This document shows positions 1-64,000 of a DNA stretch of 64,000 bases, piece by piece. Every line of letters begins with the position of its first letter. The first letter of the stretch is position 1. Origin of the DNA: Escherichia coli (GTDB lineage: Bacteria; Pseudomonadota; Gammaproteobacteria; Enterobacterales; Enterobacteriaceae); the NCBI RefSeq assembly GCF_024700885.2, contig NZ_CP117016.1; one strand, written 5' to 3'. The position numbers were made by a program, and so were the translations under genes. Below the pieces are notes generated by a model. The model did no database searches, had not been told where the DNA came from, and worked only from the letters and a program-made list of their open reading frames with translations.

Positions 1-214
1 CTTCGTGCAGTTCCATCTCTCCGGTGGCGAGCATCACAGCAAAATCTGGCGTATAGAACGTGTTGTCAGCTAACCGCAGCTTGATACCCTCGAATCGATA
101 CCAGGCGATTTCCCCTGCACGTTTACGCTGCTCAAGGTGCTGGCAATACGCAGATTCTGTTTTGTTCATCTGGCCTGTTTTGAGTCGACCAAGAGCCTGC
201 ATCTGTTTTCTCAT
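1..214 (-). CDS. Phage protein, 5' part only (runs off window); DUF1064-like PD-(D/E)XK-type fold suspected
   Basis: Reverse-strand ORF starting ATG at 212-214 with GAGGT SD 7 nt upstream; translation MRKQMQALGRLKTGQMNKTESAYCQHLEQRKRAGEIAWYRFEGIKLRLADNTFYTPDF...; sits directly downstream of P-like gene in same orientation. Confidence 0.45.
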   Translation of the reverse strand, partial: MRKQMQALGRLKTGQMNKTESAYCQHLEQRKRAGEIAWYRFEGIKLRLADNTFYTPDFAVMLATGEMELHE

Positions 215-279
215 GATTTACCTCTGAGGTAATTAAAAACCACATAAGACACGAAATCAATAGAGTTTAGAATATTTTA

Positions 280-294
280 TTACCTGATGGGTAA
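280..294. promoter_or_regulatory. Operator-like palindrome TTACCTGATGGGTAA
   Basis: Perfect TTACC-N5-GGTAA dyad in intergenic space between P-like gene and downstream ORF; same motif recurs in the immunity region. Confidence 0.35.
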
Positions 295-331
295 TTATTT
301 GAGCGTAAAAAAATGCGCTATCGCGCTGGTA

Positions 332-1132
332 TTACTTGATAAATCCTGCCGCCTTTCCCCGCCTGTATTCCTCCATCAGCCACTGCGCCGGTGTTATTCC
401 CCCAAGGGTGGCGGCGTTAGGCATGCATCCGAAACTTCGCCCTGGTGGATGGTAAACGTCTCTCCCTGTGTCCGGAGGTGTACTCATGGGCTCTGGCTTT
501 GCCTGTATGCTGATCACCGGATCGGGTATCTGCTGTCCGGAAGCCACCTTTTTCGCCCAATCATCGAGCAGCCTGCGCGCGTGTTTCTCAACCTCAATCT
601 CGCTAAGCTGGCGCTGATACATTGCACGGCGGGTATCACATACGACCCAGTACATAACCGGATGTCGCCACGGGAATCTTTCGGGACCACCAGGATATAA
701 ACTTTTTTCCTTGCTGTACCGGTGAAACTCCGCCATCACATCGTCAATGGTGACGCCAAGAACCATCTTGCTGTCTTTACACCACTTGATGAATTGCCCA
801 GGCGACGGCCAGAACGGAGATTCACTGGCGCGGGCGTGGCGCATACCAGCAGAAACCTGTTCACGGGTTCGGATCCCCCCTTCGGCAAACGCAGCAATCC
901 ACTGCTGTTTTGCAGCTACTTCCTGCCCTGGCGTCTTCAGGTTGGTTACCACTGCCGCCGGAAACAGTTGTTTCAGCTGTTTGAAAAGGGCATCAACAAG
1001 CCTCTCTGCTGACATGTTAACCACATTGTCATTGTTGACGTACTGATGCTCATAACCTGACATGCGAGAAAGGGCTTCTCCGTCACGGTTTTGTATCGCG
1101 GTAAAAACGTTGTTCACAAGAAATCCTCCCAT
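332..1132 (-). CDS. Lambda P-like replication protein (helicase loader)
   Basis: 266 aa ORF; segment PFWPSPGQFIKWCKD and FPAAV region parallel lambda P (PFLPSPGQFVAWCRE) as remembered; overlaps 3' end of O-like gene by 19 nt. Confidence 0.8.
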   Translation of the reverse strand: MGGFLVNNVFTAIQNRDGEALSRMSGYEHQYVNNDNVVNMSAERLVDALFKQLKQLFPAAVVTNLKTPGQEVAAKQQWIAAFAEGGIRTREQVSAGMRHARASESPFWPSPGQFIKWCKDSKMVLGVTIDDVMAEFHRYSKEKSLYPGGPERFPWRHPVMYWVVCDTRRAMYQRQLSEIEVEKHARRLLDDWAKKVASGQQIPDPVISIQAKPEPMSTPPDTGRDVYHPPGRSFGCMPNAATLGGITPAQWLMEEYRRGKAAGFIK

Positions 1133-1929
1133 GCTTCAGGGCTGTTCCAGTGCGGAACGTTGTTATCAGGTAATGTTGATTGCTTCTGTCTGCTAATCTG
1201 CAGCCGCCTTGCCAGCTTCTGCTCCCACTGTGCCTGATGGTATGCCTTACCCTCAGCCATCCAGTAAATTCTGAACTCTGCAAGTTCCTGTGCCGTTGGC
1301 AGACTGTCCAGGTAGATCCCCTGCAATGAGCTTTTCCGAAGAAAGTCATCTGATGGCTGCCATTGTTCATGCATGACAAATTTTCCTAATTGCCCTGGTC
1401 CACCAGGAGGAACAAAGTTATTCATCACGGCGTTGTTTGCTCCGGGGTCATGAGGCACAGAATCCCCGCTTTTTGTCCTGCTCTCCCTCTCTTGGTTAAA
1501 TGACTGGTTATATGACTGGTTCTGGATCCCGTTTTTGGGATCATTCAACATCCCGTTTTTGGGATCATTCAACATCCCGTTTTTGGGTATATTCCCGTTT
1601 TCGGGAACATTACCGTTTTCGGGTTCATTACGTCCTTCTAGGTTGCCTTTAATGTTCCCTTTTTTGGTTATATTAAGAGAGAAAACCCGCACTCTTTTCG
1701 TCGCTCCCTTTCTCTCTCCGGTATCTGAAATAAGCCCCATTTTCATGAGCGATATAAGCCCGGCCTGCACGGTTTTTTTATTCAGGCAAGTGTCTTTAAC
1801 GAGGCGTTCTATGCTGGGGTAGCAGAGGTTATATTCATCGGCTCTGTCAGCCATCGAGAGCAGTATGAGCTTTAATGACGAGCTACCTGGATCTGTCTCC
1901 CAGGCCCAATCTGTTGCATGTCTGCTCAT
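1114..1929 (-). CDS. Lambda O-like replication initiator with internal iterons
   Basis: 271 aa ORF with GGAGA SD; N-terminal HTH-like region; central repetitive linker (NGNVPENGNIPKNGMLNDPKNGMLNDPKNG) encoded by tandem DNA repeats; immediately upstream of P-like gene. Confidence 0.7.
   Translation of the reverse strand: MSRHATDWAWETDPGSSSLKLILLSMADRADEYNLCYPSIERLVKDTCLNKKTVQAGLISLMKMGLISDTGERKGATKRVRVFSLNITKKGNIKGNLEGRNEPENGNVPENGNIPKNGMLNDPKNGMLNDPKNGIQNQSYNQSFNQERESRTKSGDSVPHDPGANNAVMNNFVPPGGPGQLGKFVMHEQWQPSDDFLRKSSLQGIYLDSLPTAQELAEFRIYWMAEGKAYHQAQWEQKLARRLQISRQKQSTLPDNNVPHWNSPEAWEDFL
1526..1630. repeat. Iteron array (putative phage replication origin) inside O-like gene
   Basis: Two exact 24-bp tandem units ATCCCGTTTTTGGGATCATTCAAC (1526-1549, 1550-1573) followed by three degenerate units; core dyad CCCGTTTT(T/C)GGG occurs 5 times at 24/24/18/18 bp spacing; TGACTGGTT x2 at 1501-1522. 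Confidence 0.6.
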
Positions 1930-1944
1930 GATTAATCTCCGCTA

Positions 1945-2145
1945 TCAGCTTGAATGTTGTGGGGAGGAATTAATCATGATCTGCTTAATCTCAGCCCTGA
2001 TGCGACGGTTTGATTCCATGGTGCACTCAACACAGTGTCCGTTGTAAACCCAGCGTTCACTGTCATGTCCGTGCTTACATGGTTTTCCGGTGTAGTAGCG
2101 TTTAAGTCCGCGCTTTGCGGCATCAATACGTGTAATGATTTCCAT
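1945..2145 (-). CDS. Small zinc-ribbon-like phage protein (occupies cII position); start uncertain (ORF open to 2214)
   Basis: ORF with CxxH...CxxC pattern (YTGKPCKHGH...GHCVEC); located between Cro-like gene and O-like gene. Confidence 0.4.
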   Translation of the reverse strand: MEIITRIDAAKRGLKRYYTGKPCKHGHDSERWVYNGHCVECTMESNRRIRAEIKQIMINSSPQHSS

Positions 2146-2249
2146 GGTAAGCCCTGTTATTAGTATTGGGATTACGGTCATTTTGTGCTGACACAAAAAA
2201 AAGATCAACCACATTTGGTTTTTTATTACCCTTAAGGTGCGAATAGATA

Positions 2250-2274
2250 TGAAAAGACCGCCGGATGGCGGTCT
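2250..2274 (-). terminator. Intrinsic terminator downstream of Cro-like gene (tR1-like position)
   Basis: Reverse strand hairpin AGACCGCC-atcc-GGCGGTCT followed by TTTTC. Confidence 0.5.
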
Positions 2275-2295
2275 ACAGAGGGTTGTGGCTGGATA

Positions 2296-2526
2296 TCATG
2301 AGTAGAAGAAGTATGCCAATTCTGCTTTTGAGCGCAGCCATTGTCTTGTTTTACAGGCTTTAAAAAGCCCATTCATCAATACCTTACCTGGCATTTTGCG
2401 CTTACCTGTTAAGTGAGTCTGGATATAGTGACTCGTCGTTCCGGCTTCCTGTGCGAAGGCTTCACGCTCATCCGGAGTAAGTGCAAGCCAGTGCTTTTTG
2501 AAATCGAAATGTCCGTTATCGCTCAT
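2296..2526 (-). CDS. Cro/DicC-like small DNA-binding protein (putative)
   Basis: 76 aa ORF divergent from repressor gene across operator-containing intergenic region; weak SD. Confidence 0.5.
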   Translation of the reverse strand: MSDNGHFDFKKHWLALTPDEREAFAQEAGTTSHYIQTHLTGKRKMPGKVLMNGLFKACKTRQWLRSKAELAYFFYS

Positions 2527-2562
2527 AGCTATTGCCTGATATTTATTTCAGATAATAAATAT

Positions 2563-2625
2563 TCACCCATAAGGTAACAAAAATCAAGGATAGTTACCCA
2601 TGAGGTGCATTTACCTGTTGGGTAA
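2563..2625. promoter_or_regulatory. OR-like operator cluster (three TTACC-N5-GGTAA-type dyads) in divergent repressor/cro intergenic region
   Basis: TCACCCATAAGGTAA (2563-2577), TTACCCATGAGGTGC (2594-2608), TTACCTGTTGGGTAA (2611-2625). Confidence 0.55.
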
Positions 2626-2680
2626 TATTGCTTTAAATTGAATCATCTTCTGATTCATATATGAGGCGATTTTCCAGAAA

Positions 2681-3265
2681 ATGAAAAGTATCCAAGACGT
2701 CCGCAGGCAAAATCTCAACGACTTGATCGACCGTGAATTCAATGGTGTTCAGACGCGGATGGCTGAAAAACTTGGAACTCAGGCAAATCTGGTAAACCGC
2801 TGGGCTCTTGGCAAGAAGGTTATCGGCGACCAGGTTGCGCGAAAAATTGAAGCTGCCGCCAATAAACCACGTAACTGGCTTGATATCGATCGCTCGCTTT
2901 CTCAGGAGGGTTTTCAGCCTGTCGGACCAAGCGACATTGGTCAGCTGGCGGCTCACAACCTGGAACGCTGGATGAGCGAAAGCCGCGACCTTTCAACACA
3001 GGGAAAACTTCACCGCGCATCCGGCGTCGCCCAAGTGACAATCAGCCGCCTGTTAAACAATGAGGTCAGCGTTTCCATTTCCACCCTGGAGAATGTTGCA
3101 TCTGCATTCGGACGTCACGGATATGAACTACTGATTCACCCGCACGACCCTGCAACTATCAACTATGACCGCTCGCGCTACGCATTGTTACCTGAAACCG
3201 AGAAAGCAAAGATCGAAAGTTACATTGAATTTGTCATCAACCAGAACGAAAAAAACAAACAATAA
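2681..3265 (+). CDS. Prophage repressor-like protein with two HTH (XRE-type) domains; no S24 peptidase domain evident
   Basis: 194 aa ORF; two segments with HTH-like pattern (MAEKLGTQANLVNRWALGKK... and ASGVAQVTISRLLNNEVSVSISTLENVASAFG); divergent from Cro-like gene; followed by terminator. Confidence 0.6.
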   Translation: MKSIQDVRRQNLNDLIDREFNGVQTRMAEKLGTQANLVNRWALGKKVIGDQVARKIEAAANKPRNWLDIDRSLSQEGFQPVGPSDIGQLAAHNLERWMSESRDLSTQGKLHRASGVAQVTISRLLNNEVSVSISTLENVASAFGRHGYELLIHPHDPATINYDRSRYALLPETEKAKIESYIEFVINQNEKNKQ

Positions 3266-3285
3266 AATCATATTTTTCAGTAAGT

Positions 3286-3312
3286 AAGCCGCCAAATGGC
3301 GGCTTTTTTATT
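3286..3312 (+). terminator. Intrinsic terminator after repressor gene
   Basis: AAGCCGCC-aaat-GGCGGCTTTTTTATT. Confidence 0.6.
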
Positions 3313-3313
3313 G

Positions 3314-3390
3314 TCTATTTAATTACCTTGCAGGTAATTTTTTCAACTCATACCTATTGACATCAAACCAAATACGCATAATCATTACCT
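3314..3390 (+). promoter_or_regulatory. OL-like operator pair flanking candidate early promoter
   Basis: Perfect dyads TTACCTTGCAGGTAA (3314-3328) and TTACCTCAACGGTAA (3376-3390) bracket TTGACA (3348-3353) and a CATAAT-like -10; directly upstream of rightward early operon. Confidence 0.5.
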
Positions 3391-3418
3391 CAACGGTAAC
3401 AAGCTGAGGTAACAAGTT

Positions 3419-3571
3419 ATGCAGTGGAAAATCATCAACGGTTGGTACTGCGTTACTGCATGCGGATTCATGAGCTGGAAGTTCCGCACCTTACAGGAAG
3501 GCATTAAGTGGGCTTTCGTCAGCAAAGAAGCTCGCGATGTGGCCAACGATAACGAGATATGGGAGGGCTGA
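3419..3571 (+). CDS. Small hypothetical protein (50 aa), first ORF of early rightward operon
   Basis: ATG preceded by GAGGTAA SD; MQWKIINGWYCVTACGFMSWKFRTLQEGIKWAFVSKEARDVANDNEIWEG; not in ORF track (below length cut-off). Confidence 0.35.
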   Translation: MQWKIINGWYCVTACGFMSWKFRTLQEGIKWAFVSKEARDVANDNEIWEG

Positions 3572-3573
3572 TA

Positions 3574-3873
3574 ATGAACGTTAATCAGCAGCAAAATCTT
3601 CAAAAAATCATGCTGGCATTCGACAAGGACTACCGCCTGTCAGAACAGCTATATGACCGACAAGTTGAACTGATCGAAAGCATCCGGCTTCATCAACTAG
3701 CCTCAACTTTCGACGCTGTAACAGGTAAAGGCGTTCGCCAGGAAGTACTGGAGGCCGCTAAAGACAGTCCAGAGTTCGAAGAACTGATGGATTCCTACCG
3801 GCGCGAGGCAATGGCAATTATCGCCCGCTGGGATCTGGCTGATCAGCTTGATGGGCAGAGGGACGCGGCATGA
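3574..3873 (+). CDS. Hypothetical phage protein (99 aa)
   Basis: ATG at 3574 with GGAGGG SD 8 nt upstream (track start 3559 lacks SD); stop overlaps next gene start (ATGA). Confidence 0.55.
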   Translation: MNVNQQQNLQKIMLAFDKDYRLSEQLYDRQVELIESIRLHQLASTFDAVTGKGVRQEVLEAAKDSPEFEELMDSYRREAMAIIARWDLADQLDGQRDAA

Positions 3874-4691
3874 AGCCGGGAATTTATTTCGACATCAGCA
3901 ACGAAGACTACCACGCCGGGGACGGCGTGAGTAAGTCGCAACTGGACATGGTTGCCAAGAATCCGGCGCTTCTTAAATGGGTTCAGGCAGCACCAGAAGA
4001 CGAAGAGAAAAAGTCTGCACTGGATATGGGAACCGCATTGCACTGTCTGCTTCTGGAGCCTGGAGAATTCAACAAACGCTTCATTGTTTCACCGAAATTC
4101 GATCGTCGGACGAAACAAGGTAAAGCTGACGAAGAAGCATTTCTTCGTGATGTAGCGGATATGGGGATTACGGTACTTGATGCCGAGCAGTGGCGGAAAC
4201 TGGAGCTGATGCGTGATAGCGCAATGGCTCACCCGGCGGCACGCTGGATGCTGGAAGCACCTGGTTACTGCGAAGCATCAATGTACTGGAATGATGAAGA
4301 GACTGGTGAGTTGTGCCGCATTCGTCCAGACAAATGGCTGAACGAGCACAACGTGATCGTCGACGTGAAAAAGGTTGCAGATATGGACCGTTTTGCACGC
4401 CACATCGAGGAATTCCGCTACCACGTGCAGGACGCAATGTACCGCGAAGGAGCGATGAGGGTTACTGGTCAGTCGCATGGTTTTTTCTTTCTTGCCGTGA
4501 GCGAAAGCATTGATTGTGGTCGGTATCCGGTACGCGTGTTCGAGCTGGATGCGCCGGATGTCGATGCCGGGCACGCTCTGTTCCGCCGGGATCTGAATAC
4601 CTATCACGAATGCCGCATCAATGATGAATGGGGCGGCGTGGAAATTATTAAACGCCCTGACTGGGCACGTAAACAGGATATGTACGTATGA
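3870..4691 (+). CDS. PD-(D/E)XK-family phage exonuclease-like protein
   Basis: 273 aa; D...IVDVKK-type nuclease motif; translationally coupled to flanking genes. Confidence 0.6.
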   Translation: MKPGIYFDISNEDYHAGDGVSKSQLDMVAKNPALLKWVQAAPEDEEKKSALDMGTALHCLLLEPGEFNKRFIVSPKFDRRTKQGKADEEAFLRDVADMGITVLDAEQWRKLELMRDSAMAHPAARWMLEAPGYCEASMYWNDEETGELCRIRPDKWLNEHNVIVDVKKVADMDRFARHIEEFRYHVQDAMYREGAMRVTGQSHGFFFLAVSESIDCGRYPVRVFELDAPDVDAGHALFRRDLNTYHECRINDEWGGVEIIKRPDWARKQDMYV

Positions 4692-5569
4692 GCAATGATA
4701 TCGCAATCACATCACAACCAGGCGCAACTGTAGGTACTGCTGCGGCAATCTTCAGCCCGGAGGGCATGAATCAACTGGTGCGTTTCGCGGAGTTGATGTC
4801 ACAAAGCAAAGCGACTGTACCGAAACATCTTGAAGGCAAACCTGCCGATTGTCTGGCGGTGACCATGCAGGCGGCACAGTGGGGAATGAACCCTTTCGCC
4901 GTGGCGCAGAAAACGCATGTGGTAAACGGAACGTTAGGCTACGAAGCACAGTTGGTAAACGCGGTCGTATCCTCTTCCAGCCTGCTAGCGACACGCCTGA
5001 ATTATCGCTGGAGCGGTGACTGGTCGAATGTTAACGGCAAAACAGATAAATCACCGAATCTGACGGTAACTGTGTCAGCAGTTCTTAAAGGAGAAGCAGA
5101 ACCCCGTGAGCTTACCATCAGTATGGCGCAAGCCGGAGTGCGTAACTCTCCATTGTGGGAACAGGATCCGCGCCAGCAGCTTGCCTATCTTTGCACGAAA
5201 CGATGGGCTCGCCTGCACGCTCCTGATGTACTTCTCGGTGTTTACACCCCTGACGAATTACAGGAAACGGCACCGCGCGTTGAGCGAGACATTACTCCGC
5301 AAACGACTACTGCTGCGGGAATGAACAGTCTGATCAACGCTAAACCAGTGAAAAAGCCTGATGAGCAAACGCGTAAAGCGGATAGCCGTGATCCAGAAGA
5401 AATGCTGATGGCCTTTACCAGCGCAGCGATGAATTACAGCACTGTCTCCGAACTGGATAAGGCTTACAAATACATTGCACAAAAACTTTCAGATGATGAC
5501 GAACTGCTGGCAAAAGCCACCGACGTTTACAGCGTTCGTCGGGAAGAATTAAACGAAACATCTATGTAA
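4688..5569 (+). CDS. Putative single-strand annealing recombination protein (RecT/Bet-like); family assignment tentative
   Basis: 293 aa ORF start-stop overlapping the exonuclease gene (ATGA), the typical exo/SSAP arrangement. Confidence 0.4.
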   Translation: MSNDIAITSQPGATVGTAAAIFSPEGMNQLVRFAELMSQSKATVPKHLEGKPADCLAVTMQAAQWGMNPFAVAQKTHVVNGTLGYEAQLVNAVVSSSSLLATRLNYRWSGDWSNVNGKTDKSPNLTVTVSAVLKGEAEPRELTISMAQAGVRNSPLWEQDPRQQLAYLCTKRWARLHAPDVLLGVYTPDELQETAPRVERDITPQTTTAAGMNSLINAKPVKKPDEQTRKADSRDPEEMLMAFTSAAMNYSTVSELDKAYKYIAQKLSDDDELLAKATDVYSVRREELNETSM

Positions 5570-5618
5570 CCACCACCGCGGCGCCACGCGCGCCGCACTG
5601 CAACCAAGAGAGGTATTT

Positions 5619-5867
5619 ATGAAAGGTGCATTAGGTAAGAAGGAACTCCTGGCGGTGGTGCCACTGTCATGGAGCACTATCGACCGTATGGAGCGCGCAG
5701 GGGAATTTCCTAAACGCTGGTATATCACCGATAAACGCTGCGCATGGAACCGTGATGAAGTTGAGCGTTGGCTTGATGAACGTCAGGCAGCAAGCCCGGC
5801 AGAGTTCCAGGGTAAAAAACCTCCTGTTCAGCAACGTGTATATCGTCCTGTGAGCAACGCGGCATGA
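5619..5867 (+). CDS. AlpA-family phage transcriptional regulator / excisionase-like protein
   Basis: 82 aa; pattern LSWSTIDRMERAGEFPKRWYI...WNRDEVERWL typical of AlpA-type HTH; AGAGAGG SD. Confidence 0.7.
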   Translation: MKGALGKKELLAVVPLSWSTIDRMERAGEFPKRWYITDKRCAWNRDEVERWLDERQAASPAEFQGKKPPVQQRVYRPVSNAA

Positions 5868-5976
5868 GTGTGCTGCTAAGGCACTGGAGCAAATGGTCAG
5901 GATGGTACTTATTCCTGGCCTCTGTTTCAGCATGGCTTTATCTGCTGGCATTAATTTTCAGAGAGGGTTGGATTAA

Positions 5977-6276
5977 GTGAGAAAGTTAAGCCGACTTGAA
6001 AAATATCACATGAACAAGGTTTCAATGCGCAGCCCTTCAAAGGTTGTTGCCGTTACTCCTGCGGCGATAGAGATCGAAAAACGCGCGATTGAAAGAGAGA
6101 AAAAAGGGCAGTTCCGCATTGCCGCCCACCTTTGGCTTCAGTGTATGGATGTTGCTTCTGGTGATGTTGAACGTGCAAGGATCGCGGTTCGCAGGGACCA
6201 ATGTATCACAAAAGGTAACGGCCTTCGCCGTGGCGACTATAGCGGCATAGGATGTTGTGGGGTGGTTTATGACTAA
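5977..6276 (+). CDS. PerC-like small regulator (putative); GTG start
   Basis: 99 aa; RIAAHLWLQCMDV...DVERARIAVRRDQCI resembles PerC-family pattern; GAGGGT SD before GTG 5977. Confidence 0.4.
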   Translation: MRKLSRLEKYHMNKVSMRSPSKVVAVTPAAIEIEKRAIEREKKGQFRIAAHLWLQCMDVASGDVERARIAVRRDQCITKGNGLRRGDYSGIGCCGVVYD

Positions 6277-6919
6277 GAAATACACACTAATCTATGCAGA
6301 TCCACCCTGGGCATACCGGGACAAAGCCACAGATGGTAATCGCGGTGCCGGTTTTAAATATCCGGTTATGAGTGTGCTGGATATCTGCCGCCTTCCTGTG
6401 TGGGATTTGGCCGGTGAAAACTGTCTGTTGGCCATGTGGTGGGTGCCAACACAACCACTCGAAGCACTAAAAGTTGTTGAAGCCTGGGGATTCCGTCTGA
6501 TGACCATGAAGGGCTTCACGTGGATAAAATGTGGTAGTCGACAACCAGATAAACTGGTTATGGGGATGGGACACATGACTCGCGCCAACAGTGAAGATTG
6601 CCTGTTTGCGGTAAAGGGAAAACTACCTCCGCGCATTAATGCAGGTATCGTTCAGTCATTTACCGCACCGCGGCTTGAGCATTCAAGAAAACCAGATGTC
6701 GTTCGTGAAAAACTTGTGCAATTGTTAGGCGATGTTTCTCGCATTGAACTGTTCGCCCGCCAGTCGTCTCATGGCTTCGATGTTTGGGGTAATCAGTGCG
6801 AAGACCCGGCAGTGCAACTACACCCAGGATACGCGTTGGATATTGCCGGATTAACAAATGCATTCAGCAATGCTCCGCTGTCACCAACAGACAACCAGGG
6901 GCGGGAGCGTGCAGCATGA
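6269..6919 (+). CDS. MT-A70 family DNA N6-adenine methyltransferase
   Basis: DPPW catalytic motif (LIYADPPWAY); ATG 6269 preferred over GTG 6257; stop overlaps next ORF. Confidence 0.75.
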   Translation: MTKKYTLIYADPPWAYRDKATDGNRGAGFKYPVMSVLDICRLPVWDLAGENCLLAMWWVPTQPLEALKVVEAWGFRLMTMKGFTWIKCGSRQPDKLVMGMGHMTRANSEDCLFAVKGKLPPRINAGIVQSFTAPRLEHSRKPDVVREKLVQLLGDVSRIELFARQSSHGFDVWGNQCEDPAVQLHPGYALDIAGLTNAFSNAPLSPTDNQGRERAA

Positions 6920-7110
6920 ACAGGGCATCACCAGCAGATTTAAGGAAATGCCTTGAAACTGCAAACATGCTTGCACACAGCGGGATCAGGTTTGTTCCAA
7001 TTCCCGCTGTCACTGATGCTGAATTTGCAACACTGTCAGCAATATTCACAGATAAAATTGAATCACTGGCAGCAGAAGCCGAGATGGAAGAAAATCAGCA
7101 GAACTATTAA
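6916..7110 (+). CDS. Small hypothetical phage protein (64 aa)
   Basis: ATG overlapping MTase stop (ATGA); MNRASPADLRKCLETANMLAHSGIRFVPIP...; convergent with integrase. Confidence 0.4.
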   Translation: MNRASPADLRKCLETANMLAHSGIRFVPIPAVTDAEFATLSAIFTDKIESLAAEAEMEENQQNY

Positions 7111-7113
7111 ACG

Positions 7114-8364
7114 TTATTCCCCCGCCATCCACTTCTCAAACTTCGACGGGGAGAACGGAATCAGATCCGTATGCTCCCCGTTAATCCAGGAATCAATCAT
7201 ATCGGCCCACTGCTGCAACATGTAGGCGCGCTGTCTGGCGTATTCCGCTTTGTTATATACGGCGCGCACACCTTTCTGCTCATGTGCCAGAGCCTTTTCA
7301 ATCCAGTCTGAAGGATAACCAGCCTCATGCAACAACGTACTGGCTGTACGGCGCATATCGTGTACGGTGAAGTCCTGAATATGCTCACCATCTTCATTTA
7401 TTATTTTCACCGTTCTGTCGATCAGAGAGTTCAGCGCGGCATTAGATAATGGCTTCCGGAAATTGTAACGACCAGGAACCAGATATTCACTTCCACCAGC
7501 GCACATCTGCAACCCGACCAATATATCCTGAACCTGTTTAGGCAGGTAAATAACATGCGCCCGGCTTCCCTTCATGCGGTCTGAAGGAATTGTCCATGTC
7601 CATTTTTTAAAATCTATTTCATCCCACGTTGCATTGGTGAATTCGCCCTTACGAACCATAGTGATAAGCACCAGTTTTAAAGCCATTTTCATAGTGCCCA
7701 TAGCACCAATGGCATCCAACGTGCGGAAGAACAGGCCAATTTCTTCTGGTGTCAGTGTTCGCTCTCGTGGTTTAAATATGGCGATAGACGAAGGTTTAAT
7801 GTCAGCCGCAGGATTAAACAAACCATGACCACGGTCATTGGCGTGACGGTATACGCTGCTGATGATCTCCCTGGCCTGTACTGCTGTTGCCCGACCACCG
7901 CGTTCGACAATCCGGTCACACAAATCACGAACCATCGATGTGGTAATTTCAGCCATCATTTTGTTGCCAAGAACCGGAAGTATGTCACGGTCGATCACCG
8001 CCTGCTTCATTGCGCGGGTACTGTCAGCCAGGATGACGTGTTTCATATAACTGTCGGTATGTACCGCAAACGTCTCGGCACCACGAATTTTTTTGATACC
8101 GTCACGTTTAGCCGCAGCCGGCGACTGGCCTGCTTTAAGCAGCTTCTTTGCAGCAATCAGTTCTTCTCGCGCTTCTGCCAGGCTGATACCGTCACGCCCA
8201 TACTGCCCGATTACCAGTGTTTCGCGGCGACCGTTGATACGGTAGTCATAGCGAAACGAGACCGTGCCTGACGTAAGCACAGCTACATACAGCCCGTCAC
8301 GATCGGAGACCTTGTACAGTTTGTCCTGCGGCTTGAGGTTTTTTAATTTTGTATCGGTAAGCAC
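7114..8364 (-). CDS. int: Tyrosine site-specific integrase (P4-type)
   Basis: 416 aa; N-terminal MLTDTKLKNLKP typical of P4-like integrases; R..H..R..Y catalytic region near C-terminus (HDMRRTASTLL, AHEQKGVRAVYNKAEY). Confidence 0.9.
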   Translation of the reverse strand: MLTDTKLKNLKPQDKLYKVSDRDGLYVAVLTSGTVSFRYDYRINGRRETLVIGQYGRDGISLAEAREELIAAKKLLKAGQSPAAAKRDGIKKIRGAETFAVHTDSYMKHVILADSTRAMKQAVIDRDILPVLGNKMMAEITTSMVRDLCDRIVERGGRATAVQAREIISSVYRHANDRGHGLFNPAADIKPSSIAIFKPRERTLTPEEIGLFFRTLDAIGAMGTMKMALKLVLITMVRKGEFTNATWDEIDFKKWTWTIPSDRMKGSRAHVIYLPKQVQDILVGLQMCAGGSEYLVPGRYNFRKPLSNAALNSLIDRTVKIINEDGEHIQDFTVHDMRRTASTLLHEAGYPSDWIEKALAHEQKGVRAVYNKAEYARQRAYMLQQWADMIDSWINGEHTDLIPFSPSKFEKWMAGE

Positions 8365-8392
8365 AATTCACCCGTATAGAAACCATTTTCAT

Positions 8393-8428
8393 GACGGTAT
8401 GAGAGTATACCTTTAAGGTAATACCGTC
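8393..8428. promoter_or_regulatory. Nested palindrome upstream of integrase start (candidate int operator or att-arm site)
   Basis: GACGGTAT...ATACCGTC outer inverted repeat enclosing TACCTTTAAGGTA, a near-copy of the TTACC-N5-GGTAA motif. Confidence 0.35.
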
Positions 8429-8480
8429 ACCTGTACCGCCGAAAAATATGGTGTAGAGTGAATAGAAATGAATACATAAA

Positions 8481-8510
8481 AACAAAAACCCCCTGCAAAA
8501 ACAGAGGGTT
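8481..8510 (-). terminator. Intrinsic terminator downstream of guaA
   Basis: Reverse strand CCCUCUG-UUUUU-CAGGGGG hairpin followed by UUUUUGUU. Confidence 0.55.
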
Positions 8511-8556
8511 GAGTTGGCATCTGAATAGGAATGATTTGCTATGAGTTAGCTGTTAA

Positions 8557-10134
8557 TCATTCCCACTCAATGGTAGCTGGCGGCTTGCCGCTGATGTCAT
8601 ACACCACGCGGGAAATACCGTTCACTTCATTGATAATGCGGTTGGAAACGCGACCGAGGAAATCGTACGGCAGATGCGCCCAGTGTGCGGTCATAAAGTC
8701 GATGGTTTCGACAGCACGCAGAGAAACAACCCAGTCATACTTACGACCATCGCCCATTACACCAACGGAACGTACCGGCAGGAAGACGGTGAACGCCTGG
8801 CTGACTTTGTCGTACAGGTCCGCTTTACGCAGTTCTTCAATAAAGATGGCGTCAGCACGGCGCAGCAGGTCGCAGTACTCTTTCTTCACTTCGCCCAGTA
8901 CACGAACGCCGAGGCCTGGTCCCGGGAACGGGTGACGGTACAGCATGTCGTACGGCAGGCCCAGCTCCAGACCAATCTTACGCACTTCGTCTTTGAACAG
9001 CTCTTTCAGCGGTTCAACCAGCCCCATCTTCATCTCTTTCGGCAGGCCGCCCACGTTGTGGTGAGATTTGATGACGTGTGCTTTACCGGTTGCAGACGCC
9101 GCAGATTCGATAACGTCAGGGTAGATAGTACCCTGCGCCAGCCACTTCACGTCTTCCAGTTTCAGCGCTTCTTCATCGAATACTTCAACGAAAACGCGCC
9201 CGATGATTTTACGTTTTGCTTCCGGATCGTTTTCGCCGGCCAACGCTGACAGGAAGCGATCTTCTGCCGGAACGTGAACAATGTTCAGACCAAAGTGATC
9301 GCCAAACATATCCAGAACCTGCTCTGCTTCGTTGAGACGCAGCAGGCCGTTGTCGACGAATACGCAAGTCAGGTTTTTACCGATAGCGCGGTGCAGCAGC
9401 ATTGCGGTTACGGAGGAATCCACACCACCAGAGAGGCCGAGGATGACTTTATCGTCGCCTACCTGCTCGCGGATGCGAGCTACAGCATCGTCGATAATTT
9501 TCGCTGGCGTCCACAGGGCTTCACACTGGCAGATATCTCGCACAAAGCGCTCCAGCATGCGCATACCCTGGCGGGTGTGAGTCACTTCCGGGTGGAACTG
9601 TACGCCATAGAAGCGTTTTTCTTCGTTAGCCATAATGGCAAACGGGCAGCTTTCGGTGCTGGCTACGGTGACGAAGTCGGACGGGATAGCGGTAACTTTA
9701 TCGCCGTGGCTCATCCAGACATCGAGCAGAGGTTTACCGTCTGCGGTCAGAGCATCTTCAATACCGCGAACCAGTGCGCTGTCGTTTACGACTTCAACCT
9801 GCGCGTAGCCAAATTCACGTTCGTTAGAGGCTTCAACGTGACCGCCCAACTGCATTGCCATGGTCTGCATGCCATAGCAAACGCCGAATACCGGTACGCC
9901 TGCTTCAAAAACATACTGCGGCGCACGCGGGCTGTTTTCTTCGGTGGTGCTTTCCGGGCCGCCGGAAAGAATAATGCCGCTTGGGTTGAAGTCACGAATT
10001 TGTGCTTCTGTCACATCCCACGCCCACAGTTCGCAGTAAACGCCCAGCTCACGCACGCGGCGCGCAACCAGTTGAGTATACTGGGAACCGAAGTCCAGAA
10101 TGAGGATGCGATGCTTATGAATGTTTTCCGTCAT
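8557..10134 (-). CDS. guaA: GMP synthase (glutamine-hydrolysing)
   Basis: 525 aa; C-terminus ...PPATIEWE; GATase and ATP-PPase motifs (SGGVDSS). Confidence 0.97.
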
Positions 10135-10202
10135 TGACGCTTATTCCGAGGCAAGTGAAACAGATAATATAAATCGCCCGACATGAAGTCGGGCGAAGAG
10201 AA

Positions 10203-11669
10203 TCAGGAGCCCAGACGGTAGTTCGGGGACTCTTTAGTAATGGTCACGTCGTGAACGTGGCTTTCCTGAATGCCCGCACCGCTGATACGTACAAACTCCG
10301 CTTTAGTACGCAGTTCGTCGATAGTACCACAGCCGGTCAGGCCCATACAGGAGCGCAGGCCGCCCATCTGCTGGTGAATGATCTCTTTCAGGCGACCTTT
10401 ATAAGCTACGCGACCTTCGATACCTTCCGGCACCAGTTTGTCGGCAGCGTTATCGCTCTGGAAATAACGGTCAGAAGAACCTTTGGACATCGCGCCCAGG
10501 GAACCCATACCACGGTAAGATTTGTAAGAACGGCCCTGGTAGAGTTCAATTTCTCCCGGAGATTCTTCAGTACCTGCCAGCATGGAACCCACCATTACCG
10601 CGCTTGCGCCAGCGGCGATAGCTTTGGCGATATCGCCTGAGAAACGGATACCACCGTCAGCGATAACCGGAATACCGGTGCCTTCCAGGGCTTCTACTGC
10701 ATCAGCAACGGCGGTGATCTGCGGAACACCTACGCCAGTCACGATACGAGTCGTACAGATAGAGCCAGGGCCGATACCGACTTTAACCGCGCTGCAACCA
10801 GCTTCTGCCAGAGCGCGTGCCCCCGCAGCTGTTGCCACGTTGCCGCCGATGATTTGCAGATCCGGATATTTAGCACGAGTTTCACGGATACGCTGCAGAA
10901 CGCCTTCAGAGTGACCGTGAGAGGAGTCGATCAGCAGAACGTCAACGCCTGCGGCAACCAGCGCATCAACACGTTCTTCGTTACCCGCACCTGCGCCAAC
11001 CGCTGCACCAACACGCAGACGACCTTGTTCGTCTTTACAGGCGTTCGGTTTACGTTCTGCTTTCTGGAAATCTTTCACGGTGATCATGCCGATCAGGTGG
11101 AATTCGTCATCAACCACCAGCGCCTTTTCAACGCGTTTTTCGTGCATTTTTGCCAGCACCACTTCACGGGCTTCGCCTTCACGCACGGTGACCAGACGCT
11201 CTTTCGGCGTCATGTAAACGCTAACCGGTTGATTCAGATCGGTCACAAAACGCACGTCACGACCGGTGATGATGCCGACCAGTTCGTTTTCTTCGGTAAC
11301 GACCGGGTAACCCGCAAAGCCGTTACGTTCAGTCAGTTCTTTCACTTCGCGCAGCGTCGTGGTTGGCAAAACAGTCTGCGGGTCAGTTACCACGCCAGAT
11401 TCGTGTTTTTTCACACGGCGAACTTCTTCTGCCTGGCGTTCAATGGACATGTTTTTGTGGATAAAGCCGATACCGCCTTCCTGAGCCAGAGCAATAGCCA
11501 GGCGCGCTTCCGTTACGGTATCCATTGCTGCGGAAAGCATAGGGATATTCAGACGAATAGTTTTCGTCAGCTGGGTGCTGAGGTCAGCAGTATTCGGCAG
11601 AACGGTAGAATGAGCAGGAACGAGGAGAACGTCGTCAAACGTCAGAGCTTCTTTAGCGATACGTAGCAT
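10203..11669 (-). CDS. guaB: IMP dehydrogenase
   Basis: Start set to [16 protein letters not shown] (track ORF extends 23 codons upstream); CBS and IMPDH catalytic motifs. Confidence 0.96.
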
Positions 11670-11721
11670 GGGCAATATCTCGACCAGAGTGGTTAATAAA
11701 TATTGCCGCGGCATTATACAG

Positions 11722-11738
11722 AGCGTAACCGATTGCAT
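11722..11738. promoter_or_regulatory. PurR-box-like dyad in guaB promoter region
   Basis: AGCGTAACCGATTGCAT resembles the PurR operator consensus from memory; in guaB/xseA divergent intergenic region. Confidence 0.3.
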
Positions 11739-11800
11739 CTACCCCTTTTTGCAAAAAATGCTTGCTATCCCCGGAGGGCGGGTTACTATCGACTGAATAA

Positions 11801-13413
<1,613 letters not shown>

Positions 13414-13482
13414 ATGAATTCCTCCGGTAGCCATTCCCTCTACATTTATAGAGGGAATGGCAGATAAAATACTTACGGATAA

Positions 13483-14955
13483 TTATTTATTTTTCTTGAT
13501 ATGCTTCATCAGGCGCTTACGCTTGCGCATCTGGGTTGGCGTCAGGGTATTACGCTTGTTCGCATACGGGTTTTCCCCTTCTTTGAACTGAATACGAATC
13601 GGCGATCCCATTACGTCCAGCGATTTGCGGAAGTAGTTCATCAGGTAACGCTTGTAGGAATCAGGCAGGTCTTTCACCTGGTTACCGTGAATCACCACAA
13701 TCGGCGGGTTATAACCACCGGCGTGGGCATATTTCAGCTTCACACGACGACCGCGTACCAGCGGCGGTTGGTGATCTTCAACAGCCATCGTCATGATGCG
13801 CGTCAGCATAGAGGTCCCCACACGACGGGTGGAGCTGTCATACGCTTCACGTACTGATTCAAACAGGTTACCAACACCACTGCCGTGCAAGGCTGAGATA
13901 AAATGCACACGAGCAAAATCGATAAAGCCCAGACGGAAGTCCAGCGTTTCTTTCACCTGCTCTTTCACTTCCTGGCTCAGGCCATCCCACTTATTCACCA
14001 CAATGACAAGTGAGCGCCCACTATTGAGAATAAAGCCCAGCAGGGAGAGATCCTGATCGGAAATACCTTCGCGCGCATCAATCACCAACATCACCACGTT
14101 GGCATCTTCAATGGCCTGCAACGTTTTGATTACCGAGAATTTCTCTACAGCATCGGTGATTTTGCCGCGTTTACGTACGCCTGCGGTGTCAATGAGCACA
14201 TACTCACGTCCATCGCGCTCCATTGGAATGTAGATACTGTCACGCGTCGTGCCAGGCATGTCGTAAACAACAACGCGCTCTTCACCAAGAATACGGTTAG
14301 TGAGTGTAGACTTACCTACGTTCGGACGACCCACAATCGCCAGTTTGATCGGCAGACTTTGCGGGTCGAAGTCATCTTCCTCTTCTTCTTCGCCGTTTTC
14401 TTCTGCTTCAAATTGCGCCCAGTATTCAGCATCTTCGTCGACTTCTTCTTGCGGTGCGAGATCTTCCATCCACGGCAGCAGCACGTGCTCCAGCAGACTT
14501 AATACGCCACGACCGTGAGACGCGGCGATCGGGTAGATTTCCCCTAAACCAAGCGAGTAGAAATCAACCACTGCCTGATCGGGATCCAGACCGTCAGTTT
14601 TGTTTGCCACCAGGAAGGTCGGTTTTTCACGGGAGCGCAGATGTTTAGCAATCGCTTCATCCGCCGGCATCAGGCCCGCGCGCGCATCCACCATAAACAG
14701 TACGACGTCCGCTTCTTCAATCGCCAGCAGCGACTGTTCCGCCATGCGGGTTTCTACACCGTCTTCTGTGCCATCAATCCCGCCGGTATCAATGCAGATA
14801 AACTCACGGCCTTCAATTTCTGCACGACCGTACTTACGGTCACGAGTCAGACCCGGGAAATCCGCAACCAGCGCATCTCGGGTGCGAGTTAGACGGTTAA
14901 ATAACGTGGATTTTCCTACGTTAGGGCGCCCGACAAGCGCGACCACAGGTACCAT
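13483..14955 (-). CDS. der: Ribosome-associated GTPase Der (EngA)
   Basis: Start set to [17 protein letters not shown]; two G domains (GRPNVGKS twice). Confidence 0.95.
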
Positions 14956-15072
14956 GTTTAAAGCCTCATTTTTATAAATCATCAGACAACGCACGCTATA
15001 TTCGTGTCGTTGTTAAAAACAGGAAAACGGCCCCTGTCCAGGAGCCGTTTTCAAAGTGAACGACAGAGACGA

Positions 15073-16251
15073 TTAACGTGTAATAGAGTACACGGTTCCG
15101 TCTTTTGCCTGGATCAGCAGTTTGCCGTCAGCGGCAACCGGTTCAGTCTGGAAACCGGAACTATCAACTTTTTGCTGGGCAACGAAACGACCATCTTCGA
15201 CGTTAATCCAGTGCAGATAACCTTCACTGTCACCTACCACCAGGTTGCCATTATACAGCACCGGAGAAGTCAGCAGGCGATGCAACAGATCGCTTTGTGT
15301 CCACAGCGTAACGCCGCCATCAATGGTCAACGCCATCACCCGGTCATTTTGATCGACCAGATAGATGCGATTGCCGTCGACGATGAAATCATTCACCGAA
15401 CCCAGTTCGCGTTTCCACATAATCTGACCACTGCGCAGATCAAGCGCCGTCAGGTTACCATTATAGGCCAGCGCGAAAACAACGCCGTTAACAACGACGG
15501 GAGTCGTGTCAACATCGCTCAGACGGTCAATTTCGGTAGAACCGGTCGCCTGGGAAATACGCTGCTGCCAAATCATCTGGCCCTGTTCCATCAGCACTGC
15601 GCTGACGCGACCATTATCGCCACCCACGACAGCCGCACCAAAAGCCGTTGCCGGCGCAGACTCGCCACGCAAAGAGAGCGAAGGCATATCGAGGTTAACT
15701 GTCCATTTGACAGCGCCGTCAGCTTCGTTCAGCGCTTGTAACTGACCGTTACTGGTGTGGATTAACACCAGACCGTCGCTGACCACCGGGCGAGAAAGAG
15801 CTTCACCCGCGACTTTAGTTTGCCATGCCACAGTACCATCGCTGGTATTCAGCGCGTAAACCTGCGCCTTTTCACTGCCAATGTAGACATGCCCGCCAGA
15901 CACGGTCACGCCGCCAGAAAGTAATGCAGGCTCTTTAGAGAACCAGCCATCTTTCTCGGCCAGGCTGACAGACCAGATTTCTTTGCCATCATCCGCATTC
16001 AGCGCTTTTACTAAACCAGCGCGGTCCGCTGCATAGACAACGTTGTCCGCCAGTGCCGGATGAAGATTGGAATAGAAGTTGCCAATGCCGCTACCAACGG
16101 AAGTACTCCACGCCGTGGTCGGCGTAAACTGGTTTTCAACGGTCGGCAATGGGGACATCTTTACCACATCTTCTTCGCTGTTAAACAGCGAACAGCCGCT
16201 TAAAAGGGTAACGGAAAGCAGTCCTGGCAGCAGTAATTTACGCAATTGCAT
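15073..16251 (-). CDS. bamB: Outer membrane protein assembly factor BamB
   Basis: 392 aa lipoprotein (LLSGCS lipobox), beta-propeller repeats. Confidence 0.95.
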   Translation of the reverse strand: MQLRKLLLPGLLSVTLLSGCSLFNSEEDVVKMSPLPTVENQFTPTTAWSTSVGSGIGNFYSNLHPALADNVVYAADRAGLVKALNADDGKEIWSVSLAEKDGWFSKEPALLSGGVTVSGGHVYIGSEKAQVYALNTSDGTVAWQTKVAGEALSRPVVSDGLVLIHTSNGQLQALNEADGAVKWTVNLDMPSLSLRGESAPATAFGAAVVGGDNGRVSAVLMEQGQMIWQQRISQATGSTEIDRLSDVDTTPVVVNGVVFALAYNGNLTALDLRSGQIMWKRELGSVNDFIVDGNRIYLVDQNDRVMALTIDGGVTLWTQSDLLHRLLTSPVLYNGNLVVGDSEGYLHWINVEDGRFVAQQKVDSSGFQTEPVAADGKLLIQAKDGTVYSITR

Positions 16252-16261
16252 CGGGTCCCTC

Positions 16262-16882
16262 TCAGATGGACAAATTATTAATTTTCATCTGCATCATTTC
16301 GCTCAGTGCCGGGGTAACATCGCTTTTCACGCCTGCTTCCCATGCACTACGCGCACCTTGCTTATCACCTTTGCTCAGCAATGCTTCACCACGCAGGTCG
16401 GCAACAATGGCAGCCCACCCTTCACCTTTGATGGTATCAAGGGTTTTCAGCGCGGCATCAGCCTGCTTGAGCTGAACCTGAACGCGAGCAAGACGCAGAT
16501 TTATCACGGCTTTGAGATTTTCATCGCTCGTGTCTGCCAGCCCCTGTTGTAACTGGGCGGCAGCTTTCTCTAGTTCATTTTTGTCAACAAATTGCTGCGC
16601 AAGTTCCAAAGAAGCCAGCGCACCATAAGTATTTTTATTTTCAGCAGCAAATTTTTCCGCCGCCGGGATGCTATCCGGTTTGCCTTCGCTCACTGCGGTA
16701 ACCGCATTTTGATAGGCAAGAGAAGCGGAGCGTGCAGAATCAACCTGATGGCTGTTCCAGTAGCGCCAGCCAATTAGTGCGCCAACGCCCAAAATCACCC
16801 CAACAGCCAGTGCTTTGCCATTTTCAGCAAAAAAGCGTTTAACCGCTTCTACCTGGTCGTTTTCGTTCTCGTAAATTTCCAC
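16262..16882 (-). CDS. yfgM: Membrane-anchored TPR protein YfgM
   Basis: 206 aa; gene order between hisS and bamB. Confidence 0.9.
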   Translation of the reverse strand: MEIYENENDQVEAVKRFFAENGKALAVGVILGVGALIGWRYWNSHQVDSARSASLAYQNAVTAVSEGKPDSIPAAEKFAAENKNTYGALASLELAQQFVDKNELEKAAAQLQQGLADTSDENLKAVINLRLARVQVQLKQADAALKTLDTIKGEGWAAIVADLRGEALLSKGDKQGARSAWEAGVKSDVTPALSEMMQMKINNLSI

Positions 16883-16899
16883 GCTGTCCTTCTCCTTCC

Positions 16900-18174
16900 T
16901 TAACCCAGTAACGTGCGCAAATGCGCGGCTACGCTATCCTGCGCAACTGCTGTTTGCTCACCAGAGCGCAAATCCTTCACTACTGCTGTGCCGTTAGCCA
17001 CTTCAGACTCACCCAGCACCACAGCAACGCGGGCACCCCATTTATCAGCACGGGCAAACTGTTTCTTAAAGTTGCCGCCGCCGTGGTTGGTCATCAATTT
17101 CACGCCCGGTAATTCATCACGCAGACGCTCAGCTAATGCCATAGCCGCAGATTGTGTATCAGCACCTGAAGCCACCAGGTATATATCGACAACAGGATCG
17201 GCTTTAAATTCCGGATTAACGGCCTGTACTAACAATACAAGACGTTCGAGGCCCATCGCAAAACCGACAGCCGGTGTTGCACGACCGCCCAGTTGTTCCA
17301 CCAGACCGTCATAACGACCGCCTGCACACACGGTGCCCTGGGAGCCGAGACTGTTAGTCACCCACTCGAAAACGGTACGGTTATAGTAATCCAGACCACG
17401 CACCAGACGCTGGTTTACGGTGTAAGCGATCCCCGCGCTCTCCAGCAGTTTGCACAGACCGGCAAAATGCTCACGAGATTCCTCGTCCAGATAATCGCCT
17501 AATGCCGGAGCGTCGTTGAGAAGCGCCTGCACTTCCGGATTTTTTGAATCCAGCACGCGCAGCGGGTTAGTGTACATGCGGCGTTTGCAGTCTTCGTCCA
17601 GCTTTTCTTTATGCTGCTCAAGGAATGCCACCAGCGCATCGCGGTAATTGGCTCGTGCTTCCAGCGAACCGATAGAGTTCAGCTCAAGAGTTACGTGCTC
17701 GGAGATACCCAGCGCGCGCCACCAGCGGGCGGTGAGCATAATCAGTTCAGCGTCGATATCCGGACCTTGCAGACCGAAAACTTCGCAGCCCAACTGATGG
17801 AACTGACGATAACGCCCTTTCTGCGGACGCTCGTGACGGAACATCGGCCCGATATACCACAGACGCTGTTCCTGATTGTACAGAAGACCATGCTCGATGC
17901 CGGCGCGTACACAGCCCGCCGTCCCTTCAGGGCGCAGAGTCAGGCTGTCGCCATTGCGATCCTCAAAGGTGTACATCTCTTTTTCAACCACGTCGGTGAC
18001 TTCACCAATCGCACGTTTGAATAGCGGGGTCTGCTCTACAATCGGCAAGCGGATTTCACTGTAACCGTAGCTGCCGAGCACGTTTTTCAGTGTGCCTTCA
18101 ATGCGCTGCCAGATGGCCGTTTCGCCAGGCAGGTAATCGTTCATGCCGCGAATGGCTTGAATGTTTTTTGCCAC
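16900..18174 (-). CDS. hisS: Histidine--tRNA ligase
   Basis: 424 aa class II aaRS. Confidence 0.97.
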
Positions 18175-18284
18175 GTTTATTCTCTTTCTGAATATAAAAA
18201 TGAACCCTCAACGCTTCCCTCAATGTTTCGGGAGCCATGCGGGTTCAATCATACACGGGAAGCGAGGCGCTTCCCATCACGTTA

Positions 18285-19403
18285 TTATTTTTCAACCTGC
18301 TGAACGTCAATTCGACGCGCTTCGTCCAGCTGACTGGCTTTCGCACGAATGCGCGCTTCCAGCTGGTCGATCATATCGTTGTTGTCCAGACGGTCTTTGC
18401 GCACGCCATCTTCATAGAGGCCGCTTTTCTTGTTACCGCCGGTGACGCCGAGTGTAGAAACCAGCGCCTCACCTGGGCCATTCACCACACAGCCGATAAT
18501 CGAAACGTCCATCGGAGTGATGATATCTTCCAGGCGTTGCTCCAGCGCGTTAACCGTACCGATAACATCAAACTCCTGACGCGAACAGGTTGGACAGGCG
18601 ATGAAGTTGATCCCGCGCGAACGGATACGCAGCGATTTCAAAATATCGAAACCGACTTTGATCTCTTCGACCGGATCAGCCGCCAGCGATACGCGCAGCG
18701 TGTCGCCGATGCCTTCAGACAGCAGCAGACCTAAACCAATGGAGGATTTAACCGCCCCGCTGCGCGCACCACCCGCTTCGGTGATCCCCAGATGCAGCGG
18801 CTGATCGATCTGTTTTGCCAGCAAACGATAAGACTCAACAGCGAGGAATACGTCTGACGCTTTCACGCTGACTTTGAACTGATCGAAGTTCAGGCGATCG
18901 AGATGATCAACATGACGCATGGCGGATTCCAGCAACGCCTGCGGCGTCGGTTCGCCATACTTTTCTTGCAGATCTTTTTCCAGCGATCCGGCGTTAACGC
19001 CAATACGGATCGGAATGTTTTTATCGCGCGCACAGTCAACCACCATGCGAATACGCTCTTCATTACCGATATTGCCAGGGTTAATACGCAGACAATCGAC
19101 GCCGTATTCCGCTACTTTCAGCGCAATGCGATAGTCGAAATGGATGTCAGCCACCAGCGGCACGTTAACCTGCTGTTTGATGAGTTTGAACGCTTCTGCC
19201 GCGTCCATCGTCGGTACTGAGACACGAACGATATCAGCGCCAACGCGTTCCAGCGCCTTGATTTGATTGACCGTTGCTTCGACATCTGTCGTGCGCGTAT
19301 TGGTCATGGACTGTACGGCGATGGGAGCACCATCGCCAATCGGCACATTCCCAACGTAAATACGTGTTGATTTTCTACGTTGAATTGGAGCCTGGTTATG
19401 CAT
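18285..19403 (-). CDS. ispG: 4-hydroxy-3-methylbut-2-enyl diphosphate synthase
   Basis: 372 aa. Confidence 0.96.
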
Positions 19404-19429
19404 GAAAAATCTCCCGCGTTACCCGTCTG

Positions 19430-20443
19430 TTACTGCGCCGGTGATTGTTCGGCATTGAGGGTCAGACGCGCAACCTGGTTAGTTCTGATAAAACGACTCA
19501 GATCGACAGGTTTCCCTTGATACTGGATCTGTACTGCGGCTGGCGCACCAATTTTCAGTTTGTACGGTGCCTGGCCGGTTAAGTTCAAATTACCGTCTTT
19601 ACGTTGCATACCGCTAAACAATTTTTTACCGGTAGCATCAGTGACCTCCAGCCAGCAATCGGCAGTAAAGTTCATCACCAGCGCATTCGGATCAGCCGCC
19701 GGCGTAGTCACGCCTGCCTGATCGGTTGGCAACGGCGCAGCGCCATCTGGCGTTGTTGTTGCCGTTGGTGCCGGGGTCGCGGCGGTATCCACATTTGCCT
19801 GCGAAGGCGAAACAACCGCATTCTGTTGCGGATCAACAGCTGGTGCTGGCGCAGTTACGGCAGGTGTTTGCGTGTTGGTTGCGGTAGTATCCACAGACGC
19901 TGGCGGCGTGGACGTTGTAGCCGGGTCTGTAGTTGTCGACGTATTTAACGGAACACTCTGCCCCTGCTCACTATTACTGCTTAGTTCCGCCGAAGATTGA
20001 TCGGCCATAGTGGTGATCTCTTCCTGCTGAGCCTTGTGGTCTTGCCACCACCAGGCACCGCTCAGGCCAATGACAACAAACAACACCAGCCAGGTGAAGG
20101 TCATCAGCCAGCCGTCGCGTTTTTTGCGGCGTTTACCGAGGGAAAAACTCTGCATCGGCGCAACTTTTGCAGCCCGTAGTGGAGCCTGCTTTTCCAGCCC
20201 TGGCAGCAGTTCTTCTTCTGGAATATGTACCAGACGCGCATAAGAGCGGATATATCCGCGCAGGAATGTTGAAGCAAGATCGGCGGGGGCCTTATCTTCT
20301 TCAATGTCGCGTACCGTGGAAACCTTCAGGCAAAGTCGCTCGGCAACGGCCTGCTGACTAAGTCCTAGTTGTTCGCGAGCATTACGCAGGCGAGCGCCGG
20401 TAGTAAGTGCTTCATTTTGGTCGTGCGTGGCTTCAGTATTCAT
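19430..20443 (-). CDS. rodZ: Cytoskeleton protein RodZ
   Basis: 337 aa; N-terminal HTH, TM segment, Pro/Thr/Ala-rich linker. Confidence 0.9.
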
Positions 20444-20679
20444 TCGCTGCAGGTACGTTTAAATGAGAATTGAGATGCCGGTGAACCATCATGCTCACCC
20501 ACACCGCGAAACATCCGTTAAGTTAACCGTTATCATACAGTATAAGACCGTCTGTGTGCTCGTGACAAAGCCCACATTCACTAAGGCTAACTTACTGTTG
20601 CATCGTTACATACTGCCTTAAAGTCAGCAAAAACGCACCGTTAATATTGACCAGACAATTGCAACTTAATACTTCATTC

Positions 20680-20718
20680 ATAAAAGATTACGCCACGGTA
20701 CATAAAGTAACCGTGGCG
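20680..20718 (-). terminator. Intrinsic terminator downstream of rlmN
   Basis: CGCCACGGT / ACCGTGGCG stem followed by U-rich tract on reverse strand. Confidence 0.45.
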
Positions 20719-20727
20719 TAATGGCTA

Positions 20728-21882
20728 TCAGACCGCTTTAATGTCGATGGCTTCACCCTGCATCCGTTTACGCAGAGTACGTTTCGTACGGTCGATAACA
20801 TCGCCCGCCAACTGTCCACAGGCAGCATCGATATCATCACCACGAGTTTTACGCACAATAGTGGTGAAACCGTAGCTCATCAGCACTTTTGAGAAACGGT
20901 CGATACGGCTGTTCGAACTGCGTCCATACGGCGCGCCAGGGAACGGGTTCCACGGGATCAGGTTGATCTTACACGGCGTATCTTTCAGTAGCTCCGCCAG
21001 TTGGTGCGCGTGTTCAGTGCCGTCGTTAACGTGGTCAAGCATCACGTATTCAATAGTGACTCGGCCCTGATTGGCGTTGGATTTCTCCAGATAACGGCGC
21101 ACCGCAGCAAGGAACGTTTCGATATTGTACTTTTTGTTGATCGGCACAATTTCGTCACGAATTTCATCGTTCGGCGCGTGCAGGGAAATTGCCAGTGCAA
21201 CGTCGATCATATCGCCCAGTTTATCCAGCGCCGGAACTACACCGGAAGTGGAAAGCGTCACGCGACGTTTAGACAGACCAAAGCCAAAGTCATCCAACAT
21301 GATTTCCATCGCCGGAACGACGTTGTTCAGGTTGAGCAGCGGCTCGCCCATGCCCATCATCACTACGTTAGTGATTGGGCGCTGACCGGTGACTTTTGCT
21401 GCGCCGACAATTTTCGCCGCACGCCACACCTGGCCGATAATTTCCGATACCCGCAGGTTGCGGTTAAAGCCCTGCTGGGCGGTGGAACAGAATTTACACT
21501 CCAGCGCACACCCTACCTGCGAAGAGACGCAGAGCGTGGCACGGTCGTCTTCCGGGATATACACCGTTTCAACGCGCTGATCGCCAACGGCGATCGCCCA
21601 TTTAATGGTGCCGTCAGATGAACGCTGTTCTTCAACCACTTCCGGTGCACGGATTTCCGCCACCTCTTTCAGTTTGCCGCGCAACACTTTATTGATGTCG
21701 GTCATCTCATCAAAGTTGTCGCAGCAATAGTGATACATCCACTTCATCACCTGATCGGCGCGGAAGGGTTTTTCACCTAAATCTTTAAAAAACTCCCGCA
21801 TCTGCTGACGGTTGAGATCCAGCAGGTTGATTTTTCCATCTTTCGTGGTGACGTTTTCAGGTGTGACTAATTGTTCAGACAT
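20728..21882 (-). CDS. rlmN: 23S rRNA/tRNA m2A methyltransferase RlmN (radical SAM)
   Basis: 384 aa; CxxxCxxC radical SAM motif (CALECKFC). Confidence 0.95.
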
Positions 21883-22031
21883 ATGCTATTCCGGCCTCGT
21901 TATTACACGTTATGGCCCCTGGAGGGTTGAAAAAAGAAACGCCCCGGTGAGCGGCTGCTCGTCCGGGGGCGCTGCATTGTACAAATTCTGGCGCATGGAT
22001 GCCACGTTTGCACGCGGCATTTACGAAATTA

Positions 22032-22463
22032 TTAACGGGTGCGCGGGCACACTTCGCCTTCGCCGAAGAAATAAGCGATTTCGCGAGCGGCAGATTCGAC
22101 GGAATCAGAACCGTGGGTACCGTTTTCGGTCAGGCTGTCAGCGTAATCAGCGCGCAGAGTACCGGCCAGTGCATTTGCCGGATTGGTCGCGCCCAGCAGA
22201 TCGCGGTGACGCTGAACGGCGTTTTCACCTTCCAGCACGGAAACCACGATCGGGCCAGAGGTCATGAATTCAACCAGACCATCAAAGAACGGTTTTCCAT
22301 CGTGTTCAGCATAAAAGCCACGAGCCTGTTCAACGGTCAGGTGCAGCATTTTGGTGCCGACAATTTTGAACCCTGCAGCTTCAAAGCGCGCAAAGATATT
22401 ACCAATGACGTTTTTTGCTACCGCGTTCGGTTTGATGATGGAAAAAGTACGTTCAATAGCCAT
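22032..22463 (-). CDS. ndk: Nucleoside diphosphate kinase
   Basis: 143 aa; NIIHGSD-type active site region ([12 protein letters not shown]). Confidence 0.97.
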
Positions 22464-22611
22464 TTTTACCTCTGTAAATTGTTCTGTTGTTGTCTGTACC
22501 AGCGTACGAGATGGCGCGGATTATAATGAGCAACAGGGCCGTTGACTATTGATGAAGGTAACATTTTTTTAAAATAAACCTAGTTTAAGCAACAATCAGG
22601 GACAAAACAGA

Positions 22612-24924
22612 CTATTGCATGACAAATTTCACTGTCGCGATTTGCCCCACCTCATCCATCACCAGCAATTGATAATCGCCTTTATCCATCAAATGCAGGG
22701 TCACGTTGCGCCCGCGTTCAGTTAACGGTTCGCCATTCAGAAACCACCAGCGTTCACCTGCCCCTCCACTTGATTGCAACGGCAAAGTCGCTTCCGCTGC
22801 GCCCGGTAAACGTTTAATAATCGCGCCATCGCGAACACCTGTCAGCTGCAGTGGGAGTTGTGCATCGTGACCGTATGGCGGGCAAATTGTCGAGGCCGGT
22901 GGTAAGCGCACAGCGCGGCGTTCTGATGCGGGCAACCAGGGTTCCAGCGGTAGCGGCCAGACATTTATCATTTCTTGTCGCGCTTGCGGGCAATCAGCGG
23001 CAACACGTTTGCCATTTTCATCCAGCCAGATGGGGAAACGAATGCCATTAATGCCTTCCTGCTCCGGCAGTAATAGAGTTGGCGGCTGGCTCCCGTCCAG
23101 CAGCCAGGTTGCCAGGCGGCGGCGACAGTTACCGTCACCTTCCGGCAAAGACTGTCCGCCCGGCCAGCAGATAACACCACGACTTACAGAGTCAGGACGT
23201 GGGTCTTCCGGCAGATTCGCACTGCGCGACAGTAAGATATTATTAACCTGATTCAACAATGGTACGGCGCTGGCAAAGCCAAACTGACCAACAACGGGCG
23301 TGCCGTCCGGTCTGCCAGTCCAGATCCCAATAACATAGCGAGCGTTAACCCCAATCGCCCAGGCGTCACGATAGCCATAGCTGGTGCCCGTTTTCCATGC
23401 CAGTGGGGCGACGCGCGGCAAGGCACTATCCGGCAAGGGTTGCGCTTCATCAGCCATAATCCGGCGGATGATCCACGCAGCCCCCGACGACATTAAAGGC
23501 CGTTCAAGCAGCGGATCGTCAGGCTGTAAGCGCAATTTACCTGCCTTGCCGTGGCGAGCAAACGCGGTATACGCTGCCGCCATATCTTCCAGTTTTGCAC
23601 CAGCGCCGCCGAGAATGAGCGAAAGATTCGGTGCAGCACCGTTGGGCAAATATAGCGGCAATCCAACATTGCGTAACTTTGCCGCAAACCGTTTCGGTCC
23701 ATAGGCTTCCAGCACCTGCACAGCAGGTAAGTTCAGCGAGCGCACCAGCGCCTCACTCATGCTGATCGGGCCATGAAAACCGCTGTCAAAGTTGCCAGGT
23801 CGGTAATCACCGGTGCGCCGGGGTACGTCTTGCAACAGCGATGCCGGGTGGATCAAGCCTTCATCCAGCGCCAGACCATAAACAAACGGTTTGAGCACCG
23901 ATCCTGGCGATCGGATCGCATTGACCATATCAACATGACCAAAGCGTGAATCATCGTTGAGATCAACCGATCCCACCCAGCCGCGAACACGCATATCGGT
24001 ATGATCAACAACGATCATCGCCAGTGAGCTGCGCGGTGGTAATCGTCCTTTCCAGTTTTGCGCCAGTTCTTCCAGACGTCGTTGAAGACCGGCATCCAGC
24101 GTCGTAACGATTTTGTCGCTTTTGCTTTTACCGAGCATCATGCGCGAAAACAGCGGTGCCAGTTGCGGCATTTGTCGGGGTGCCAGCCAGATGGGTTCTT
24201 CCCTTGACTCTTTTACCTGCTCACGGGACCACACACCTTGCACGGCCATCCGTTCGAGCACTTTATTACGCGCGGCTTCGGCACGCTCCGGCCAACGATC
24301 CGGGCGTAGTCGGCTGGGTGCTTGCGGCAAAACCGCCAGCATTGCCGCCTCGGAATAGCTTAAATTCGCAGGCGACTTTCCGAGATAAGCCCAACTTGCC
24401 GCACCGATCCCCTGCAACGTACCGCCAAACGGAGCGCGGTTAAGATACAAGGTCAGAATTTCACGCTTAGGCAGATGCCATTCCAGTTGCAACGCGCGCC
24501 AGAGCTGGCGAATTTTGCCGCCAAATGTTTTGGGGTGAGGATCAAGCAGACGAGCAACCTGCATAGTGAGCGTGCTGCCACCGGAAATAACCCGTCCCGA
24601 AGTGAGATCTTGCCATGCTGCGCGCGCCACCGAGAATGGATTCACCCCCGGATGCTTCCAGAACCAGCGATCTTCATAATTGATCAGCGCTTCAAGGTAA
24701 CGTGGAGAAACATCTTCGATTGTTACCGGATAACGCCAGATGCCGTCAGCATCGGCGAAGCGCCAGAGCGGCGTCCCATCCTGAGCCACAACCACTCGTG
24801 CGGGATTGACTTCATGCAGCGGTAGAGGCCAGAGTTTATCTGCTCCCCACGCTGCAAGAAAAAGGAGAAAGGGCGCGGCTGCCAGCGTTATCCAGCAGCC
24901 GCGTTTGGTTAACAGGCGAGGCAT
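22612..24924 (-). CDS. pbpC: Penicillin-binding protein 1C
   Basis: 770 aa; start directly abuts yfhM stop. Confidence 0.95.
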   Translation of the reverse strand: MPRLLTKRGCWITLAAAPFLLFLAAWGADKLWPLPLHEVNPARVVVAQDGTPLWRFADADGIWRYPVTIEDVSPRYLEALINYEDRWFWKHPGVNPFSVARAAWQDLTSGRVISGGSTLTMQVARLLDPHPKTFGGKIRQLWRALQLEWHLPKREILTLYLNRAPFGGTLQGIGAASWAYLGKSPANLSYSEAAMLAVLPQAPSRLRPDRWPERAEAARNKVLERMAVQGVWSREQVKESREEPIWLAPRQMPQLAPLFSRMMLGKSKSDKIVTTLDAGLQRRLEELAQNWKGRLPPRSSLAMIVVDHTDMRVRGWVGSVDLNDDSRFGHVDMVNAIRSPGSVLKPFVYGLALDEGLIHPASLLQDVPRRTGDYRPGNFDSGFHGPISMSEALVRSLNLPAVQVLEAYGPKRFAAKLRNVGLPLYLPNGAAPNLSLILGGAGAKLEDMAAAYTAFARHGKAGKLRLQPDDPLLERPLMSSGAAWIIRRIMADEAQPLPDSALPRVAPLAWKTGTSYGYRDAWAIGVNARYVIGIWTGRPDGTPVVGQFGFASAVPLLNQVNNILLSRSANLPEDPRPDSVSRGVICWPGGQSLPEGDGNCRRRLATWLLDGSQPPTLLLPEQEGINGIRFPIWLDENGKRVAADCPQARQEMINVWPLPLEPWLPASERRAVRLPPASTICPPYGHDAQLPLQLTGVRDGAIIKRLPGAAEATLPLQSSGGAGERWWFLNGEPLTERGRNVTLHLMDKGDYQLLVMDEVGQIATVKFVMQ

Positions 24925-27900
24925 TTACGGTCTGACAATCAGCAAATCTTCAGCCGCGCCGGTCGCCCGCCATTGGGGAACATACATTGATTCCACCATC
25001 GGTTGCGGTACCTGATACGTTCCCGGCGTCACCGCCCGCGCCAGATACACCAGCGTTACCGGTTGGTATTCATCAACGGCAACCGCCGCCACAAAGCGAT
25101 CGTCACGGAACTCAATGTGCTTAATGCTCGCCTGCTGCATCTGGTTCAGTAAGTTTTGCACTTCGCCACCACTTTGCTCCAGGCTGGCGCTACCGTTCGC
25201 CAGATTCTGGTTTTCCAGTTCCAGACCCGCAGGCAGCAGATCCACGACTAACGCATCCGGCACGCTGTTACTGGCTTTAACCTGCAACCAGACCAGCACC
25301 AGATCGCCGCTACGTAACGAGTCCAGCGATTTGCTCTTACCATCAGTACCAAGAATATGACGCTCGATTTGCAGCACATTGTTCGCCGGTAAAGGTGCGG
25401 ATTGCGGATAACCGTTGGCATCCACACGCAGCCATAACGGCTGATCGCCACTGTTGGTCACCTGCAAGGTGGCAAGTTGATCGCTATTCAGATTGCTGTT
25501 TTGCGCTTTCTCGCCTGTCAGCGGCTCAGCTGAGAAAGAGGTTTGCGCCTGCCATTTACCCGGTAAATCCTGGATCGTACGGGCAGCCATGAACAACGCG
25601 TTGCTTTCCTGCGTCGATAGCCAGCGTTCACCAAACGCCTGCTGCGAAAGCGTGTTCAGCAAAGTGTTTTGCTCATCGGGTAGCAGTTTATTTTCTTCCA
25701 GCAAGGAGAGCATTAACGCGTTGTCGCGCAGTGGGCTACCGTAATCACCCAGCCATTTCCGCTCATCATTACGCGGCGTTTTCAGCGCCAGCGCAATCGC
25801 TTCTTCACTACGCGTCGCATCCCCCATGGTTTTCAGCGCAACGCCAAGTTGCAGCAGCGGTAATCCAGACGCAGCATCTGCACGATGCTCCCAGATTTCA
25901 CGCAGCGCACCCAGTGGTGCTTTTTGCTGACGGGCCAGCACCAGCGCAGCGTAAGACTGTACGGCGAATTTACTGGCTTTGAGATTATCCGCGTACGGGA
26001 TCGACATCATGCCCGGATCTTGTAAATAGCGCAGCAGACGCTCATTTCCCCGGTTAATGACGTCTGTCGGCACGCTGTAACCCTGCTCACCTGCGCGGAC
26101 CAGGAAATCCATCACGTAAGCCGTCAGCCAGTACTCTTCGTCACCGTTTTTATCCCACAGCGCAAAGCCGCCGTTATCACGTTGCATTTGCAGCAAACGG
26201 GAAATGCCGATATCGACCGATGCACGGCGCTTCTCATCACTGTCGCCTTTGATGCCCAACGCCTGCAGTTGGGCTGCGTTGGTATAAAGTGACGGGAACA
26301 GGCCGCTGGCGGTTTGCTCAAGACAGCCGTACGGATACGCTTTTAACTCTTTGATATAACGTGCGATGTTCAGCGGTGGTTTGCCGCTCAACAACAATTG
26401 CCCTTCCAGTGTAACAGGCGAGAAGTTTTGCAATCCATCCGCCGGAATCGCCCATGTCTCACCAGGCTGCAACGCCGTACCGTAATTAACCGTTTGTGCC
26501 GGGAACGCCGGACGGACGCCGATTTTCCACTGCTTATGCTGATCGGCAACGGTTTCACCCGGTAACGCTAACCCGCTAATGGTGGCCTGAATTTCTCCAT
26601 CGCCATAACCCGGCAATGCTCGCACCGGGATAAACAGCGTAGTACGCACACCTGGCGCTAATTCAACGGCTGCGGGTGAAACGCTGACCAGTTCAAGCAA
26701 ACCACTGGCGGTCAGGGCAACGTTCAGTTTTTGCGGTTTATCGGTAAGATTAGTGATATCCAGCGTCAGACGCGAGGTATCGCCACTCGCCATAAAGCGC
26801 GGCATGTTCAGTTCAGCAATCACCGGTGCGGCAACTATCACTTTGCTTTCGTTGCTACCGAAGTCATCTGCCGTCCAGGCTTGCGCCATGACGCGTAGTT
26901 CACCGTTAAAATCGCCAATCGGCAGTGTAACCGAGCCTTCGCCCTGTTCGTTGAGCGTTACCGGCAGCGCCTGCTGCGCGACAATATTGACGTGATTGAC
27001 CGGCGGTTTACCACCACGTTTCAGCTCATCACCATCGCCACCAAAACGCAGAGCTGCCAGACGCCCCTGACCTTCAATGACCTGACCGTAAATATCGTAA
27101 ATGTCTGCACCATAGCGTTTCTGACCAAAGAACGCCTGCCACGGATCGGGGGTAACGTAATCAGTAATATTCAGCACACCGCTATCAACGGCAGACACCA
27201 GCACATTCACCTGTTTTGGCATCTCACCATTTTTATTGCTGGCTTTAATTTTCACGGTTAATGGCTGATTGGGGCGCATTTTGGTGGGGGTTTCCAGCGC
27301 CAGATCGAGACGACGGTTTTCATCGCCAAGCGGCAGATGCAACACCCCAACTGCGCGTTTTGGCGTCGCAGAGCGAGATTTATCGCCAGGACGTACCACC
27401 AGCGTACTTAAATACAAATCATGACGATTCCAGGTTTTATCGACCGGAATCGTCAGATCCAGCCCTTGAGCCGGAACATCAATCTCTTGCCACCACAGCG
27501 GCCCTTCACTGGACTCGACCATCGCATAACCTTTACCCGCCGTTGGCGCGGCGATATGCAACTTAATGGTGTCGCCAGGGCGATAACTGGCTTTATCCAG
27601 TTTCAGCGTGACACGGTCCGGACGCACTGCGCCGCTCCCGTCGCTGTTGTCCTGCCAGCTATAGCCAGCCCAGAAACGCACACTACTGACCGCTTCATTC
27701 GGCGCTTTGACTTCCAGACGATAAGCGCCCCACTCTACCGGGAAACTGACCTTGCCGGTTTCGTCCGCTTTCAGATCCAGAGTTTGTTCATTTTCAATCA
27801 GATCTTTTTGATCAAACTGTGATTGCCAGCCTTCATCTTCTGACCAGTTCCAGTAGTAATCGCGGCGTTCGCGAATCAGGCGCACCTGCAAGCCCGACAC

Positions 27901-29883
27901 GGCTTTTTTCACGCCTTGCGCATCGCTATAAACGATGTCAAAAGCGGCGTTACTGCCTTCATCAACAATGGGCTGTTTCACCGTGCTGTCAGTGCGATAA
28001 TCGTAAACCGATTTCGAGGCGAACTGCGGACGGATCCCCGGCAATGCATCGGCAGGCCAGATAGCCTGCTCAGCGCGGCGCGTCACCGGGCGACCGCCCG
28101 ATTCCAACAAACTACCCTGGAAAATAACCTGTAATGGGGAATGCGTTTCCTTCCACTGGCTTTCTGTAGAAACTTCGCCACGCCCTTTATCATCCAGCGT
28201 CAACTGAACTTCATCCAGCGTGCGGGAAAGATTTTCGGCAGCTATATCGCCGAATTCGAAACCAGGTAAGGCTGACACAGCTTCACGCAGTGGGCGCAGG
28301 AAAAGTTGCCCTTGCAAAGTATTACCATTAGCAGGCGCACCATACAGGTAGTACCCCACCACGGAAAATCTCACTTCATCTTTCGGCGTTAGCGGGGTTT
28401 TCTCACCAGTCAGATTCAGCGCCATGCGCTCTGGCATAAAATCTTCGACGTGGAAATCCCACATCCGGTACTGGTTATCGCCCGTGTTAGCGCGAATATG
28501 CCACATACCGGTTGCCGCATTGCTATCGAGTGGCCAGGTAAAGTGGTAGAGGCCATTCTCCGGCTGACTAACGACGCTCCTGAGTACCTGCCCGTCGGGT
28601 TTAATCACGTCTAACTTGATGGGTTGATCGGGCAATGCTTTACCATCTGCATCACGCAATAAACCATTGAGGATAACTGTTTCACCAGGGCGATAAAGAT
28701 CGCGCGGGCCAAACATGAAAAACTGTTTGCTATAGCCTGGCGCGCCAGCAATGATAAATTCTGCTAAGTCCAGCGCCGGAAGTTTTAAATCGAGTAGCGT
28801 TGTCTGACCGTCTTTACGCGCCAGCAGTAATGCCGCGTTTTTATCATTTTCCAGCTGCACATGCCCCTGAGCATCACTGGTTGCCTGAGTCAGAGTCTGC
28901 CCTTTCTCATTTAATAAAGAGACTTCTATTCCTTGCTGGGCCGCGCCGTTTTCCAGACTTTGGGTAAAGATATCCAGACGATTGTGATAACGGTGAGCTG
29001 AAACGCCGATATCACTTAACGTAAACAGCGTCGCGGGATTACTGTAATCGTAACGTCCAGCCTGATTCATCACAGCCAGGTACACGCCTGCCTGCTGAAG
29101 CGGTTTGATATCGCCCAACGGCAGCAATAATTTTTCACGGGTGTTACGCGCAGGATTGAGATCAAACCGTCCGGTGTAGACCAGATCCGCCATCTGCAGC
29201 AGTTTGTCAGACTGCCAGTTCGCCAGCGAATTGCGGTATTCCCATTGGCTAATGAATGCTGGCAGAGATTCTGGCTTAACACGGAAGAAGTTAACATCGA
29301 CATTATTAACATTGAGCGCCATTACCGGCAGCCCTTCAATAACTTTACCAGGTAACAACGAGCCACGGCTGGCAAAACCGACGCTGGGTTGGATATCGCG
29401 GGTAGTTATAGTTTTTTCGTAATCTTTACTGAAGGTTGCGTTGTTGAGTGCTTTGACCTCCTTGCCAATAGTGACGATCAAATCACGTTTCGGTTCGAGG
29501 TGGCGTAAACGCAACTCTTTAAGATTATCTGACAGCTCCCAGGCACCATCCACTTTGCCGCTTTTCTTATCGACGACATGGATAACGCGTGAGAAATCCT
29601 GATCCGGGTCGAGAGGGATGGAGAACGTCAGCACCAGCGTGGCTGCGCCATCAAGTTGAACTTCAGAGAGATCCAGCAATGTCAGCGCCTTACCGGCACT
29701 CTGTTGTGCCAGTTTTTGTCGCTCCGGCACGGAGAGTTTTGCTGAACTCGCGTTTTCTGAAGAGACCGCTTTAGTAACTTCAGAAGGCGCATCTTTTTTC
29801 ACCGCTGTTGGCGCGTTATCGTTGTTGTCGCACCCTGCCAGCGCCAGCATTAGCATGCAGGCGGCTACGCGTAACTTTTTCAT
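24925..29883 (-). CDS. yfhM: Alpha-2-macroglobulin family lipoprotein YfhM
   Basis: 1652 aa; signal peptide with LAGC lipobox. Confidence 0.95.
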   Translation of the reverse strand: MKKLRVAACMLMLALAGCDNNDNAPTAVKKDAPSEVTKAVSSENASSAKLSVPERQKLAQQSAGKALTLLDLSEVQLDGAATLVLTFSIPLDPDQDFSRVIHVVDKKSGKVDGAWELSDNLKELRLRHLEPKRDLIVTIGKEVKALNNATFSKDYEKTITTRDIQPSVGFASRGSLLPGKVIEGLPVMALNVNNVDVNFFRVKPESLPAFISQWEYRNSLANWQSDKLLQMADLVYTGRFDLNPARNTREKLLLPLGDIKPLQQAGVYLAVMNQAGRYDYSNPATLFTLSDIGVSAHRYHNRLDIFTQSLENGAAQQGIEVSLLNEKGQTLTQATSDAQGHVQLENDKNAALLLARKDGQTTLLDLKLPALDLAEFIIAGAPGYSKQFFMFGPRDLYRPGETVILNGLLRDADGKALPDQPIKLDVIKPDGQVLRSVVSQPENGLYHFTWPLDSNAATGMWHIRANTGDNQYRMWDFHVEDFMPERMALNLTGEKTPLTPKDEVRFSVVGYYLYGAPANGNTLQGQLFLRPLREAVSALPGFEFGDIAAENLSRTLDEVQLTLDDKGRGEVSTESQWKETHSPLQVIFQGSLLESGGRPVTRRAEQAIWPADALPGIRPQFASKSVYDYRTDSTVKQPIVDEGSNAAFDIVYSDAQGVKKAVSGLQVRLIRERRDYYWNWSEDEGWQSQFDQKDLIENEQTLDLKADETGKVSFPVEWGAYRLEVKAPNEAVSSVRFWAGYSWQDNSDGSGAVRPDRVTLKLDKASYRPGDTIKLHIAAPTAGKGYAMVESSEGPLWWQEIDVPAQGLDLTIPVDKTWNRHDLYLSTLVVRPGDKSRSATPKRAVGVLHLPLGDENRRLDLALETPTKMRPNQPLTVKIKASNKNGEMPKQVNVLVSAVDSGVLNITDYVTPDPWQAFFGQKRYGADIYDIYGQVIEGQGRLAALRFGGDGDELKRGGKPPVNHVNIVAQQALPVTLNEQGEGSVTLPIGDFNGELRVMAQAWTADDFGSNESKVIVAAPVIAELNMPRFMASGDTSRLTLDITNLTDKPQKLNVALTASGLLELVSVSPAAVELAPGVRTTLFIPVRALPGYGDGEIQATISGLALPGETVADQHKQWKIGVRPAFPAQTVNYGTALQPGETWAIPADGLQNFSPVTLEGQLLLSGKPPLNIARYIKELKAYPYGCLEQTASGLFPSLYTNAAQLQALGIKGDSDEKRRASVDIGISRLLQMQRDNGGFALWDKNGDEEYWLTAYVMDFLVRAGEQGYSVPTDVINRGNERLLRYLQDPGMMSIPYADNLKASKFAVQSYAALVLARQQKAPLGALREIWEHRADAASGLPLLQLGVALKTMGDATRSEEAIALALKTPRNDERKWLGDYGSPLRDNALMLSLLEENKLLPDEQNTLLNTLSQQAFGERWLSTQESNALFMAARTIQDLPGKWQAQTSFSAEPLTGEKAQNSNLNSDQLATLQVTNSGDQPLWLRVDANGYPQSAPLPANNVLQIERHILGTDGKSKSLDSLRSGDLVLVWLQVKASNSVPDALVVDLLPAGLELENQNLANGSASLEQSGGEVQNLLNQMQQASIKHIEFRDDRFVAAVAVDEYQPVTLVYLARAVTPGTYQVPQPMVESMYVPQWRATGAAEDLLIVRP

Positions 29884-30089
29884 TTTTCATCCCTGCCACA
29901 ATGGCCCGTTAGCAACGTCGAATAATTATTATGCGTGAGAATTTACGTTATGTAATTCAGTATCACGCCCATACAATCCGAATTTTAGTGAGAATTGTGG
30001 CTCAGACAGCCAAATCAGCCTCTTTTGCTTGTCGCTTTTCACTAAACATCCGACAATTTAGCCTAACCCCGGCAAAAATGGAGATGCCT

Positions 30090-30935
30090 ATGTCCACGAC
30101 ATGGTTTGTAGGAGCCGACTGGCTCGCCGAACATATTGATGACCCGGAAATTCAGATTATCGATGCCCGCATGGCGTCGCCTGGACAGGAAGATCGTAAC
30201 GTTGCTCAGGAGTATCTGAATGGACATATTCCCGGCGCAGTGTTTTTTGATATAGAAGCGCTTTCTGATCACACTTCCCCGCTTCCGCACATGCTGCCGC
30301 GCCCGGAAACGTTCGCCGTGGCGATGCGTGAATTAGGCGTTAACCAGGACAAGCACCTGATTGTCTATGACGAAGGTAATCTTTTCTCAGCCCCACGAGC
30401 ATGGTGGATGCTGCGCACCTTTGGTGTAGAGAAAGTGTCGATTCTGGGTGGTGGACTTGCAGGCTGGCAGCGCGATGATCTGCTGTTAGAAGAAGGTGCA
30501 GTAGAGCTGCCGGAAGGAGAGTTTAACGCCACGTTTAATCCTGAAGCCGTGGTGAAAGTCACCGATGTGTTATTGGCAAGCCATGAAAATACGGCGCAAA
30601 TTATTGATGCCCGCCCGGCTGCACGTTTTAACGCAGAAGTTGATGAACCTCGCCCAGGTTTACGTCGCGGACATATTCCCGGTGCATTGAACGTTCCGTG
30701 GACGGAACTGGTGCGCGAAGGCGAACTAAAAACGACCGATGAACTGGATGCTATATTTTTTGGTCGCGGCGTCAGCTATGACAAACCGATTATCGTCAGC
30801 TGCGGCTCTGGTGTAACGGCAGCCGTGGTTTTGTTGGCACTCGCGACGCTGGATGTGCCAAACGTGAAAATGTACGACGGCGCATGGAGTGAATGGGGCG
30901 CACGGGCAGATTTACCGGTTGAGCCAGTGAAATAA
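30090..30935 (+). CDS. sseA: 3-mercaptopyruvate sulfurtransferase
   Basis: Start set to MSTTWFVGADWL (track ORF begins 53 codons upstream); tandem rhodanese domains. Confidence 0.93.
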   Translation: MSTTWFVGADWLAEHIDDPEIQIIDARMASPGQEDRNVAQEYLNGHIPGAVFFDIEALSDHTSPLPHMLPRPETFAVAMRELGVNQDKHLIVYDEGNLFSAPRAWWMLRTFGVEKVSILGGGLAGWQRDDLLLEEGAVELPEGEFNATFNPEAVVKVTDVLLASHENTAQIIDARPAARFNAEVDEPRPGLRRGHIPGALNVPWTELVREGELKTTDELDAIFFGRGVSYDKPIIVSCGSGVTAAVVLLALATLDVPNVKMYDGAWSEWGARADLPVEPVK

Positions 30936-30951
30936 GCTTTTTACAGGCAAT

Positions 30952-30982
30952 AAAAAACCGCCGAATTTGGCGGTTTTTTATT
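30952..30982 (+). terminator. Intrinsic terminator after sseA
   Basis: AAAAAACCGCC-gaattt-GGCGGTTTTTTATT. Confidence 0.6.
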
Positions 30983-30985
30983 GTG

Positions 30986-31690
30986 CACAGAAAACCCCCA
31001 GCTAGGCTGGGGGTTCCGGAAAGCTTTCAGCTTTGAGCCAGTTATTAAAACCCCTTTTGATTTGTTAAAACACCTTGCGGTCTGGCAACTGCAAGTGTCA
31101 AACAAGAAATCAAAAGGGGGTCCCAATGGGGGACGAAAAGAGCTTAGCGTACACCCGCTGGAACTGTAAATATCACATAGTTTTTGCGCCGAAATACCGA
31201 AGACTGGCGTTTTACGGAGAGAAGCGTAGGGCGATAGGCAGTATTTTGAGAAAGCTGTGTGAGTGGAAAAGCGTACGGATTCTGGAAGCAGAGTGCTGCG
31301 CAGATCATATCCATATGCTTGTGGAAATCCCACCCAAAATGAGCGTATCCGGCGTTATGGGATATCTGAAAGGGAAAAGCAGTCTGATGCTTTACGAGCA
31401 GTTTGGGGATTTGAAATTCAAATACAGAAACAGGGAGTTCTGGTGCCGAGGGTACTATGTCGATACGGTGGGTAAGAACACGGCGAAGATACAGGACTAC
31501 ATAAAGCACCAGCTTGAAGAGGATAAAATGGGGGAGCAGTTATCGATTCCATATCCGGGCAGCCCGTTTACGGGCCGTAAGTAACGAAGTTGAATGCAAA
31601 TGTCAGATCGTATGCGCCTGTTAGGGCGCGGCTGGTAACAGAGCCTTACAGGCGCATTTGAAAAACCTCCGGCTATGCCGGAGGATATTT
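30986..31690 (+). mobile_element. IS200-like insertion sequence (IS200/IS605 family); ends approximate
   Basis: Y1 transposase gene plus upstream hairpins: CCCCCAGCTAGGCTGGGGG (left-end terminator-like) and CCCCTTTTGATTT...AAATCAAAAGGGG pairing that would sequester the tnpA SD. Confidence 0.6.
31126..31584 (+). CDS. tnpA: IS200 transposase TnpA (HUH/Y1)
   Basis: 152 aa from MGDEKSLAYTRWNCKYHIVFAPKYRR; HUH motif (HIHML) and catalytic Tyr region (GYYVDTVG). Confidence 0.9.
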   Translation: MGDEKSLAYTRWNCKYHIVFAPKYRRLAFYGEKRRAIGSILRKLCEWKSVRILEAECCADHIHMLVEIPPKMSVSGVMGYLKGKSSLMLYEQFGDLKFKYRNREFWCRGYYVDTVGKNTAKIQDYIKHQLEEDKMGEQLSIPYPGSPFTGRK

Positions 31691-31692
31691 AT

Positions 31693-31960
31693 TTGCTGGT
31701 CTGGTTCGCGGCCTTTCCAGCAGGTTGTATTACTGCAAGTGTATCTCGTCTACTCAATACTCGCTTTATGCATCAACGATGTCAAGTAGATAAAAAAGGA
31801 TAGATTTTGAATTCATTTGGCTTATCAGTCCGAATTCAGACAAATATAAACAAATCCCGCTTAATATTAAAATATACTAACTGGTAAAAGATATTACTTA
31901 AACGTGTAATTTCACTTTCTTTAAACAACAAAAAACCGCCAAAATCAGGCGGTTTTTTGT
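31693..31960 (+). ncRNA. Candidate sRNA-like element, copy 1 (RyfA-family position between sseA and sseB)
   Basis: Starts with conserved block TTGCTGGTCTGGTTCGCGGCCTTTCCAGCAGGTT shared with copy 2; ends at intrinsic terminator 31931-31960; no convincing ORF. Confidence 0.3.
31931..31960 (+). terminator. Intrinsic terminator
   Basis: AAAAACCGCC-aaaatca-GGCGGTTTTTTG. Confidence 0.55.
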
Positions 31961-32408
31961 TGCTGGTTTGGTTCGCGGCCTTTCCAGCAGGTTCACTTGT
32001 GTTGCATGAACAACGCAGGTGCCTCACAGCAAAAGAATACTCGCTGTTAAGAAATTTTGTGTCAAGTAAAAAACGAGTAATTATTTTTCGGTTAGCGTAT
32101 TATCGACACCGGCCCTTTCCGCCGTCTCGCAAACGGGCGCTGGCTTTAGGAAAGGATGTTCCTTGGCCGTAAATGCAAGTGTATCTCGTCGCTTGCTATC
32201 GCGGCAATATCGCCAGTGGTGATGTCGTGATGCGGTCTTCGCATGGACCGCACAATGAAGATACGGTGCTTTTGTATCGTACTTATTGTTTCTGGTGCGC
32301 TGTTAACCGAGGTAAATAATAACCGGAGTCTCTCCGGCAACAATTTATTGGTGGTTAACAACCTTCAGAACAGCAGGTAAACCCGAATGCCGCCCTTTGG
32401 GGCGGCAT
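31961..32408 (+). ncRNA. Candidate sRNA-like element, copy 2
   Basis: Repeat of the conserved 5' block plus shared AATACTCGCT and TGCAAGTGTATCTCGTC segments; ends at hairpin 32387-32408. Confidence 0.25.
32387..32408. terminator. Hairpin between copy-2 element and sseB 3' end (possible bidirectional terminator)
   Basis: ATGCCGCCC-tttg-GGGCGGCAT with T-rich flank. Confidence 0.45.
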
Positions 32409-32411
32409 ATT

Positions 32412-33188
32412 TTAGATTATCCGGTTCTGTTTAAAGTCACGCAAAAAACCACCCCAGCGACGTTCATAGAATGGCACAATATGTTCGGTAATAAAGTGGC
32501 TAATTCCTTTTTCCCCTTTTTTCACCTGACAAATATCGATGGGTTCATCGCCAGGTAATGTATCGGTCGCTACACTTCCCGCCGCCTGAATAATTTCTTC
32601 GATATCACCATCGGCTTCAATGCCAATAAGTAAATTAGGCTGTGCCTCTTCGTTCTCTTTAATTGAACAAATAAAAGCACGCTTCACCGGCTTAATAGTT
32701 TTAAATAAGGTGGTGAGTGAATCAATCATTTGTGCTGGTGGCTCTGCGACTTCCGATAATATCAGCGATTCACCGCCCTCCAGTACTTCCTGGCTGCTCA
32801 GCGGATTTCCTTCTTCACCAATCAACAAACTGATTTCACGCGGCATAAATTCTTTACCGGTTGGCAGTTTGGCATTAAGGAAGAGCGTTTCGCCAAGGGT
32901 CATCTCAAACAATGTGCGAACGGGCATTACGACAAATGCCTGTTCGTCTTCAACCGCCTGTTGAAGTGCTTCTAACGAGGTGAAAAAAGGAATGACGCTG
33001 GTGCCGTCTTCTTTTTCCCAGTGCTGTAAATCAAGCGCGCTATCTTCAACCACAGCCTCGCCCTGCGCCGCCGTACCAGGCACCCAGACGATGGATTCCA
33101 GTAGAGTACGGAAAAAGGCCGGGCGGTGCGCCGGTTCGGTTGCTGCTTTTTCCAGCAGGTCTTCAAGTTCATTTTTTGTTTCGGACAT
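32412..33188 (-). CDS. sseB: Protein SseB
   Basis: Start set to MSETKNELEDLL (track ORF 3 codons longer). Confidence 0.9.
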   Translation of the reverse strand: MSETKNELEDLLEKAATEPAHRPAFFRTLLESIVWVPGTAAQGEAVVEDSALDLQHWEKEDGTSVIPFFTSLEALQQAVEDEQAFVVMPVRTLFEMTLGETLFLNAKLPTGKEFMPREISLLIGEEGNPLSSQEVLEGGESLILSEVAEPPAQMIDSLTTLFKTIKPVKRAFICSIKENEEAQPNLLIGIEADGDIEEIIQAAGSVATDTLPGDEPIDICQVKKGEKGISHFITEHIVPFYERRWGGFLRDFKQNRII

Positions 33189-33224
33189 AAGAACCACAAT
33201 TCATTCAACGTTCGGGGCACAAGT

Positions 33225-33324
33225 GCCTGATGCGCCATACTTATCAGGCCTACAAGGGATTCACAATTTGTTGAATTTGCAATACTTTGTAGGCCGGATA
33301 TGGCGTTTACGCCGCATCCGGCAT
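33225..33324. repeat. REP/BIME palindromic repeat cluster
   Basis: GCCTGATGCG...TTATCAGGCCTACA and TGTAGGCCGGATA...GCGTTTACGCCGCATCCGGCA units. Confidence 0.6.
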
Positions 33325-33330
33325 ATTAGT

Positions 33331-34614
33331 TTACGCCGTTAACAGATTAGCAATCGTGCGCACACCAAGTCCCGTAGCACCCGCAGACCACTGTTCAACC
33401 GGCGCTTTACGGTAAGTCGCCGAGCAGTCGATATGCAGCCAGCCTTGCTGATAGTTCTCAACAAAGTGCGACAGGAAGCCCGCCGCCGTGCTCGCGCCTG
33501 CCGGGTACGCCGCGCTTCCGGTATTGTTCAGTTCGGCAAAGTTAGACGGCAGCTGGCTGCGGTGGAACTCCGCCAGCGGCAGACGCCAGAACGGTTCATT
33601 CTCCTGCGCGGCACTCGCCAGCAAGCGACCGGCAAGCGCATCGTCAAAACTGAACAGCGCGTGATAATCATTACCCAGCGCAGTTTTCGCCGCCCCGGTG
33701 AGGGTCGCCGCATCAATGATCAGTTCCGGTTTCTGCGCACTGGCATCAATCAGGCCATCGGCCAGCACCAGACGCCCTTCCGCATCAGTGTTCATCACTT
33801 CAACTTTTTTACCGTTGCGATAGGTAATAATATCGCCCAGTTTGAACGCGTTGCCGCTGATCAGGTTATCCGCACAGCAGAGGAACAGCTTCACGCGCTT
33901 GTTCAGTCCGCGCGTAATGGCAAACGCCAGCGCCCCGGTAACCGTTGCCGCGCCGCCCATGTCCGACTTCATCGAGTCCATAAATGCGGTCTGTTTGATA
34001 CTGTAGCCGCCGGAATCAAAGGTGATGCCTTTACCAACCAGGCACGCGTACACTGGCGCTTCTTTATCGCCAGTCGGGTTGTAATCCAGCGCCAGCAATA
34101 CCGGAGAACGTTCTGAACCGCGCCCGACCGTGTGCAGCCCCATATAACCTTGCTCACGCAGATCTTCGCCTTTGGTGATCCGATAAGTCACACGATCGCC
34201 CGCGACGTTGCTGATCAGATCAACAGCACGCTGTGCCAGTTGCGATGGCCCCAGCTCTTCCGCCGGTGCGTTAATGGTGTCACGCACCCAGTCGATGATC
34301 ATCAGGCGGTTATCCAGTTCCTGGCGCTGGGCATCGTCCAGATCCGGCCACTCCACTTTACGTGTGCCTTTCGGGGCTTTGTAACCTTGCCAGAATGCCC
34401 AGCAGCGATCCGCATCCCAGTCTTCACCGCTTAACTGAACATGCTTGATGCCCAGACCGTCAATCTTGCGCGCCGCACGCTGGATCAGCCCCAGATCGTC
34501 TGTCCCGTTCAAATGCAGGGTAATGCCATCATTATTAATGCTGTAAGTCGCTTTTTCTCCCCAGCGCGCGTCGGCAGGTTGGGTAGAGAGGGTAATCTTC
34601 ATCGCTTCTGTCAT
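33331..34614 (-). CDS. pepB: Peptidase B (M17 aminopeptidase)
   Basis: Start set to [22 protein letters not shown] (427 aa); NTDAEGRL motif. Confidence 0.95.
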
Positions 34615-34858
34615 TTTAGTTATCCTTCTTTGTAAAAGGGCCGCCAGTTGGCAGCCCCAGGATTTTTCCGCTAAATGATTCGCGTTGCAGGACAAAACGC
34701 ATTGCGTTTTGAACAGCGCTTGCGCTGGCCCCGGAGGGGTGAGGCCAAAAGGCCGAATCACGCGGCAAGTGAGTGAAGCCCCAGGAGCATAGATAACTAT
34801 GTGACTGGGGTGAACGAGCGCAGCCAACGCATCTGCGGCGTGAAGCATGACGCGGAAA

Positions 34859-35059
34859 TTATTCGGCTTCGTCCAGCCAGACTAACAAAATCGCTTCGAG
34901 GATTTTCTCGTTGGATGCCTGCGGGTCGTCGTCGAAATCTTCCAGATCGCAAATCCACTGATGCATATCGGTGAATCGAACCGTTTTCGGATCAAGATCG
35001 GGATACGCATCGTACAGTGCTTCGCCAATTTCGCGGCTATCGGTCCACTTAAGTCCCAT
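34859..35059 (-). CDS. iscX: Fe-S assembly protein IscX
   Basis: 66 aa. Confidence 0.9.
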
Positions 35060-35070
35060 ACTAACCTCTG

Positions 35071-35406
35071 TTAATGCTCACGCGCATGGTTGATAGTGTA
35101 ACGCGGGATTTCGACCACTAAATCTTCGTCGGTAACGCGCGCCTGGCAGCTTAAACGGCTTTCCGGCTCCAGTCCCCAGGCTTTGTCCAGCATGTCGTCT
35201 TCCTGCTCTGAGCTTTCCGGCAGCGAGTCAAAACCTTCGCGAACGATGCAGTGGCAGGTGGTGCAAGCACAGGATTTTTCACAGGCGTGTTCAATCTCGA
35301 TACCGTTACGCAGCGCAACGTCGAGAATGGTTTCACCACTATTCGCTTCCAGAACAGCGCCATCAGGGCAGAGATCCTGATGAGGCAAAATAACAATCTT
35401 TGGCAT
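35071..35406 (-). CDS. fdx: [2Fe-2S] ferredoxin
   Basis: 111 aa, Cys ligands. Confidence 0.95.
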
Positions 35407-35407
35407 A

Positions 35408-37258
35408 TTAAACCTCGTCCACGGAATGGCCTTTCAGCGCACGACGAACCGACTGGTCCATGCGGCGAGCGGCGAAATCCTGGGTTTGTTTGTCTACGTT
35501 TTTAATCGCTTGTTCGATAGCGTCAACATCATCGCCCTGCGCCACTTCACTCAGGTGAGCGGCAGCATCGTCAATGACCTGACGCTCTGCGGTGCTTAAC
35601 AGCGCGGCATCAGCAGCCAGCGCGCCGTGCAGACTTTCCAGCACACGCGCCGCTTCTACTTTTTGTTCTGCCAACATACGGGCTTTTACGTCCTGCTCGG
35701 CATAGCTCATTGAGTCTTTGATCATCGAAGCGATTTCGCTATCGGTCAGACCGTAAGACGGTTTGACCTGAATAGACGCCTCAACGCCGGTGGATTTCTC
35801 CATCGCCGTCACGCTCAAAAGACCGTCGGCATCGACCTGGAACGTTACGCGAATATGCGCGCCGCCAGCCGGTAGCGCCGGGATACCACGCAGTGCAAAA
35901 CGCGCCAGCGAGCGGCAGTCCTGCACCAGTTCACGTTCACCCTGCATCACATGGATAGACATTGCCGTCTGACCATCTTTAAAGGTGGTGAAATCCTGGG
36001 CGCGGGCCACCGGAATCGTGGTATTACGCGGGATCACTTTCTCCACCAGGCCGCCCATGGTCTCGAGGCCCAGCGACAGCGGGATCACATCCAGCAACAG
36101 CATTTCGCTGTCCGGCTTGTTACCCACCAGAATATCCGCCTGAATCGCCGCGCCAATAGCGACGACTTTATCCGGGTCGATAGAAGTCAGCGGTGGACGA
36201 CCGAAAAATTCGCCTACTCGTTCACGCACCAGCGGCACGCGAGTAGAACCGCCAACCATCACCACTTCCAGCACATCATCAGCTTCTACGCCAGCGTCTT
36301 TCAGCGCACGACGACAAGCCAGTAAGGTTCGTTTTACCAGTGGCGCGATCAGTTCGTTGAATTGTTCACGGCTGATTTCGCCCTGCCAGCCCGCAACGTT
36401 AACGGTCACGGAGTCCGCATCGCTCAGCGCGATTTTGGCCGCAATGGCGGCATCCAGCAGTTCACGCTGAACGCGGTTATCGCTACGATCAGGAATGCCC
36501 GCCTGCTCGCGAATGTAATCCGCCAGCAGATGGTCGAAATCATCGCCGCCGAGCGCGGAATCACCGCCGGTCGCCAGCACTTCAAACACGCCGCGACTTA
36601 AGCGCAGAATGGAAATATCAAACGTCCCGCCGCCGAGGTCATAAACAGCGATCACGCCTTCCTGACCGGAATCCAGCCCGTAGGCGATAGCCGCAGCGGT
36701 CGGTTCGTTAAGTAAGCGCAGAACATGCAACCCCGCCAGACGCGCCGCGTCTTTGGTGCCCTGACGCTGGGCATCGTCAAAGTACGCCGGAACGGTGATA
36801 ACGACACCATCCAGCTCGCCTGCCAGGGCTTCAGTTGCCCGCGCCGCCAGTGCTTTGAGGATGTCCGCAGAAACGCGCACCGGGTTCAGCAGCCCCGCCG
36901 CCGTTTCAATCATCGGCAGGCCGTTTTCGCTGGCCTGGAATTGATAAGGCAGATGCGGATAGCGTTGCTGGATATCAGCCAGCGAGCGCCCCATCAGGCG
37001 TTTAACAGAACTAATGGTGTTGGTGGTGTCAAGCGCTGCGTTAGTACGCGCGTCATAACCCACCGAATGCCCTTGCTGTTGATAGTGAACAACAGACGGC
37101 AGCAGGTGACGGCCTTCATGGTCGGCTAACGTTTCGGCCTGACCGCTGCGCACTGTCGCCACCAGCGAGTTGGTTGTGCCCAGGTCAATACCGGCCGCCA
37201 GACGACGCTGATGCGGCGCAGCACTCAAACCAGGTTCACTAATTTGTAATAAGGCCAT
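35408..37258 (-). CDS. hscA: Hsp70-type chaperone HscA
   Basis: Start set to [10 protein letters not shown] (616 aa). Confidence 0.95.
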
Positions 37259-37274
37259 GTTTAGCTTCCAGAAA

Positions 37275-37790
37275 TTAAAAATCGAGCAGTTTTTCTTCGA
37301 GTTGTTCGGCACTGCTTCGCAGTTTATCGAGAAAACGCAGCTTACGCACGGTATCCGCCGCCGCGTCCCACGTCTCGTTGTCTAACTGTTCAACCATCAA
37401 CTGATGGCGGGTATCAAACATCTTTTTCACACGTTTGATAAAGCTTTCCAGCCGCGCTTCATCTTTCGCCTGTTCGATCTCGTCCAGTTCTTCGCGCAGC
37501 TCCAGCTGTTCCATCAGGAACGCGGTGTCGCGCACAGTATGCTGCTCGCTGGCGAGATCAAAACCGTGCAAAGAAAGCAAATATTCCGCGCGCATTAACG
37601 GATGACGCAGCGTTTGCCAGGCCTGGTTAATGGTTGCAGATTGCTGTACGGCGGCGAGTTGTTCCGCCTGGCTTCCGCTGGCGAATTTATCAGGATGATA
37701 CTGACGTTGTAGATCCTGAAAACGCAGGCTCAGCGCCTGGGTATCGAGTTGATAACGGGCAGGCAAGCCAAAGAGGGTGAAGTAATCCAT
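37275..37790 (-). CDS. hscB: J-type co-chaperone HscB
   Basis: 171 aa; HPD motif. Confidence 0.95.
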
Positions 37791-37885
37791 AACATTCTCA
37801 GGGCTGCGATCCGCCGCGATAACGGCGAATCAGGTAAAACAAACCCCACGCGCAGGCGACCACGGTGGGGTTATCGGTATGCGCA

Positions 37886-38209
37886 TCAAACGTGGAAGCT
37901 TTCGCCGCAACCACACTCATCTTTAACGTTCGGGTTGGTGAATTTAAACCCTTCGTTCAGGCCTTCTTTTACGAAGTCCAGCTGCGTACCGTCCAGAAAT
38001 TGCAGGCTTTTGCCATCGACCACGACTTTCACGCCTTTGTCTTCAAACACGATGTCTTCCGGCGTCGGTTCGTCAACAAATTCCAGTACATAAGCCATAC
38101 CTGAACATCCGGAGGTTCTCACGCCCAGACGCAGGCCAAACCCTTTGCCACGGTTAGCCAGAAAGGTATTTACTCGCGCTGCTGCACTGTCGCTCAGTGT
38201 AATCGACAT
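37886..38209 (-). CDS. iscA: Fe-S cluster assembly protein IscA
   Basis: Start set to [13 protein letters not shown] (107 aa). Confidence 0.95.
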
Positions 38210-38225
38210 AACCAAACCTCAACTC

Positions 38226-38612
38226 TTATTTTGCTTCACGTTTGCTTTTATAGTCCGCAATGGCGGCTTTGATCGCGTCTTCTGCCAGAATAGAACAGTG
38301 AATTTTCACCGGAGGCAGTTCAAGTTCTTCAGCAATATCGGTGTTTTTGATCGCCTGCGCTTCGTCGAGAGACTTCCCTTTCACCCATTCGGTGACCAGG
38401 GAGCTGGAAGCGATAGCAGAACCGCAGCCGTAAGTTTTAAAACGCGCGTCTTCAATGATACCTTCATCGTTGACTTTAATCTGCAACTTCATCACGTCGC
38501 CACAGGCCGGTGCACCCACCATGCCGCTGCCGACGTTCTCGTCGTTGTTGTCAAAGGAACCCACGTTACGCGGATTCTCGTAATGGTCGATAACTTTTTC
38601 GCTGTAAGCCAT
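38226..38612 (-). CDS. iscU: Fe-S cluster scaffold IscU
   Basis: 128 aa. Confidence 0.97.
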   Translation of the reverse strand: MAYSEKVIDHYENPRNVGSFDNNDENVGSGMVGAPACGDVMKLQIKVNDEGIIEDARFKTYGCGSAIASSSLVTEWVKGKSLDEAQAIKNTDIAEELELPPVKIHCSILAEDAIKAAIADYKSKREAK

Positions 38613-38639
38613 TATAAATTCTCCTGATTCCGATACCGA

Positions 38640-39854
38640 TTAATGATGAGCCCATTCGATGCTGTTCAGATCCACGCCCTGCTTGTACATTTCCCACAGC
38701 GGAGAAAGGTCACGCAGACGACCGATGGATTTACGAACTAACTCGATGGTGTAGTCGATCTCTTCTTCAGTAGTAAAACGACCTAAAGAGAAACGGATAG
38801 AGCTATGTGCCAGCTCGTCGTTCAGCCCCAGCGCGCGCAGCACGTAGGACGGTTCGAGGCTTGCTGACGTACAGGCGGAACCGGAAGAAACCGCGAGGTC
38901 TTTCAGCGCCATAATCAGCGACTCACCTTCAACGTAGTTGAAGCTGACGTTAAGAATGTTCGGCGCACCGTGTTCGAGGTCACCGTTCAGGTAAACTTCT
39001 TCGATATCTTTGATGCCGTTCCACAGACGGTTACGCAGGCCGCGCAGACGTTCCATCTCGGTCGCCATCTCTTCTTTTGCGATGCGATAGGCTTCGCCCA
39101 TACCGACGATCTGGTGGACAGGCAGGGTGCCGGAACGCATACCGCGCTCGTGACCGCCGCCGTGCATTTGCGCTTCGATGCGTACGCGCGGTTTACGACG
39201 TACATATAGCGCACCGATACCTTTCGGGCCATAGATTTTGTGACCGGAGAAAGACATCAGGTCAACTTTCAACTGGCTCAGGTCGATAGGCAGTTTGCCC
39301 ACGCTCTGGGTTGCATCAACGTGATAGATAATGCCTCGAGCACGGCACATTTCGCCGATAGCCGCGATATCCTGCACCACGCCGATTTCGTTATTTACGT
39401 GCATTATGGAAACGAGGATGGTGTCGTCACGCATCGCTGCTTCCAGTTCTTTCAGGTCGATAATGCCATTACGCTGCGGTGCCAGATAGGTGACTTCGAA
39501 ACCTTCGCGCTCCAGCTGACGGCAGGTATCCAGTACCGCTTTGTGTTCGGTTTTGCTGGTGATGATGTGCTTGCCTTTTTTCTGATAAAAGTTGGCTGCA
39601 CCTTTGATCGCCAGGTTGTCAGATTCGGTTGCACCAGAGGTAAAGACGATTTCACGCGGGTCAGCGCCGACCAGATCTGCAATCTGATTACGGGCGATAT
39701 CAACCGCTTCTTCAGCCTGCCAGCCGAAACGGTGAGAACGGGAGGCCGGGTTACCAAAGGTTCCGTCCATCGTCATAAACTGCATCATTTTCTCGGCAAC
39801 ACGCGGGTCCACCGGCGTGGTTGCGGAGTAGTCGAGATAAATCGGTAATTTCAT
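38640..39854 (-). CDS. iscS: Cysteine desulfurase IscS
   Basis: Start set to [16 protein letters not shown] (404 aa); SSGSACTS active-site region. Confidence 0.97.
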
Positions 39855-39965
39855 TGCTCTATAAACTCCGTACATCACTCAATGCAAGGAACCAGGCTAC
39901 CGGCTGGATGTACGACCGTGTTTACGGAGTGTTAAACACTCCGGCCTGATTCTGAATACTTTTTA

Positions 39966-40454
39966 TTAAGCGCGTAACTTAACGTCGATCGCGTCTTGTG
40001 TGCGGGTGCGTGGCGCGTCGTGAGTATGCTGACGACCAGACACATCCAGCACTTCCTGGTTATTAACCAGTTCGCCTAAAGTAATGTTGTTGAGAAAACC
40101 GGTGAGACGGTCGCTCAAATCACGCCACAGCGCGTGGGTCAGGCATTTATCGCCGCCCTGGCAGCCGCCTTTACCCTGACAACGGGTGGCATCTACAGAT
40201 TCGTCAACGGCGCTAATCACTTCGCCAACGGCGATGCTGCTGGCATCTTTGCCTAACAGATAACCACCGCCTGGTCCACGTACGCTGGAAACCAGACCAT
40301 TTTTACGCAGACGGGAAAACAGTTGTTCCAGATAAGAAAGGGAAATTCCCTGACGTTCGGAAATATCAGCCAACGGTACCGGGCCCGCTTCAGAGTTGAG
40401 CGCAACGTCAAGCATTGCGGTCACGGCATAGCGCCCTTTAGATGTCAGTCTCAT
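39966..40454 (-). CDS. iscR: Fe-S cluster regulator IscR (Rrf2 family)
   Basis: 162 aa. Confidence 0.95.
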
Positions 40455-40563
40455 GTCTTACTTCACCTCAAACTCGCCCCTGCCCGGGGTTTTTTATTGT
40501 AAAAGTGGGGGTATTGCATAGCAGGGTCAAGTCTGACATTCCCGAGTAAATTGGTCAACTATT

Positions 40564-40587
40564 TACTTGACTGATTTAGTCGGGTAT
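40564..40587. promoter_or_regulatory. IscR type-1 binding site-like sequence in iscR promoter
   Basis: Reverse complement ATACCCGACTAAATCAGTCAAGTA fits the remembered type-1 consensus ATASYYGACTRwwwYAGTCRRSTAT. Confidence 0.45.
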
Positions 40588-40630
40588 TTAACCTTCAGTG
40601 CCATTTTTTTATCGTGGCGTTTGTACCTGT

Positions 40631-40716
40631 TGTCGGATGCGGTGTGAACACCTTATCCGACCTACGGTTCTGTACATTGTAGGCCTGATAAGACGCATTA
40701 AGCGTCGCATCAGGCA
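40631..40716. repeat. REP palindromic repeats
   Basis: GTCGGATGCGGTGTGAACACCTTATCCGACCTAC... and TGTAGGCCTGATAAGACGC...GCGTCGCATCAGGC. Confidence 0.5.
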
Positions 40717-40723
40717 ACCACTG

Positions 40724-41464
40724 TTATTCGGCCTTATTACCTTTATTCTGCTGCTCTATAGAAGCCAGAATCCCGCGCAGGATATTCAATTCCTGGCTTT
40801 CCGGGCGCGCACGGGTAAACAGACGGCGCAATTTATTCATCACCTGCCCCGGATGGTTTTCACGAATAAAACCGGTTGCCAGCAGCGTTTGTTCCAGATG
40901 ACCATAAAAACGCTCCAGATCATCGACCAGCGGATACGGCGTCTCTTCATGCTCGACTTGTTCGCCATTTTCCTGAGTTGCCAGCCAGGCCATGCGCACT
41001 TCATAGGCAATAACCTGAACCGCCATCGCCAGGTTCAGCGAACTGTATTCCGGGTTCGCAGCAATCGCGACATGATAATGGCATTTCTGCAACTCTTCAT
41101 TGGTCAAGCCAACACGCTCACGACCAAAAACCAGCGCCACCGGGGTATTTGCCGCTTCAGCGACGCTTTTCAGACCGCATTCGCGCGGGTCGAGCATCGG
41201 CCACGGCAGCGTGCGGGAGCGTGCGCTGGTGCCCACCACCAGGCTACAACCGGCTAACGCTTCGTCGAGCGTATCGACGATGTGAGCATTACCAATCACA
41301 TCGCTGGCCCCTGCTGCCAGGGCAATCGCCTGGGAGTCAGGTTTCACCAGTGGATTAACCAGCCACAGATTGGTTAATCCCATTGTTTTCATGGCACGGG
41401 CAACAGAACCCATATTGCCGGTGTGTGACGTCTCCACCAGCACAATTCGAATATTTTGCAGCAT
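40724..41464 (-). CDS. trmJ: tRNA (cytidine/uridine-2'-O)-methyltransferase TrmJ
   Basis: 246 aa SpoU-class MTase. Confidence 0.93.
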
Positions 41465-41582
41465 TGTCTTTCTTCGTCTAAAGATTATTCGCGCATCTTA
41501 TCATAAAACGAAGACAGATGCCGATCTCGCTGCTATACTCTGCGCCGTTTTCCCGTTCTTTAACATCCAGTGAGAGAGACCG

Positions 41583-42386
41583 ATGCATCCGATGCTGAAC
41601 ATCGCCGTGCGCGCAGCGCGCAAGGCGGGTAATTTAATTGCCAAAAACTATGAAACCCCGGACGCTGTAGAAGCGAGCCAGAAAGGCAGTAACGACTTCG
41701 TGACCAACGTAGATAAAGCTGCCGAAGCGGTGATTATCGACACGATTCGTAAATCTTACCCACAGCACACCATCATCACCGAAGAAAGCGGTGAACTTGA
41801 AGGTACTGATCAGGATGTTCAATGGGTTATCGATCCACTGGATGGCACTACCAACTTTATCAAACGTCTGCCGCACTTCGCGGTATCTATCGCCGTTCGT
41901 ATCAAAGGCCGCACTGAAGTTGCTGTGGTTTACGATCCTATGCGTAACGAACTGTTCACCGCCACTCGCGGTCAGGGCGCACAGCTGAACGGCTACCGTC
42001 TGCGCGGCAGCACCGCTCGCGATCTCGACGGTACTATTCTGGCGACCGGCTTCCCGTTCAAAGCAAAACAGTACGCCACCACCTACATCAACATCGTCGG
42101 CAAACTGTTCAACGAATGCGCTGACTTCCGTCGTACCGGTTCTGCGGCGCTGGATCTGGCTTACGTTGCTGCGGGTCGCGTTGACGGTTTCTTTGAAATC
42201 GGTCTGCGTCCGTGGGATTTCGCCGCAGGCGAGCTGCTGGTTCGTGAAGCGGGCGGCATCGTCAGCGACTTCACCGGTGGTCATAACTACATGCTGACCG
42301 GTAACATCGTTGCTGGTAACCCGCGCGTTGTTAAAGCCATGCTGGCGAATATGCGTGACGAGTTAAGCGACGCCCTGAAGCGTTAA
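41583..42386 (+). CDS. suhB: Inositol monophosphatase family protein SuhB
   Basis: 267 aa; WVIDPLDGT motif. Confidence 0.95.
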   Translation: MHPMLNIAVRAARKAGNLIAKNYETPDAVEASQKGSNDFVTNVDKAAEAVIIDTIRKSYPQHTIITEESGELEGTDQDVQWVIDPLDGTTNFIKRLPHFAVSIAVRIKGRTEVAVVYDPMRNELFTATRGQGAQLNGYRLRGSTARDLDGTILATGFPFKAKQYATTYINIVGKLFNECADFRRTGSAALDLAYVAAGRVDGFFEIGLRPWDFAAGELLVREAGGIVSDFTGGHNYMLTGNIVAGNPRVVKAMLANMRDELSDALKR

Positions 42387-42530
42387 TGACTCTGGCGGGT
42401 GATGTCACTCACCCGCCCTCGCCTTTCAGGCGCTATTCCGAAATACTTCCTCACCGCTTTACTTTCTTTCGCCACTCTCCCACCATCTTTCCCCGATTAA
42501 TGGATGATAAAGAAGTCGCAAGGAAAGGTT

Positions 42531-43385
42531 ATGGCGCTGCCAGTGAACAAACGCGTTCTCAAAATTCTGTTTATTCTCTTTGTTGTTGCCTTCTGCATTT
42601 ATTTAATACCGCGCATCGCCATCAATTTCTTCTATTATCCTGACGACAAAATTTACGGTCCCGAACCCTGGTCGGCGGAATCCGTCGAATTTACGGCTAA
42701 GGACGGTACTCATCTGCAAGGCTGGTTTATCCCTTCTTCGACGGGCCCTGCTGATAACGCCATTGCTACCATTATTCATGCTCACGGCAATGCCGGAAAT
42801 ATGTCCGCCCACTGGCCGCTGGTCAGTTGGTTACCCGAACGTAATTTCAATGTTTTTATGTTTGATTATCGTGGATTCGGTAAATCAAAAGGAAAACCTT
42901 CTCAGGCAGGGTTATTAGACGATACGCAAAGCGCCATCAATGTGGTGCGCCATCGCAGTGATGTAAACCCACAACGGCTGGTGCTGTTCGGGCAGAGTAT
43001 TGGCGGGGCGAATATTCTTGATGTTATTGGTCAGGGTGATCGTGAAGGCATACGTGCGGTGATCCTCGACTCCACATTTGCCTCTTATGCGACCATCGCC
43101 AACCAGATGATTCCCGGCAGTGGCTACTTACTTGATGAGAGTTACAGCGGCGAAAATTACATCGCCAGCGTCAGCCCGATCCCGCTTTTACTCATTCACG
43201 GTAAAGCTGATCACGTTATCCCATGGCAGCACAGCGAAAAGTTGTATAGCCTGGCAAAAGAGCCAAAACGGTTGATCCTAATCCCGGATGGCGAACACAT
43301 TGATGCTTTTTCTGATCGTCACGGCGATGTTTATCGCGAACAGATGGTGGATTTTATCCTTAGCGCGTTGAATCCGCAGAACTAA
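42531..43385 (+). CDS. yfhR: Alpha/beta hydrolase YfhR
   Basis: Start set to MALPVNKR with AAGGAAAGG SD; GQSIGG nucleophile elbow. Confidence 0.85.
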   Translation: MALPVNKRVLKILFILFVVAFCIYLIPRIAINFFYYPDDKIYGPEPWSAESVEFTAKDGTHLQGWFIPSSTGPADNAIATIIHAHGNAGNMSAHWPLVSWLPERNFNVFMFDYRGFGKSKGKPSQAGLLDDTQSAINVVRHRSDVNPQRLVLFGQSIGGANILDVIGQGDREGIRAVILDSTFASYATIANQMIPGSGYLLDESYSGENYIASVSPIPLLLIHGKADHVIPWQHSEKLYSLAKEPKRLILIPDGEHIDAFSDRHGDVYREQMVDFILSALNPQN

Positions 43386-43575
43386 CCCATGATCGCTAGC
43401 ACGATAATCATTCACAAAACCACCTTAAGACATGCTAATCCACTGGTCAGAACAGTTTAAGATGAGAAAAATTCTGTGACGCTTGCCAACATTTCTGATG
43501 ATTAGCATTCCCTTCGCCATTTCCCTGAGCAAACTTTAGCTATTCTTATCAATTATGCTTATGGGAGATCTACAG

Positions 43576-44856
43576 ATGATGCCTACGCTTGCTCCACCAT
43601 CTGTCCTTTCGGCTCCCCAGCGCCGCTGCCAGATCTTGCTGACACTCTTTCAGCCGGGGTTGACCGCCACCACGGCAACTTTCAGCGAGCTTAATGGTGT
43701 GGATGATGATATTGCCAGTCTTGATATCAGCGAAACAGGACGTGAGATCCTGCGCTATCATCAACTCACACTGACTACTGGTTATGACGGTAGCTACCGG
43801 GTTGAAGGTACAGTGCTTAACCAACGTTTGTGTTTATTTCACTGGCTACGACGTGGTTTCCGTCTGTGTCCGTCATTTATTACCAGCCATTTCACCCCCG
43901 CCCTGAAGAGTGAACTGAAGCGGCGCGGAATTGCGCGTAACTTTTACGACGATACCAATCTACAAGCGTTAGTGAATCTCTGCTCCCGACGGCTGCAAAA
44001 ACGCTTTGAAACGCGCGATATTCATTTCCTGTGTCTGTATCTGCAATATTGTTTGCTGCAACACCACGCTGGAATTACGCCTCAGTTTAATCCGCTCCAA
44101 CGTCGCTGGGCGGAATCCTGCCTTGAATTTCAGGTAGCGCAGGAAATTGGACGCCACTGGCAGCGTCGGGCGCTCCAGCCTGTACCGCCTGATGAGCCAC
44201 TGTTTATGGCATTACTTTTTTCCATGTTGCGGGTTCCCGATCCACTGCGGGATGCGCATCAGCGGGACAGACAACTGCGTCAGTCTATCAAACGTCTGGT
44301 AAACCATTTTCGTGAGCTGGGAAATGTTCGTTTTTATGATGAACAGGGGTTATGCGATCAGCTTTATACCCACCTCGCCCAGGCGTTAAATCGCAGTTTG
44401 TTTGCCATCGGTATTGATAACACCCTGCCGGAAGAGTTCGCCCGCCTGTATCCACGCCTGGTGCGCACCACCCGCGCGGCGCTGGCCGGATTTGAAAGTG
44501 AATACGGCGTCCATCTTTCTGATGAGGAAAGCGGTCTGGTCGCGGTGATTTTCGGTGCCTGGCTAATGCAGGAAAACGACCTGCATGAGAAACAGATTAT
44601 TCTACTGACCGGGAATGATAGCGAGCGAGAAGCGCAGATTGAGCAGCAGCTACGCGAACTAACGTTACTGCCGCTCAACATTAAACATATGTCGGTAAAG
44701 GTATTTTTGCAGACAGGCGCTCCGCGTGGCGCGGCACTGATTATTGCTCCTTATACCATGCCGTTACCGCTCTTTTCACCACCGCTGATCTATACGGACC
44801 TGACACTGACAACACATCAACAGGAGCAGATCCGCAAAATGCTCGAATCAGCATGA
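43576..44856 (+). CDS. csiE: Stationary-phase inducible protein CsiE
   Basis: Start set to MMPTLAPPSV; PRD-like domains. Confidence 0.88.
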   Translation: MMPTLAPPSVLSAPQRRCQILLTLFQPGLTATTATFSELNGVDDDIASLDISETGREILRYHQLTLTTGYDGSYRVEGTVLNQRLCLFHWLRRGFRLCPSFITSHFTPALKSELKRRGIARNFYDDTNLQALVNLCSRRLQKRFETRDIHFLCLYLQYCLLQHHAGITPQFNPLQRRWAESCLEFQVAQEIGRHWQRRALQPVPPDEPLFMALLFSMLRVPDPLRDAHQRDRQLRQSIKRLVNHFRELGNVRFYDEQGLCDQLYTHLAQALNRSLFAIGIDNTLPEEFARLYPRLVRTTRAALAGFESEYGVHLSDEESGLVAVIFGAWLMQENDLHEKQIILLTGNDSEREAQIEQQLRELTLLPLNIKHMSVKVFLQTGAPRGAALIIAPYTMPLPLFSPPLIYTDLTLTTHQQEQIRKMLESA

Positions 44857-45987
44857 GGGAACAACTTTCGGGCGCAAAAACATTGCCGGAAGCGCCACCA
44901 GCGCCATCACCCAGAACACGCCGTGGCCCAGATATTGATACAGGAAACCGGCGAAAACGGTCATGATCGCAATACTGCCGCCCATCGCGACGGCAGAGTA
45001 AACCGCCTGTAAACGGATGACTTCGCTACCCTGGCGAGCGGCAATATAGCGCATGGCGGCCAGGTGGCAGACCGTGAAGGTGCCGCAATGCAGAATTTGC
45101 ACCACTATCAACCACGGCAACGCCGTAGTTGCTCCCATAATGCCCCAGCGCACTACGCCGCAAATCGCCGAGATCAACAGCATATCGCGTGCACTACAAC
45201 GGCGGAAAAGTTTATTACTCAGCGCAAAGATAATGACTTCCGCCACCACGCCCAGCGACCACAAATAGCCCACCGCCGAGGCCGAGTAGCCAGCAGCCTG
45301 CCAGTAAATGGCGCTAAAACCGTAATAGGCCGCATGCGCCCCCTGCAATAAACAAACGCAGGCCAGAAAGCGCCAGTTCTGGCGAACCAGCGCCAACCAC
45401 GCAGACCAACCGGTGCTCTCCTGCTGGCGGCTTGCCCCTTGTGGCTGAATCGTCGGACGGATGAGAAAGCCGAGCAGCATGGATGCCACGCCCAACGTCA
45501 ACAGCGCGAGGATCACCCGATAATCAAACATAGTGACCAGTTTACCCGTCAACGCCGAGCCAATGACAAACGCCACCGAGCCCCACAATCGCACTTTGCC
45601 GTAATCAAGCGGGAACTGCTTTTGCCACGTATTCGCCAGTGCATCGGTCAACGGTACCAGCGGTGAGAAAAAGAGGTTAAAGCCAATCATCACCAGCATC
45701 AGCCACGCTACGTGCGCCCCCGCCCAGAAGGCGACAGCAAAGAGAAGTGTCAGCAGTGCCAGCACGCGCAAGGCGGAAATCAGGCGAGAAGGATCGCTGA
45801 CGCGGGGCGCGATGAGCAAACTCCCGAGAAAACGGGCAACCAGACCTGCCCCCAATAACAGGCCGATGGTTTCTGGCGTTAAACCAATCCCTTTAAGCCA
45901 GACGCTCCAGAAAGGTAGAAAAATGCCGTAACTAAAAAAGTATGTGAAATAGCCGAGCGCCAACCAGCGCGTGGATTGCAAAACCAT
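44848..45987 (-). CDS. hcaT: MFS transporter HcaT
   Basis: 379 aa multi-TM protein. Confidence 0.9.
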   Translation of the reverse strand: MVLQSTRWLALGYFTYFFSYGIFLPFWSVWLKGIGLTPETIGLLLGAGLVARFLGSLLIAPRVSDPSRLISALRVLALLTLLFAVAFWAGAHVAWLMLVMIGFNLFFSPLVPLTDALANTWQKQFPLDYGKVRLWGSVAFVIGSALTGKLVTMFDYRVILALLTLGVASMLLGFLIRPTIQPQGASRQQESTGWSAWLALVRQNWRFLACVCLLQGAHAAYYGFSAIYWQAAGYSASAVGYLWSLGVVAEVIIFALSNKLFRRCSARDMLLISAICGVVRWGIMGATTALPWLIVVQILHCGTFTVCHLAAMRYIAARQGSEVIRLQAVYSAVAMGGSIAIMTVFAGFLYQYLGHGVFWVMALVALPAMFLRPKVVPSC

Positions 45988-46146
45988 GAGTCCCTCCCGT
46001 CAGGAGGCGTTAGTCTGGAGTTAATCGAATGTTGGTGCAAGTTGAAAAATAAGAATATTCGAGCCTGCTTCCCGATGTCTGTAACGCCAGTTCACAAGCA
46101 CTCAAAAACTGCGATCCGTGACGCATGTTGCAAAGATAATGCGTAA

Positions 46147-47037
46147 TTATGCCGTTACGCTTGCCAAACGTTCCTGCACAATGGCGATGAAATCGCGTAA
46201 TGCCGGCTTCATCTCCCCTTTCTTCCACGCCATCAGTAAAGCAATGGAAGGCACATTTCCGGCAATGGGTCGAAATACCACCTGGCCGGTATTAAAATTA
46301 TTCATATAACCGGGTATCAAAGTGACGCCCAGCCCCATCCCCACCAGATTCATGGTCACCAGAATATTCGTTGCCACCTGGACGATATTTGGCTGGCTGT
46401 TTTCTTGCGCAAACCACGCTTTAACGATCGGCGCAAGCGAACCGGAATACGCCGGATCGGTACTGACGAAATTCACGCCATCCAGTTGCGCGGCGGTGAT
46501 CTCTTTTTCATGTGCTAAAGGGTGATCAACCGGTAACACCACCACTAATGGTTCGTCAAAAAGCTCCAGATAATCAATCTCCGGGCTATAAACAGGATGG
46601 CGCATTAAGCCGACGTCGAGTTCACCACGGCGAATTTTTTCTTCCTGTTCCGTGGTGATTAAACTCACCAGCTCAATTAAGGTGTCTGGCTGTCTGAGAC
46701 GAAACATCGGTAATACTTTTGGCAGTAAATTCACTTCCGCCGATGGCACAAAGCCAATGGTTAATTGTCTGTCTTCCTGAACAATTTTCCGCGCCCGTAA
46801 TTTGGCATTTTCCGCTTGTTCGAGGATTGCCAGCGCGTCCTGGAGAAAACATTCTCCCGCCGCCGTCAACGCGACTTTGCGCTTATCCCTCACCAGCAAC
46901 GGAACACCGACACAGTTTTCAAGATCGCGGATCTGGCTGCTTAACGAAGGCTGTGAGGTATGCAGTTTTTCCGCCGCACGGGTAAAGTTCAGTGCCTGCG
47001 CCACTGCGACGAAATAGCGTAAATGTCGTAGTTCCAT
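46147..47037 (-). CDS. hcaR: LysR-type regulator HcaR
   Basis: Start set to MELRHLRYFVAV (296 aa); divergent from hcaE. Confidence 0.9.
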   Translation of the reverse strand: MELRHLRYFVAVAQALNFTRAAEKLHTSQPSLSSQIRDLENCVGVPLLVRDKRKVALTAAGECFLQDALAILEQAENAKLRARKIVQEDRQLTIGFVPSAEVNLLPKVLPMFRLRQPDTLIELVSLITTEQEEKIRRGELDVGLMRHPVYSPEIDYLELFDEPLVVVLPVDHPLAHEKEITAAQLDGVNFVSTDPAYSGSLAPIVKAWFAQENSQPNIVQVATNILVTMNLVGMGLGVTLIPGYMNNFNTGQVVFRPIAGNVPSIALLMAWKKGEMKPALRDFIAIVQERLASVTA

Positions 47038-47136
47038 CACCTTCCCCTTGTTATCGAAAAAACGTCTCAGCTGGTAGAAATTAACTATTTCACATATTAG
47101 CAACCAACCAGCAACATCCTTATGGCACAAAAATAG

Positions 47137-49048
<1,912 letters not shown>

Positions 49049-49049
<1 letters not shown>

Positions 49050-49369
49050 TGAATCGAATTTATGCGTGTCCCGTTGCGGATGTGCCGGAGGGTGAGGCTC
49101 TCCGGATCGATACCTCGCCCGTCATCGCCCTGTTCAACGTAGGCGGCGAGTTTTATGCCATTAACGATCGTTGCAGCCATGGTAATGCGTCGATGTCAGA
49201 AGGGTATCTGGAAGATGACGCCACGGTGGAGTGCCCGCTGCACGCCGCCAGTTTTTGCCTGAAAACGGGGAAAGCGTTATGCCTGCCCGCCACCGATCCG
49301 CTCACCACTTATCCAGTACACGTTGAAGGTGGTGACATCTTCATCGACTTACCGGAGGCGCAGCCATGA
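49049..49369 (+). CDS. hcaC: Dioxygenase ferredoxin (Rieske) subunit
   Basis: 106 aa; CSHG...CPLH. Confidence 0.93.
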
Positions 49370-50178
49370 GCGATCTGCATAACGAGTCCATCTTTATTAC
49401 CGGCGGCGGATCGGGGTTAGGCCTGGCGCTGGTCGAGCGATTTATCGAAGAAGGCGCGCAGGTTGCCACGCTGGAACTGTCGGCGGCAAAAGTCGCCAGT
49501 CTGCGTCAGCGATTTGGCGAACATATTCTGGCGGTGGAAGGCAACGTGACCTGTTATGCCGATTATCAACGCGCGATCGATCAGATCCTGACTCGTTCCG
49601 GCAAGCTGGATTGTTTTATCGGCAATGCGGGCATCTGGGATCACAATGCCTCACTGGTTAATACTCCCGCAGAGACGCTCGAAACCGGCTTCCACGAGCT
49701 GTTTAATGTCAACGTACTCGGTTACCTGCTGGGCGCAAAAGCCTGCGCTCCGGCGTTAATCGCCAGTGAAGGCAGCATGATTTTCACACTGTCAAACGCC
49801 GCCTGGTATCCCGGCGGCGGTGGCCCGCTGTACACCGCCAGTAAACATGCCGCAACCGGACTTATTCGCCAACTGGCTTATGAACTGGCACCGAAAGTGC
49901 GGGTGAATGGCGTCGGCCCGTGTGGTATGGCTAGCGACCTGCGCGGCCCACAGGCGCTCGGGCAAAGTGAAACCTCGATAATGCAGTCTCTGACGCCGGA
50001 GAAAATTGCCGCCATATTACCGCTGCAATTTTTCCCGCAACCGGCGGATTTTACGGGTCCGTATGTGATGTTGGCATCGCGGCGCAATAATCGCGCATTA
50101 AGCGGTGTGATGATCAACGCTGATGCGGGTTTAGCGATTCGCGGCATTCGCCACGTAGCGGCTGGGCTGGATCTTTAA
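49366..50178 (+). CDS. hcaB: cis-dihydrodiol dehydrogenase (SDR)
   Basis: 270 aa; [11 protein letters not shown]-binding motif. Confidence 0.93.
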
Positions 50179-51390
<1,212 letters not shown>

Positions 51391-51486
51391 CCAGGATAAT
51401 TAGCGAATATCTCAACGCCTGGGGCGTGGCGAGGTACCAGAGTGTGTATTACGTTTAAATCACATTATCTTGCAAAGGGATTGGTT

Positions 51487-51909
51487 ATGAACTCACTACG
51501 TTATTTTGATTTTGGTGCTGCACGCCCCGTTTTGTTATTAATTGCCCGTATCGCCGTGGTCTTAATTTTCATTATTTTTGGTTTTCCCAAAATGATGGGT
51601 TTTGACGGTACGGTCCAATATATGGCCTCGCTGGGCGCGCCAATGCCGATGCTGGCAGCGATTATTGCGGTAGTTATGGAAGTGCCCGCCGCGATATTAA
51701 TCGTGCTTGGCTTTTTCACCCGTCCGCTGGCGGTGCTGTTTATTTTCTACACGCTGGGTACGGCGGTAATTGGTCACCATTACTGGGATATGACCGGCGA
51801 TGCGGTTGGGCCATATATGATTAATTTCTGGAAGAATGTCAGTATCGCTGGCGCATTCCTGCTGTTGGCAATTACCGGGCCGGGGGCAATTTCTCTCGAT
51901 CGGCGTTAG
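51487..51909 (+). CDS. yphA: DoxX-family inner membrane protein YphA
   Basis: Start set to [14 protein letters not shown] (140 aa). Confidence 0.85.
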
Positions 51910-51931
51910 GAAAGATGCCGGATGCGGCGTG

Positions 51932-52687
<756 letters not shown>

Positions 52688-52791
52688 ATCAGCATACTTG
52701 TCCTTAGCCTTCTGCAGTGACAGCTGGTAGTACAGCGTGCTTCTGGCCAGCCCTGCAGCCTTTAACAGGTCAGGCTGGCAGTGTCCGCACC

Positions 52792-53313
52792 TCAGGCTCC
52801 GGATGACTTTCGTTTTTTCTCCAGCTCCTGGCGCTTTTTTTCCAGGAGATGCTCCTGCATGGCTTTCAGATATGCATTTTCTGCGCGAAGATAACGCAGC
52901 TCATTCTTCATCTCTTCCGGCGTCATGTTTGCCTCGTTTTCATGGGTATCATCAGAACGGGTCATGCTTTTCTCCTTCCTGCGCCTGATAAAGGCCTCAT
53001 TACCAGATTTGCGGTAGCCTTTTATCCAGTTTTTAACCGTGTTGTGGCTGGGAATGTTAAACCGGGCAGCTACCCGGGGTAGAGACTCAGAATGCCCGAG
53101 AGCATAAAGAACCACGCAAAGTTTATCTTCAGGAGAATAGCTACGCTTGTGTCTGCAATCCAGTGCCCGAGGACCGTGAAGAAGAAAAAGATTAATCCAG
53201 TGTGAGAGGCTGGTGTGAGAAAGTTGAAAGAGTTTTGCCGTAGAAATGATGCCTGCATGACCAGCCAGGTAATGATTTACAGCGGCAAGTTTTACTTCAA
53301 ATGAATGTTTCAT
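52792..53313 (-). CDS. IS3-family transposase OrfA (HTH), InsJ-like
   Basis: 173 aa from MKHSFEVKLAAVNHYLAGHAG; leucine-zipper-like C-terminus. Confidence 0.9.
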   Translation of the reverse strand: MKHSFEVKLAAVNHYLAGHAGIISTAKLFQLSHTSLSHWINLFLLHGPRALDCRHKRSYSPEDKLCVVLYALGHSESLPRVAARFNIPSHNTVKNWIKGYRKSGNEAFIRRRKEKSMTRSDDTHENEANMTPEEMKNELRYLRAENAYLKAMQEHLLEKKRQELEKKRKSSGA

Positions 53314-53392
53314 AAACTGCACCTTCAGATGTCAGATTATGTCCAACATTTGGGGTGCAGTTCAGTGAACGCCTTATCCGGCATTTTATAAA

Positions 53393-54265
53393 TTACAGTA
53401 ACGCAACCCGCAACGACATCTCTGAAGTTGTTGATTCCCCTGGTGCAAGCGCAATGAGATCCCCCCCTTCCGGGCGATGATGGTCATCCGGCGCATGGCT
53501 CATCGGTTCCAGACAGAAGAAATCAAACGCATATCCTTTATCAAACGCCGGGTCGGAAACAAAGATGAAATAACATGGTGCAGGTGGCGTCGTTTCCATG
53601 ATGATGGCATAACCCTCCTGCGGCTGCTCGATGCGGGCCTGACCATTCCATCCGGCAAAGCCATTGTTCACCCACTGGTGCGGCAACGGCGCGAGCTGGT
53701 TGAAATCCAGCTCCTGCGGTAGCTGCTCGCAAAACTCACCCGCCAGCCACTGCTCCCGCTCCAGCCAATAACCGCTCGCCTGCGCCTGAATCCGCGTTTG
53801 TGGTGACAACGGAAAATAAGGATGCAAGCCGGTACCAAATGGCAGCGTCTCTGCCCCTTGATTGGTGACAGAGAGCGTCACCGTCAGCGTATCTGCCGTT
53901 AAATGAAACGCCTGACTTACCCGATAGTGATAAACACCGCTGCGATGTTCATACACCAGACACAAGCTATCTTCGCTGCGCGAGACACATTGCCACTGCC
54001 CCAGCCAGCCGTCGCCGTGCAGATAGTGCGCATCCCACTCAACATTCGGTTGCAGTTGATACTCACGCCCCTGCCAGACAAAACGATTGCCGCTCACCCG
54101 GTTTGCAAACGGCACCAGCGGAAAACAAGAGGCATCGGTTGCCACACCGCTTTTTTTACCGGGACGTAAGAGCGGCGTCGCGTCACGCCAGAAGCCCTCG
54201 ATGACGCCGCCCCGGTCAGAAACGTCCAGCTTTAGCGGCCCGTGAGATAAGGTATAGATGGTCAT
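53393..54265 (-). CDS. yphB: Aldose 1-epimerase family protein YphB
   Basis: 290 aa. Confidence 0.9.
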   Translation of the reverse strand: MTIYTLSHGPLKLDVSDRGGVIEGFWRDATPLLRPGKKSGVATDASCFPLVPFANRVSGNRFVWQGREYQLQPNVEWDAHYLHGDGWLGQWQCVSRSEDSLCLVYEHRSGVYHYRVSQAFHLTADTLTVTLSVTNQGAETLPFGTGLHPYFPLSPQTRIQAQASGYWLEREQWLAGEFCEQLPQELDFNQLAPLPHQWVNNGFAGWNGQARIEQPQEGYAIIMETTPPAPCYFIFVSDPAFDKGYAFDFFCLEPMSHAPDDHHRPEGGDLIALAPGESTTSEMSLRVALL

Positions 54266-54276
54266 CCGCTGACTCC

Positions 54277-55338
54277 TTAATCCGGGAAGTTAATCACAAC
54301 TTTCCCGCATTTACCGCTCGCCATCAGCGCATAGGCATCTCCTGCCTGTTCCAGTGAGAAGCGATGGGTAATGGCATTACGCGGCCACAGTTTCCAGTCC
54401 GTTAAATCGTGGGCGCATTTTTCCATATGGAATAGACTGGTCACCCAGGAGCCAATAATCCGCCGTTGATGATGCATCAGATCAGCGCTAACCTCGAACT
54501 CCACTTTTCCGGTTTCCCCGATGTAAACCACCCGTCCCCAGTCATCAGTGGATTGCAACGCCAGTAAGCGACCTGCGGCATTACCGGAACAATCGAGCGC
54601 AACATCCGCGCCACCGTGGGTGAGTTCGGCGATAATCTGCGGCAGACCTTCGGTGGTTGCTAAATAGCCGTGATCCATCACCCCTAACTGTTTCGCCATC
54701 GCCAGACGTTCCGGCAGCATATCAACGCCGATGATCCTTTTTGCACCGCGACCTTTCGCCAGCATCATCGCCATCATGCCGACCGGCCCCAGACCGACCA
54801 CCAGCACGTTATCACTGCCGGAAACTTCGCCGCGCAAAATCCCTTCATACGCTGTACCAACGCCGCAACTGATAAACGCACCATCTTCATAGCTCAGCGC
54901 GTCCGGGAGCAGGATCAGATCTTTTTCTTCCGCCAGCAGGTATTCAGCATGGCCGCCGTCACGCTGCCAGCCGTAAGCCGCTTTTCCTTCGCCAGTACAA
55001 GAGATAGGAAAACCACGACGGCAGTTCGGGCAAAAACCACAGCCAGAAATATGATACACCAGCACGCGGTCGCCCTCTTTAAAATGGCGGCAGCCTTGCC
55101 CCATCGCCACAATTTGCCCGCACGGTTCATGACCGTTGATAAATCCCTGGTATAACGGTTTATCGGGTGCCGCCGCCGTAGCGCGGTGCTGGTGGTAGAT
55201 ATAGTGGACATCGCTTCCGCAAATTCCGGAGGATTTCATTTTGATCAGTACCTGGTTAATACCCGGCGTCGGCACCGCAACTTCCCGCAGATCGACGGTC
55301 GAATTTCCTGGTAAATAAGCTGCCAGCATCGTTTTCAT
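54277..55338 (-). CDS. yphC: Zn-dependent alcohol dehydrogenase family protein YphC
   Basis: Start set to MKTMLAAYLPGN (353 aa); GHE...CG zinc motifs. Confidence 0.88.
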   Translation of the reverse strand: MKTMLAAYLPGNSTVDLREVAVPTPGINQVLIKMKSSGICGSDVHYIYHQHRATAAAPDKPLYQGFINGHEPCGQIVAMGQGCRHFKEGDRVLVYHISGCGFCPNCRRGFPISCTGEGKAAYGWQRDGGHAEYLLAEEKDLILLPDALSYEDGAFISCGVGTAYEGILRGEVSGSDNVLVVGLGPVGMMAMMLAKGRGAKRIIGVDMLPERLAMAKQLGVMDHGYLATTEGLPQIIAELTHGGADVALDCSGNAAGRLLALQSTDDWGRVVYIGETGKVEFEVSADLMHHQRRIIGSWVTSLFHMEKCAHDLTDWKLWPRNAITHRFSLEQAGDAYALMASGKCGKVVINFPD

Positions 55339-55403
55339 AAATCCCTCATTAACAATACGATTAATTTTCATCCCTGCCGCACCCGCGCCAGGGGCGTTAA
55401 GGT

Positions 55404-56402
55404 TTAGCGTTTCGCTTTACTGCTACGCTGGGTCAGCAAGATATTCGCCAGCACCGCCACCACGATGATGACGCCGCGCACCACCTGCTGGAAAAAGGAG
55501 TTAATCCCTAGCAGCACCAGACCGTTACCGATTAGCGTAATCACCAACACACCAAGCAATGTACCAAACAGGGAACCGCGACCGCCGGAAAGTGCCGTAC
55601 CACCGACCACGACCGCGGCGATGACGTCAAACTCCAGACCGTTTGCGGCACCTGCGTTACCGGAACCGAGGCGCGCCGCCAACAAAATGCCGGTCACCGC
55701 CGCTAATAATCCCGAAAGGGTAAAGATAAGAATGCGCACCCGACGAACGTTAATACCGCACAACTGTGCTGCAGTGGCATTACCGCCAACAGCAAAAACC
55801 GAGCGCCCGAAGGCGGTTTTGCGGCTGATGAACACAAACAGCGCAAACAACACCATCATGATCAGCGCGGATACCGGCACACCGAGAAATTGTCCCCCCA
55901 GCCAGTCCAGCACTTCGTTTTCGTCAATCGGCACTGGCAAGGCGTTCGTCATAAACAGCCCCATTCCGCGCAGGGCGCTCCATAAACCCAGCGTGGCAAC
56001 AAAACTTGGCACGTTAAACACGCCGCGCAGCACCCCGGCGAGCGTTCCCATCAGCGCGCCTAACAGCAACACCAGCAGACAAGCTATCGCCAGCGGAACT
56101 TCAAATTGCAGCAAAAATGCCAGGCACACCGAGACAAAAGCCACCATCGGCCCAACGCTGACATCAATTTCTCCGGAGATAATAATCAGCGTCATCGCCC
56201 AGGCGGCAATCCCAATGGTGGCGGCATCGCGCAGCACGTTCATCTGGTTATTCAATGAGATAAAACCCGGCGCGTTCAGAGAGAAGACCAGATAAAGAAT
56301 GGCGATCACCACCAGCAAACCGATCTCATTAATATGGCGACTGACAAATTGTTTGAGCGAGACGCTCTTGCCCTGCGGCAATGGTAATGACGAAGCAGAC
56401 AT
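55404..56402 (-). CDS. yphD: ABC transporter permease YphD
   Basis: 332 aa multi-TM. Confidence 0.9.
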   Translation of the reverse strand: MSASSLPLPQGKSVSLKQFVSRHINEIGLLVVIAILYLVFSLNAPGFISLNNQMNVLRDAATIGIAAWAMTLIIISGEIDVSVGPMVAFVSVCLAFLLQFEVPLAIACLLVLLLGALMGTLAGVLRGVFNVPSFVATLGLWSALRGMGLFMTNALPVPIDENEVLDWLGGQFLGVPVSALIMMVLFALFVFISRKTAFGRSVFAVGGNATAAQLCGINVRRVRILIFTLSGLLAAVTGILLAARLGSGNAGAANGLEFDVIAAVVVGGTALSGGRGSLFGTLLGVLVITLIGNGLVLLGINSFFQQVVRGVIIVVAVLANILLTQRSSKAKR

Positions 56403-56426
56403 CTTCAGGTTCCTCGGTAAAATTCA

Positions 56427-57938
56427 TCAGTGCACAGACAGAATGGCGGACATCAGCTCATCCACATTGACCGGCGAGTGAAACTCCTGCGAGAACGTAC
56501 CGTGCTGTAATAACAGGATGCGGTCACACACCAGCGGCAACTCCTCCACTTCACTGGAGATAAACACCACGCTTTTTCCTTCGGCAGCCAGCTCGCGGAC
56601 AATACGGTAAATCTGCTGTTTGGCTTCGATATCGACGCCACGCGTTGGCTCGTCGAGCAACAAAATCTGGCTGGCGGCATAGACCCAACGACCGATCACC
56701 ACTTTTTGCTGATTGCCGCCAGAAAGCGTGCCGATGGGCGTTTCGCTACTGGCAGCCTTGACCGTCATCCGCTGCATCACCTCTTCGGTCAGGCGGCGGA
56801 TGGTGGACCATTGCAGCACACCGTTGGCGCTGATTTTTTGCCGATTGGTCAGCACTGTATTTTCGTCAACGCCCAGCCAGGGAATGATCCCCGCTTCTTT
56901 GCGGTTTTCTGGCGTATAGCCAATGCCGCGTTTCAGCATGTCGCCGTAATCGGGGCGCGTGATTTTCTCGCCGTTGATAACAATTTCGCCCTGTTCATAC
57001 GTCTCCAGCCCAACTATGGCTTTCAACAATTCACTGCGCCCTGCCCCCAGCAGGCCAGCAATGCCGAGTACTTCGCCACGACGGAGCGTAAAGCTGATAT
57101 CCTCCAGCTTGGGCTTATGGCGTAACGCACGGACTTCCAGCACGGCCTGATCGACAATTTCCTGAGGGGAAACCGGCGCAATATCAACGTGATCGCGCCC
57201 GAGCATTAGCGACACAATATGATGCGTGGAGGTGTTTTCGAGCATCACATCGCCCGCCACCTGACCATCGCGCATAACGGTGGCACAGGAGGCAATGCGG
57301 CGAATTTCTTCCATCCGGTGGCTGACATAAATCACCGCCACGCCCAGTGCCGACATCTTTTTAACCGCGCTGATCACCAGTTCAACTTCCGCACTGGCAA
57401 GCGAACTGGTAGGTTCATCAAGAATGACCACGCGCGGCTCGCCTTTCATCACCCGCGCAATTTCCACCAGCTGCTTTTGCGCCGGGCTTAGTGTTGAAAC
57501 AAGTTGTTCAGGACTAACGTCAACGCCCAGCGCCAGTAAGCAACGTTGGGCATCCTGCGCCATTTGCGGGTAATCAATCATGCCGTTGCGGCGGGGCCAC
57601 TGACCGAGGCAGAGGTTTTCCGCCACAGTCAGTCCCTCCACCAGACTTAACTCCTGATAAACCGCACGAACCCCCAGTTCAGCGGCACGGCGAGTCAACG
57701 TAGCTTCGTCACCTTCCAGTCGCGTCTCGCCAATCCAGATATCACCGCTATCCGGACGTTCACTGCCGGTAAGCATTCGAATGAGGGTCGATTTGCCCGC
57801 GCCGTTTTTGCCTAACAGCGCACGAACTTCGCCTTTATTGAGCGTGAAGTTAACGTTATCCAACGCAACGACGCCGGGATAACGCTTATTTCCTGCCACC
57901 ACTTTTGCTACCGGGACTGCCTCTGTTGCCGTGAACAT
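56427..57938 (-). CDS. yphE: ABC transporter ATP-binding protein YphE (two ATPase domains)
   Basis: 503 aa; Walker A GKNGAGKST and LSGGNQQK signature. Confidence 0.92.
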   Translation of the reverse strand: MFTATEAVPVAKVVAGNKRYPGVVALDNVNFTLNKGEVRALLGKNGAGKSTLIRMLTGSERPDSGDIWIGETRLEGDEATLTRRAAELGVRAVYQELSLVEGLTVAENLCLGQWPRRNGMIDYPQMAQDAQRCLLALGVDVSPEQLVSTLSPAQKQLVEIARVMKGEPRVVILDEPTSSLASAEVELVISAVKKMSALGVAVIYVSHRMEEIRRIASCATVMRDGQVAGDVMLENTSTHHIVSLMLGRDHVDIAPVSPQEIVDQAVLEVRALRHKPKLEDISFTLRRGEVLGIAGLLGAGRSELLKAIVGLETYEQGEIVINGEKITRPDYGDMLKRGIGYTPENRKEAGIIPWLGVDENTVLTNRQKISANGVLQWSTIRRLTEEVMQRMTVKAASSETPIGTLSGGNQQKVVIGRWVYAASQILLLDEPTRGVDIEAKQQIYRIVRELAAEGKSVVFISSEVEELPLVCDRILLLQHGTFSQEFHSPVNVDELMSAILSVH

Positions 57939-57960
57939 AGGGACCTCTGCGAATCAGCGA

Positions 57961-58944
57961 TTAGGGCAGACCATCAACGTGCGTTGCCAGCCACTGTTTA
58001 CCGTCTTCCGTTTTGGTATAGAGATCGATAGGCACCTGAATCACTTTTTCACCGTCGGCTTGTTTATTGATAACCTTCAATGTTTGCGCGAAAACAGCAT
58101 TGCCCATTTTCTTACCGGAAATATCCACTACCGCTTTCAGCACCTGGTTGTTTTCCAGCTCCTGAGCAATTTCAGTGGTCATATCCGAACCGAAAACGGC
58201 AATTTTTCCTGCCTGATTTTGATTACGTACCGCTTTTACCGCGCCGAGTGTCGCACCGCCCGATTCGCCCATAATGGCGTTGAGATCCGGCGTGGAGATA
58301 ATTAGTTTTTCACCAACGGAAATCGCTTTATCTAAAACAGTCCCTTCCTGATTAGCGACAATTTGCGCGCCGGGAACGCGGGCTTTTAATACTTCTTCAA
58401 ACCCTTTACGTCGTTGCACACAAACTTCAAAGGCTTCGCAATTGATGACGGCAATTTTCGGCTGGTCAATTTTGTTGGCAATAAAATAATCGGCGGCAGC
58501 GTTACCCAATTTTTTACCAAATTCTAGCGGATCGCCGACCAGATACGCCGAGACATATTTATCGACACCCTTTTGATTAATACAGGTGTTGTAGCAAATC
58601 ACCGGAATACCCGCTTCACTGGCGCGACGAACGGTACGGCTACTGCCATTTTCAGACACTGCCGATAAAATAATGGCATCGACATTACGCGCCACGAGGG
58701 TATCAACAAAGGTACTTTCTTTCGAAATATCACCCTGGGCGTTAGTTTCAATTAACTGTACCTGTACTGAAGAATCTTTTGCCGCATCCTGAACGCCCTG
58801 ACGCACGCCAGCGTAATATCCCTGAGTATCAAGGTATATTGCGCCAATGGTCATTTCTTTTTCCGCAGCCCTGGCAAATAAAGCGCTACCTAATAGCGTA
58901 GCCATTAATAATAGATTACGGGTTGTTCTCATTTTTTTAGGCAT
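57961..58944 (-). CDS. yphF: Periplasmic sugar-binding protein YphF
   Basis: 327 aa with signal peptide. Confidence 0.9.
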   Translation of the reverse strand: MPKKMRTTRNLLLMATLLGSALFARAAEKEMTIGAIYLDTQGYYAGVRQGVQDAAKDSSVQVQLIETNAQGDISKESTFVDTLVARNVDAIILSAVSENGSSRTVRRASEAGIPVICYNTCINQKGVDKYVSAYLVGDPLEFGKKLGNAAADYFIANKIDQPKIAVINCEAFEVCVQRRKGFEEVLKARVPGAQIVANQEGTVLDKAISVGEKLIISTPDLNAIMGESGGATLGAVKAVRNQNQAGKIAVFGSDMTTEIAQELENNQVLKAVVDISGKKMGNAVFAQTLKVINKQADGEKVIQVPIDLYTKTEDGKQWLATHVDGLP

Positions 58945-59040
58945 AGAGCCTCCTGTAGGGTTTTTATTAACAACGGCTTATTCTAATTATTTTGTGATGA
59001 GCGGCAGCGCGTGCCGCTCAAATATTACAGTTAATAGGGT

Positions 59041-62000
59041 TTAGTGAACGTAGTTAAAAATAAAAGGCATCACAGTGGTGAATAATGCCGCTTTCGGCCA
59101 GGCCGGATTAATCGCCGTCAATTCAGCGCGAGCAGACTCATATTGCGCAACCTCCCCGAGTCCCGCGGACGCCAGCATCGCCACCATCAGGCATTTTTCT
59201 TTATGCTGCTGTTGTAAATCGCCATACAGCGACAACAGGTCAGGTTGTGAAACAGCAAAGAAATCCGCCTCAATACTGGTTTTCGCCATCTCTTGCGCCC
59301 ACTGTTTCATTTCACTAAACAGTTGCTGTGCAGTTTGCTGTTCACCCAGCAGTCGCAGCGCCATTCCTTGCCAGAAGAGATAATCAACCGGCTGATCATT
59401 GTAATAACTGTGAATGTTAATGGTGCGATCGCCAGTCGCCGCCAGACGTAAACAACGCATCGCTTCAGTTTGATCGCCCTGCGCGTTGGCGCATATCGCC
59501 TGCCAGAACCAGATGTCGTTATCAGTTTGCCCCGGTAAACGGCCTTCGCTTAAATTCTCCGGATAATGCAGCGCGGCATGAAGCAGTTCGCTGGCCTGCT
59601 GCGGCTCTCTGGCATCAAGATGCTGCCAGGCGCGTAATAACTGGTTGAGGATAAACTGACTGGTGATCTTCCCTTCCCCGCCTTCCCACGGGTGGAATTT
59701 GCGCGTGGCGAGAATGTCCGCCGCTTTGTCTGCGTGACCCGTGAGATGCCACAAATTGAGCAGTTCTGCGGTCATGTCGTCGCGTTTCAGCGCAATTTCC
59801 AGATTATTTTCCAGACGCGCCAGTCGTTTCTCCGGTGTGGCTCCACTTAACTTATCAAGCAAATCCCGTTCGAAAAGCAGACGTGCATCCTGCGGCGCAA
59901 GCTGATAAGCATTATCAAGATAACGCGCGGCCAGCTCATAATCGTGCTGCTTATTCCACGCATGGATCGCCAACCCGCGCCAGCCGTCGGCAAACTCCGG
60001 CGACATCTCTACGCAACGCTGCCATAAGGCAATGGCTTTGCCGTAGCTACGCTTGTTGTAGTAGAAGCAGGCCAGTAAATGCCGGGCAAACCAGCACTCT
60101 TCAATACTCTCCAGCGCCGCCACTTCTTCCAGCGTATTCGGGAAACGGACAAACTGTGGGAAGACATCAATGGCTTTTGTGACCAGTTCGCCGCGTTCGG
60201 CTTTCGGCATCAAGCTGGCTTGCAAGTAAAGCGGCAGCGTGCGCTGGCAGTCCAGTGCGTTCAGCATCTCTGACGCCAGGGTGGGCATTCCCCAGTTAAT
60301 CAGTTGCCCGGCGGTCATCAGGGCGTTAACGTCGCGTCCCTGACACAGACCGCGCCACTGCGCGAGGGCTGATTCGCTACGACCATCGAACCAGTTCAGC
60401 CACCACAGAGTGGCGTTCAGCGGATAATCACGCAGCAGTTTCTCGCGCTGCAAACGCGCGTTGTCCTGACGACCACTTAACACCAGCAGCAGGTTATGCA
60501 GGCAAAGCACTTCCTGGTTGGTTGGGCAGGCGCGAAGACTTTGTTGGCAAAAATCCAGACCAGCATCGAAGTGACCATTACGCGCCGCCAGGCGTGCCAG
60601 ACCATAATAGCCACCCGCTTTGCTGTTCCCGCTCCAGACCGCACGCCAGAAATCCTCTTCGGCTTGTTGATATTGTCCCTGACGTTCGTAAGCACTGGCG
60701 CGAATCAAACTGGCCTGTCCACACTGCGGGTTTTTGTTCAGCGCATGTGCGCGTTTCAGCGCCTGACTGGCATACACCACCGCTTGCGGGAAATCTGCGC
60801 GGTTATATTCCAGCATCGCCAGCGCCAGCGCCAGGTTACAGCGATAATCCAGCGGGTCCAGCGCCACACCGCGCAGGTAGTAATCGAACGGTGAACGACT
60901 GGCGTGATGATATTGCTCCAGATGCTGACCGATAAACCAGGCTTCATCTGTACTTGCAATGTCTTGTGCTGCCAGTGGCGCTTTGGCGACGTCCGGCAAC
61001 GGCAACTCCTGCGGCTGATGTTCCTGATAACTCAGTACAATATTGCCGTCGGCATCGGAGAGTTCAATGGTCAGTCTGTCAGGATTGATACCGTGCAACA
61101 CGCCCTGGATGGCGGTCGCTGGTGTCAGGGCCACGGCATCATCGAGTAACGCGTTGCATTTGCCGATTTCGCGGATCGCCAGACGGTATCCTTTCAACGG
61201 AGAGATGGCATACAGCCCCCACTCAATCCCCCGCTCACTACGCTGGAGTTTTATCACCGCATCGCGGGAGGCATTTTGCACCATGCCCAGAGAATGATAA
61301 GGCAGGAAATACTGCTCGAAACGCTTCTCTTCGTACGCATCAAGCCAGGTAAAATCAGGCTGGTTATCGGCAAAAATACCGGTCATCAGTTCGATATACG
61401 GGCCGTTATTGTCGGTCAGACTCTTATCCCACGCCTGGCCAAATTCACTGTGTCCCCAACTCCACTGTTTTTTACCTGGCGCAATATGGTGGTTGGCAAC
61501 GTGCAGCAAACCGCCATCTTCATCGTGACACCACGCGCCAACAAAATCGTACTGTGATTTTTCAGCCATATATGAGGTTGGAACGGGCACATTTTTATAG
61601 CGAGAAATGTCCACTCCGGCGGAGTAGTCCACTTTGTAGTAAGTGCCGGTGGCGATGGGGAAAGCGGAGACGGCCCGTTTGCCGTGATCAAACACCGCCG
61701 TTACATCCGGCGGGAAGACGCTCTGATGCCCTTCACCCCCTTTCACTGCCGGGTTGGCCCACCACAAGAAATGACGCGGCGTGGCGTTGCCGTTATAGAC
61801 GCGGCTGGCGATTTCCAGCGCCGCCCGGTCAGAACGCAAGGTGAAACCAGTCATCACCTGTAAACCGTGCATCGGCTCCGTTTCGCCGACCCACACGGTT
61901 TGTGCGCCGTCTTCATGGGCTTCGAGGGTGAAATCAACGGGCATAAAGGTGGTCGGGCGATGGTGTTGCGGCCAGTTAAACTCAATCCCGCCGGAGATCC

Positions 62001-62328
62001 ACGGCCCCAGCAGCCCCACCAGCGCCGGTTTAATGACTTCATTATGATAGACAAAATCGCGCTGTTTCACTTTATCCCACGCGCGATGCACCCGACCACC
62101 CAGCTCCGGCAGGATCATCACTTTGATGTAGTCGTTTTCCAGCCACACCGCCTGCCAGGATTTCAGGGTTTTCTGCTCGCTCAGCGTATCGGTCACGCCG
62201 TAGGGATAAACCGCGCCGGACGATCCCTGATAAACGCGATTTTCCAGGAACATAGGATGTATATCCTGCGGCCCGGTTTCATAGGTCGGGATCTCAACGC
62301 GCTCTTGCCACACTTTTACTGGAGTCAT
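59041..62328 (-). CDS. yphG: Large TPR-containing protein YphG
   Basis: Start set to MTPVKVWQ with GAGGG SD (track ORF extends 31 codons upstream). Confidence 0.85.
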   Translation of the reverse strand: MTPVKVWQERVEIPTYETGPQDIHPMFLENRVYQGSSGAVYPYGVTDTLSEQKTLKSWQAVWLENDYIKVMILPELGGRVHRAWDKVKQRDFVYHNEVIKPALVGLLGPWISGGIEFNWPQHHRPTTFMPVDFTLEAHEDGAQTVWVGETEPMHGLQVMTGFTLRSDRAALEIASRVYNGNATPRHFLWWANPAVKGGEGHQSVFPPDVTAVFDHGKRAVSAFPIATGTYYKVDYSAGVDISRYKNVPVPTSYMAEKSQYDFVGAWCHDEDGGLLHVANHHIAPGKKQWSWGHSEFGQAWDKSLTDNNGPYIELMTGIFADNQPDFTWLDAYEEKRFEQYFLPYHSLGMVQNASRDAVIKLQRSERGIEWGLYAISPLKGYRLAIREIGKCNALLDDAVALTPATAIQGVLHGINPDRLTIELSDADGNIVLSYQEHQPQELPLPDVAKAPLAAQDIASTDEAWFIGQHLEQYHHASRSPFDYYLRGVALDPLDYRCNLALALAMLEYNRADFPQAVVYASQALKRAHALNKNPQCGQASLIRASAYERQGQYQQAEEDFWRAVWSGNSKAGGYYGLARLAARNGHFDAGLDFCQQSLRACPTNQEVLCLHNLLLVLSGRQDNARLQREKLLRDYPLNATLWWLNWFDGRSESALAQWRGLCQGRDVNALMTAGQLINWGMPTLASEMLNALDCQRTLPLYLQASLMPKAERGELVTKAIDVFPQFVRFPNTLEEVAALESIEECWFARHLLACFYYNKRSYGKAIALWQRCVEMSPEFADGWRGLAIHAWNKQHDYELAARYLDNAYQLAPQDARLLFERDLLDKLSGATPEKRLARLENNLEIALKRDDMTAELLNLWHLTGHADKAADILATRKFHPWEGGEGKITSQFILNQLLRAWQHLDAREPQQASELLHAALHYPENLSEGRLPGQTDNDIWFWQAICANAQGDQTEAMRCLRLAATGDRTINIHSYYNDQPVDYLFWQGMALRLLGEQQTAQQLFSEMKQWAQEMAKTSIEADFFAVSQPDLLSLYGDLQQQHKEKCLMVAMLASAGLGEVAQYESARAELTAINPAWPKAALFTTVMPFIFNYVH

Positions 62329-62445
62329 GGTGCCCTCAATATTAACAAGACATACTGAATTAAAAGATTTGTGGCAGTGTATTGAACAATCTGGCAATGT
62401 TTTCGCGGAATAATCACGCAATTAACTAAACAAGGTTTAGTGAAG

Positions 62446-63639
62446 ATGAGAGCCTGCATTAACAATCAACAGATTCGCCACCATAACAAATGCGTGATTC
62501 TGGAACTGCTGTACCGGCAAAAGCGCGCCAATAAATCAACCCTGGCCCGGCTGGCGCAAATTTCGATTCCGGCGGTCAGTAATATTTTGCAGGAACTGGA
62601 AAGCGAAAAACGGGTGGTGAATATCGACGATGAAAGCCATACGCGCGGGCATAGTAGCGGTACATGGCTGATTGCGCCGGAAGGTGACTGGACGCTGTGC
62701 CTGAACGTGACGCCCACCAGTATTGAGTGTCAGGTTGCTAATGCTTGTTTAAGTCCGAAAGGTGAATTTGAGTATTTACAGATTGATGCACCGACGCCGC
62801 AGGCGCTGCTGTCCGAAATCGAAAAATGCTGGCATCGCCACCGTAAATTGTGGCCGGACCGTACCATCAACCTGGCGCTGGCAATCCACGGTCAGGTTGA
62901 TCCGGTGACTGGCGTGTCGCAAACCATGCCGCAAGCGCCGTGGACAACGCCGGTTGAGGTAAAGTATCTGCTGGAAGAGAAGCTCGGCATTCGGGTGATG
63001 GTCGATAATGACTGCGTGATGCTGGCGCTGGCGGAGAAATGGCAAAATAATTCGCAGGAACGGGATTTCTGCGTGATCAACGTTGATTACGGCATTGGCT
63101 CGTCGTTCGTGATTAACGAGCAAATTTATCGCGGCAGTTTGTATGGTAGCGGACAGATTGGTCACACCATCGTTAATCCGGATGGCGTCGTCTGCGACTG
63201 CGGGCGTTACGGCTGCCTGGAAACCGTCGCCTCGTTAAGCGCATTAAAAAAACAGGCGCGGGTATGGCTAAAATCACAACCGGTTAATACTCAGCTTGAT
63301 CCTGAAAAACTGACTACCGCGCAGTTAATCGCTGCCTGGCAGAGTGGAGAACCGTGGATCACCAGTTGGGTTGATCGCTCTGCCAACGCCATTGGTTTGA
63401 GTCTGTATAACTTCCTCAACATCCTCAATATTAATCAGATTTGGTTGTACGGTCGCAGTTGTGCCTTTGGTGAGCACTGGCTTAATACCATTATTCGCCA
63501 GACGGGATTTAACCCGTTCGACCGCGACGAAGGACCGAGCGTGAAAGCGACAAAAATTGGCTTTGGGCAATTAAGCCGCGCACAACAGGTGCTGGGGATT
63601 GGCTATTTGTATGTTGAGGCGCAGTTACGGCAGATTTGA
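62446..63639 (+). CDS. yphH: ROK-family transcriptional regulator YphH
   Basis: ATG 62446 preferred over GTG 62440; N-terminal HTH, ROK motifs. Confidence 0.88.
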   Translation: MRACINNQQIRHHNKCVILELLYRQKRANKSTLARLAQISIPAVSNILQELESEKRVVNIDDESHTRGHSSGTWLIAPEGDWTLCLNVTPTSIECQVANACLSPKGEFEYLQIDAPTPQALLSEIEKCWHRHRKLWPDRTINLALAIHGQVDPVTGVSQTMPQAPWTTPVEVKYLLEEKLGIRVMVDNDCVMLALAEKWQNNSQERDFCVINVDYGIGSSFVINEQIYRGSLYGSGQIGHTIVNPDGVVCDCGRYGCLETVASLSALKKQARVWLKSQPVNTQLDPEKLTTAQLIAAWQSGEPWITSWVDRSANAIGLSLYNFLNILNINQIWLYGRSCAFGEHWLNTIIRQTGFNPFDRDEGPSVKATKIGFGQLSRAQQVLGIGYLYVEAQLRQI

Positions 63640-63699
63640 TGGCGCAATAACGTAGAAAGGCTTCCCGAAGGAAGCCTTGATGATCACAAACCTAAGATT

Positions 63700-63800
63700 G
63701 CCTGATGCACTACGTTTATCAGGCCTACACGGATATTGCAATATATTGAATTTGCAAAGTTTTGTAGGCCGGATAAGGCGTTCACGCCGCTTCCGGCATG
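63700..63800. repeat. REP/BIME palindromic repeat cluster
   Basis: GCCTGATGCACTACGTTTATCAGGCCTACA...TGTAGGCCGGATAAGGCGTTCACGCCGCTTCCGGCA. Confidence 0.55.
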
Positions 63801-63836
63801 AACAACGAGCACATTGTCAGCAAATCACCGTTTCGC

Positions 63837-64000
63837 TTATGCGTAAACCGGGTAACGTGCGCAGATGTCGAGAACTTTACCTTTGATGCGCTCAATAACC
63901 GCTTCATCATTGATGCTGTCCAGCACGTCACACATCCAGCCAGCCAGTTCTTTCGCTTCGGCTTCTTTAAAGCCACGACGGGTAATCGCCGGAGTACCCA
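63837..64000 (-). CDS. glyA: Serine hydroxymethyltransferase, 3' end only (runs off window)
   Basis: Reverse strand translation ends ...[11 protein letters not shown]; track ORF 63782..63976 is a different frame and judged spurious. Confidence 0.9.

Follow-up and report, generated by a model that had tools for sequence, protein, structure and literature searches.

We analysed a 64,000-nucleotide stretch of Escherichia coli DNA (referred to throughout as the window), in which an insertion sequence splits a REP between yphA (51442-51909) and yphB (53393-54265). The coordinates of the features are collected in Table 1. The element was 100% identical over its 1432 nt to copies that RefSeq calls 'IS3-like element IS1397 family transposase', its terminal repeats read TGAAC...GTTCA, and the combination by which IS3-family members are recognized, TG...CA inverted repeats with a short (3-5 bp) target duplication, was found here with a duplication of 4 bp. 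The earlier note on this DNA had assigned the element to the IS3 family, and the RefSeq identity, the ends, the duplication and the transposase match to NF033516 described below agree with that assignment and identify the element as IS1397. RefSeq names yphA as DoxX family and yphB as aldose 1-epimerase, and the ORFs at 50188-51390 and 54277-55371, judged from their translations, are presumably an HcaD-type ferredoxin reductase and a YphC-type zinc-dependent dehydrogenase; the neighbours of the IS are thus ordinary E. coli chromosome genes. When complete E. coli genomes were searched, the empty site (both flanks, one TCAC, no IS) aligned gaplessly in 5294 of 5426, and the yphB-IS junction was found in 33 of the 5426. 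IS1397 matches were present in 3485 of these 5426 genomes, with a near full-length copy in 1707 of those with matches, and 1255 records were at least 99% identical to the element. A DNA-identical copy in E. coli PCP07014 (L001:3001-4432) lies in another REP, between smrB and a fimbrial operon, and is flanked by the duplication GTCA. REP targeting is the published hallmark of IS1397, a REP/BIME-specific insertion sequence (Bachellier et al. 1997, Clement et al. 1999), and insertion into a REP fits both DNA-identical copies.

Table 1. Features of the IS1397 locus (positions in the window unless a contig is given)
Feature	Position	Strand	Remarks
Complete IS1397 (IS3 family)	51933..53364	-	1432 bp, ends 5'-TG...CA-3'
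Left inverted repeat (IRL)	53340..53364	-	TGAACTGCACCCCAAATGTTGGACA, 25 nt; 84% complementarity with IRR
Right inverted repeat (IRR)	51933..51957	-	25 nt
Target-site duplication, upstream copy	53365..53368	-	TCAC, in REP/palindromic unit
Target-site duplication, downstream copy	51929..51932	-	TCAC
REP half-sites flanking the IS	51912-51930 / 53369-53387		Inverted repeat
orfA ribosome-binding site	53325-53320	-	AAGGTG
orfA	52792..53313	-	173 aa, HTH domains; ATG 53313 to TGA 52794-52792
orfA/orfB overlap	52792..52900	-	109 nt, both frames open
Homologue of the old shift site	52861..52867	-	G AAA GCC (YLKA), non-slippery
SD-like AGGAG	52852..52856	-	12 nt upstream of heptamer; criteria of PMC4066793
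Slippery heptamer A_AAA_AAG	52834..52840	-	Proposed -1 shift site; within A7 run 52841-52835
Predicted hairpin +4..+41	52793..52830	-	38 nt, -12.4 kcal/mol; candidate stimulator
Secondary A-rich stretch	52807..52818	-	GAG AAA AAA CGA AAG; in-phase tetramers A_AAA and A_AAG, in hairpin loop
orfB frame after shift	51965..52834	-	289 codons and stop; HTH_21 and rve DDE core
Catalytic D295	52432-52430	-	WVTDIT
Catalytic D355	52252-52250	-	HSDQG
Catalytic E391	52144-52142	-	VMENFF
TAGTG in clade relatives	L088:630-634, L090:581-585, L091:728-732, L092:2017-2021, L093:2014-2018, L094:560-564		orfA TAG overlapping orfB-frame GTG

Two consecutive, partly overlapping ORFs were read from the minus strand of the element, the frame of orfB being -1 relative to that of orfA. 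The RefSeq CDS begins at the same orfA ATG; the alternative start GTG 53322 was rejected because it lies inside the AAGGTG ribosome-binding site and because both RefSeq and the deposited OrfA begin at ATG 53313. OrfA carries HTH_28 / HTH_Tnp_1 domains, and the exact protein was found on at least 1000 contigs in public collections. Toward its 3' end the minus strand reads CAG GAG CAT CTC CTG GAA AAA AAG CGC CAG GAG CTG GAG AAA AAA CGA AAG TCA TCC GGA GCC TGA, in which base 52840 is the third base of an orfA zero-frame codon, so that the phase of the heptamer is GA|A AAA AAG, and the orfA TGA comes 48 nt past the heptamer start. The -1 frame contains no stop from 52900 via the heptamer up to the orfB stop at 51967-51965. 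Within the overlap this is the sole in-phase X_XXZ_ZZN heptamer. The bare string AAAAAAG occurs 20 times in the window (both strands) against 14.9 ± 4.0 expected; it is not rare there, and the string alone is therefore no evidence. What lifts this heptamer above chance is its phase, its place in the overlap and its invariance. A second AAAAAAG of the element (52038-52032) is out of phase and lies in orfB, and was set aside as irrelevant. The earlier note had placed A_AAA_AAG in the orfA zero frame near the 3' end and had described the -1 frame as running open into orfB; the phase read directly at 52840..52834 and the retranslation from 52900 to 51965 bear out both statements, and a -1-frame stop between the heptamer and the orfB core, which would have spoken against them, was looked for and was absent.

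When orfA was fused with the -1 frame at this heptamer, a protein of 449 aa resulted, with the junction ...AMQEHLLEKK|APGAGEKTKVIRSL..., an exact match of NCBI WP_260834445.1, 'IS3-like element IS1397 family transposase'. The junction LLEKK|APGAGEK was shared by all 12 NCBI IS1397 transposases compared (WP_260834445.1 and 11 more). The NCBIfam model NF033516 (IS3 family transposase) was matched over its whole length (1-369 of 369) across the junction with 385 bits, the cut-off being 160 bits, and the Pfam matches of the fusion comprised HTH_28, HTH_21, rve (75.7 bits) and rve_2. The catalytic residues are spaced D(59)D(35)E, and the seventh residue past the E is a K (ENFFGHLK). In RefSeq the CDS of the DNA-identical copy consists of two pieces, runs between the same ATG and stop and bears the note 'programmed frameshift'; further intact IS1397 copies are annotated likewise. 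The exact database match, the NF033516 match and the RefSeq annotation are consistent with the view of the earlier note that the element should be able to make OrfAB by frameshifting. The element is an intact IS1397 and its frameshift site is ordinary, already known and annotated; the locus is correctly annotated as a single transposase gene that uses a programmed -1 frameshift, rather than as a pair of genes or a pseudogene. The identical DNA in PCP07014 carries RefSeq WP_112045710.1, whereas the fusion at the heptamer junction is WP_260834445.1. In the present copy a P (CQPDLL) replaces the S, and a T (GLTAEN) the A, of the 11 other NCBI IS1397 transposases; the P codon is CCT at about 52773-52775, and its C strengthens a second hairpin (+55..+88 past the heptamer).

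The sequences around the heptamer were judged by the criteria of Sharma et al. 2014 (PMC4066793), which place the start of a hairpin 4-10 nt past the motif, and by these criteria both the SD-like sequence and the predicted 38-nt hairpin qualified. The hairpin opens with a C-G pair and then three further pairs, and at 0.33 kcal/mol/nt it is weaker than the IS3-family mean (0.45 ± 0.12 kcal/mol/nt, 271 members; PMC4066793). Measured against sliding windows its ddG/nt was 0.13, in the top 4% of the 38-nt windows in the IS and above 0.09, the lowest value published for a set of 20 IS elements in which stimulators are likely (PMC4066793); its z-score was only -1.95, its start at +4 lies at the near limit of the permitted spacing, and the hairpin rule is permissive, since 56 of the 57 relatives introduced below also pass it. 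Pair counting across seven clade members showed the +4..+41 hairpin to be conserved and gave no covariation in it (355 of 500 shuffles reached the observed values), and RNAalifold on the seven returned a weak consensus of -16.35 kcal/mol with a covariation term of +0.59. The long-range GCCRG/CUGGC pairing that RNAalifold preferred was without compensatory changes, and an alternative closing helix C(A/G)GG:CCUG (+65..+68) was conserved and carried no covariation signal; both were rejected. The hairpin is one pair short in the variant L128. A scan of the element against Rfam at E<=10 gave two chance-level matches and no frameshift-element family. The downstream stem-loop that the earlier note had proposed to look for was thus found as a rule-conforming hairpin at +4..+41, and covariation support for it was absent. 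On the upstream side, AGGAG in this copy is an arm of a small, perfectly paired hairpin (AGGAG-CAT-CTCCT; 52847-52856, minus strand), which is weakened by CTTCT in other IS1397 variants and might influence how accessible the SD-like element is.

Among the E. coli IS1397 variants sampled (95-100% identity), the heptamer and AGGAG were invariant, and the one change in the hairpin turned a U.G pair into U-A. The wider clade was aligned from IS1397 and six elements obtained via OrfA homologues (L088, L090-L094; one from Erwinia), whose OrfA proteins are 53-59% identical to that of IS1397. In this alignment GGAAAAAAAGCGCC was invariant in 7 of 7 members, with flanks averaging 83% column identity. 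A DNA-pattern scan of metagenomes for the clade, made irrespective of the heptamer, yielded IS1397 itself for the most part, along with one new member (L099) and unrelated genes encoding AENAYLK. The new member also keeps GGAAAAAAAGCGCC in phase, and GGAG stands 12 nt upstream in six of the seven aligned members and in L099, that is, in 7 of 8 clade members. Two members (L090 and L092) have a -1-frame TGA two codons before the heptamer, which confines a shift to the heptamer or a later position.

A later position is available in the secondary A-rich stretch, and we considered whether the main shift might take place there (52818-52807), giving the junctions ...ELEKK|TKV... or ...KKRK|VIR.... 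Its A_AAA and A_AAG tetramers are both in phase and within the overlap, of all tetramers A_AA.G shifts most readily in E. coli (PMC4066793), and the stretch is found in most clade members; but it is broken in L092 (GAG ACA AAA CGA) while the first heptamer is invariant, it falls within the loop of the predicted hairpin, so that no stimulator is positioned to serve it, and it offers tetramers, which heptamers in general outdo (PMC4066793). Moreover, a fusion made at this second A run was absent from a collection of 15 billion proteins in which the heptamer fusion is present. We therefore regard a main shift at the second stretch as very unlikely, and its tetramers as possible minor shift sites beside the heptamer.

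Further observations were made on the coding ends and on damaged copies. In the six aligned clade relatives the orfA TAG overlaps an orfB-frame GTG (TAGTG), which gene callers take as the orfB start; this arrangement suggests possible translational coupling for the production of OrfB alone. IS1397 has lost TAGTG: its orfA extends 4 codons further, and the TGA at its end is not overlapped by any start codon. Decayed IS1397 copies were recognized in two human-gut metagenome contigs (L120, L121), in ZJ3920 (L082) and in ESM2.2 (L084). One A is lost from the A7 run in L121 and from CGAAAG in L120, 5 nt are deleted downstream of the site in ESM2.2, and the ZJ3920 copy is annotated 'frameshifted'; the homopolymer indels may represent true mutations or may stem from errors of assembly.

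A genome-wide scan identified 57 distinct relatives outside the clade (L002-L081; 50-58% OrfB identity) from Bacillota, Bacteroidota and Proteobacteria, including elements of Klebsiella, in all of which an in-phase A_AAA_AAG/A encodes the LKK of (R/M)(A/M)ENAYLKK. More distant OrfA homologues likewise read ENA(Y/F)LKK. The sequence ELRYLRAENAYLK is identical in IS1397, but the next codon there is GCC, and the IS1397 heptamer (LLEKK) lies 27 nt, or 9 codons, downstream of the ENAYLKK position. The old position reads YLK(A/G) and is non-slippery in IS1397 as well as in L088, L090-L094 and L099. In 35 of the 57 relatives GGAG stands exactly 12 nt upstream of their own site, where it derives from the M-E-N codons; GGAG also stands exactly 12 nt upstream of the new site in IS1397, where it derives from the Q-E-H codons. 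By outgroup comparison of these sequences, the YLKK position reads as ancestral and the IS1397 position as derived. In our judgement the IS1397 clade has likely relocated its frameshift site, which would mean that heptamer and candidate upstream stimulator were re-created jointly and that OrfAB now shares an extra leucine heptad (L-x6-L: YLK...HLL) with OrfA. A plausible origin of the new site is the Glu/Lys-rich tail of OrfA, where the relatives read ...LVQEKEK.... The effect of its position on the protein is small: nine residues of the OrfAB linker (MQEHLLEKK) are now encoded from the orfA frame, which adds one leucine to the L-x6-L series. In IS911-like systems the interaction of OrfA with OrfAB regulates transposition, and IS911 has a leucine zipper. 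By analogy with that zipper, the extra shared leucine might alter the OrfA-OrfAB interaction in IS1397. Primary IS1397 papers aside, we found no discussion of the relocation in the literature consulted, and we make no claim to its newness; the relocated site would provide a small natural example of recoding signals migrating inside an overlap window, as well as a handle on whether the length of the zipper shared by OrfA and OrfAB matters.

We consider it very probable that OrfAB is made by classical programmed -1 ribosomal frameshifting at A_AAA_AAG. Under this mechanism most ribosomes translating orfA would stop at its TGA and release the 173-aa DNA-binding OrfA, while a fraction would slip back by one base, with two tRNA-Lys on AAA-AAG of 52840-52834, and would read on in the orfB frame to give the 449-aa OrfAB with its HTH, HTH_21 and DDE core. 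The junction peptide predicted for a slip on the heptamer is LLEKKAPGAGEK. The AGGAG 12 nt upstream would pair with 16S rRNA and probably aids the slip, the modest hairpin 4 nt downstream possibly aids it as well, and the frequency of the shift would set the OrfAB:OrfA ratio and hence the rate of transposition. The ribosome as the slipping agent, the efficiency of the shift and the role of both stimulators are what we infer from these signals. The heptamer is decoded by the single tRNA-Lys of E. coli, which has the anticodon UUU. A_AA.A_AA.G ranks with the heptamers that shift most readily in E. coli, and 72% of the heptamers found in overlaps of the IS1 and IS3 families are A6G or A7 (PMC4066793).

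The same protein could also arise one step earlier. If RNA polymerase extended the A7 run (52841-52835) by a single A, conventional translation of the resulting A8 mRNA would give an identical 449-aa product (GAA AAA AAA GCG, EKKA), so that the identity of the junction cannot discriminate between the two routes. The run has exactly 7 A's, and in IS1447, also of the IS3 family, 7 A's are enough, with about 16% of transcripts shifted in each direction on the native A9 (PMC6211511); the run in IS1397 thus reaches the IS1447 minimum and lies below nine, the usual minimum for transcriptional realignment (PMC6211511). However, most relatives have only six A's before the G (e.g. TTA AAA AAG), and the X_XXZ_ZZN phase and the terminal G kept in every clade member, together with the GGAG 12 nt upstream, are all irrelevant to RNA polymerase. 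In those IS3 subgroups that have been studied well, -1 frameshifting is translational and takes place at A6G (PMC5771124, PMC6211511). The relocated site, which lies in the correct phase and again has GGAG at 12 nt, likewise favours ribosomal over transcriptional slipping, and we regard transcriptional slippage as unlikely in this element.

Whether programmed ribosomal frameshifting at the heptamer serves a working element is a separate matter, and the motif could in principle persist intact in an inert relic with no working transposase and no movement. The two residues that set the present transposase apart from the 11 others, the many E. coli IS1397 copies that are pseudogenes, and a simple scan of the element in which no sigma-70-like promoter was found would fit such a relic. 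In contrast, all ORFs, the inverted repeats and the DDE residues are intact, and the same DNA variant occupies a second REP with its own 4-bp duplication. The presence of the yphA/yphB insertion in just 33 of the 5426 genomes points to a recent insertion, and IS1397 is reported to be active in E. coli K-12 (Clement et al. 1999). We therefore give an inert relic hardly any credence. The earlier note had called the element probably active, which its full length, intact repeats, duplication, D(59)D(35)E triad, insertion polymorphism and second copy back as an inference; at the level of sequence it is plausible that this copy is active. The intact element would thus mark a recently acquired, probably still mobile IS1397 in the REP between yphA and yphB.

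The element agrees with IS1397 in its 100% identity over 1432 bp to the RefSeq-named copies, in its insertion at a REP centre with a 4-bp duplication and in the same OrfAB, and it differs from the deposited IS1397 transposases only by the two rare variants (S->P, A->T). Both the IS3 family and its IS150 subgroup count an annotated frameshift window among their defining features. Members of that subgroup measure 1200-1400 bp and carry two ORFs, of which orfA encodes an HTH; their catalytic residues are spaced D(57-60)D(35)E, the seventh residue past the E is a K, and an AnG window gives rise to OrfAB (PMC5771124). Matched by this list of features, the present element resembles IS150 and ISSau2 in its two ORFs, HTH_28, D(59)D(35)E, ENFFGHLK and A6G, while its 1432 bp lie slightly above the quoted 1200-1400 bp; IS1397 differs from the subgroup in its REP-specific targeting and in a heptamer placed 9 codons past the ENAYLKK position.

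The signals of IS911 and dnaX consist of A_AAA_AAG with an upstream SD and a downstream structure. IS1397 shares with them the same heptamer, the SD-like sequence upstream and, as a candidate, the downstream structure; its hairpin is weaker and closer (+4) than theirs, and the likeness is without sequence homology of the signals or an Rfam match. This layout of heptamer, upstream SD-like stimulator and downstream structure is a general one (PMC4066793). IS1447 also has an A run of at least 7 at its orfA/orfB junction, but it undergoes a +1 change through RNA polymerase slippage on A9 (PMC6211511), whereas in IS1397 the change is -1 and is associated with a phase-specific heptamer and an SD-like element. 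A metagenome contig (L103, minus strand, ~8427) carries an unrelated IS3-like orfA tail, AENAYLKE...AEKVKKKK, with the run GTAAAAAAAAAGAAAAA (A9), which from its sequence is a candidate for transcriptional slippage and not for a heptamer shift. Enterobacterial relatives of IS1397 are the ISKpn1-like elements of Klebsiella, Kosakonia and Enterobacter (L016, L022, L036, L059), among which L016 is, judging from its host species, probably ISKpn1 itself. They share about 52-54% OrfB identity, the same ELRYLRAENAYLK and an A_AAA_AAG window with IS1397, but their heptamer encodes the LKK of YLKK, whereas IS1397 reads YLKA there and has its proposed shift 27 nt later.
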